Source: Leucoraja ocellata
Taxonomy: Eukaryota
Reading direction: 5' to 3'
Assembly: GCA_036785375.1 (NCBI GenBank)
Contig: JAWMAR010000227.1
Coordinates: forward strand, 3,286,001 to 3,350,000
DNA: 64,000 nt
Below, one piece after another: positions 1 to 64,000 of the stretch; within the stretch, counting starts at the first letter, position 1; each line of letters starts with the position of its first letter. The notes under the pieces were generated by a model, which was given only the letters and a program-made list of their open reading frames with translations, was not told the origin of the DNA and did no database searches. The position numbers were made by a program, and so were the translations under genes.

Positions 1-11476: not shown

Positions 11477-11931
11477 GAGTCACACAGCACATAAACAGGC
11501 CTTTGGCCTAGCTTGTCCATGCCGACCAAGATGCCCCATCTACGCTCGTCCCACCAGCCCACGTTTGACCCAGATCCCACAAAATCTATTCTATCCATGT
11601 ACCTGTCCAAATGTCTTTTAAATGTTGTGATAGTATCTGCCTCAACTACCTCTACTGGCAGCTCATTCCATACACCCACCAAAAAGTTGTCCCTCAAGTT
11701 CCTATTAAATCTTTCCACTCTCATCTTAAACCTATGTCTCATAGTTATTGATGCCATTACCCTGGGTAAACGACTCTGCCCCCCATGATTTTATACACCT
11801 CTATAAGATCGCCCCTCAGCCTCATGCAATCCAAGGGAAACATTCCTAGCCTGCCTAACCTCTCCAGATAGCTCAGACCTTCGAGTCCGGGCAACGTCAT
11901 TGGAAAATCTTCTCTGCACTCTTTCCAGCTT
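11477..11931 (-). mobile_element. CR1 LINE 3' fragment
   Basis: Peptide VGVWNELPVEVVEADTITTFKRHLDRYM on the minus strand. Confidence 0.85.
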
Positions 11932-12139
11932 AAAAGTCGTGAACCTCGACATCAGGCCGTGCTTGTGAGGTCACCTGAGAGATGGAATGGCTCAGGTGTC
12001 TCATTGCTGAAGTAATTCTGTGTGAAAAACACAAAGACACGTTTCTCATGAATGGCTCCTTCGTCCAGGAAGTCAGCATGCAAAACTTTGGTAATCTCTC
12101 TCTCTGCTGTGCCGTCTGAGGGAATACAGTCAAGAAATA

Positions 12140-12378
12140 CAGGCCCGTACGAAGCTTTTCACAAAGGGGGGTGGCATGACAGGATTACAAAAAACTTAAT
12201 GTGAAATAATGTGCACGCTACGCACATCACAAGCACGAAGCTTGAAGTCCCTCGATGCCAGGGTCCAGGGCCCACTTAAGGGCCCTGAAAGCTCAGGAGT
12301 TTTAGATGCTTTCTGATGCATTCTGAGCCTTATTTTGGAGCATTTGTGCACCAAATTTATGACCAATATTTCAGAAAT
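12140..12378. mobile_element. Possible hAT-type DNA transposon end
   Basis: Starts CAGGCCCGTACGAAG, similar to the inverted end at 14627-14641. Confidence 0.35.
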
Positions 12379-12379
12379 T

Positions 12380-12633
12380 AACAGGAATTAGAGAGGTAGC
12401 TTTTTTCACACAAAGGGTGCTGGGTGTATGTAACGAGCTGCCAGAGGAGGTAGTTAAGGCTGGGACTATCCTAATGTTTAAGAGACATTTGGACACGTAC
12501 ATGGATAGGACAGATTTAGATGGATATATGGGCCAAACGCACGTGAGTGGGACTAGTTTAGATGGGACGTGTTGGTCGGTGTGGGCAAGTTGGGCTGAAG
12601 GGCCTGTTTCCACACTGCATCATTCTATGACTA
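12380..12633 (+). mobile_element. CR1 3' fragment
   Basis: NELPEEVV...FKRHLD peptide and gggcctgtttcc tail. Confidence 0.8.
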
Positions 12634-13119
12634 AAAAGTGAAGAAGAAAAATGCATGTAGATAAGTAGAGCAGATTTGAAAGAGGAGTGAAATGTAAAGG
12701 CAGAGAGAGGTTTATGGGTGGAAAGGAACATAGGAAAGGAGGGGGGGGGGAGAGTGGGCTTGGGCAGATGGGTGAAGGGAAAATAGTCACAAAGTGCTGG
12801 AGTAACTCAGTGGGCAGGGCAGCATCTGCGGAGAATATTAATAGGCGATGTTTCACAGAGTGCTGGAGTAACTCCGCGGGTCAGGCAGCATCTCTGCTGA
12901 AAAGGTATAGATTATATTTCGGGTCAAGACCGTTCTTCAGTAATATTCATGATGTGACATGCATAGACATTCCTGAATGTTACCCAAACCATCGTGAGCT
13001 ACTTTGTTACGATGCTTGCCCTCTCCTATAACATTTCTGCTGCCTTGGGTGATGCAGGACAGGACACAAGCTTTGGGGCACGGTGTGAAGCTGTTGCCGT
13101 CTGTCCCAGCCTGGTAAAA

Positions 13120-13950
13120 ACCTGGATGGAGTGGATTTGGGGAGGATGTTTCCACTAGTGGGAGAGTCTAGGACCAGTGGCCACAGCCTCAGAATTAAAA
13201 GACATTCCTTTAGGAAGGAGAGGGTGGTGAACTGTGGAATTCATTGCCACAGACAGCTGTGGAGGTCAAGTCAATGGACATTTTTCAGGAGGAGATTGAT
13301 AGATTCTTGATTGATACGGGTGTCGGAGGTTATGGGGAGAAGGCAGGAGAATGGGTTTGAGAGGGAAAGATAGATAGAGTCATAGAATGATACAGTGTGG
13401 AAACAGGCCCTTCGGCCCAGCATGTCTCATCTGCACTGGTCCACCTGCCCACGTTTGATCCATATCCCTCCGAATCTGTCCTATCCATGTACCTGTCTAA
13501 CTGTTTCTTAAATGTTGCGATAGTCCCTGTCTCAACTACCTCCTCTGGCAGCTTGTTCCATACACCAACCACCCTTTGTGTGAAAAACATACCCCTCAGA
13601 TTCCTATTAAATCTTTTGCTCTTCACCTTAAACTTATGTTCTCTGCTCCTCGATTCACTTACTCTGGGCAAAAGACTCAACCATATCTATCCAAATCATG
13701 ATTTTATACACCTCTATTAGATCATCTCTCATCCTCCTGTGCTCCATGAAATAGAGTCCCAGCCTACTCAACCTCTCCCTATAGCTCTGGCCCTCTAGTC
13801 CTGGCAACATCCTCGTAAATCTTCACTGTACCCTTTCCAGTTTGATGACATCTTTCCTATAACATGATGCCCAGAACTGACTCAATACTCTGAATGCGGC
13901 CTCACCAACTTCTTATGCAACTGCAACATGACCTCCCAACTTCTATACTC
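13120..13950. mobile_element. Two CR1 fragments tail to tail (13120-13375 +, 13376-13950 -)
   Basis: CR1 ORF2 C-terminal peptides on both strands. Confidence 0.8.
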
Positions 13951-14004
13951 AGCCTGGCCCGCTGAGTTACTCCAGCACTCTGTGAAACATCATAGAACAG
14001 GGCA

Positions 14005-15155
14005 AGATTAGCAAGTTTGCTGATGATTGGTTTTGTAGATAGTGAAGATGGTTGTGAAAGATTGCAGCAGGATCTGGATCAATTAGCCAGGTGGGCAGAG
14101 GAATGGTTGATGGTTGCATGGTTCCTTGATGGTCGTGTCGCAGGTATATCAGATGGTCAAAAAGTGTTTTAGCACTTTGGGGTTCATCAGTCAGAGTATT
14201 GAGTAGAGAAGTTGGGAGATCTTTCCCTCTCAAACCCATTCTCCTGCCTTCTCCCCATTACCTCTGACACCCGTATCAATCAAGAATCTACCAATCCTCT
14301 CCCAGTGGGGGTGGCGTGCGCCCAGCGGGGGTCAGTGTGGGTGGTGTGGATCCAGCAGGGGTTAGTGGGGGTGGCGTGGGCCCAGCGGGGGTGGCGTGGG
14401 CCCAGCGGGGGTGGCGTGGGCCCAGCGGGGGTGGCGTGGGCCCAGCGGGGGTGGCGTGGGCCCAGCGGGAGTGGCATGGACCCAGCGGGGTTCAGATTCA
14501 GCCGCTGGGTTCAGATTCAGCCACTCCCGCCCAGCGACGGGAGAATTTTTTTTTTCCATTACTCTGGGTGGGGGGGGGGGGGGGGGGGGGGGAAGGTGGA
14601 GTGTGGTCGCACCCAATGCACCCCCCCTTCGGACGGCCATGAAATATGTTCAGCTCTGGTTTATTGTGTTCAGTTTTGGTCCCCCTGTTATTAGGAAAGA
14701 TGCCATTAAGCTAGAAAGAATGCGGAGAAAATTTACGAGGATGTTGCCAGGACTCGAGGGCCTGAGCTACAGGGAGAGGTTGGCCGGGCTAGGACTTTAT
14801 TCCTTCGAGCGCGGGAGGCTGAGGGGTGGTTTTATGGAGGTATATAAAATCATGAGGGTAATAGATTGGATGAATGCGGAGTCCCAGGATAGAGGAATCA
14901 AGAACAGGTTTAATGTGGGAGGGGAAAGATTTAATAAGAACCTGAGGGGCAGCTTTTTCACACTGGTGGGTATATGAAATAAGCTGCCAGAGAAGGTAGT
15001 TGACCCAGGTACTCCCACAGTCCTGTACATTGATATTAATGGTTTACATGGATGTAGACCAAATGCAAGGAAGTGGGACTAGCTTAGATGGGGCAGCTTG
15101 GTTGGCATAGATGAGTTGGGCCGAAGGGCCTATTTCCGTGCTGTATGACTCTACA
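14005..15155 (+). mobile_element. Degenerate CR1 interrupted at about 14220-14641
   Basis: SKFADD motif near 14030; YCVQFWSP and RKFTRMLPGLEGLSYRERL after the insert. Confidence 0.75.
14301..14490. repeat. 20-bp GC-rich minisatellite (CCCAGCGGGGGTGGCGTGGG)n
   Basis: Four perfect units at 14381-14460 plus degenerate flanking units. Confidence 0.92.
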
Positions 15156-15340
15156 ACTCCAAATGACAACATGTCAGTTGCTGGTGAAATGAGGAAGATG
15201 ACTTGATCGGCACAAGTGAAGACTGATGACTTTGTCATCGGTTTGCAGCGATGATGGAGGATTCGACAGACAAACTGACATCTAAGCTCCACTGGGGGTT
15301 CAACACGGGCAGTGATGAGTAACTGAGCCATCTACACGGG

Positions 15341-15620
15341 AAGTTTAGTTTCGAGATACAGCGATGAAACAGGCCCTTCGTCCCCACCAAGCCTGCGCCG
15401 ACCAGCGATCCCTGCACACTAACACGATCCTACACACCAGGGACAATTTACAATTTTACCCAAGCCAATTAACCTACAAACCTGCACATCTTTGTTGTGT
15501 GGGAGGAAACCGGAGCTCCGGGGAAAACCCACGCAGGTGACGGGAGGAACGCACAGACTCCGTACAGACAAGCCCGTAGTCAGGATTCGACCCGGGTCTC
15601 TGGTGCGTCACCGTGCCACC
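15341..15620 (-). mobile_element. HE1-type tRNA-derived V-SINE
   Basis: Reverse complement of the SINE at 43222. Confidence 0.85.
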
Positions 15621-15905
15621 ATAGACTGGCAGTGAACCGGACCATCAACCCATGAAGGACAAGTGTGCCAGGGCAGTTCATATATGCCCAGAAATTGGAT
15701 GACGTTGTGCTGTTTATTTTTTAACAACATTTGATCCAAAATTAACCTCCCATTCAGAACGTTTTCAGATGAGATCATGCCATTCCTGATATTGGATTGG
15801 ACGTTGCCAAGAGATTTATTCCCAGGAACACAGTTAACAAAGTCATTCATTGTACAACACACACTCAACGCTTTCTATGGGTGTGAAGAAGGGTCCAGAT
15901 ACGAA

Positions 15906-16496
15906 TTATCATGGCCGTGGTGCCCACCCGGAAGACCACAAGGCATTATCGGTCGGAGGGACCCAGCCTGAAGGCTTTGCGGATAGCAGGACCAGGAACC
16001 TGCTCGGAGGCTTGGCGGACAGCGGACCGTGCAGGGCTGTTAGGAGGCTGAACCGGGATAATGCCTTTAGCACCTTCATAGTTGGCTGCAGGGAGCGCCC
16101 CAGGGACACAAAGATGGCCGGGCTAGGAGAGGGACATCAGTTCACGGAAACTGCTCCAGTATATCGAGTGCATGGACTTTGCAATTGGTGCCAAAACATG
16201 GCGACGCCCGCATGTGGACTATATTGGAAAATAATTTCACTGACAGTTACACATGTGACAGATAATGCCCCTGTCCCACTTAGGAAACCTGAACGGAAAC
16301 CTCTGGAGACTTTGTGCCCCACCCAAGGTTTCCGTGCGGTTCCTGGAGGTTGCAGGTGGTTGCCGGAGGTTGCAGGTAGTGGAAGCAGGTAGGGAGACTG
16401 ACAAAAACCTCCGGGAACCTCCGGGTGGGGCGCAAAGTCCCCGGAGGTTTCCGTTCAGGTTTCCTAAGTGGGACAGGGGCATAAAGCACCGTTGAA
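15906..16496 (+). mobile_element. Unclassified GC-rich retro-like element inserted into a hammerhead motif
   Basis: Splits gtgaagaagggtcc... from catctgtccattccctccacaga; 3' end tttcactg...catgtgaca..ataaa resembles Rex1 tails. Confidence 0.45.
16266..16481. mobile_element. PIF/Harbinger-type MITE
   Basis: Long TIR tgcccctgtcccacttaggaaacctgaacggaaacctc; TAA TSD at 16263-16265 and 16482-16484. Confidence 0.92.
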
Positions 16497-17464
16497 GCAT
16501 CTGTCCATTCCCTCCACAGACACTGCCTGAGCCGTTGCATTCTTCTGGCACTTTGTGCTTTGCTCAAGGTTCCAGCAAGTGCAGTTTCTTGCATCTCAAT
16601 GCTTTCTTGATGTAAATTCAAGTTACTTGGCCCAGAAAACAGTAATCACTTGGCAGCCTGGTGTAAACAAGGAGCACCATCCACCATACACTTTGATGCC
16701 ACTCAGCGGAGCACTAAACACACAACAAGGCACTCTGTCTGGGAGCTTCAAATCTCCAGAAGTGCTCAGAATGTACTCAAGCTAACGAATAGTGGAGTTT
16801 TAGAGGAGGCAATTGCCGAGGAAAATCATTTAATGGTGCTTTCAGTGGCCCCTGCACCCGAGCATCAGGAGCAATCTCACTTCCAGTCTAGCATGGTCAG
16901 GAGTAAAAATTGTCAGACCCAAGGGACTGCAGATGCTGGTTTCTAAAAGAAGTCACACAGCACTGGCGTAACTCAGAGGGTCAAGCAGCACCTCTGGAGA
17001 ACATGGATTCGGTGATGTTTGTCTTGACCTGAAACATTGTTTACCCATGTTCTCCATTGATGTGGCCTGACCTGCTGAGTTACTCCATTATTGTATTCTA
17101 GTGTCATATGTACCAACAACAAAACTGTGAATTACTTGCTGCAGCTTAATCGGTGCATTACTGGTATAACACACGGATAGAAATACGACAATCAAAGTAA
17201 CAATACATTATTATTATGGTAAGCTTAATAGTGCAAAATCGAAGTTTGTCGTGCAACCATAGACATAGTCCATAGTTGCTGAGATAGTGATTAGAGTTTT
17301 GCGTCATTCAAGAGCCTCATAAGTTTGTCAGTTCTAGGAGCAGAATTAGGCCATTTGGCCCAACAAGTTTACTCTGTATTAAATTGCAGCTGATCTATGT
17401 TTCCCTCTCAACTCCATTCTCCTGCCTCCTCCCATTAACTCCTGACAGCCTTGCTAATCAAAAA

Positions 17465-17825
17465 CGATGGGTGTTAGAAAGAAGCTGTTCCTGAACCTGG
17501 AGGTCACTGTTTTCATGCTCCTGTACATTCTTCCCGAGGATAGGAGTGATGTGAGTGCCTAGCCAGGGGTTGTGGATCTTTCAGGGATTTTGCTGCCTCT
17601 TTGAGGCAGCGCTTCCTACAGACCACTTTGATGGTGGGATCAGTGCCCATGGTAGTGACTGGGGCAGTGTCCACAACATTCAGCACATTACATTATCCTG
17701 GGTGTTCAAGACGCTGCTGCAGAGCGCGATGCAATCCGTCACTCTGCCCTCAACCATACACCCGCGGAAGTTTAACAGACTATTCGTCGATATTCTGAAT
17801 CTCCTCAATCTTCTGAGGAAGGCAT
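17465..17825 (-). mobile_element. Rex1/Babar-type fragment
   Basis: gaagctgttcctgaacctgg...ctcctcaatcttctgaggaa, similar to 7640-7980. Confidence 0.65.
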
Positions 17826-18154
17826 TCCTTATCCTTGTCTCCAATCTGCCTGCTCAATACAGGCCAGGGAGCTCTCCTGACCAACAGGAGCCACATCCAA
17901 TGCTCAAAGTTTACTTGAATTCAGCAAGTGTAAGAAAGTGTCAAAGTTTGGTGAACTCTTTTGCCATCTCCACAAAATATCAGGAAGTGAGCTGCCGGGA
18001 TTAAGTCAAATTGATATCCGGATCGATCGCTGAACAGCAGAATAAGAACCATGATTTGCAAACACTGCAGATGCCCCGTCAGCCAATCTAATGCAGAAGC
18101 TACAGTACCTTTCAACATAAGTCACCAGCTGTGAGGTTCCTTGGTAGAACCTAA

Positions 18155-18692
18155 AGGGACTGTCCCACTTGGGCGACCCCTACTGCAAGTTCTTGGGAGT
18201 TTGCCCGCGATCCATACTCGCAGCATGGTCGCCACAAGGTCTTCGTAACTCTCCTTCATGCTCGAGAGTGGTCTCCGCGCACTCGAGGCCTCAGCTAGGT
18301 CGCGGCACTTTTTTCAAAATGTTAAAAAAAATGCCTGCGAGTAAAAAAAGGTCGCCATGGAAAAAAAGTTTTACTCGTAGGTTTGGTCATATTAGGTCGT
18401 AGTAGGTCGGCATGTTAGTCGTGGGTAGTCGAAGCTAGTGGTAGGTGGTCATCATCATAGTCGAAGGGAGGTCGAAGGGAATGTCAAAGGGAGGTCGTAG
18501 GAGATCAAAGGAGGTCGTCTTCACTCTCCACTATTCGGTGTCCAATTTTCCTGAAGCTAGTCGTAGCTAGTCGCACCTAATCGAAACTGGTCTTCCACAT
18601 AGTCGAAGGAGGTCTTCAACATGACATTTTTTTCAAACTCTCCTAAGCTCTTCTAAACTCGCCAATTAGGTCGCCCAAGTGGAACAGGCCCT
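18155..18692. mobile_element. PIF/Harbinger-type non-autonomous element
   Basis: TIR agggactgtcccacttgggcgacc / ggtcgcccaagtggaacaggccct; TAA TSD; internal (ggtcg/agtcg) repeats. Confidence 0.88.
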
Positions 18693-18828
18693 TAAGAATG
18701 TGAAAGATAATGTAGATGCAATGTGAGGTCGGAGCCTCGAGGTCAGGGTGTCGAGGTTGGAGTGAGTCGGGCCAAAGTGGACGGGCCATGCCGTCGAGAA
18801 TAAAGAGGGACCTGGCGTGGGGGGGGGG

Positions 18829-19123
18829 GGGGACAGTGGTGCAGCGGTAGAGTTGCTGCCTTACAGCGCCAGAGATGGGTTCGAGCCTCACTACGGGTGC
18901 TTGTCTGTACGGAGTTTGTACGTTCTCCCCGTGACCTGCGTTGGTTTCTCCGGGGGACTCTGGTATCCTCCCACACTCCAAAGATGTACAGGATTGTAGG
19001 TTAATTGGCTTCTGTAAATTGCAAATTGTCCTTAGTGTGTAGGATAGAACTAGTGTACGGGGTGATTGCTGGTTGGAGCAGAGTGAGTGGGCCGAAAGGC
19101 CTGTTTCCTTACCGTTTCTCCAA
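18829..19123 (+). mobile_element. HE1-type V-SINE
   Basis: A box tggtgcagcgg, B box ggttcgagcc, CR1-like tail. Confidence 0.88.
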
Positions 19124-19386
19124 AGTGGAAGAAGAATGGAGCATCCTGACTGAGGTCAAGATCAAACCCAGGTCTCTGGTGCTGTGAGGCAGCAGCTCTA
19201 CCCGCTGTACCACTGTGCCACCCCAAGATACTCCAATCAATTTTTGGAATCTAGTTCTCCTTGATTCTTGTTGTTGATTTTGCCCCTTGTTCTTATTTGT
19301 GCTTTTCATGTGTTGTCAATCGTATAAAACATCTTTACTTAGTTTTATTTATAATGCTAATATTCATAGTATTTAGTTTGTAGGCA

Positions 19387-19572
19387 NNNNNNNNNNNNNN
19401 NNNNNNNNNNNNNNNNNNNNNNNNNNNNNNNNNNNNNNNNNNNNNNNNNNNNNNNNNNNNNNNNNNNNNNNNNNNNNNNNNNNNNNNNNNNNNNNNNNNN
19501 NNNNNNNNNNNNNNNNNNNNNNNNNNNNNNNNNNNNNNNNNNNNNNNNNNNNNNNNNNNNNNNNNNNNNNNN
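19387..19572. other. Assembly gap
   Basis: N run. Confidence 1.
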
Positions 19573-20484
19573 CTGCCGCCGTCCGTCCACCGTCCGTCCG
19601 TCCGGCTGCCTGCCGGCCGCCTTTCTGCCTTTGATTTGTTGTAACGCCGACACCAGACGCAGAGTCGCCGAGATTATTTCAATTTCGGTAGAGATTTCAC
19701 TTTTCATTCTAAGTATCCACTCCTGATTGAATTTTGTCGTGTTTATGTACACATATTTAATCAAATCCTCCTCCCCCCCCCCCCTCAAATTTCAAAAGAA
19801 AACTGCTTCTTACCCATAGAAGCAGCCCCAGCCCCAGCCCCAGCCCCAGCCCCTGGTGAATGTTCCATCGTGTGATGTCACAATGCCCAATGCTCAAAGA
19901 CATTCTTACCATAGAGGGAGTACAGAGAAGGTTCACCAGACTGATTCCTGGGATGTCAGGACTTTCATATGAAGAAAGACTGGATAGACTCAGTTTGTAC
20001 TCGCTAGATTTTAGAAGATTGAGAGGGGATCTTATAGAAACTTACAAAATTCATAAGGGGTTGGACAGGCTAGATGCAGGAAGATTGTTCAAGATGTTGG
20101 GGAAGTCCAGAACAAGGATAAAGAGGAAAATCTTTTAGGACCGAGATGAGAAAAACATTTTTCACACAGAGAATGGTGAATCTCTGGAATTCTCTGCCAC
20201 AGAAGGTAGTACCCCTACCCCACTCTACTTTCCTTCCCAAATCTCTCCAGTTTCCTCCTCCTCCTCCTCTCCCCTCCCTCCCCTCTTCTCACCCTCCCCT
20301 CCCTCCCCTCCCTCCCCCTCTTCTCACCCTCCCCTCTCCCCACCCCATCTCCCTCTCCACCCCTCCCCCCACCTGTGTGTTTGGGGGGTGGTTAGTGTGA
20401 GTGTAATGCCGCAGCCCCCCTCCCCCCCACCCCCCACTAATGCGTGGTGGGAAAACAGACCCAACGGGTTTGCACTTGGTCTAG
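19573..20484 (+). mobile_element. Helitron-like non-autonomous element (5' end probably in the gap) containing a CR1 fragment
   Basis: (ccgt)n near the start; subterminal hairpin cagaccc-aac-gggtttg then CTAG|T at 20481-20485. Confidence 0.6.
19896..20210 (+). mobile_element. Internal CR1 fragment without 3' tail
   Basis: KDILTIEGVQRRFTRLIPG peptide, near-identical to 9583-9910 with a short deletion. Confidence 0.85.
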
Positions 20485-20488
20485 TATA

Positions 20489-21220
20489 TCTATAAAAGTC
20501 TCATTTTGTGTGTGTGCGTGTATGTTTTGTATCTTCCTCAAAACGCTGCGCGCTAGCACCTAAATCTTTACATATTTAAACACATTTTTCTCATCAACGC
20601 CGTACTCAGGTTCACTTAAGATTTCATCCTATATTCCACGTTATAATGATTAAAGTTTTTTAAAAAGGCAAAAACTGGGTCTCACACACAGCCTTTTTCC
20701 AGGAGCTTCCAGCAATGATGTCACAATGCCATTCACCGTGTACCAATCACAATGGGCTCTCAAGCTGCCGAATGCGACAGTGACATCACAATGGGACGTT
20801 GTCAACGGTAACCGCAACAGGAGGAGAGGTTGCCNNNNNNNNNNNNNNNNNNNNNNNNNNNNNNNNNNNNNNNNNNNNNNNNNNNNNNNNNNNNNNNNNN
20901 NNNNNNNNNNNNNNNNNNNNNNNNNNNNNNNNNNNNNNNNNNNNNNNNNNNNNNNNNNNNNNNNNNNNNNNNNNNNNNNNNNNNNNNNNNNNNNNNNNNN
21001 NNNNNNNNNNNNNNNNNNNNNNNNNNNNNNNNNNNNNNNNNNNNNNNNNNNNNNNNNNNNNNNNNNNNNNNNNNNNNNNNNNNNNNNNNNNNNNNNNNNN
21101 NNNNNNNNNNGCTGGAGGCCTTCCATGAACGATGGTCGCCGCATGGGAGGAGAATCAGAATGCTGCCATCGAGGGAGAGAGAGAGAGAGTGCCCGCAACA
21201 CCCCCCCCACACGTTGAGTC
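20489..21220 (+). mobile_element. Second Helitron-like element in tandem (spans the gap)
   Basis: A|TC start tctataaaagtctc; shares tgatgtcacaatgcc with the first element. Confidence 0.45.
20835..21110. other. Assembly gap
   Basis: N run. Confidence 1.
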
Positions 21221-22544
21221 CACGCTACCAGCGTGCGCCAAAGGACCTGTTCCAATGCTTTGTGACTCTTAAGTCCCAAAGAATGACTAATTTATCATAA
21301 AATTCCACTTGAGGAAGATAGATGACTCAGATCCAGGAAAGATTGGGGTTTGAATGTAAATCAGAGCTGGCCCCATAGTCCATCTTGCTTCATTAACAAA
21401 ATAAAATTCTGATTTGTTGCCAATGATTTGTTGGTCATGGAATCATCAGTCAAGCAGGTAGTAATCACATCAACTGAAGGCTGGTGGATAAAATGTTTGT
21501 ACTATCTGCTCTCTTTCACGCTAAATGCTTATGTATTTACAGTAGGTCAGAAAGGTTCAGTATTCCTGTTTGAGTCTATTATTTGACTGGGTGACAACAA
21601 TCCACGATGAAGGATATTATTGACGAGGATTAGTGCACCCGTTCTGATTTTCTGAATGGTACATCACATAACCTTTTGTGCGAGTACATGTGCAGATAAA
21701 GAGGCTTTTGCTGAGTCTTAGTGCTGGACTGCGCTGTTCCCTGCCCATGATTTACAGGCAGCTGAGCAAAGTCTTAGCCAATTTATAACTAGACTGCTTT
21801 TGTCTTGGTGCTGTTGACCCCATAAAAATAGCTAGAATGATTGCAGGTTTAGTTTGATTTACCCTGTTAATTATATCTTCTTTCCTTGGAGAAAAAATGT
21901 ATAATGTAAGGTATTATAGAATGTCAGAAGCATAGAGGCCTCAGCCATTTTAGAGCTATGTTCAAAACATGAAGCAATCTATTGCAAAAGAAGGAAGTGT
22001 CTTATAGACCATCAACCAGCACTGGCTTAATGATTTTCTGTCCACAAGAAGCCTATCATTTAGTGATTCATTTTGTAATTTGTTTTCCCAGTCTCTGGAT
22101 CTAAAGATAAGGAACATACAATCCACTATGGTTAACAATTTTCACAAAATCCAGATGATATGATCTTATCTCCATCTTTCCATGAACATAACCACACATC
22201 TCATTATCACGCATAAGCCCAGTTAGCCCAATGTATTTACACTTCGATTCAGCAACAAGAGCCCAGTCATTCAGGGTTCAGTGGCGATGGTCCACACAGA
22301 GGCAAGTTGTACATGGGCCTCAAGGTTGTCTCAATGTCTTTGAGCCGAATCAGGTCACCTCCAAAGATCTGAGACTTCTAGATGCCAAGTGAGTCAGAAG
22401 CAATAAACTGGATGGAGCCCAGGATGAATTCTGACCTCATTGAATGGTGGTGCAGCCTTAACAAGCAACGTGGCTTAATCCTGCGTCTAACTCTAACACT
22501 TATATAATCCACTATCCAAGGATCAGTTTGGATACACAGTTTTT

Positions 22545-22695
22545 CCCCCAATTCCCTTTTTCCTATCTCCAGTTCCCTCGCCTCTACTTTCAGTCTGAAG
22601 AAGGATCCCGACCTGAAATGCCACCCATCCTTTTTCTCCAGAGATGCTGCCTGACCTGCTGAGTTACTCCAGCACTTTGTATCTATCTTCAGTTT
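22545..22695 (+). mobile_element. Penelope-derived unit with hammerhead remnant
   Basis: ctactttcagtctgaagaaggatcccgacctgaaatgcc. Confidence 0.7.
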
Positions 22696-22749
22696 GGATG
22701 CAACTTGAGTACGGGCATACTCGCAGAATTAATCCAAATTAGGATGGAA

Positions 22750-23075
22750 GAGTCATAGTCTTAGAGTCGTACGGCATGGAAACAGGCCTTTTGGCCCATC
22801 TCGTCCATGCCGACCAAGATGTCCCATCTAAGCTAGTCCCGTTTGTGGAGTTAAATTGTATTGCCACAGAATGTAGTTGAGGCCAGTTCATTGGCTATAT
22901 TTTAGAGGGAGTTAGATGTGGCCCTTGCGGCTAAAGGGATGAGGGGGTATGGAGAGAAGGCAGGTACAGGATACTGAGTTGGATGATCAGCCATGATCAT
23001 ATTGAATGGCGATGCAGGCTCGAAGGGCCGAATGGCCTACTCCTGCACCTATTTTCTATGTCTATGTTTCTATGT
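22750..23075. mobile_element. Chimeric CR1 pieces (minus-strand tail plus plus-strand 3' end)
   Basis: Junction gtttgtggagttaaattgta; the first 191 bp recur at 46686-46876. Confidence 0.8.
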
Positions 23076-23191
23076 GAAGTGGGGATCTCTGTCATGATAT
23101 CAGAATAGCACTGGGTTGAGAATGACATCAGGGAACGCTGATAAAATTAAAGTCATTATGAACCTAACGAAGAAAACCTACTGCCTAGTGT

Positions 23192-23397
23192 AGATAGACA
23201 CAAAAAGCTGGAGTAACTCAGCGGGACAGGAGGTATCTCCGGAGAGAAGGAATGGGTGCCGTTTCGGGTCTGAAGAAGGGTCTTGACCCAAAACGTCACC
23301 CAATCCTTCTCTCCAGAGATGCCCTCTGTCCCGCTGAGTTACTCCAGCTTTTTGTGTGTATCTTCAGATTAAACCTGCATCTGCAGTTCCTTCCCAC
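23192..23397. mobile_element. Penelope-derived fold-back unit centred on the hammerhead motif
   Basis: Inverted arms around gggtctgaagaagggtcttgacccaaaacgtc. Confidence 0.8.
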
Positions 23398-23455
23398 TAC
23401 ATGCCAAAAACAGAAGAAAATGGAACATTGGTGAAAACCATTCCTGGCAGACTAA

Positions 23456-24241
23456 TGTGCCTGTCCCTCTTAGGCGATTTTTCAACGACTGCTGGTGACT
23501 GTCAAGTAGCCGGTATTCGCCTGAAAAACCGGCAACTGGAACACACACGCGCACACACACACACGCACACGCACACGCACACGCACACAAACACATCGCT
23601 TCCTTCACCAGCCCATTATGCAGGCGGGGACAGGGCAAGCGGGGGGGAGCGCTGTCTTAAAAATTCACACGGTGCGAAGCCAAGGTGATACAGACACACA
23701 CTGCGATGAACAGGAAGGTTGGCGCTGTAAAAAGATGGCTAAAGCACAGTGAGTCCTTTATAAGAGGGGGGGGGGGGCAGAGAAGGGGGAGAGGGGGGAG
23801 AAGGAGTGGAGCCAACTTTTAAGAAGCCAGAGATACATGGCACATTTAACATTACCGGTCGGTTATCCTTGGTTCTGAAAGCGACTGCTTACATTTTTTT
23901 TCCCAATGAGCCAATGAAATTCACCGGTCGGCACCTGCTACAACCTACGAGAACCTCCGAGAACCTTCGACCTCCTGGCGACCCACTAGGACCTCCTGGC
24001 GACCCACCAACGGCGCGAGAATTCCCGCTACTCTCCATGGCGGCTTCATTCTAGTCGCTGCTAATTTTCCAACATGTTGAAAAATTCACGGCGACCATAA
24101 TGAGGCCGCGACTAGTTCCCAGAATGTGGGAACTCCTCACGACCATGAAGGCAACTCCCCGGCAACCACCCGCGAAAATGTGGCGACTGCAGCATAGTCT
24201 CCTGCAGTCGCCTAAAAAGTTGCCTAAGTGGGACAGGCCCA
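23456..24241. mobile_element. PIF/Harbinger-type non-autonomous element with internal (CA/CG)n
   Basis: TIR tgtgcctgtccctcttaggcgattttt / aaaaagttgcctaagtgggacaggccca; flanks TAA and TTA. Confidence 0.82.
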
Positions 24242-24504
24242 TTAGAGCATTATAGAAGGAGTTCCTTATTGTAGTCTCCTATTTCTTCACCTGTTTCATC
24301 AATGGCTTTCCCTCCAGCATATGAATGGAAGTACGTTACACTATATTTTATACTTAGGTCTTTTTCTCATTGCACTACTTGCTGTATTGTGTATGGCTCG
24401 ATTACACTCATACGGAATGATTTGATTTGGCGTGACTGAATAGCACACAGACAGAAGCTTTTCACCGTATCCCTTTACACGTGGCAATAACAAACCAATA
24501 TCCA

Positions 24505-24743
24505 TCTTCTTCTTGTCAAGTCCACTCACAAGATTAGTTGTTCAGCCAGAGCTGAACACACTTCTCGGCATCTGCATACAATGGTGTCCGCCTTGTGCGT
24601 CTTGTGCTTCTTGTGCGTGGTGGTGGAAAGATTGGTGAAAATAGGGCCGCGACGTGGATGCTCTTTCCTTCACCCCCACCAATCCCCATACCAAGTAGGG
24701 ATGTTTGCTGGTAACAGTAGTGTTCAGTTTCATTTGTAACCCC
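24505..24743 (-). mobile_element. Unclassified element with short (GAA) tail
   Basis: Ends caagaagaag on the minus strand, like the 3270 element. Confidence 0.3.
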
Positions 24744-24814
24744 TCAAATAACGAAGCAATCCACACTAAGCCAGACCTGGGACAACATTAGGAATGGGCT
24801 GATAGCAAATAGCA

Positions 24815-25398
24815 GGGTTGGGGAATCAAGAACGAGAGGACATAGGTTTAAGTTGAGAGGGGAAAGATTTAATAGGAACCTGGGGGCAACTTTTTTACGC
24901 AGAGGGTGGTGGGTATATGGAACGAGCTGCCAGAGCAAGAAGTTAAGACAGGTACGATAACAATATTTAAAGGACATTTGAACAGCCACGTGGATAGGAA
25001 CCAGGGGCCACAGTCTTAGAATAAAGGGGAAGCCATTTAAGACTGAGGTGAGAAAAAACTTTTTCACCCAGAGAGTTGTGAATTTGTGGAATTCCCTGCC
25101 ACAGGGGGCAGTGGAGGCCAAATCACTGGATGGATTTAAGAGAGAGTTAGATAGAGCTCTAGGGGCTAGTGGAATCAAGGGATATGGGGAGAAGGCAGGC
25201 ACGGGTTGTTGATTGGGGACGATCAGCCATGATCACAATGAATGGTGGTGCTGGCTCGAATGGCTGAATGGCCTCCTCCTGCATCTATTTTCTATGTTCC
25301 TATGAAATGTTTAATGTGAGCCAAATGTGTGCAAATGGGACTAACTTAGCTGGGAGGAGGGCCTGTTTCAGTACTGTATTACATGTTAACTCTACGAC
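24815..25398 (+). mobile_element. CR1 nested within CR1 (inner copy about 24999-25303)
   Basis: The outer 3' UTR resumes after the inner tttctatg tail. Confidence 0.78.
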
Positions 25399-25404
25399 TA
25401 GATT

Positions 25405-25925
25405 AAGGTATGGTTTATTATTGTGAAGATAGACACAAAAAGCTGGAGTAACTCCGCAGGTCAGACAGCATCTCTGGAGAAGAGGAATACATGACGTTTT
25501 GGGTCGAGACCCTTCTTATTACTGTCATGTGTACTGAGATAGTGAAAAGCTTTGCTTTGCATGGTATCCCATGAAATCAGATAATACTATAGATAAATAC
25601 AATCACGTCAAACCCGTACAATAGGTAGAGTCAAGGGGGAAATATAGGATGCAGAATCTATTACTCAGCATTGTTAGCGCATCAGTTCCAGAGACAAAGT
25701 CCAATGTCCGCAATGGGGTAGAGGTGAATTGGACAGTACCCTAGCTAATGGAAGGACCGTTCGGAAGCCTGATAACAGAGGGGAAGAAGCTGTTCCTGAG
25801 TCTGGCAGTGCGCGCTTTCAAAACTCTGTACATTTTGCCTGACAGGAGCGGGGAAAGGAAGGAATGACCAGGTGGGTCGAGTCTTTGATTATGCTGGCTG
25901 TTTTTCCAAGGCAGTGTGGAGTATG
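25405..25925 (-). mobile_element. Rex1/Babar-type 3' end with a nested Penelope-derived unit (about 25426-25517)
   Basis: Rex1 tail and the HCLGKTASIIKDSTH peptide. Confidence 0.75.
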
Positions 25926-26787
25926 GAGGGCCAATGTTGAGGAGTCTGGTCTACTTTCCATATCCATTTTAATTACTATTTGTCTGTTTATTTCTTCCTT
26001 ATCTTTTGTCTTGCGGCATTGCATTCACTCTGCATTGTTCACATTAGCTGTAGCCTACCTTTGTCCCAGACTCAACCAGAGTGAGTTAGTTGTCAAGGGT
26101 TTAAGTTTCACTTCCGTTCCATATCAACCGTCAGCGGGTTGTGTAAAGCTGCGAGTTCAGATAAGGGCCAACTCATCAAAGGTGAATTATTTGTTAATTA
26201 GGTTTATCGTATTCATTATATCTTGTTTGTTAATTACAAATTGGAATTGGGCATTAGTCTGAGACACTAGGTCTTTTTATAATCTGTCTTTATTAAGCTC
26301 TGGTTGCAGTGAAGCCAAACATCCAGATTTCAATACCCCCATAGGGTCACAAAGCTGTCCAGCACGGAAACAGGCCCTTCGGCCCACCTTGTCCATGCCA
26401 ACCACGTTGGCACAATGAGCTACTCCCACTTTGTCTTCATTTGGTCCACAGCCCTCTAAACGCTTCATGTTCATATATATCTGTCCAAATGTCTTTCAAA
26501 AGTCATAACGGCATCCGCTTCTATAGTTTTCCCTGGCAGCTAATTCTAAATATGGTCTACCTACTGAGTGAAAAAGTTGTCCCTAGTGCAAATGTCCTTA
26601 GTGTGTAGGATAGTGCTAGTGTACGGGGTGATTGCTGGTCTGTGCGGACTCAGTAGGCCGAAGAGCCTGTTTCCGTATCTCTAAATTCCAGTCTGATTAA
26701 TACCAGCATATCCTAATCCTTCAGCATTGATATTTACAGCAGCCAGTGATGTCGAACTTACAGACATGTTTTGTAAAACATAGCATA

Positions 26788-27055
26788 GAGACTCTCCCCG
26801 ACTTATGCAATAGGCGACCAACATAAGCTGCACTTAGGTAAACATTTCTCATACTCAGTCCCTAGTACAATCAAGACAGTTTGTGATTCCCACAACATTG
26901 TACGATCAATCAAGTTTACACCGGAAACAAGCCAACAATGGCCGCGCTGCTTACCCAGAGAGCCATGTGCCACAGAAAGTGCCCCAACGGAGAGAGTCGC
27001 CGATTTACGTAAAATCTGACGGAACTTAACCCTTATGTAAGTCGGGGAGTGCCTG
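26788..27055. mobile_element. Tigger/pogo-type (Tc1/mariner) MITE
   Basis: TA|gagactctccccgactta ... taagtcggggagtgcctg|TA. Confidence 0.72.
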
Positions 27056-27344
27056 TATTTATCAGAGCCACGTGTATGGAGCTCAGCAAACCATTCTAAA
27101 ACACAGTTAAAATTCCAGTAAATTGTATTTGTTCTAATTTCGGACTATACATTGGAAATCAATTGCTCAGTATAGTGTAATATCCCCTTTAACTGTTTCC
27201 CAATAAACCAATACCAATGTTCGTGCATTTATCAATAATCAACAGAGAGGGTCTAAAGTGCCATTCCTGGCAATGGTTTTACAGTCTGGAGTAAATATCT
27301 TTGTTGTATGTGCATTTATGAATTTACATCTTTGGAGGTTTGGA

Positions 27345-27565
27345 GAATTAACATGTTTGATAAGTTTTCTTAATTCTTATGTTCTCTTAAGTTCTCATAA
27401 GTTAAGTTCTCATTAGAACTTAAATCTTAATTCTTGCGTTCGTTTAACTAATGTGGTTGGAAAATTAAGTTCTTTTAATTCTTACGTTCTCTTAAGTTCA
27501 TTTCTCTTTCGAGCTTGATTTTTATGTTCTCTTAATTAACGTAGGTGGAGAATTAAGTTCTCTTC
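27345..27565. repeat. Degenerate AT-rich tandem repeat (taagttctc / taattctta)
   Basis: Motifs recur many times within about 220 bp. Confidence 0.65.
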
Positions 27566-27623
27566 CCTTTGCTCCGTAATTAGAGGGCTTTGCTTATTTT
27601 CCTCTGCGCACTTCCAAACACAG

Positions 27624-27674
27624 AGCAAAATGTTTTATGAGAGCCTAATTTCTGGAAAAATGGTTTCTCAGCAG
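27624..27674 (+). CDS. Candidate 51-nt exon (phase 0: SKMFYESLISGKMVSQQ)
   Basis: ttattttcctct...aaacacag acceptor, CAG|GTAAGG donor, one open frame, repeat-free flank. Confidence 0.3.
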
Positions 27675-29095
27675 GTAAGGAATGCTTTAAACCCTGTAGA
27701 GTTAATAAATCACGCTGATTCAGCTGTGTAAATAGCTCCAGACTGCCTTACCCAGCAGTCGAGCCTCACATACACTATGTGTGCTCCAGCCATTCGCAGT
27801 AAGACGGACCATTCATCAGGCTGTAGATGTTGGTTACTGCATTGGGCAGAAGTCATCAGTCATGCCTCTTTGATGGCTGGTTGCCAAGGGTGTCAGCACA
27901 TTGTTTTATGGTTCCTTAATCAGAATCCTTCTACCCTTTAAGAGCTGAACATCCATTGTAGGTTGAAAAAGATACAAATCTTTACAACATTAAATAAGAT
28001 TAACGCTAATAATATTTTAAGTATTCGTTGACAAAACTGAGATGTTTAAAGTGAGCAATCGGGTTAAAGCCACAAAAATCAGATTTTGTTTAGCCGGATT
28101 CTAAATGATTCTGGTTCAAAAAGTCAGTAAATGAACCCTCTCAGTTATGGAAGATGCAATCATAATCCAATTTCAAAATTAAAATGATTAGAAATTATTC
28201 AAAGGATAGATTAAGAGAAACTATGTTCTCTGATATGGAGCACTGAATGAGAACCAGGGTCTTGCGCAGTCAGATCATGGCGTCGACTCCTTGCGGCTGG
28301 TCCCAGAAGTGGATCTGCTATCGGACATTACTAGCGCTCCACTCATTTAAATATCTGTACATGTGGATGGCTTGATTGCAATCATATACAGTCTTTGGTA
28401 TATCTCCTCTTCCCCAGCCAACAATTGACCATTGTGGGCTCCACCCTTCCTTGGTCATCTATTGCTGGCCCTGATTTGTTCTGGCCTTTCCCTACCCGCA
28501 AATTCCCCCCACCCCATTTTTAAATTCGGTCTGAGGAAGGGTTCTGATCCGAAATGTCACCCTTCCTTTTACTCCAGAGATGCTGCTTGACCTGCTGAGT
28601 TACTCTAGCACTTTGTGTCTAACTTCAGTATAAACCAGTAACACTTGTTCCTTCCTGCACCAGCAGTTCCTTCCTACACATATAGTGTTTTCACTGACTG
28701 GATATCACACAACAAAAAGCTTTTTACTGTACCTCGGTACGGGTGACAATAATACACTAAACAACACTAAACTAAACCCATTCACTTCAAGAACAGCCTT
28801 CACTCCAAGGCGAGTGTAAGTCCAGAACTCCTTACCCTTGAGAGACGGTTAATAGCATAGCTCAGAAGAGAGAATGATTGATTTTAGGCAGTGTTGATGA
28901 AGAATTCAAAGGCAAGAGGCTGCCATGTCTGTCCAAAAACAGAATGCTCAACTTTGCCTTTATTACTTCTAGATTGTGTTAATGGGCTTGTTAAGCTGCA
29001 GCAAGTACGAATTTAATTGAGAAAAAAACACCAGGTCAAGCAGCATCTGCGGAGAACATGAATAGGTGATGCTTCGGCTCGTAGACCCTTCTTTG

Positions 29096-29195
29096 GAATC
29101 TGAAGAAGGGTTTCGGCCCGAAACATTGCCTATTTCCTTCGCTCCACAGATGCTGCTGCACCCGCTGTGTTTCTCCAGCTTTTTTGTGTACCTTT
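29096..29195 (+). mobile_element. Young-family Penelope unit with near-intact hammerhead motif
   Basis: CTGAAGAAGGGTTTCGGCCCGAAACaTT at 29100-29128. Confidence 0.75.
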
Positions 29196-29520
29196 GGAAT
29201 TTCATTGTTCTGTTGCCAGTACATATGACAATTAAACGCTCTCGATTCTTAATCTTGACTCTCTCTTGACTCTCCTGACTACTCATCGAGTTTCCACTGT
29301 CCATGAAAGTTATTGAGCTTATTTCAGAACTGCACAGCGCATAACTAGATTTGAAGCAGGTTCCTGGTAGCTTTTCATTGCTAATGCTGACTCAAACATA
29401 TTGGTTCTGGGTTTAAATGCACCATGAGTTTAATCCACTCAATGGTGCTCCTATCTCCCACTGTGGCTTTTCCCTTCCCCATCTTTGTAAATTCCGTCAC
29501 CCCCACCACAATAAGATTTA

Positions 29521-29726
29521 TGCCCCTGTCCCACTTAGGAAACCTGAACGGAAACCTCTGGAGACTTTGCGCCCCACCCGAGGTTTCCGTGCGGTTCCCG
29601 GAGGTTGCAGGTAGTGGAAGCAGGTAGGGAGACTGACAAAAACCTCCGGGAATTGCACGCTTACCTTGGGTGGAGCGCAAAGTCTCCAGAGGTTTCCGTT
29701 CAGGTTTCCTAAGTGGGACAGGGGCA
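29521..29726. mobile_element. PIF/Harbinger-type MITE (same family as 16266)
   Basis: Long TIRs; TTA TSD at 29518-29520 and 29727-29729. Confidence 0.92.
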
Positions 29727-30671
29727 TTATTAGACTTTACTTTTAGAGATACAGTGTGGAAATAAGCCCTTCGGCCCACCGAGTCGACGCCGACCAGTAC
29801 ACTCGCACTATTCTAAATACTAGGCACAATTTACAGAAGTCAATTAACCCACACCCAGAGAAAACCCAAATGATTTTGCAGGGAAAATGTACAAATTGCA
29901 TACAGACAGAACCACTAGTCAGGTTCGTTTGTCTACCTTTCTGTCCTCTCATAAGTTTATTATTAAAAGCTTATCGCTAGAAACAGGTTTAGGATTAGAT
30001 TTTTTTTATTGTCACTTGAATTGAGAGTGTAAGCTTTGTTTTGCATGCTATTGAAACAGATCAAGGAATATTGCACATAAATACAATCTAGTGCAATGCA
30101 TTTTAGTTCAACAGTTCCACAGACAAAGTCGAATGACCACAATGAGGTAGAGGTGAATCGTACAGTCCTCTACTGTTCAGAAGCCTGATAACAGAGGGGG
30201 GAGTAGCTATTCCTGAATCTGGTGGTGCGTGCATTCAAAGCTTTGTATCTTCTGCCGGAAGAAAGATTTGGAAATTAAAGATTGGTTGTGTGGCTCATTG
30301 TCCAATTCTGTGGTATTGCCTTAGGTGTTGTTTTTAGTAACACTGTTTAAATTAAAGCTATTTATGTTATCGATGGCATTAAAATGTAGATCTTCCATGA
30401 TCTACTGAATGACTCAATGGGATGAATTTTCTCCTCCTTATATTGCTAGGAATCACTATGAGGACTGTCTTCACTGACCGGTTTCCAAGAATGTTTATTA
30501 TATTCACATATTTGATATACACAGCCATCAGAATATAAAGAGGTAGAACATGTTTTATGATTCACGCATTGCTCCTATGACTCTAGGTGCAGTTCAAGGA
30601 ATTCATTTTGAGCCTCTCTGTGGTATGTTTGTTGCTCAGTAAGAAATTGAAGCATTTTGCAAGAGGAATAT

Positions 30672-30962
30672 GGTGGCACACTGGTAGAGACGCTGCCTTA
30701 CAGCGCCAGAGACCCGGGTTTGACCCTGACCATGTCTGTACTGAGTTTGTACGTTCTCCCTGTGACCGCGTGGATTTTCTCCCGGTGCTCCAAGTTCCTC
30801 TCACACCGCAAAGACGTAGAGATTTGTAGATGGATTGGCTTTGGTAAGTTGTAAAATTGTTCCTAGTGTGTAGGATAGCGCTAGTGTACGGGGTGATCGC
30901 TAGTCGGCGCGGACTTGGTGGGCTGCAGGGCCTGTTTCCACGTGTATCTCTGAAGTCTAAAG
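30672..30962 (+). mobile_element. HE1-type V-SINE
   Basis: tRNA-like head, central domain, CR1-like tail. Confidence 0.85.
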
Positions 30963-31517
30963 ACAAGGAGCAAAGCTTGCTCTATCGTCTGAAATATCAG
31001 CTCAGTGAGAAAAATCTTTGGTGACCCATTTGTTGGGGGGTCTGATTGAAGACCCTGTATTTGTTAGCACAGTACTGCAACCTATGGAGGAAAATCTTAT
31101 ATTATTTGCAGAACTGTGTCGGCATCCAACTGCTCTTGTCTTCACGTTCCTCATTTATCACCCATTGAGAACTTCTCTACCACCCACCCACGACAAATAG
31201 GAAATGCATTTAAATGAGGCCATCTATTATTTACAATTGTTAGCATGCTGTGATGGGCAATTCTTCAACAGAACAGTACTAAAATCTATATGTTTTCAAT
31301 ATAATGGATTTTTTTTTCTCCAGTAAATATCACACAAGCTGTGGGAGATGGTGTCAGTTTTAATGCGCTTACAAGCACATATGGAGGGTGAGTGTAGTTT
31401 AGTTTAGTTTATTGTCACGGGTACCGAGGTACAGTGAAAAGCTCTTTTGTTGCGTGCTATCCAGTCAGCAGAAAGACTATAGATGATTACAATCGAGCCG
31501 TCCACAGTGTACAGATA

Positions 31518-32402
31518 CATAGAAACATAGAAAATAGGTGCAGGAGTAGGCCATTCGGCCCTTCGAGCCTGCACCGCCATTCAATATGATCATGGCTGAT
31601 CATCCAACTCAATATCCTGTACCTGCCTTCTCTCCATACACCCTCATCCCTTTAGTCACAAGGGCCACATCTAACTCCCTCTTAAATATAGCCAATGAAC
31701 TGGCCTCCACTACCTTCTGTGGCAGAGAATTCCACAGATTCACCACTGGCTGAAAAATGTTTTTCTCATCTCGGTCCTAAAAGATTTCCCCCTTATCCTT
31801 AACCTGTGACCCCTTATTCTGGACTTCCCCAACATCTGGAACAATCTTCCTGCATCTAACCTGTCCAACCCCTTAAGAATTTTGTAAGTTTCTGTAAGAT
31901 CCCCCCTCAATCTTCTAAATTCTACTGAGTACAAGCCGAGTCTATCCAGTCTTTCTTCATATGAAAGTCCTGACATCCCAGGAATCAGTCTGGTGAACCT
32001 TCTCTGCACTCCCTCTCTGGCAAGAATGTCTTTCCTCAGATTAGGAGGGCAAAACTGTACACAATATTCCAGGTGTGGTCTCACCAAGACCCTGTACAAC
32101 TGCAGTAGAACCTCCCTGCTCCTATACTCAAATCCTTTTGCTATGAATGCTAACATACCATTCGCTTTCTTCACTATGCTGCACCTGCATGCCTACTTTC
32201 AATGACTAGTGTACCATGACACCCAGGTCTCATTGCATCTCCCCTTTTCCTAATTGGCCACCATTCAGATAATAGTCTACTTTCCTGTTTTTGCCACCAA
32301 AGTGGATAACCTCACATTTAACCACATTATACTGCATCTGCCATGCATTTGCCCACTCACCCAACCTATCCTATATATTGCAGCCTCCTAGCATCCTCCT
32401 CA
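31518..32402 (-). mobile_element. Young CR1, 5'-truncated, inserted in a Rex1 tail
   Basis: ORF 31740-32174; (catagaaa)n tail; host gtgtacagata|caggataaaggg is split. Confidence 0.92.
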
Positions 32403-32519
32403 CAGGATAAAGGGCTGTTGGGGTGGAGTGACTGTAATGAATGATTGCAGGCCCAGCATGCAGAGAGTCGCCTGACATGAGCACCATCTTGGGTGATTGG
32501 TCGTTAATTAGACTCCAAG

Positions 32520-32870
32520 GATGAGGGGGGATCATACTGAAACCTACTGAATAATGAAAGGCCTGGATAGAGTGGATTTTGATCGGATGTTTCCTGTAGG
32601 GGAGAATCCAGGACCAGAGGGCACAGCATCAGAATAAAAGGATGCACCTTTAGAATTGAGATGAGGAAAAATGTCTTGAGCCAGAGGGTGGTGAATTTGT
32701 GGAATTCATTGCCACAGGCGGCTGTGGAGGCCATCATTTTTAAAGCAGATATTGCCAGCTTCTGGGTTAGTCAGGGCATCAATGGTTACGAGGAGAAGGC
32801 AGGAGAATAAGATTGAGTGAGAAAAATGGATCAGCCAGGACTGAATGGTGGAGTACACTTGATGGGCAAA
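32520..32870 (+). mobile_element. Older CR1 3' fragment
   Basis: gagggtggtgaatttgtggaattcattgccacag motif. Confidence 0.7.
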
Positions 32871-32950
32871 ATGAACTCTTTGTGCAGAATCACTGAATGG
32901 GTCAAGTAGCCAGTGTTTACATTGGTGGTTTTCACCAACTCTTCAATCAA

Positions 32951-33237
32951 GAGCAGCAGAGTGGCACAGCGGTAGAGTTGCTGCCTCACAGCACCAGAGA
33001 CCCAGGTTTGATCCTGACTACGGGTGCTGTCCATACGTAGTTTGCACCTTCTCCCCGTGACCACGTGGGGTTTCTCCGGGTGCTCCAGTTTCATCCCACA
33101 TCTTAAAGGCGTACAGGTTTGTAGGTTAATTGGCTTCTGTAAATTGCCCCTAGTGTAGGATAGCGTTAGTGTCATCGTTGGCCGGTGTGGCCTAGGTGGG
33201 CCGAAGGGCTTGTTTCCACTCTGTATCTCAAAACAAA
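32951..33237 (+). mobile_element. HE1-type V-SINE
   Basis: Same structure as 43222. Confidence 0.85.
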
Positions 33238-33619
33238 GTTAAACTTTAACCTAAGTGAACATGTTTTTGCAAGGAGACAATTCGACAAAGTGCCACCAAT
33301 ACTCTTGCCTTCTAAGAATAAAGGGTTGCATTTGCCTTTGTTTTATTATGTTATTAATGGGACTAGGGGAGATTATGTGTTCGGCACGGATTAGAAGGGT
33401 CGAGATGGCCTGTTTCCGTGCTGTAATTGTTATATGGTGTTATATGGTTATATGTTATAAAAGAGTCTAATGAGAACATTTCAATGAAACATTGGAAGAG
33501 TGACAAAGATTAAAAGGATGTATTTTTAATGAAAATTTATAATTTCGTAAAAGGATGAGCAGTTTCTGAATGTATTTGTATTTATATTAAAGCGAACTCA
33601 AATCATTTTCCCTGTCCAT

Positions 33620-33980
33620 CCTTTGCCTTTTATCCCCCTTCTTCCCCCTGTCCCTTTCCCCCTATATCTCTCCCTCTGGCTTTACATTTCACTCCTCTGC
33701 TTTCCGGATCTGATGCCATCTTGCCTCTTTTTTACCTCCCGCTTTTGTCACTTACTCCACCCATCTGCCTATCACCTGTATCCACCTATCATTTGCCAGG
33801 CTTAGTCCCATCCCTCCCTCTCTTTTCCAGCTTTCTCCCCACTTCTCCATCAGTCTAAAGAAAGGTCCCAACTCCAAACGTCATCTGTCCATTCCTTCCA
33901 CGGATGCTGGGTTCCATCGAGTTCCTCCATCACTTTGTGTTTTCCTCAGGATTCCAGCATCTGCAGTTCCTAGTGTCTCC
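33620..33980 (+). mobile_element. Penelope-derived pyrimidine-rich spacer plus terminal unit
   Basis: catcagtctaaagaaaggtccc...aaacgtc...cagcatctgcagttcc. Confidence 0.65.
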
Positions 33981-34212
33981 AGAACAGAGAGCGTTGTGTT
34001 TGAACCGACTACAACTCCACTCCCTCTCTGTCCTTAGATATGTTTATTAACGTACAAGGAAGGTTTCCGGTGCACAGCAGTATGCAGTGACAAGGTAGCT
34101 TCGATCTGTGCAAAGACAAACTGTACTGTTGGTGTTTTTACGTGTACTCACTCTATTGTCTGAGGAGCCAGAGCAGCGAGTTCCTGGGTTCAAAAAACAA
34201 AGAACTGCAGAT

Positions 34213-34580
34213 AGTTCAGTTTAGTTCATTGTCACCTTTACAGAGGTACAGTGAAAGCTTTTGTTGCATACTAACCAGTCAGCAGAAAGACAATGCATAA
34301 TTACAGTTTAGCTGTCCACAGTGTACAGATACAGGGTAAAGGGAATAATGTTTAGTGCAAGATAAAGTCCGATTAAAGATACTCTGAGGGTTTCCAATCA
34401 GGTAGATGTTAGGTCAGGATGACATTCTAGTTGATAATAGGATGGTTCAGTTGCCTGATAACAGCTGGGGACAAACTGTCCCTGAATCTGGAGATGTGCG
34501 TTCTCACGTTTCTGTACCTCTTGCCTGATGGGGGTCGGGAGAAGGGGGAGTGACCAGGGTGAGACTCGTCCTTGGTTACG
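34213..34580 (-). mobile_element. Rex1/Babar-type 3' end
   Basis: KDESHPGHSPFS..PSGKRYRNVRTHISRFRDS peptide. Confidence 0.8.
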
Positions 34581-35864
34581 CATGGAGGCAGCATGAGAAG
34601 TAAGTCTTTACCAGGGGAAGACACAAGATGCTGGAGTAAATCAGAGGGCCAGGCAGTATCCCTGGAGAACATGAATAGGTGACATTTCAGCTTGGGACCC
34701 TTCTTCACCCAGATATCCTGGGTGATCCTTACTGATTTTTTAAAGCAGTTCTACATTTGCCACACCGAATACTTTTGTTTCACTGTTCAACGTTGTGATT
34801 TCAATCTTGTGATTCTCTTCTCGGAAAGTCTGAAGAAGGGTCCCAACGGCGCATGTACATTCCCCCCACAGATGCTGCCTGACCCGCTGAGTTCCTCCAG
34901 CATGTTATGTTTTGCTCTGTAAGATTTAATCTGATTGGAAAATTTCCCGTTCCTTAAGAGGCTCAATGCCAGCACTCAGTCCGTCCAATGCTACTTTTAG
35001 TGCATTTAGCAGCTGCATATATTAGGGCTAATTGATGAGTAGATTTTAGTCAGCTTTCTATAAAGCTTTACCGGTTATTTCTGGCATCAGGAGTAATCAG
35101 CTGAATGTGCCCCAATTTAATCATTTGACACACTACCAATGATGGGGCCACTAAACACAAAAGCACTGGTGTAAGATAAGAGAGAGATTAGCCCGATTTT
35201 GCTGATGAGGAGATTCAAAGGATTGCATCATCATCCTTCCCCGAGAAGGCAATACTCTTCACCACGATCTTTAACATAAAGTGCATTATCTATTGATGCT
35301 TACAGGCTGTTATACCCAGGGTATACTTTGTTAGACGCAAGGAACTGCAGATGCCGGTTTACAAAAAAAAACCTGCAGGAAGTGCTGGAGTAACTCAGTG
35401 GGTCAGGCAGCATTTCTAAAGAACATGGATAGCAATGTATCTATAGTATGGACAGCTTGATTATAATCAGTCTTTCTGCTGACTGGTTAGCACGAAACAA
35501 AAGCTTTTCACTGTATCACGGTACAGGTGACAATAAACTGAAATAAACTAGATGACGTTTCGTAGAACATAGAACAAAGAACATTACTGCACAAGAACAG
35601 GCCCTTTGGCCCACAATGTCGATGCTGGCACCATCACGTATCTCTCTGTGCATAATCCATATTCTGCCATTCTCCGCATATCCATGTGCCTATCCAAAAG
35701 TTTTTTAAATGGCACTAACCACCAACCCTGGCAGCGTGTTCCAGACACTCACTACCCTCTGTGTAAAAAAACTTGCCCCGCACGTCTCCTTTAAACCTAC
35801 TCCCTCTCACATTCAAGCTATGGCCTCCAGTATTTCCATCGTGGGAAGAAGAGTTGGGGCCCTC

Positions 35865-36395
35865 CCTCAGACTGATGGGAGTGGGACAAAATCTGGCAAG
35901 TGATAGGTGAATGGGGAGGGGGTTGAGGTTGATTAGCAGATGGTCAAAGGCCAGAGAGGAAAAGGCAAAAAGTGTGAGGTGAGGAGATGGGGGGAAATCT
36001 CGTGGGGGCACAGAAAAGAACGGGAGGAGGAAGAGCAAGAGGGCATTTGTTGGTTAAGGGCCTGACCCACTTTCACGACCTCTGCCGAGTTTGCCCTTGA
36101 CTCATACTCGCAGCATGGTTGTCACGAGGTCGTAGGAGGCAGTGATGCTGGTCGTATGTTCTCGTGGCATCAAGTAGGTCGGGGCGCTTTTCTAGCCTGA
36201 AATAAAATGTCCACGAGTAAAAAAGATCATGAATTAGGTGGTGAAAGTGGGACAGGCCCGTTAGTTACCCAAAATTGGAGAATTCAATGTTCGTACCAAA
36301 GTGGAATATGAGGTGCTGTTCCTCCAGTTTTGTGTGTTCTCTCACTCTGGCAGTGAAGGAGTCCCAGGCCGGCAAGATCAGTATGGGAATGGGGT
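35865..36395 (-). mobile_element. Penelope-like fragment (GIY-YIG end) split by a MITE
   Basis: aaaattggagaattcaatgttc...gaatatgaggtgctgttcctccagttt is the reverse complement of 960-1040. Confidence 0.72.
36057..36260. mobile_element. PIF/Harbinger-type MITE related to 18155
   Basis: TIR agggcctgacccactttcac / gtgaaagtgggacaggcccg; TTA TSD; shares catactcgcagcatggt with 18155. Confidence 0.85.
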
Positions 36396-37467
36396 ACACG
36401 TTGTAACATTTGACAGTCAGAATTTGGAAGTTCTAAACCCAGCAAGCAACTAACATTTTATAGAGTTTAAAAAAAATTAAGTTTACAATCCACAACCATT
36501 TCTTTCCATTATATTTTTTAAATAAATGTTTTCTTTTGACATTTGGAGAACATGCACTTGGTGGCTGATGCAATTAAAGATGAGTTAACAGCTGATGTGT
36601 TTAAAATTGGTCGGAATCAAAGAAATTAAGAATGACTGTAATATGTTTGTACTATAGATCCCCACAGGGCACTGGAAGCAGCATTTAAAGATGGCTTAGT
36701 AACAGCTTTCTTGCTCATCCCTTTCCTCTCTGAAAGTTGGCTTCTGCTAACACTGCACTCTGGCTGGGAGGTGATTGTTGGGGCTTCATTTTCATGAGTC
36801 ACTCCATAATTTGCTATAATTGTGTTAGCACATTAGCCAGATTTCCTTCTGTTTCAAAGGCGCAATTTAAACAGTCTGTCACGATGGAGGTTGAACAGAT
36901 AATTTCAGGAGGCTGTACCTCGAGGTCCTCTCAATTGCTTCTCCTCCCCTAGCCATTGTCCTTGGGGAGGTAGGAGTCACCAGCTGTCTCTGCACACTCC
37001 CTGGTAATGGAGTGGAGGGTGATTGAAGTGCTGAAATGATAGTCACTAAGATGAAAACCAGATTTAATCAAAGTACTTGCAAGCTTAATCAGTGCCTGCA
37101 CTTGGATTTAAATCACTCATTAACTTTGTTACATTGACGACCCAATCATTAGGTACCAGTGCAAATCAAAGCCCCATGTAGACTAATGCCATCAATGGCA
37201 ACACTTGCACAAAGATCAATGCATGGGCATTGTTGAAAAGATAAAAGTAGACCGATATTGAATAAATATATATATTCATTTATACTCATTCAATACATGT
37301 ATGTATGCATTTACAATTAGGTTATATGTTTTATTGTATAATATTTATACTGTATATAAGATAATACTGTAAAATGTTTTACTGTGTTATATATGTCAGT
37401 ATATATATTGGGTTATATGTTTTACAGTATAATATGTATTACTGTATTTTATAGATATATATAGAGA

Positions 37468-37699
37468 GAGAGTTGCTGCCTTGCAGCACCAGTGACCTGG
37501 GTTCAATGTTGACCTCAGGTACTGTCCAAACCAAATTTGTGCATTCTCTCCATGACCACGTGGGTTTTCTCTGGATGCTCCCGTTTCCTCCCACACTTCA
37601 AAGACGTGCAACTTTTAAGTTTACTTGTAAATTGTCCCAAGTGTGTAGGATAGTCCTATTGTACGGGGTGATTGCTGGTCAGCGCGGACGCGGTGGGCC
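37468..37699 (+). mobile_element. HE1-type V-SINE running into the gap
   Basis: SINE body sequence. Confidence 0.8.
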
Positions 37700-37932
37700 N
37701 NNNNNNNNNNNNNNNNNNNNNNNNNNNNNNNNNNNNNNNNNNNNNNNNNNNNNNNNNNNNNNNNNNNNNNNNNNNNNNNNNNNNNNNNNNNNNNNNNNNN
37801 NNNNNNNNNNNNNNNNNNNNNNNNNNNNNNNNNNNNNNNNNNNNNNNNNNNNNNNNNNNNNNNNNNNNNNNNNNNNNNNNNNNNNNNNNNNNNNNNNNNN
37901 NNNNNNNNNNNNNNNNNNNNNNNNNNNNNNNN
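37700..37932. other. Assembly gap
   Basis: N run. Confidence 1.
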
Positions 37933-38437
37933 ATTTCTCTTGACACATCTCTTGATAAAATTAGCATTGACTGGGTGTAATATTCTACATTAAAATTATA
38001 ATATAAAATAAATCTCTGGCAGTGCCATTATACCAATTATTGAAACAAACCTGTCTAACATCTTCTGTGATATTTTACATGTTGCCAACATCCAAATGAT
38101 CAACTGTTGGGCTCTTTCCTCCACCTTGGAACATTTGCGCTTGAGGTTAAACTGATTGACCAAGAGCATTTTAAGTTAATCAAACCACCCAAAAAACAAT
38201 GGCGTAGAAGTTTGCCTTCCAATGTAGTTGGATGTTGGCTTCTAGGTCCGGTGGTTTTCTCTCTGCCCCAAAGTCCCGCAGGGGTCTGAACATCAAAGCA
38301 TAGCCAAACATTCACTGGAGTATTGTGAGTAAGAGTGATGCCAGGATTCTGGGTTAGATGCTGTCTATAATACGAGGTGTTAAACGGTTTGGGTAGATGT
38401 AAAAGATTACACTTCACTGTGAAAACAAAATGTATTA

Positions 38438-39170
38438 GAGCCGTGGAGCTGTAGCCCACAGAAACAAACCCTTCAGCCCACCTTGTCCATGCTGACCAAG
38501 TTGTCATACTGGGCTGGTCCCATTGCCTGCATTTGGCCCAGATCCCTCTAAACACTTCCTATCCATATATCTGTCCAAATACCTTTTAAAAGTCATAATT
38601 TTGTCCAATTCTGTAGCTTCCTCGGGCAGCTCGTTCCAGATACAGACTACCCTCTGAATACAAATGTTGTCCTTGAGGTCCCTCGTAAATCTCTCCCCTC
38701 TCACCTTAAGCCTATGCCACCTCGTTTTAGAATCCTCAACTCTTGGGGGGGGAAAAGACTGAGCATTCCCTTTCATCCATGCCCCTCATGGTCTTGTACC
38801 CCTCAACAAGGTCACCCCTCAACCTCCTACGCTCCAAAGAACAAAGTCCCAGCCTATCTCTCTATAACACAAGCCCACGAGCCCAGGCAACATCCTGGTG
38901 ATTCTCTTCTGCACCCTTTCCAACTCATTGACATCCTTACCCGTAGCAGGGTGGCCAGAACTCCACACAGTGCTTCCCAAGTGTGGCCTCAGTGACAACT
39001 TGAACAACTGCATCTGGATGTCCCAACATTTGTACCCAGCACCTCCCCAATGAAGGCAATCGTGCCAAACGCCCACTTCACCACTCCGTCCACTTGACTC
39101 CCAACTTTTAGAAAATCATGCACCTGTACTCCCAGATCTCCCTGTTCTGTAACACTCTCCAGGGCTCTAT
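38438..39170 (-). mobile_element. Older CR1 fragment
   Basis: ELERVQKRITRMLPGL and WNELPEEA peptides. Confidence 0.8.
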
Positions 39171-39812
39171 TATTTGGTACTATTGCGTTATTGGTTGTGG
39201 GAACTGGCTGTACACAAGTTGCCTCTGTGTTCCCTGTGCAATAACAGTGATTGGAACTCAGACAGGGCAGTTCTTTGGAACATTATGAAACTGTGAAAGG
39301 TGCAGTACAAATTCAACTCTTTGGTTTGGCTCATGCCTGATGTGAATCCAAATTATTGCTGAACAGCAAAATCAAGGAACAGAAGACTTCAACTCTTACT
39401 AGGTAAACATTTGGAGAGGGATCACAAGGCACAATGGAGCTGAAAATGGAAAAGAGTCCTTTCCTGCAGAAGGACTCCTTCTTCTGATATCGGCTAGGTG
39501 TGTGGGTTGGGCAGCAGTGTTATTTTTTTTTATAGAAACAAGGAATTGCAGATTATGGTTTTCCAAAGCAGACACAGAGATCTGGAGTAGCTCAGCAGAT
39601 CAGGCAGCATCTCTCTGGAGAACATGGATAGGTGAAGTTTCGGGTTGGAACCCTTCTTCAGACTGATGGTGGGGGGGTGGATGGTGGCAGGGAAAAGAAA
39701 GCTAGACCCTTCAGGCATTCTTCAGCATTGAAAATGGAGCTCTGCTATTCAAGATAGGACTAACTCAATGCTTACAATGTATGTTAATGTAATAGTTTGA
39801 AGTAAAGGACAT

Positions 39813-40114
39813 GGGCGGGATGGTGGTGCAGCGGTAGAGTTGCGCTTGCAACACCAGAGACCCGTGTTCGATCCAGACTATGGGTGCTGTATGTATGGGG
39901 CTTGTATGTTCTCCCCGTAACCATGTGGTTTTGCTCCGAGATTTTCAGTTTTCAACCACACGCCAAAGACATGCAGGTTTGTTGGTTATTGGCTACTTGG
40001 TGTAAGTGAAAATGTTCTTAATGTACGTAGATAGTGTTAATGTGCAGGGATCGCTGATCGGTATGAACTTGGTGGGCCGAAGGGCCTGTTTCCATGCTGT
40101 ATCTTGAAACTAAA
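39813..40114 (+). mobile_element. HE1-type V-SINE
   Basis: A and B boxes plus CR1-like tail. Confidence 0.82.
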
Positions 40115-40115
40115 C

Positions 40116-40327
40116 AAGATAGACACAACGTGCTGGAGTAACTCAGTGTGACAGGCAGCATCGCTGGTGAGAAGGAATGGGTGACGTTTCGGGTCTGAAG
40201 AAGGGTCCCGACCCAAAACGTCACCCATTCCTTCTCTCCAGAGATGCTTTTGTGTCTATCTTTGGTTTCTATCTACAGTTTTTTGTGTCTATCTTCGATT
40301 TAAACCAGCATCTGCAGTTCCTTCCTA
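40116..40327. mobile_element. Penelope-derived fold-back unit
   Basis: gaatgggtgacgtttcgggtc|tgaagaagggtcccgacccaaaacgtcacccattc. Confidence 0.8.
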
Positions 40328-40922
40328 AAGGAAACATAAGCAGTTTACCATACATTCCTGGCTCTCCTTAATTGACTTAATCAAGATGGTTTCTAACCCA
40401 TTTCGGGAATTTCTAGTCTCTATTTCAATCCTCCTTGTTTCTGTGCTTCATTAAATTTGGCTTCCCTCCCAGCCTGCTTGCTTCATCGAGCCATGCCCCT
40501 GTCTGTCTCTCTTTCATTTCTCCCTCTTCACAGACTGACAGGGATCAAAGGACTTTCCCCACACAATGGGCAGGAGATGTTTTCCAATTAACCTGGCCGA
40601 GCTAATGATTTTTTTTATTGTGCACTCTCTGCTGAAAGCAATTTCCAAGTAACATATTAATCACTTCTCTTTGTTTGTTAATCAATTTTGTAAAGAACGC
40701 CAGCTTAAAAGGAAATGTTTTAAGAATCTCATCTGTGGAAAAATAGTTAGAAATGCTAACCTCAGACAATCCCCAAATTGGAAACATGTTGTACTCCTGA
40801 ATATCATACACTTCAATAAACACAAGTGCATTGACTGAAAAGTATTAAAAGCAGTGGTGTTTTAATTGGATCGTGATTATGCTAGATCTGTCTGTATCGC
40901 ATCTGCTCAATGTCCATCACTG

Positions 40923-41140
40923 GTAGGAAGGAACTGCAGATGCTGGTTTACACCGAAGATAGACACAAAGTGCTGGAGTAACTCAGCGGGTCAGGCAGCA
41001 TCTTTGGAGAAAAGGAACAGGTGACGTTTCGGGTCGAGAAGGAGAGGATTCTGAGGAAGGATTCTGAAGAAAGGTTTCAACCCGAAACAACTTCTCTCCA
41101 GAGATGCTGCCTCATCCACTCAGTTACTGCAGCATTTTGC
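40923..41140. mobile_element. Penelope-derived fold-back unit
   Basis: Full minus-strand terminal arm followed by a plus-strand arm. Confidence 0.7.
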
Positions 41141-42099
41141 ATCCATCACTGGTATCTGTTGGCCATTATCAGTCAATATTCTCCTTCCCAAAAAAAACAT
41201 AACTTCAAATAAAATAGAAAATATATAGGCAGTAATTGGCCGTTTCAGCTTTGTTCATGCTCTGCCTTTGGATAAGAACATTGTTGTTCTTCTCTGTGTC
41301 ACTTCCTTCATTAATCCATATTCTTTAATACCCTTTGAAATATTTCCATTATTCAATCCGCCATGTTTTTATCAGATTGAGGTCTTCCTGAACACATTGT
41401 TCTAATTCTCCCCATATTTTGTTGGCTCTTAGCAGTCTCTTATAGACGGGTTCCAGCAAAATAAAAAGATACAAAGTGCTGGAGTAACTCAGCAGGTCAG
41501 GCAGCATCTCTGGAGAACATGGATAGATGACATTTTGGGTTGCTTCTTCAGATTGATTGTAGGGGGGTTGGGTGGGGTGGGGGGGGGGGAGGGGGGAAGC
41601 TACAAGAGAGGAGGGGCAGGACAAAGCATGGCAGGTGATAGGTAAATGCAGGGGAGGGGGATATTTAATTGGCAGATGGGTGGACATAGGCCAGAAATGA
41701 AAAGGCAGAAGGTGAGAGACAAAAGGATTGGAGAGTTGTAAATTGTGAAGCCAGCCCTCTCCGTGGCAGAATGAAGTTGAAACTTTCACAGCAACTTTGT
41801 CCTCAAGATGACCGTTGAACATAGACCACAGAACAATACAGCAGAGATACAGGCCTTTCGGCCCACAATATCCGTGCCAAGCATGAAGCCAAGTTAAACT
41901 AACCTCCTCTGCATGCAATGTGATCCATATCTCTCCAATCCCTGCATATCCATGTGCCTATCTAAAAGCCTCTTAAATGCCTCCGCCATCACCACTGGCA
42001 TCACTCTCCAGGCACTCTCCACACCCCGTGTAAAAACCTTGCCTTGTCCATCTTAAGTGCAAGATAGATGAGGAGATCAGGAATATCCCCTCAGCTGAG

Positions 42100-42410
42100 G
42101 AGACGGCTGTGACTGTGGAGAAGAAGCTGTTCTTGAATCGAGTGGCAAGTGCTTTCAAGTTCTTGTACATCCTGCCCAAAGAGAGAGGGGAGAAGAGGGA
42201 ATGACCAGGTCATGCCAGCTGTATTCCTCAGGCAGTGTGAAGTGGAGGTGGAGTCGATGTTGGGAAGCCTGGCCTGTGTGATGGACTGGGCTGCAATTTT
42301 CTGCCGTTTTGGACAGAGCTGTTGATAAAACCAAGTTGCAATGCACCCCAATAGGATGTTGTCTACGGAGCATGTATATAATGTTTGGCATATTTTCTTG
42401 GCCTTCGTGA
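42100..42410 (-). mobile_element. Rex1/Babar-type fragment
   Basis: NILLGCIATWF and YKNLKALATRFKNSFF peptides. Confidence 0.75.
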
Positions 42411-42616
42411 GCGGAATAAATATAAGCTGTTGTTGCAATAAATGAATATTTTTAATAAGGATTGTGAAATATTACAACTTTTTTAATTACACAACTTCTT
42501 TTAAAAAGCTTTAGGTTTACATTCATTATTGTCACAGGTACATTGGAAAGCTATGTTTTGCATGCTGGCTAATCAAATCAGATGATACTATCCGAAAATG
42601 CAATCATGCCAAACTC

Positions 42617-43072
42617 GCTTGGGTAGTTTACACCCCAGCGGTATGAACGTTGAAACTCTAACTTCAAGTAACTCCTGCATTCCCCACGCTCCCCCACCCC
42701 CCCCCCCCCCCCTCCTCTTCCCCCCCCCCTCTCCTCCTCTCCCCCCCCCATTTCCCATCCTAGTTGTTCTACCAGTGCGACTGTTGTTATCACACCTTTC
42801 ACAGCCAACATCAATTGACCATTATGGACTCCACTCTTCCTGAGGTCATCTGTTGTCGGCCTTGATTTGTTTTGGCCTAATTCTCAGTTTATTCCCCCCA
42901 CCACCCCTCCCCTCTCCCGCTCCCCCACCTCTACTTTCAGTCTGAAGAAGATTCTGACCAAAAACGTCACCTATTCTTTTTCTCCAGAGATGCTGCCTGA
43001 ATCGTTGAGTTACTAGAGCACTTTGTGATATATCTTCGGTGTAAACCGGCATCTGCATGAAGTTCCTTCGTA
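42617..43072 (+). mobile_element. Penelope-like 3' end nested in a Rex1 tail
   Basis: RLGSLHPSGMNVE peptide, spacer, cagtctgaagaag motif, terminal unit. Confidence 0.75.
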
Positions 43073-43221
43073 CCCAGTGATGGACATTGAGCAGATGTGA
43101 TACGGACAAATCGAGCTTGTGTCCATCTCAAGCACAATAGGTTGAGGGAAACAAATGATACAGAATGATACAGAGTGCAGAATATAGTTTTCATCTTTAC
43201 AATGCAAAAGCTGGACGTAAT

Positions 43222-43548
43222 GGGGCAGCACGGTGGCGCAGTAGTAGAGTTGCTGCCTCACAGCGTCAGAGACCCGGGTTTGATCCTGACTACGGGTACT
43301 GTTTATACGGCGTTTGTACGTTCTCCCTGTGACCACGTGGGTTTTCTCCGGGTGCTCCAGTTTCCTCCCACACTCCAAAGACGTACAGGTTTGTAGGCTA
43401 ATTTGGGTTTGATAAAAATTGTGAATTATAGATACTTAAGATGGACAAGGCAAGGCAAGGGTAGTGCTAGTGCACGGAGTGATCGCTAGTAGCCATGGAT
43501 TCGGTGGGCACAAGGACACAAGATTCCATGCTGTATCTCTAAACTAAA
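43222..43548 (+). mobile_element. HE1-type V-SINE
   Basis: ggggcagcacggtggcgcag head, gggtttgatcc B box, ctctaaactaaa tail. Confidence 0.88.
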
Positions 43549-44816
43549 GGTATATTTAAGAACCGCTCAACCATTTTAAATACTGCCAGCACTGAGCCAG
43601 TGTTTCGTGAGGAGGAGAGGGATGATGTTTGGCCACTTATCATCCAAGGTTTTAACACTGCCACAAGTCCCATGACCGTGAAGTGATGCTATCTGAAATA
43701 GATCTCTCTTCTGCAAAGCCCCTTGTATCTGACTGATGCGTTACTGATGAATATTGTCAGAGGCTGTAAAAAAAACCCGAGTCTCCAAGGTGATGCTTTG
43801 CCTCCATCAAACAATAAGAAGCATCTAAATTGTGCACAATTCCCAACCAAGCATGCACAGTTTAACAACTCAAAAAGCCAGTGAAATTTAAGAAGTACCG
43901 ACTGAGCCCGAGAAACACCATTGAGAGTCACGTTTTTTTCCTTTAAGATTAGATTACCTCCATGATTCCAACCTTGCATCTGAAAAATATGTAAGATGAC
44001 TGATGAAAATGGGTTTACACTTTAAAAGATTTAATAGATATCCCAGTGTAGCTGAGTATCTTGAGAAGAGATGATTGTGGGTTTGAGGTGCTGAAATCCT
44101 GCAGGATTTGTGTACATATCTTGTGTGGTTGTTGAGAAGTAAATGTGTTACTTATCTCTTACTATATTAATATAAAGGTAAGGAACATAATGCCAGACGA
44201 TATACGATATCAGCCTCCAGTGCTATCTGCAGCAATTGCAATTTAATCATCAAATAGTCAAAGAGAAAATGTAGTGTGAATTCTGCTGATCTTGTAGTCT
44301 TCTGTAGGATTAAAACAAGCCATGCATTAAAACTGTTCATTAATTAGGGACATTCATTAATTAAAGACATTTAATTTAAACAGTCTCTGAATTTTATCTG
44401 CACTTTATATTTGTAAATTGAGTAAAGTAAAAAGGCAATCTGTGGGATTTTAAGTGAATTTTGCCCATCTGTTCATTAAAGCAAGTTTCATTTCTGGATC
44501 AGACTACGAGAACCAGCAAAAGGTCTGTCACAAAGTCACCCTGTGTCGCAGAATATATGTTTGCAAATGCTGCCGTTTCTGTAGTGCAGGTTTAATGCCA
44601 GTAACAAACGCAGCAATTCAATGTTGGAACAAGCGACTGCTGATGCTGGTTTACACAAAAAGACACAAAGTGTTGAAGTAACTCAGCTGGTCAGGCAGTA
44701 TCTCTGTGGAGTCAAGAGTGTTTTATTGTCATATGTCCCAATTAAATTCTTAATTGCAGCAGCACAACAGAATATGTAAACATTGTAAACAATATAGTAA
44801 ACGGAAAAAAAGTTCA

Positions 44817-44964
44817 NNNNNNNNNNNNNNNNNNNNNNNNNNNNNNNNNNNNNNNNNNNNNNNNNNNNNNNNNNNNNNNNNNNNNNNNNNNNNNNNNNNN
44901 NNNNNNNNNNNNNNNNNNNNNNNNNNNNNNNNNNNNNNNNNNNNNNNNNNNNNNNNNNNNNNNN
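44817..44964. other. Assembly gap
   Basis: N run. Confidence 1.
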
Positions 44965-45144
44965 TAATACACACATGCATAATACACACACATGCATAAT
45001 ACACACACGCATAATACACACACACACACACACACACACACGCAAAATACACACACACACACACACATGCATAATACACACACATGCATAATACACACAC
45101 ATGCATAATGCACACACACCCACACACACACACACACACGCATA

Positions 45145-45184
<40 letters not shown>
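44965..45184. repeat. Compound (CA)n/gcataat satellite
   Basis: Repeating (ac)n-tgcataat units. Confidence 0.9.
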
Positions 45185-45524
45185 GCTAGTGGAGTCAAGA
45201 GATATGGGGAAAAGGCAGGCACGGGTTATTGATAGGGGACGATCAGCCATGATCGCAATGAATGGCAGTGCTGGCTCGAAGGGCCGAATGGCCTCCTCCT
45301 GCACCTATTTTCTATGTTTCTATTATACACACACACAAACACACATACACACGTGTGTGTGTAACAAAACCAATGCCACCAAGTCTATGTAGTTCAGAGT
45401 TTATTTGGAGGTTGTAGTGTTTATTAGCCTGATGGCTATTAAAGAGTATGGATAGGTGATAGGTAAAGAAGAGTGTAAAGGACCCTTCCTTAGACTGATG
45501 GTCAGTGGTCATGTGTCCTCTCTT

Positions 45525-46208
45525 GTGTCGGCTCGGTGGCGCAGTGGTAGAGTTGCTGCCTTACAGCGCTTGCAGCGCCGGAGACCCAGGTTCCATGCCG
45601 ACTAGGGGTTGCTGTCTGTACGGAGTTTGTACGTTCTTCCCGTGACCCGTGACCTACATGGGATTTCTCCGAGATCCTCAATTTCCTCCCACACTTCAAG
45701 AGACGGACCGGTTTACAGGTTAATTGGCTTGGTAAATGTAAAAATTGTCCCTAGTGTGTGTAGGATAGTATTAATATGCGGGGATCGTTGTCGATGCGGA
45801 TCTGGTGGGCCGAAGGGCCTGTTTCCACGCTGATAAACTAAACTAAACTAAAGCTGTCCCCAGTGTACAGGATTAGTACAGTTGATTGGCAGTAACATTA
45901 ATGGATTGATTGACAGGTACAGCAAGGAAACAGCTCCTTCAGCTGACCATTGATCTGCCATTCACACTAGTTCTATGTTATCCCGCTTTCTCATCCACTC
46001 TTTACACACAAGGGGGTAAATTACAGGGGTAAATTAACCTACAAACCCACATGTCTTTGGGATGTGGGAATAAACTGGAGCACCCGGAGGAAACCAACGC
46101 GGTCACAGAGACATGTAAACTCCACACAGACAGCACATATGTTCGAGAATGAACCTGGTGTCCTGGCTCCATGAGGCAGCAGCTCTACCCGATGCACCAC
46201 TGTGCCAC
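45525..46208. mobile_element. Two HE1-type SINEs tail to tail (45525-45852 +, 45915-46208 -)
   Basis: SINE bodies in opposite orientation. Confidence 0.8.
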
Positions 46209-46876
46209 AAACCTAAATATAAAGCCTTCAACAAGGCATCTTAGACGGAGATGGAGCAACCCATACCTCCTGGGGAGGAGGCTGCATTTATTGTATCAGG
46301 ACCATAATGTTTACACAAGATATCAATTTTATGAACCAAAGCAGGGAAAGGCATTTCCCCACAGCTTTACAAGTTTCCATACTTATCGCAATATAGAAGG
46401 CAGCTATTTATGCAATTGTATCTATGTGAATAAATAATAGACACAGAGTGCTGGAGTAACTCATTGGGTCAGGCAGCATCTCAGAAGAACATTGATAGGT
46501 GACGTTTCGGGTTGAGACACTTCATCTGGCTAATTATATTGGGGGGTGGGGAGGGAATTCAGGAAGAGAGTAGGGGCAGGACAAACTCCAGCAAGTAATA
46601 GGTGAATACAGACGAGGAGGGTTTTTGATAGTCAGATGGTTGGACAAGGACCAGAGGTGAAAAGACAGAGGGTGTGAGACAAAAGGAGTCATAGTCTTAG
46701 AGTCGCACGGCATGGACACAGGCCTTTTGGCCCATCTCGTCCATGCCTACCAAGATGTCCCATCTAAGCTAGTCCCGTTTGTGGAGTTAAATTGTACTGC
46801 CACAGAATGTAGTTGAGGCCAGTTCATTGGCTATATTTAAGAGGGAGTTAGATGTGGCCCTTGCGGCTAAAGGGAT

Positions 46877-47259
46877 AGAAACATAGAAACATAGAAATTA
46901 GGTGCAGGAGTAGGCCATTCGGCCCTTCGAGCCTGCACCACCATTCAATATGATCATGGCTGATCATCCAACTCAGTATCCCGTACCTGCCTTCTCTCCA
47001 TACCCCCTGATCCCCTTAGCCACAAGGGCCACATCTAACTCCCTCTTAAATATAGCCAATGAACTGGCCTCAACTACCCTCTGTGGCAGAGAGTTCCAGA
47101 GATTCACCACTCTCTGTGTGAAAAAAGTTCTTCTCATCTCGGTTTTAAAGGATTTCCCCCTTATCCTTAAGCTGTGACCCCTTGTCCTGGACTTCCCTAA
47201 CATCGGGAACAATCTTCCTGCATCTAGCCTGTCCAACCCCTTAAGAATTTTGTAAGTTT
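46877..47259 (-). mobile_element. Young CR1 3' end (same subfamily as 55688)
   Basis: (catagaaa)n tail; ORF 46973-47236; diagnostic tcctttaaaaccgag. Confidence 0.92.
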
Positions 47260-47770
47260 ACGAATTGTGAAGCTAGAGGAAGGAATGTAGGTGGGAGAAG
47301 AGAAATAGGTGTAAGGTTCAGGTGCGGCACAGAGAAGGGGGGGGGGAAGACAGGAGTGTGGAAGGATGGGGCAGTTTGCGGTCACCTAAAACAGGAGACT
47401 TCAATGTTCATGCCTATGGCTCACGTAGTCTATGTGAGTCTTTTGTGTGATTTTGTTTGTTGTGCCATTTTCGCAGTAATATAAGCAGATCAGGTAGCAC
47501 TTATGGAAAGAGAAACAGACTTAACATAGAGACCGAAGAAACTGCAGATGCTGGAATCTGCAGTCTCTTGTGCCTCAGTTCTGCTGCTCCACTGTGAAAT
47601 CTCCTCAACGTATGCCCACTTTGAAGAAATTCTCCGCTGGGATTTGCCTGAGACTCTGGCTCATGACTCCCCCTCTCTGATTCCTGTTGTGCTCCCACTC
47701 CTCAACCATGTTCTGACCCAGACTCACTCCTACAGCCTCTGGTTCCTGACCCGCTGAGTTCCTCCAGCTG

Positions 47771-47965
47771 TTTAAGAAGGAACTGCAGATGCTGGAGAAT
47801 CGAAGGTTACACAAAAAAGCTCGAGAAACTCAGCGGGTGCAGCAGCATCTATGCAGCGAAGGAAATAGGCAACGTTTCGGGCCGAAACCCTTGGTTTCGG
47901 CCCGAAACGTTGCCTATTTCCTTCACTCCATAGATGCTGCTGCACCCACTGAGTTCCTCCAGCTG
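47771..47965. mobile_element. Young Penelope fold-back unit
   Basis: aacgtttcgggccgaaaccc-tt-ggtttcggcccgaaacgtt with arms of about 70 bp. Confidence 0.85.
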
Positions 47966-50266
47966 TTTGTTTTCTTTTTGCACCAGATTTTACATTACAG
48001 GTTGAAATCCCTTTGCAAGATTTGCTGAGTATTTCCAGCATTCTCTGCCCTCTACTTCACTCGACCAACATCTGCGGTTTTTTTTTTTTAATTTCCAAAC
48101 TCGTTTAAATTTCTAAACACATTTAACTTCATTTTTAGTCCAATGGTAAATCCTGAGATTCCTCATTTACGATCATCTTGCACTTATTCAGGAGGAGGCT
48201 ACTTGGCCAGTAGATCAACGGCAACTCCCAAAGGAGCAGGAAAAAAGACACCGAGTGCTGGAGTAACTCAGCGGGTCAGGCAGCATCTGTGGAGGACCTG
48301 TATCGGTGATGTTTCGGGTCGGGACCCTACTTCTTACTGGTTGTAGGGATGGTAGGGGAGAAAGCTGAAAGAGGCCCCACCCCACCACAATCAGTCTGAC
48401 CCGACTAATGAACCCGAAACGTCACCTATGCATGTTCTCCAGAGATGCTCACACATTCATAAGTTATAGGAGCAGAATTAGGCCATACAACCCATCGAGT
48501 CTACTCCGCCAACCAATCATGCCTGACCTATCTTTCCTCGAGCGAAGAACTACTTTAAAGTCAGCATACCTTGAGGACATTTTGCAGTGGAGCAGTGATT
48601 TAGCAAAGTTCTCCTCCTCTCTAATCACCCATCACTTGCATGACCCCACCTCTCGTCCAGCATTCATCCCCCCCACCACCCCACAACATTCAGTCTAAAG
48701 AAGGGTCCACATCCGAAACATCATCTGTCCGTGTTCTCCAGAGATGCTGCCTGAGTTACTCCAGCACTTTGTGCCTTTTCTTTTGTAAACCAGCATCTGC
48801 AGTTCCTTGTGCCTTCATGTTATCAACGTCTCATTGTTGCCACTGCTTGAGAGTATCCTGGTTCCATGATCCAGCAAGGCTCACTGTTGGGACATTATAT
48901 CTAGAAATAATCATTGGATCATTACACAGAAAGAGGCCATTTGACCCATCAAGTCTCTGTTGGTGCATAAAAGAACAATCCCATAGATCCAACTATCACT
49001 GGTCAGACATAATTCTCCCCCAAACTATCTATCTCCTTCCCGTCCGCCATCAGTCTGAAAGTGACACAAAGTGTTGGAGTAACTCAGCGAGTCAGGCAGC
49101 CTCTCCAGAGAATATAGATAGTTGGGACTCTTCTTCAGACTGATTCAGACTCAGAAGGGTTCTGACCAAAACGTCACCGGTTTCGGCCCGAAACGTTACC
49201 TATTTCCTTCGCTCCATAGATGCTGCTGCACCCGCTGAGTTTCTCCAGCTTTTTTTGTGTACCGTCACCTATACACATTCTCCAGAGATGCTGCCTGGAC
49301 CACCGAGTTACTCCAGCACTTTGTGTTTCTTTGTTGTAAACCCACTTCTGCAGTTCCTCGTGCCTACAATCAGTCCGAAGACGGGTCCCAACCAAAACCG
49401 TCGCCTATGCGTGTCCTCCACATATGTTGCCTGACCCGCTAAGTTATTCCAGTGTACTTGGTTCTAGATTGGCAAACAGAGCCGTTTTGTGTTTCGCTGG
49501 CACATTGTGTTGCTGTACAGTCATCTAACAGGGTGCAGTGCATAGCAGAAGGAAAATGATATTAATCCCCGGACTGTTTTAAACGTGCATTAAAGCTACT
49601 GGAATAGCAGCTCTGACTTTGTACTTTAAAACTACACTTTCAGCAAGATTGTAACTGAACTTCAAAAGAAATGTTGCAATGCAGCAAAAAGAAGTTGAAG
49701 AGCCCAGATTCCCAGCGGAACCTGATGCTGCTTTGAACACAGGCCAGTAACAATTCCAACAAAGGAAGTAATGGAACATTGTTGCACTGATCTTTGTCAA
49801 ACTTTAATCTGCTCCATTCTAAACAGCCTAATCCCCCACATTTCAACAGCCTCCCAAAATTCTTATCATACAAAAATATCGCTAGTAATGAGGTTGTTTT
49901 AAAGCTTCGTGTTTTAGTGAGTTTGGAAATGAATGTGAGATCATTTTAATCTATTGTTAACACCTAATAATTCAGCCATTTTATTCCTATAAATTAACAC
50001 CTGTGGGCCATTAATATTCATGAAGTTATTCATGATGAATTGTGGAAAGAAGATCAAAGAACTGGAACAATTTACAATGATGAGAAACCATATGGAGGGT
50101 GATAGATGAAAACTGGGAGGAATATTAGGAAGCACCTAGCACTCAATTAATACATATCACAGCCAAATCCCTCAATGATAGCCGGTCGGAAAATTGGTAT
50201 TAGCGTTGTAAATGTGCAGACCTTTCACTATTAACTCTTGTATAAATCACAGACCAATTTCTGCAG

Positions 50267-50554
50267 GGGGACAGTGGTGCAGAGTTGCTGCCTGACAGCG
50301 CCAGAGACGCAGGTTCGATCCTGACTGCGGATGCTGTCTGTATGGAGTGTGCACGTTCTCCCTGTGACCACGTGGGTTTTCTCCGGATGCTCCGGTTTCT
50401 TCCCACATCCCAAAGCGCAGGTTTGTAGGTTGATTGGCTTCTGTAAATTGTTCCTATTGTCTGGTATAGAATTAGTGAACGGGTGATGGTTGGCCGGCCC
50501 GGACTCGGTGGGGCCGAATGGCCTGGTCCCGCGCTGTATCTTAACCAAACTAAA
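50267..50554 (+). mobile_element. HE1-type V-SINE
   Basis: B box ggttcgatcc; CR1-like tail. Confidence 0.85.
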
Positions 50555-50737
50555 TTGCTCACCTCAGAGTTGAAGCTATATTTAACCATCACTTTGTGAA
50601 GCAACAATTAAATGTTCAACAATTCAATAGTTACTTCACGGCCACATGAGCCAGCGTACAATGAAATTCTTTGCTTTCCATAGTCAAGACTGTTTTATTG
50701 TCATATGTAACAAAATGAAACAATGAATTTCTTACTG

Positions 50738-50760
50738 CAGCAGCAGCAGCAGCAGCAGCA
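50738..50760. repeat. (CAG)n run inside a LINE tail
   Basis: Seven CAG units where sister copies have tgcagca. Confidence 0.8.
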
Positions 50761-51569
50761 CAACACGTTTGTAAAACCAGTTTACAATCCAGTAAAAGGT
50801 TTAGATGTATTATCGTCTTGTGTACCGAGGTACAGCGAAAGGCTTTGTTCTGCATGTTATCGATCAGATCAGATAAGACTGCACATAAATGCAATCAAGC
50901 CAAACTCGAGTACAATTGTGAGAACAAAGGGAAAGATACAGAGTGCAGTGTACCGTTTTCAGCTTTGTGGTGCAAATACTTTCAGAAAAATTAACCCTTT
51001 CAAATACTGCCAGCATTGAATCAATCAGATCAGATAATACAATACATAAAGTCCAACCGAACCAAACTCAAGGACAATGGTTAGAATAAAGGGGAAGATA
51101 CAGAGTGCAGCGTGCAATTCTCAGCATTGTAGAGCATTGTAATGACAAAAACATCATACTATACATAAGTACAATAATTCATAAGTACAAGAGTACAATG
51201 ATTGTAGGGTAAAGATAGTAGATTTCTTCTGAGGCAGTACATAAAGAGTCACCACATATCCGGCGCCATCTTGTACCGCTCAAGTATTAAGTTCTTAAAA
51301 ATATCAAGTCTTATCTTTGTCTTAAAGGCTGTAATGTCTAATGTCGCTTAGAAGCTCACAACAGGTCAAGTTTTTTTGTACAACTGCTTCCAATAATATA
51401 TATATATTTTTTTTAAACGCTCACAACAGAGTGAAAGGATATTTTTTAAGAAAATCCTGTGTGGGAGATAATGTCCATTTGAACCTGTAGCTGCAAAGCT
51501 GTTTCTAACACACTAATAGAAATTCAGGGATGAAGGTGCAACAGAAAGCAAAGAGTTTTTTTTTTATCC

Positions 51570-51846
51570 AGCGGAATCAAGAGCCAGATGACATAAGGTA
51601 AGAGGTACAACATTGAATAGGAACCTAAGGAGCATCTTTTTCACACAGAGGGTGGCTTGTAAATGGATTAAGCTGCCATCGGACCTAGCTGTGACAACAT
51701 TTAGAAGACATTTAGTCGGTTGCATGGATAAGAACATTTTAGATGGGTATGGGCCAAATACGGGCAAATGGAAGTAGCTTAGATGGGACATCTTGGATAG
51801 CAAGGATGAGATGGGCTGAAGGGCCTGTTTCTGTGCTGTATGACTC
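51570..51846 (+). mobile_element. Older CR1 3' fragment
   Basis: ttttcacacagagggtgg ... gggcctgtttctgtgctgtatgactc. Confidence 0.72.
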
Positions 51847-52456
51847 CTCGACCGTATGGTTACAACCAGAGCTAACCTTTAATAAAGCTTTGCGGGGACA
51901 AAGTTAAACGTAGCAAGGGGAGTTTTTAACCGCCATTGACTATGGATTGTTGCAGTGGCTGACACGTTGCGTGATGAGTTTTCATTAGCTTGTATTTTAA
52001 TGGAATCCTCTTTGGCCTCGGTAACACCAGGTCCATACTCCTCACCTGTCCAATTTCAATCAGCGTATTGCAGTACTGCTGAGAAAATAGTCAGTGAGGT
52101 ACAAAACAACAAAAGCTGCAACTTCAGCAAATCTACTGCCTATCCTTGAAATTACCCGTCTGCCTCAGTATTGACCCAAACACCATCATTTCAGCATCGT
52201 CCAGGCTGCAAGAATTGCTGATTATCTTGAAGCTCCAGGCTTCAAGCCTTTCCTGTTGCTGATCTAATAGCTGGCCTCTCTCCCTGGAGGCCACAGTGAC
52301 TAAACTAACTCAGGGGAACAAGTTCCAGTTTCCAGCTCAGAGGTTTGCGGCTCCAAATATCGATAATTCAATAGTCCTTATCGTTATACCGAACACAGTC
52401 ACAAAAAGCTGGAGTAACTCAGCGGGGTCAGGCAGCATTTCTGGAGAAAAGGAATA

Positions 52457-52492
52457 GGTGACGTTTCGGGGTCGAGACCCTTCTTCAGGCTG
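52457..52492 (-). ncRNA. Hammerhead ribozyme motif with intact core boxes
   Basis: Minus strand CUGAAGA-A-GGGU(CUCG)ACCC-c-GAAA-CG-UC-ACC. Confidence 0.65.
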
Positions 52493-53179
52493 AGAGTCAG
52501 GGGAAAGGGGAACGAGGAATATGGACGGTACTCAGGATAAATGAATGGAAAATATGCAGAAAGCAAATGTAATCATGGAAATGTGGAGCCCACAATGGTC
52601 CATTGTTGGTTGTGGGATAGGTGCTAACAAGTTAATACAGATGGTGGAAATCAACAGGACATGACTGTCGGTACCTCTAATCCTGGTTGGGTCCAATTTG
52701 GATGTCTGGAACTTTGAATCCTTGAGGCAAAAGAGGGAGGTGCACGATGTAAGCCAGACTCGTTACCACGGCCACGTGTGTTTCGTTAAGGCTTGCCTAA
52801 GCCTCCATCTTCTGCCTCAGGGATTCCAACTCTGATTCCAGACATTTACTTGACAATTACTTGAATATCCACAAGATATCCGTCTAAAAAATACCGCGTA
52901 GGTCTGACAGTAGAAAACAGATTCATTTGCATTCTTTTATCTAATCAATGCACCAATTATTAATATTACCCCATGAAAATAATTTTTATTTTTGTAATTG
53001 CATGGCATTAGCACTTCTATTCAATAGTCATAAAACTAGCCAGCAGATTAGATTTGACATTTGTCAATAGATTTTGCGTATCAGGCTGGGAAATGAAGCT
53101 ATAAATTGTGGCACAATGCATCATTGTGTTATTTTCATTATTATCATGTAAATATCATTATGTTTGTGTCTGAGCAATG

Positions 53180-53546
53180 TGTGATGCAGCGGTGCAGCGG
53201 GTGAAACCCCCCTCACAGCACCAGAGACCTGCCTTGGGTGCTGTCTGTGTGGAGTTTGCATGTTCTCCCTGTGACCATGTGGGTTTCCTTTGGGTGACAA
53301 TGGACAATAGGTGCAGGAGTAGGCCATTCGGCCCTTCGAGCCAGCCCCGCCACTCAATGTGATCATGGCTGATCATCCGGTTTTCCGATGCTCCAGTTTT
53401 CTCCTGTATCTCAAAGACGTGCCGATTTGTAGGTTAATTGGCCTCTGTAAATTTGCCCTAGTGTGTAGGGAGTAACATAGAACTAGTGTGAATGGGCGGC
53501 ATGGACTCGGTGGGCTGAAGGGCCTGTTTCCATGCTATATCTTTAA
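53180..53546 (+). mobile_element. HE1-type SINE interrupted by a CR1 tail (about 53295-53378, -)
   Basis: SINE body split by gacaataggtgcaggagtaggcc. Confidence 0.78.
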
Positions 53547-54219
53547 ATTAAATACCATTTGTTTCATCTCCGTTAGCCATTGTACAAAGCAGAACAAATG
53601 TTTGGTGTATATTACAATGTGATATCACAGAAAAAAGGGAAATTGATGCGAGTGCTTCCAGAACTTCATGTATATGAAATTAATTCTTCTCTATCTCACA
53701 TTATGGCTGTGATCTAAAGCGTTTCTGCAGGTTTGTAGAGGAGTATAGTATATGGATCGTAAATATTTTATTGTTTCTCAAAAGGTCAATGCATGTTTAA
53801 GAAACATTATTTATCAATTAATTGATCCCAGGATCTATTTATATTGTTGGTAGAATTGTCATCATCTCTCCTGGGTAGACTGAAAATAACCACTGTTATG
53901 GTGGGACTGACCTGCCTTTGTTTCTCAAATAAATTGGGCAGAGTCTGGGGAACTAAGACTTGTGAGCAATAGAGTGGTTGAGCTGTACAGAGTGGAAAAC
54001 GGCCCTTCAGCCCACCTTCTCATACAGACCACATTGACATATTGGCTTGATATCTTTTACCTGCATTTAGCCCATATTCCACTATATCCGTCCGATCTAA
54101 ATATCCGTCCAAAGGGTTTTAATGAGTGTGAAAGGGTGATTGATGGATATTGATGATTAATGTGGACTCGGTGGGCTGAGGGACTTGTTTCCATGCTGTA
54201 TCTCTAAACTATACTAAAC

Positions 54220-55120
54220 TAAACTAAAAGTCATAATTGTATCCACTCCTATAGCTTCCTCTGGCGGTGCATTCCAGGTATGGACTACTCTCTGATTGGA
54301 AAAGTTGTTCCTTAGGTCCCTCTTAAATATGGGATGATCTGCCGGAGGAGGTTGTTGAGGCAGGTAATGTAACAACATTTGAAAGACATTTGGACTGCTG
54401 CATGAATAGGGAAGGTTTAGAAGGATATGGGACAAATATCGGCGAATGGGTAGGGGGATTTTGGTTGGCACGGACGAGTTTGGCCAAAGGCCCTGTTTCC
54501 ATTCTGTATTACTCTGAGTTTGAGTGGCAAGCTTCATTGTTGTATCGTAAAATACTCGGACCTGAGGTCATAGCCTCAGAATTAAAGGGTACTCTTTTAG
54601 AAAGGAGGTGAGGAGGAACTTCTTTAGTCAGAGGGTAGTTAATCTGTGGAACTCATTGCAGCAGAGGGCTGTGGAGGCCAAGTCAGTGGTAGCCAAATTA
54701 TTGATTAGAACGGGTGTCATGGGTTAGGGAGAGAAGGCAGGAAAATGGGATTTGGATGTAGAGAATAGTCATGATTGAATGGTGGAGTAGACTCAATGGG
54801 CCGAATGGTCTAATTCTACTCCTATAACGTGTGAACCATTCTCAACATTTGGACAGGTTCATGGATAGGAATGGTTTAGTGGGAAATGGGCCATATGCAG
54901 GTAGGTGGGACTAATGTAGGTCGGTGTGGACAAGTTGAGCCGTTGGGCCTGTTTCCATGCTGTTTGACTCTGTTTTGTGCAGTTGATGGTGAGCTCTGGG
55001 TCTTTAAGGCAAGTAGTGAGAATCGTACAGCAGTTTGTGTAAAGTTGGATGGGACATCTTGGTCAGCATGGATGAGTTGGACTGAAGTTGCTGTGTTGTA
55101 TGATGCTATGACTCTATGAT
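54220..55120. mobile_element. Cluster of CR1 3' fragments
   Basis: Several CR1 3' UTR pieces on both strands. Confidence 0.7.
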
Positions 55121-55687
55121 TGCTTACCAACTACAAATCTTACTGCGCTCAAAGCACGCGGTGTATCTAGAAGGGAGAAGGTACAACACAGGTGGAGGCC
55201 CTTTGGCCCACAATGTCCATGCCAACCATGATGCCAAGATAAATTAAGTGTAGATGTGGCATCTTGGTTGGCATGGGCAAGTTGGATTGAAGGGCCTGTT
55301 TCGGCACTGTATGACTATGATTCTATCTCCCTCCTCCACATTTATTGCACCTGATGCTGGTTGAGGGAGAGATCTCCATGATTCAGGACATCTGAGGAGT
55401 TCAGTGCTTTACTGCCAACGCCAAAATTAGCTTTGCTCCAATTTCTACTACAATCGGCAACTCTGTAGTCAGATTAATGAAACTTCCAGCATCTTCTCCA
55501 GCAAAGTGGTTCATTAACTATTTGAGAAATATTATTGTGTGTTTGATATGATTGAATGTTTGTTTTGTATAGCCACAGTGGAAGAGTCACATACCACAGA
55601 AACAGTCTCTTTGGCCCAATTTGTCCATGCCGACTAAGATGGCCCATGTACGCACGTCCCACTTCCCCACATTTGGTCCTTGTCATC

Positions 55688-56070
55688 CTTACAGAATTCT
55701 TAGGGGGTTGGACAGGCTAGATGCAGGAAGATTGTTCCCGATGTTGGGGAAGTCCAGGACAGGGGGTCGCAGCTTGGGGATGGGGGGGGGGGGGAGATCC
55801 TTTAAAACCGAGATGAGAGGAACTTTTTTCACACAGAGAGTGGTGAGTCTCTGGAACTCTCTGCCACAGAGGGTAGTTGAGGCCAGTTCATTGGCTGTAT
55901 TTGGGAGGGAGTTGGATGTGGCCCTTGTGGCTGAGGGGATCGGGGGGTATGGAGAGAGGACAGGTACGGGATGCTGAGTTGGATGATCAGCCATGATCAT
56001 GTTGAATGGCGGTGCAGGCTCGAAGGGCCGAATGGCCTACTCCTGCACATAATTTCTATGTTTCTATGTT
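55688..56070 (+). mobile_element. CR1 3' end with clustered A>G substitutions
   Basis: Aligns over its full length to the reverse complement of 46877-47259, with about 20 A>G changes. Confidence 0.92.
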
Positions 56071-56084
56071 TTGTCCTTCAGACT

Positions 56085-56647
56085 TTAAACATACAGCACA
56101 GAAACACACACCAAGTCCATGCTGACCAACACTAGCGCTAGCCTACACACTAGGGACAATTTACAATTTTGCTCAAGCCAATTAATTTACAAACCTGTAT
56201 GTTTTTGGAATGAGGGAGGAAACCGGAGCACCCGGAGAAACCCATGCGGTCACAGGGAGAATGTGCAAACGTATAGTCAGGATTGAATCCATAGTCAGGA
56301 TTGAACCCAGATCTCTGGTGCTGTAAAGCAGCAACTCTATTTCATTGCATTGTTCCAATGGAATGCAACAGATGTAAATTGACATTTAGTTTAGTTTTGT
56401 TTAGTTTGGCCCTTTGGCCCACGGAGCCCATGCTGACCAGCGATCGCCCGCGCACTTGTTTCATGCCTCGCATTACGGACAATTTACAGTCGACGATTAA
56501 CCTACAAAGCTGCAGGTGTTTGAAATACGGGAGGAAACCGGAGAAAACCGTCATTGTCGCAGGGATAACAATCTCCATACAGACATCAGCCGAGGTCAAG
56601 ATTGAACGCAGGCAGCATCTTTACCGCTGCGCCACTGTGCCGCCCCG
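56085..56647 (-). mobile_element. Two HE1-type SINEs (56085-56350 and 56384-56647)
   Basis: Reverse-complement SINE bodies. Confidence 0.78.
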
Positions 56648-58037
56648 CATCAGCAACGTATCTGCGATTAAGTTCACCATGAGGAGATGCTTGCGTTGCT
56701 TCAGGCGTTCCTGAGAGTGAACCACCTTGTAATGACCATTGAATCCGCCAGCAGCCAACATGTGTAGGAAGGAACTACAGATGCTGGTTTAAACCGAAGA
56801 TAGACACAAAAACAATTCATTCTGCATATCTTCCCCTTTCCCCTGACTCTCAGTCTGAAGAAAGGTCTCGACCCGAAAAATCACCTATTCCTTTTCTCCA
56901 GATGCAGTTTGACCCGTCGAGTTGCTCCGGCTTTTTGTGTCCAAAGCAGATCTACATCTGTTTCGAGCTGTAACGGGGTCAAAGAGAATCATGTAAGAAT
57001 CCCTTTTGAGACCAGGAGTGAGAGCCTTACAAGTACACAAACCATTTTGCTCTGGTTGCAGTGAAACCACTCCACTCCACGAGAATCTCAATTAGTTCAT
57101 GTAAACTTATTCCTTTATATTTGAACTTCATGGTTCAGCTGGTTCCGGCTAATAGAATCCTCACATGTTAAAATAACTAATTTGTGATATTTATGGCTCA
57201 GCCTATTTAATCATTCTTTCCACAACCAAATGAAAAATTAAAGAACAGAGAATATTCTTTTGTTATAAATTATATATAGTAAAACTGACTCTGTAATAAA
57301 GCACTTAATATGTGCGTCTATCTTTGGATGAATGGGTGTGATGGAAAAATAAGACTTAAGCTGATCAGGGAACACTTTGTTGCAAGAAAAACATAGTTTT
57401 CATTTATGTTCACAGGTCATAGGGGCAGATTTAGGCCATTCAACCCATTGAGTTGACTCTGCCATTCAATCAGGGCTGATTTATCATTCCCTCTCACCCA
57501 TTCTCCTGCCTTCTCCCCTTAACCCCTGACACCCATACTAATCAAAAAGCTGCCAATCTCCACTTTAAAAATTACCCAGACACATCTAGCATGCATGGAA
57601 AGCATATAAAATGTAAATTTAGAACCTGATTTTTTTTCTCCATTCATTGAATTATTGAATGAACGGAACATGCCCAGCAAATGTTCAAGACATTACTGCA
57701 GAAGTTTATTTATATTTTTGTCCTAGTCTGTGAATAGATTTAGCTCGGGCTTTTTACCTTTCCAATTGTGGATTAGTGCAGTGCTGAGATGGAAGTGCAA
57801 CAAATATTTCTTAGCCACGTTGTACCAGTAAAATTTCACAACAATTTAACTATCCTTATTTAATTTTTGCATTGTAATCTCATTTCATGGGTACAGATAA
57901 AAGTGAAATGCGTTGTTCCGTACTCAAAATTAAGCTAATTTACAGATGTAATTGGGTTATGATATGTGATATAGTTGTCAATACTGTAAGTACAATATGC
58001 AATTTGAATAGTCAAGACATAAGATTTACACTTTATT

Positions 58038-58166
58038 GTTTAAGAAGGAACTGCAGATGCTGGAAAATCGAAGGTACACAAAAATGCTGGAGAAACTCAG
58101 CGGGTGCAGCAGCATCTATGGAATGAAGGAAATAGGCAACATTTCGGGCTGAAACCCTTCTTCAGA
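58038..58166 (-). mobile_element. Young Penelope terminal unit ending at the hammerhead motif
   Basis: tgtttaagaaggaactgcag...ggcaacatttcgggctgaaacccttcttcaga. Confidence 0.8.
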
Positions 58167-58182
58167 TTTACACTTTAGCCTG

Positions 58183-58538
58183 GCGGCATGCTGACGCAGC
58201 AGTAAGGTTGCTGCCTTCCAACAGTTGCAATGTCAGAGACCCGGGTTCAGTCCCGACAACAGGTGCTGCCTGTACGGAGTTTGTATGTTCTCTCCCCCCC
58301 CCCCGACAATGTTTGATGTCGGTATTGAGTTTGTGCGTTCTCCCCGTTACCGCATGGGTTTTTTCCGAGATCTTCGTTATCCTCACACACTCCAATGACA
58401 TATGTGTTTGTCAGTTAATTGGCTTGATATAAGTGTAAATTGTCCCTAGTGTGTGTAGGATAGCGTTTATGTGCAGGGATTGCTGGTCGGAGCGGACTTG
58501 GTGGCCCGAAATGCCTGTATCTCTAACTAAACTAAACT
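58183..58538 (+). mobile_element. HE1-type SINE with internal duplication
   Basis: The gagtttgt..gttctccc segment is present twice. Confidence 0.78.
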
Positions 58539-60120
58539 TTGTGTTTGCCCTTTCATGCATAGCTTACACCCCACAAGTTAAGTGTAACCCCCACAAATCA
58601 GTGATATTTGTTATTCCCAAACGTATTCATTTCCCTCTTTCCCATTTAACATGCTGCATATTGCAAGAGACAATCCTGAGAGAAAGGAAACAGATAATTA
58701 ATTTCACGTCATTTTATTGCAAAAGTAAATGAAGAATTTAATTTTGCTTTAAATTTTAAGATGTCTTGGAGTCAGAAAATTTCAACAAAGAAATAATAGA
58801 TCCTCTTTTTATAATGATTCCTTTGAGACTCATGAAAGGCTGTTACAATGAGTGGTGTTACATTCAGTAAATGATATTTTACATGTCTATTCATGAGCAG
58901 TGTGGTAGATTGGAGGTCATTCTGTTCACAAGATGATGAGTTGGCAGGAAACTAAGAGAGAGAACACGGAGGCAAGATCGAACTATCACAGTGCAACCAA
59001 TAAGAAGAAATTAATGAATTTCCCGTGGCTGGGAATTAAATATTAGGCGGTCGTGGTTAGTAAACATTTTCGTATTGCAGAGTTTCTCCCCTCGCAAGGT
59101 TAGCGGTTCATTTAATACTCAGCTGACAAACGGCACCTGGTCTCTGCTTTTTTCTTGCTGGAATAATTAATTGCTGGATTAAAACATGAACAAGAAACTA
59201 ACTATGTTAGTGCACAAATTACCTTCTTCAAAACAAAAGAGTTTCAAGCGAATCCTCTGCAGGAAAATGGATCCTCCCTGCAGGTGACCAAAGACTCTAA
59301 GGTCCTTTGTGCCAATTGCATTTAGATAAAAAGTATTTTTTTAAAGATCTAAATAAAAAAATGTTAAAACTATCCCTTGGTGGTGTCATGTAACAGGCTT
59401 CGAAAACCTATGTGTCAACATGATAAATTGGAATCGCTCACAAAGTTAATAGCAATTTCAAGTTAATAGGGTCATTAACCCTATCAGATCGATTGCAGTC
59501 AATTCTAAATAGTAGTAACATATAATTTGTTTGAGAATGGGGAGAATGTTGCTAACCCCTGGAATTTTATTCCACCAGCCTCCAACCACGATAGATTCCG
59601 TTAGCATGGATAACCTGTTTTGCTGAACACCCACTCTCCAGCTATTAAAGGGGCCACCACCTCCTGCCTTTGCACCCAGAAGCAAATATCAAGTCACAGT
59701 CTTTTTGCTCTATTCGGCTGGAAGGCAGACAGTCAGCCAGAGTTGCTTTTTACCTTCTCACATTAAACGTGACCAATTGCAAAAAAAAAAAAATCTTGTG
59801 GTTTGGCAGCCCATTTCTTAAGTTATTGGAAAAGGAGTCATGATTGGACAATTTCTATATTAAAAAAATGTTCATTCTACTTGGATACAGTTCTCAGGTA
59901 AAAACTGCAAACAGTGAATGTTCTGCCAAAAATAGACAGTTACTTCAAAACTGCCTCTGGGGTGGTCATAATCTAAACCTGGGGGTTAACGCACCAACCA
60001 GCTTCCTTCCGAGCCATCAATAGAAATTTATTTCTGGGTTCCACTGTTATTTTTGATTGAATTTACTGGGGGGGGGGGGTTGGTGGGGGGAAGCATTTAG
60101 ATGTGGACTTGCTCGTTATC

Positions 60121-60712
60121 TTTAGTTTAGTTTATTGTCACGTATGAAAAGGAACAGTGAAAAGCTTTTGTTGCGTGCTAACTAACCAGCAGAAAGATAA
60201 ACCATAACTACAGTTGAGCCGTCCACAGTTTCCAGGTACAGGATAACAGGAATAACATTTAATGTAAGGTGGAGTCCAGTAAAGTCCAGATGAAAGCTAT
60301 TTAAGAAGGAACTGCAGATGCTGGAAAATCGAAGGTACACAAAAATGCTGGAGAAACTCAGCGGGTGCAGCAGCATCTATGGAGCGAAGGAAATAGGCAA
60401 CGTTTCGGCCCGAAACGTTGCCTATTTCCTTCGCTCCATAGATGCTGCTGCACCCGCTGAGTTTCTCCAGCATTTTTGTGTACCTCTGATTAAAGATAGT
60501 CTGAGAGTCTCCAGTGAGGTAGATAGTAGCTCAGGGCCACTCTCTAGTTGGTGATGGGGTGGTTCAGTAGCATGAGAACAGCTGACAAAGAACTGCCCGT
60601 GAATCTGGAGGTGTGCGTTTTCATACTTCTGTACCTCTTGTCTGATGGGGGAGAGAAGGAGAGGGAGTGACTGGTGTGAGACTCGTCCTTGATTATATTG
60701 GTGGCCTTGCCA
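60121..60712 (-). mobile_element. Rex1/Babar-type 3' end with a nested Penelope hairpin
   Basis: LGKATNIIKDESHTSHS..PPSDKRYRSMKTHTSRF peptide. Confidence 0.8.
60301..60485. mobile_element. Young Penelope fold-back unit, perfect palindrome at 60333-60485
   Basis: 76-bp arms (60333-60408 and 60410-60485) are exact reverse complements. Confidence 0.92.
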
Positions 60713-61366
60713 AGTCTGATCTGTACCATCTCTCTGTAATTATTTGACAAGCGATGGGTTCGAACAGATCTAACGAAAAATCTCTGAGACCAAGCAAACA
60801 ATATCAATGTGAAATACTGTCATTTGAATTTCTCTCACTCATAGGGACTACCTACTGGTTGTGTGCCTTTGTGAATACAAGCCACATTCCTGTGCCTGTT
60901 TCGAAGATTTCTTTTGCTGTTAATCCATTCAGTGAGTGCATACCCTCATTATACATTGGATTTCTTGCACCAGTGCTTGCAGTAATAGGGAAAAGATGTT
61001 TTAGTTATTCATTGTATTCATTTTAAAGCTGTGTTTTGGTCCAGTACTCCAGTTCAGAGATTGTGGATTTCACCCATCCAAATCAATGTTTCACAAAATA
61101 TGCTCCTTCGTGCCCATCTTGTCAACTTCTCCCTTTTCTCCCTGAGGTGAAATGTTCTTGTTGTTTGTTGGCACATCTCCATTTTGTGTCCCAGCCCTAT
61201 AACTAGCAATATTGTCCTGCTGAGAACTGTATAATTCGAGTGGTAGACTTTACAACAGTTGGCTTTACATTTTGGATTTGAACTGGGTTAAAAAATCATG
61301 TTGTCTTAATTGGAGATGCAAGCCGAACAGTTTGGGAACAAACAGGTAGTGTGTACCCTCTACTTT

Positions 61367-61402
61367 CAGTCTGAAGAAGGGTCCCAAGCCGAAACGTCAC
61401 CC
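61367..61402 (+). ncRNA. Hammerhead motif with intact core boxes and weakened stem II
   Basis: cagtCTGAAGAagggtcccaagccGAAAcgTCaccc. Confidence 0.55.
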
Positions 61403-61499
61403 ATCCTTTCCCCCCTGAGATGCTGCCTGATCCGCTGTGTTTCTCCAGCACTTTATGTCTGAAGTGTTTTCATTAAACAGTCAAGACTTCTGATGTATA

Positions 61500-62040
61500 T
61501 TCATAAGTTCATAGGTCATAGGAGCAGAATTAGACCATTCGGCCCAACGAGTCTACTCCGCCATTCAATCATGGCTTTCCCTGTCAAGCCCATTTTCCTG
61601 CCTTCTCCCCATAATCTCTGACATCCTTACTAATCAAGAATCTGTCAATCTCCGCTTTAAAAATACCCGATGACTTGGCCTCCACAGATTCCACAGATTC
61701 ATCACCTTCTGACTAAAGACATTTCTCTCCTTTCTAAAGGTATGTCCTTTTATTCTGAGGCTTGTCCCAGACTCTCCCAATAGTGGAAACATCCTCTCCA
61801 TATCCACTCTATCCAGACCTTTCGCTCGTCGGCATATTTCAATCGGGGTCCCAATGAATCTTTTAAACTCCAGTGAGTACAGGTCTGGTGCTGTCAAATG
61901 TTCATCATACATTAACCCAATCATCCCTGGAATCATTCTCGTAAACCTCAACTGGACCTTCTCCAACGCCAACACATCCCTCCTGAAAAATGGTCTGACC
62001 AGTGTCTTCTAAAGCCTCCGCATTTTATCCCTGCTTTTAT
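61500..62040 (-). mobile_element. Older CR1 fragment
   Basis: LALEKVQLRFTRMIPGM peptide. Confidence 0.8.
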
Positions 62041-62918
62041 ATTCAACGATAAACTGTACAGAATGACCTTTGTTTGTGGCCCTCCCTCTGGACTCTCAGA
62101 GAAATAGTTTCTCACCTGCTGAGATGGCCAGGAGCAATACACAGAAATACCAAAGCCACAAAAATATTATTAAGAATATTTATTTTTGCAGTTAGTCCAA
62201 CACAATACAGAAAGTCTGTGGAATATGCATCTACATGATCGAATGTATGCCTTGTACTCTAAGACACTTTGTATGTGATCAGCCTTTAATTAAATAGTCT
62301 GAATAATCTAAGTATTATGTTGGTGCCAATCGGCATCAACATGTGGCCAGGATTAATTTGTGGGACTATCTTGAGCAGAGAGTTAAGAGCATGGTGATGA
62401 TGCAGTGGTTACATTGTTACTAAGCATGAATGGATAGGAAAGGTATACACACCGATGAGCCAAATGCAGGCAATTGGAACTAGCCCAGTATGGGGCATCT
62501 TGGTCAGCATGGGCAGAGTGGGCCGAAGGGCCTGTTTCCATGCGGTGTGGCTCCAGTCATCGAACGAGTCATAGAGTCATACAGCATGGAGACAGGCACT
62601 TGGGCCCAACTTGCCCGTGCCGACCAAGATGCCTCATCTAGCTCTATGTCTCGATGACTAGAGTCTGGTCCATTGATTCAGAGGTGTAAGTTCAAAGTCT
62701 TGCCAGGCCAAATGAGAAAATCCATAGTATACTAAATACCTGAAGAAAATACAAATGGATCAGTACAAATCAATCCACTTTTTTTCCCCCAAGTTTCCCT
62801 TGCCCCTGACTTTCAGTGTGAAGAAGGGTCTCGATCCAAAACATCACCTTTTCCTTTTCTCCAGAGATGCTGCCTGACCCACTGTGTTACTCCAGCTTTT
62901 TGTGTCTAGCTCCACTTA

Positions 62919-63236
62919 TTTCTAGTTTAGTTCAGAGATACAGTACAGAAACAGGCCCTTCGGCCTACCAAACCCATGCCGACCAGCGATCACCCCACAC
63001 ACTGACACTATCCTGGACACCAAGTATAATTTACAATTTTTTCTACTGAAGCCAATTAAAGTACAACTCTGTACATCTTTGGAGTGTGGGAGGAAACCTG
63101 AGCACTCGGAGAAAACCCACGCAGTCACAGGGAAACGTACAAACATAGTACACCTGTACAGCACCTGTAGTCAGAATCAAACCCGGGTCTCTAGCGCTGT
63201 AAGGCAGCAACTCTACCGCTGCGCCACCGTGCCACC
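62919..63236 (-). mobile_element. HE1-type V-SINE
   Basis: Reverse complement of ggtggcacggtggcgcagcggtagag... Confidence 0.88.
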
Positions 63237-64000
63237 TCAGGGAAGAAAATTTGCCACCTATACCCAGTATAGTCTCTCTGAACATAGAACATAGAACAGT
63301 ACAACATAGCAATAGGCCCTTTGGCCCACAATATCTGTGCCATAGACTGTGCCGTTAAACTAATCCCCTCTGCCTGCATACGAGCCATATCTCTCAATTT
63401 CCTGCATATCCATAAAACAACTCAGACATCACTATCCAACCAGCCACCACCACCCATGTCATTCGTTAAATTCACAATATAGTTTTGTCAATTCAGAAGT
63501 CAAGAGCAGAATTAGGCCATTAGTCCCATCAAGTCTACTCCAAGGCTGATCTATTTTTCCCTCTCAACCCCATTCTCCTGCCTACTCAACATAACCCTTG
63601 ACACTATAATACTAATCAAGGGTTTTCACTCCACTATCTCCGTGTTTAAGGGGCAGGTGTGGATGGGCAATTAATGTCTGCCTTACTGCTGATGCCCGAT
63701 CCCTGTAGATAACATAATAAATGACCTAAGCTCGTTTAGCTGCATATTGTTCAAACTATCAATTCAAATCCAGAGCCCAGGGACGAAAATACATATTGTC
63801 TCATTCAGTCATTAGCTTAGCAAACAATTCCCCACTCGGTCAAAAAGCAAATAAAAGTATGGATTAACAAAGGCTTTACTGCTAAACCCCGATTAGAAGA
63901 AGAAAATTAGATTTTCCAAGCATTGAATAAAGACTCAAATTTAACTGGCAGTACAATGGCCAAATGTTCAGCTCAGTCCGCAGACCTTCCCCTGACTCTG

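What the first reader, a model, noticed from the sequence alone, without database searches (positions are those of the whole stretch)
55688..56070. CR1 copy bearing an ADAR-type A>G hyper-editing signature in genomic DNA
Seen: against its same-subfamily sister (reverse complement of 46877-47259), this 380-bp copy has about 20 A>G substitutions on the CR1 sense strand. Examples are 55694, 55769, 55847, 55897, 55903-55904, 55914, 55933, 55973 and 56001. Only about two other private changes (one G>A, one C>A) and a lengthened G run are present. The 9371 copy carries A at these sites, so A is ancestral. Every changed A follows T, A or C and none follows G (gaat>gagt, gaag>gagg and gaaat>gagat spare the first A). 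Known: ADAR disfavours a 5' G neighbour, and inosine is copied as G. Inference: a dsRNA-edited LINE transcript was reverse-transcribed and integrated, writing A-to-I editing into the germline. This could be an RNA-level restriction or diversification route for LINEs, distinct from APOBEC G>A editing.
Basis: partly seen in the sequence, partly recalled or inferred. Interest (0 to 1): 0.9.

Follow-up and report, generated by a model that had tools for sequence, protein, structure and literature searches.

The report
RNA-edited LINE copies written into DNA
This dead jumping-gene copy carries 20 A-to-G changes on one strand, as do at least eight other copies in the same genome, likely because the RNA-editing enzyme ADAR altered their RNA before it was copied into inherited DNA, which would make them a rare permanent record of RNA editing.

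Summary
Confirmed and extended. Against 31 sister copies, the 383-bp LINE fragment has 20 A>G, 0 T>C and 2 other substitutions; none of 35 A's after a G is changed. Six of the 20 G's were seen in read-derived contigs of two samples. A related species has the empty site, so the insertion is young, with a 5-bp target duplication. Genome-wide pattern searches found 8 more independent copies with the same signature (133 A>G against 5 T>C and 5 other A changes). Mirror T>C and G>A searches found no hypermutated copy. Pooled 5' neighbour rates (A≈T > C > G) match published ADAR preferences. New here: editing almost stops at the ORF2 stop codon; the structured 3' UTR shows 3 changes where 26-30 are expected. 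Best reading: ADAR edited duplexed LINE RNA before reverse transcription. The enzyme and the duplex partner are inferred. It is rare (order 1 in 10,000 of over 110,000 copies), so a major restriction route is not supported. The scan noted the same phenomenon before in other genomes. I found no paper showing it for LINEs; the retroviral counterpart dates from the 1990s.

The parts
55680..55684 (+). 5' copy of the 5-bp target-site duplication (TTGTC)
   Evidence: A contig of run X4 (organism B) joins 55679 directly to 56071 (table 8, record 20); the same five letters stand at 56071-56075
55685..55687 (+). Three extra letters at the 5' junction, neither target duplication nor element
   Evidence: Sister copies continue differently upstream; absent from the empty site
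55688..56070 (+). 5'-truncated young LINE copy (CR1-type anatomy) with 20 sense-strand A>G changes
   Evidence: longer sisters carry a 627-aa frame with RVT_1
55688..55977 (+). End of ORF2 with its TGA stop (55975-55977); holds 19 of the 20 A>G changes (55694-55973); 16 of the 18 codons they alter are missense
55782..55794 (+). Run of 13 G: AA>GG would turn AAGGGGG into 7 G, plus 6 extra G; likely slippage, not checked in reads
   Evidence: L052 has 7 G and L105 has 8 G at the same place
55978..56050 (+). 3' UTR with two predicted hairpins (about 55983-56000 and 56012-56048); one A>G only (56001, just outside the first stem)
   Evidence: Fold; sparing across 9 copies
56051..56070 (+). 3' tail of TTTCTATG repeats, unedited in this copy
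56071..56075 (+). 3' copy of the target-site duplication
46877..47259 (-). Unedited sister copy of the same young subfamily (comparison)
   Evidence: 0 A>G, 1 G>A, 1 C>T against the majority
9369..10106 (+). Older sister copy, A at all 20 sites (comparison)

Best explanation
This is a young, 5'-truncated LINE insertion with 20 sense-strand A-to-G changes, whose RNA template was likely hyper-edited by ADAR while paired with a presumed antisense copy, and whose inosines would have been copied as G by the element's reverse transcriptase into inherited DNA. Shown: insertion anatomy, empty site in a related species, one-type and one-strand changes confined to the insert, neighbour preference, recurrence in 8 other copies of several subfamily types, and sparing of the 3' UTR. 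Inferred: the enzyme, the duplex partner (an inverted copy in the same transcript or an antisense RNA from another of the many copies), and the reason for the sparing (the UTR folds on itself and is bound or needed by the reverse transcriptase, so it is shielded, or RNAs edited there fail to insert).
For: 20 A>G, 0 T>C, 0 of 35 after G. Exact contigs from two samples cover 6 of the 20 G's. Empty site in organism B, with flanks about 1-3% different (records 17-23), leaves no time for 20% change at A. Flanking repeats show no A>G excess: 3 of 33 and 5 of 31 differences. Pattern hits for sense A>G against mirror T>C: 19 vs 1, 9 vs 1, 11 vs 0; G>A control 2. None of the 2 T>C or 2 G>A hits has an excess outside the pattern. 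Eight other copies pass p<1e-3 on sites outside the search window; pooled they have 133 A>G, 3 A>T, 2 A>C, 5 T>C, with rates by 5' neighbour A 0.26, T 0.23, C 0.13, G 0.04 (G vs rest p=3e-14; C vs G p=3e-4) and by 3' neighbour G 0.19, A 0.16, C 0.12, T 0.07. Published ADAR1 order: 5' U>A>C>G, 3' G>C~A>U (PMC3113232). The 9 copies lie 3 on + and 6 on - of their contigs, so the bias follows the element. Last 97 nt: 3 of 176 A's changed, 26-30 expected from context; a direct UTR search gave 5 hits, none a young hyper-edited copy. A_deamin domain matches lie at several multi-exon loci of the genome.
Against: No duplex partner or source transcript was identified; the element alone folds no better than shuffles (z=-0.65) and edited sites are not more often paired in its own fold (p=0.37). 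The 3' G preference is not significant after removing 5'-G sites (p=0.09). W-before-A is also the recalled motif of polymerase eta. Human L1 RNA was reported as not edited by ADAR1 over 2.5 kb (PMC5224506). 14 of 20 G's were not seen in reads, and run X1 may be the assembly's own sample. Of 27 pattern-found loci tested besides L001 and L008, 2 were T>C controls and 1 was the focal copy; of the other 24, only 7 passed the outside-window test. No edited RNA of this family was examined.
Confidence: 0.85

Rival explanations
1. An error-prone host polymerase (polymerase eta type, WA>WG) made the second, sense strand of some new insertions, giving sense-only A>G after A or T.
For: Would be strand-specific and confined to the insert; 18 of 20 focal changes follow A or T. 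Polymerase eta errs more at T and A (PMC9858799, passages).
Against: 153 A>G against 5 A>T/A>C and few indels in 9 copies, whereas the review describes transitions, transversions and a high indel rate. C before A is three times as permissive as G (p=1e-4), the ADAR order. Up to half of non-G sites change within tracts, above error rates I recall for this enzyme (a few percent; recalled). It gives no reason for a boundary at the 3' UTR.
Confidence: 0.06
2. The LINE reverse transcriptase misread A as G under a nucleotide-pool imbalance or by primer dislocation.
For: Gives sense-strand changes limited to the insert and to single insertion events; the lengthened G run shows slippage nearby.
Against: Putting C opposite template A should be favoured when the next template letter (the 5' neighbour) is G; this context is the most avoided (15 of 404). 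Ordinary copies show no A>G bias: 50/16,825 vs T>C 36/14,687, p=0.39. Synthesis starts in the UTR, which is spared.
Confidence: 0.03
3. A deaminase acted on DNA: ADAR on the DNA strand of an RNA:DNA hybrid after or during insertion.
For: ADARs can edit DNA in hybrids in model substrates (PMC12925331, passage).
Against: In the insertion intermediate the DNA is the antisense strand, which would read as T>C on the sense strand; that class is missing. Flanks are untouched.
Confidence: 0.03
4. Sequencing or assembly artefact (base-calling bias, or RNA reads used in polishing).
For: The 13-G run looks like a homopolymer error; 14 of 20 sites not seen in reads; systematic one-type errors are known in trace data (PMC2873906).
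Against: Contigs from two samples match exactly across 6 G's, one spanning the junction. L040 and L044, 98.6% alike over 3 kb and likely two haplotypes, share 25 A>G. Neighbouring repeats are normal. The bias follows element sense, not contig strand.
Confidence: 0.02

Closest known systems
ADAR-type A>G hyper-edited retroviruses: Rous-associated virus U3 and avian leukosis virus (Felder 1994; Hajjar and Linial 1995), as described in PMC12925331 (passage read; originals not held)
   Same: Edited RNA copied by a reverse transcriptase into DNA, leaving dense one-type A>G changes
   Different: Here a non-LTR element, inherited in the germ line, recurring in at least 9 independent insertions, with a spared 3' UTR
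APOBEC DNA-edited retroelements fixed in vertebrate genomes (PMC4866542, PMC2873906; passages read)
   Same: A host deaminase leaves a strand-specific cluster in single genomic copies; found by comparing sister copies
   Different: A>G from RNA-level change, not G>A from cDNA deamination; LINE, not LTR; PMC4866542 has no occurrence of 'ADAR' in its main text; no G>A hypermutated copy was found here
Ultra-edited human RNAs (PMC3197674, passages read)
   Same: Dense A>G clusters in repeats with a deficit of G upstream
   Different: Those are transcripts that differ from their locus; these are genomic insertions
ADAR1 restriction of human LINE-1 (PMC5224506, passages read)
   Same: ADAR meets LINE RNA
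   Different: That work found no editing of L1 RNA and an editing-independent mechanism, while allowing rare editing below detection; the present copies would be such rare events

Membership tests
ADAR A-to-I hyper-editing signature | Dense cluster of A>G with almost no other change | tested here: met
   20 of 22 substitutions in the focal copy; 133 of 166 in 8 others
ADAR A-to-I hyper-editing signature | Changes on the RNA (sense) strand only | tested here: met
   Pattern hits 19 vs 1, 9 vs 1, 11 vs 0; 153 A>G vs 5 T>C in 9 copies
ADAR A-to-I hyper-editing signature | 5' neighbour U/A > C > G | tested here: met
   A 0.26, T 0.23, C 0.13, G 0.04 in 8 other copies, search windows excluded; reference PMC3113232
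ADAR A-to-I hyper-editing signature | 3' neighbour G favoured, U least | tested here: inconclusive
   G 0.19, A 0.16, C 0.12, T 0.07; G enrichment p=0.09 among non-5'-G sites
ADAR A-to-I hyper-editing signature | A long double-stranded RNA substrate | tested here: inconclusive
   No strong self-fold; 16 of 80 anchored 10-kb stretches hold copies in both orientations, so partners are plentiful, but no source was identified
ADAR A-to-I hyper-editing signature | ADAR genes in the host | tested here: inconclusive
   35 A_deamin matches at several multi-exon loci; ADAR1/2 not told apart from other holders of the domain
ADAR A-to-I hyper-editing signature | Dependence on ADAR catalysis | not testable with these tools
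   Needs an experiment
Target-primed LINE insertion (CR1 group) | Family encodes a reverse transcriptase | tested here: met
   627-aa frame of L064, RVT_1 E=6e-33, ending with the residues encoded by the focal fragment
Target-primed LINE insertion (CR1 group) | 5' truncation, intact 3' end with short tandem tail, target duplication, empty site | tested here: met
Target-primed LINE insertion (CR1 group) | Placement in the CR1 clade by reverse-transcriptase phylogeny | not tested
   No reference sequences held; the atlas did not answer. The 8-mer tail and UTR hairpin as CR1 marks are recalled
APOBEC DNA editing | Clustered G>A on the sense strand | tested here: not met
   1 G>A in the focal copy; 2 pattern hits, neither with an excess outside the pattern
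Polymerase eta mutagenesis | A changes at WA accompanied by transversions and indels | tested here: not met
   WA preference present, but 5 of 158 A changes are transversions; expected share is recalled, direction from PMC9858799

The most novel reading that the evidence does not exclude
ADAR-edited LINE RNAs are repeatedly written into the vertebrate germ line, and the edits stop at the ORF2 stop codon because the reverse transcriptase holds or needs the 3' UTR; the edited copies are then a natural in-vivo footprint of the LINE protein-RNA particle and a dated fossil record of germ-line ADAR activity.
Probability: 0.5. Interest if true: 0.78.

Novelty: new variant of a known kind. Interest (0 to 1): 0.64.

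Why it matters
RNA editing is normally erased with the RNA. These copies would show that edited LINE RNA can still be reverse-transcribed and inherited, a step that a 2016 review called logical to assume but undetermined for Alu (PMC4982230) and that was not seen for human L1 (PMC5224506). A family of over 100,000 near-identical copies makes the rate, age and site preference measurable from genomes alone, and the spared 3' UTR gives a direct test of how this kind of LINE recognises its RNA. The events are rare, so the effect on genome evolution is probably small.

Tried and rejected
Family-wide low-level editing: a first sample suggested A>G over T>C in young copies (26/5,686 vs 8/4,918); with 100 stretches plus the window it vanished (50/16,825 vs 36/14,687, p=0.39, no 5' G avoidance). 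An edited master lineage: no genome match above 93%, and edited copies differ in flanks and subfamily letters; shared sites (up to 11) fit favoured contexts. Self-folding as the substrate: not supported. Shorter length of edited copies: median 482 vs 664, p=0.06, not established. Editing of a host transcript at this locus or a local mutator: flanks normal. Host gene context: 32 of 67 long frames of the window scanned, no Pfam family. Weak pattern hits (for example L031, L051, L053, L055, L099/L104, L100-L103, L106, L107) did not pass the outside-window test and were left out of the pooled counts; duplicates L010, L044 and L097 and five members of two duplicate groups (L042, L045, L049; L046-L048 less one overlap with L043) were represented by one locus each. 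Presence/absence polymorphism within organism A could not be told from contigs. Look-ups of earlier scan notes by sequence and by genome returned nothing.

Full report
Observation. The window lies in a 3.44-Gb assembly of 5,847 contigs. The fragment 55688-56070 is the 3' end of a very abundant LINE: one 33-mer of it occurs exactly 110,192 times (the assembly holds duplicated loci, so this overcounts). Longer copies carry a reverse-transcriptase frame. Against the majority letter of 31 other copies the fragment has 20 A>G, 1 G>A, 1 C>A and a G run 6 letters longer. None of 35 A's after G is changed, against 20 of 65 others (p=1.1e-4). In 136 background segments from 100 stretches of 10 kb plus the window (80 stretches were centred on listed copies, 20 taken at even steps), young copies have A>G at 0.3% of A's, equal to T>C, with no context bias and no A>G-hypermutated copy.

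Is it real DNA? Read-derived contigs of four public runs were laid on 55300-57400. Run X1 has a contig identical to 55300-55724, across the 5' junction and two G's. Run X3, another sample with its own flank variants, has a contig identical to 55919-55989 at single-copy-like depth, with four G's. X1 may be the assembly's source, and the kind of these two runs is not on record, although their even flank coverage looks genomic. Fourteen G's remain unseen in reads. Repeats on both sides show no A>G excess (3 of 33, 5 of 31 differences).

Age and anatomy. A contig of run X4 (organism B) joins 55679 to 56071: the empty site. A contig of organism C also stops matching at 55679. The insert is therefore 55680-56070, with TTGTC duplicated, three extra letters at the 5' junction, 5' truncation and a short tandem tail, as expected of target-primed insertion. 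B differs from the window by roughly 1-3% in the flanks, so neutral change after insertion gives fewer than about one A>G on 100 A's (inference).

Other copies. I searched the genome with short patterns that demand A>G at chosen sites and with mirror patterns that demand T>C in the equivalent antisense contexts. Double change: 19 vs 1 hits (12 vs 1 after collapsing duplicates). Three of five: 9 vs 1 in one window, 11 vs 0 in a second; the focal copy is among the first-window hits. A G>A control gave 2. Hits were then tested only on sites outside the pattern, with subfamily-variable sites masked. Eight other copies passed p<1e-3: L008 (found), L037, L039, L040, L052, L054, L098, L105; 17 further A>G-pattern loci did not, nor did the 2 T>C and 2 G>A hits. 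The eight have different flanks and several subfamily types. L040 has a near-identical second locus sharing 25 changes. Of seven strong copies spanning both windows, four were caught by the first, three by the second and one by both, which suggests tens of such copies, of the order of 1 in 10,000 (my rough arithmetic).

Signature. Pooled over the eight: 133 A>G, 3 A>T, 2 A>C, 5 T>C. Rates by 5' neighbour: A 50/191, T 44/190, C 24/191, G 15/370. By 3' neighbour: G 68/364, A 32/197, C 17/138, T 16/243. The 5' order matches ADAR1 and ADAR2 (U>A>C>G; PMC3113232, passages and Table 3). The 3' order resembles ADAR1 but G enrichment is not significant on its own.

A boundary at the 3' UTR. In the nine copies, the last 97 letters have 3 changes at 176 A's where context predicts 26-30 (p<3e-8). 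The last codon before the ORF2 stop is changed in 4 of 9. The search windows lie upstream and could bias this, but editing stays high at equal distances on their 5' side, and a direct search inside the UTR gave 5 hits: three distant old elements without A>G excess and two short fragments with two changes each. Ordinary mutations do not spare the UTR (15.1 vs 11.2 per 1,000). The UTR folds into two hairpins. Several LINEs need their 3' end to be recognised (PMC3747384, passages). Shielding, self-folding and selection for a readable 3' end all act on RNA, so the boundary favours an RNA-level cause; which of them holds is untested. One exception, L052, has G in all three tail repeats.

Mechanism. 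Most likely a LINE RNA paired over a few hundred letters with an antisense copy, was edited by ADAR at a fifth to a half of accessible A's, kept a usable 3' end, and was reverse-transcribed at a new site. The partner is not identified; the element does not fold strongly by itself, but 16 of 80 anchored stretches hold both orientations. Polymerase eta in second-strand synthesis is the main rival; the purity of A>G, the C-over-G order and the UTR boundary speak against it. Reverse-transcriptase misreading predicts the opposite context, and DNA editing in the insertion hybrid the opposite strand.

Known and new. Hyper-edited retroviral DNA was reported in the 1990s (PMC12925331, passage; originals not held). 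APOBEC-edited retroelements are well described (PMC4866542, PMC2873906; passages). A 2016 review says roles for ADAR editing in Alu evolution had not been determined (PMC4982230, passage), and human L1 RNA was found unedited (PMC5224506, passages). I also read passages of PMC3197674, PMC9858799, PMC7827607 and bioRxiv 10.64898/2026.01.13.699120; no supplements were opened. Nine searches (five aimed at this question, read as listings) showed no paper reporting ADAR-edited LINE copies in a genome; most subscription papers are not held, so this is no proof. Earlier notes of this scan describe the same thing in other genomes, two in CR1 elements; they are unchecked and not counted as support.

Verdict. 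Observation confirmed; ADAR editing before insertion is the best explanation (0.85); a major restriction role is not supported. New variant of a known kind; interest 0.64.

Noticed in passing
L052 (G000:C20, about 2103590-2104080): All three tail repeats read TTTCTGTG in place of TTTCTATG; may be one edited repeat recopied by template slippage, or three edits. The only strong copy edited at the very 3' end.
   Followed up: partly
window 55782-55794; L105; L052: AA>GG beside five G's creates a 7-G run; it is 13 G here, 8 G in L105 and 7 G in L052, as if editing seeds a slippery run.
   Followed up: partly
L054 (G000:C718, about 110380-110890): This hyper-edited copy sits inside the tail repeats of an inverted copy of a related element.
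   Followed up: no
window 46686-47259: The unedited sister copy abuts, tail to tail, a fragment of the same family on the other strand (46797-46876 matches 55861-55940); a layout that could give double-stranded RNA.
   Followed up: no
G000 C1/C1373, C54/C204, C366/C224; L009/L010, L040/L044, L099/L104, L103/L107: Many loci occur twice with 97-99.9% identity, so the assembly likely holds both haplotypes in part.
   Followed up: partly
G000:C1:1382983-1392375: Five copies of the element at 2.2-2.6 kb spacing on one strand, a likely tandem array.
   Followed up: no
window 60327-60491, 47814-47968, 29520-29727, 23189-23366: Self-inverted repeats of 155-208 bp (82-97% alike), like miniature inverted-repeat elements.
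   Followed up: no
L008 (G000:C88, about 6122440-6123350): 25 A>G in 912 bp, mostly 560-900 letters from the 3' end, in separate tracts; editing is not limited to the last 400 letters.
   Followed up: yes
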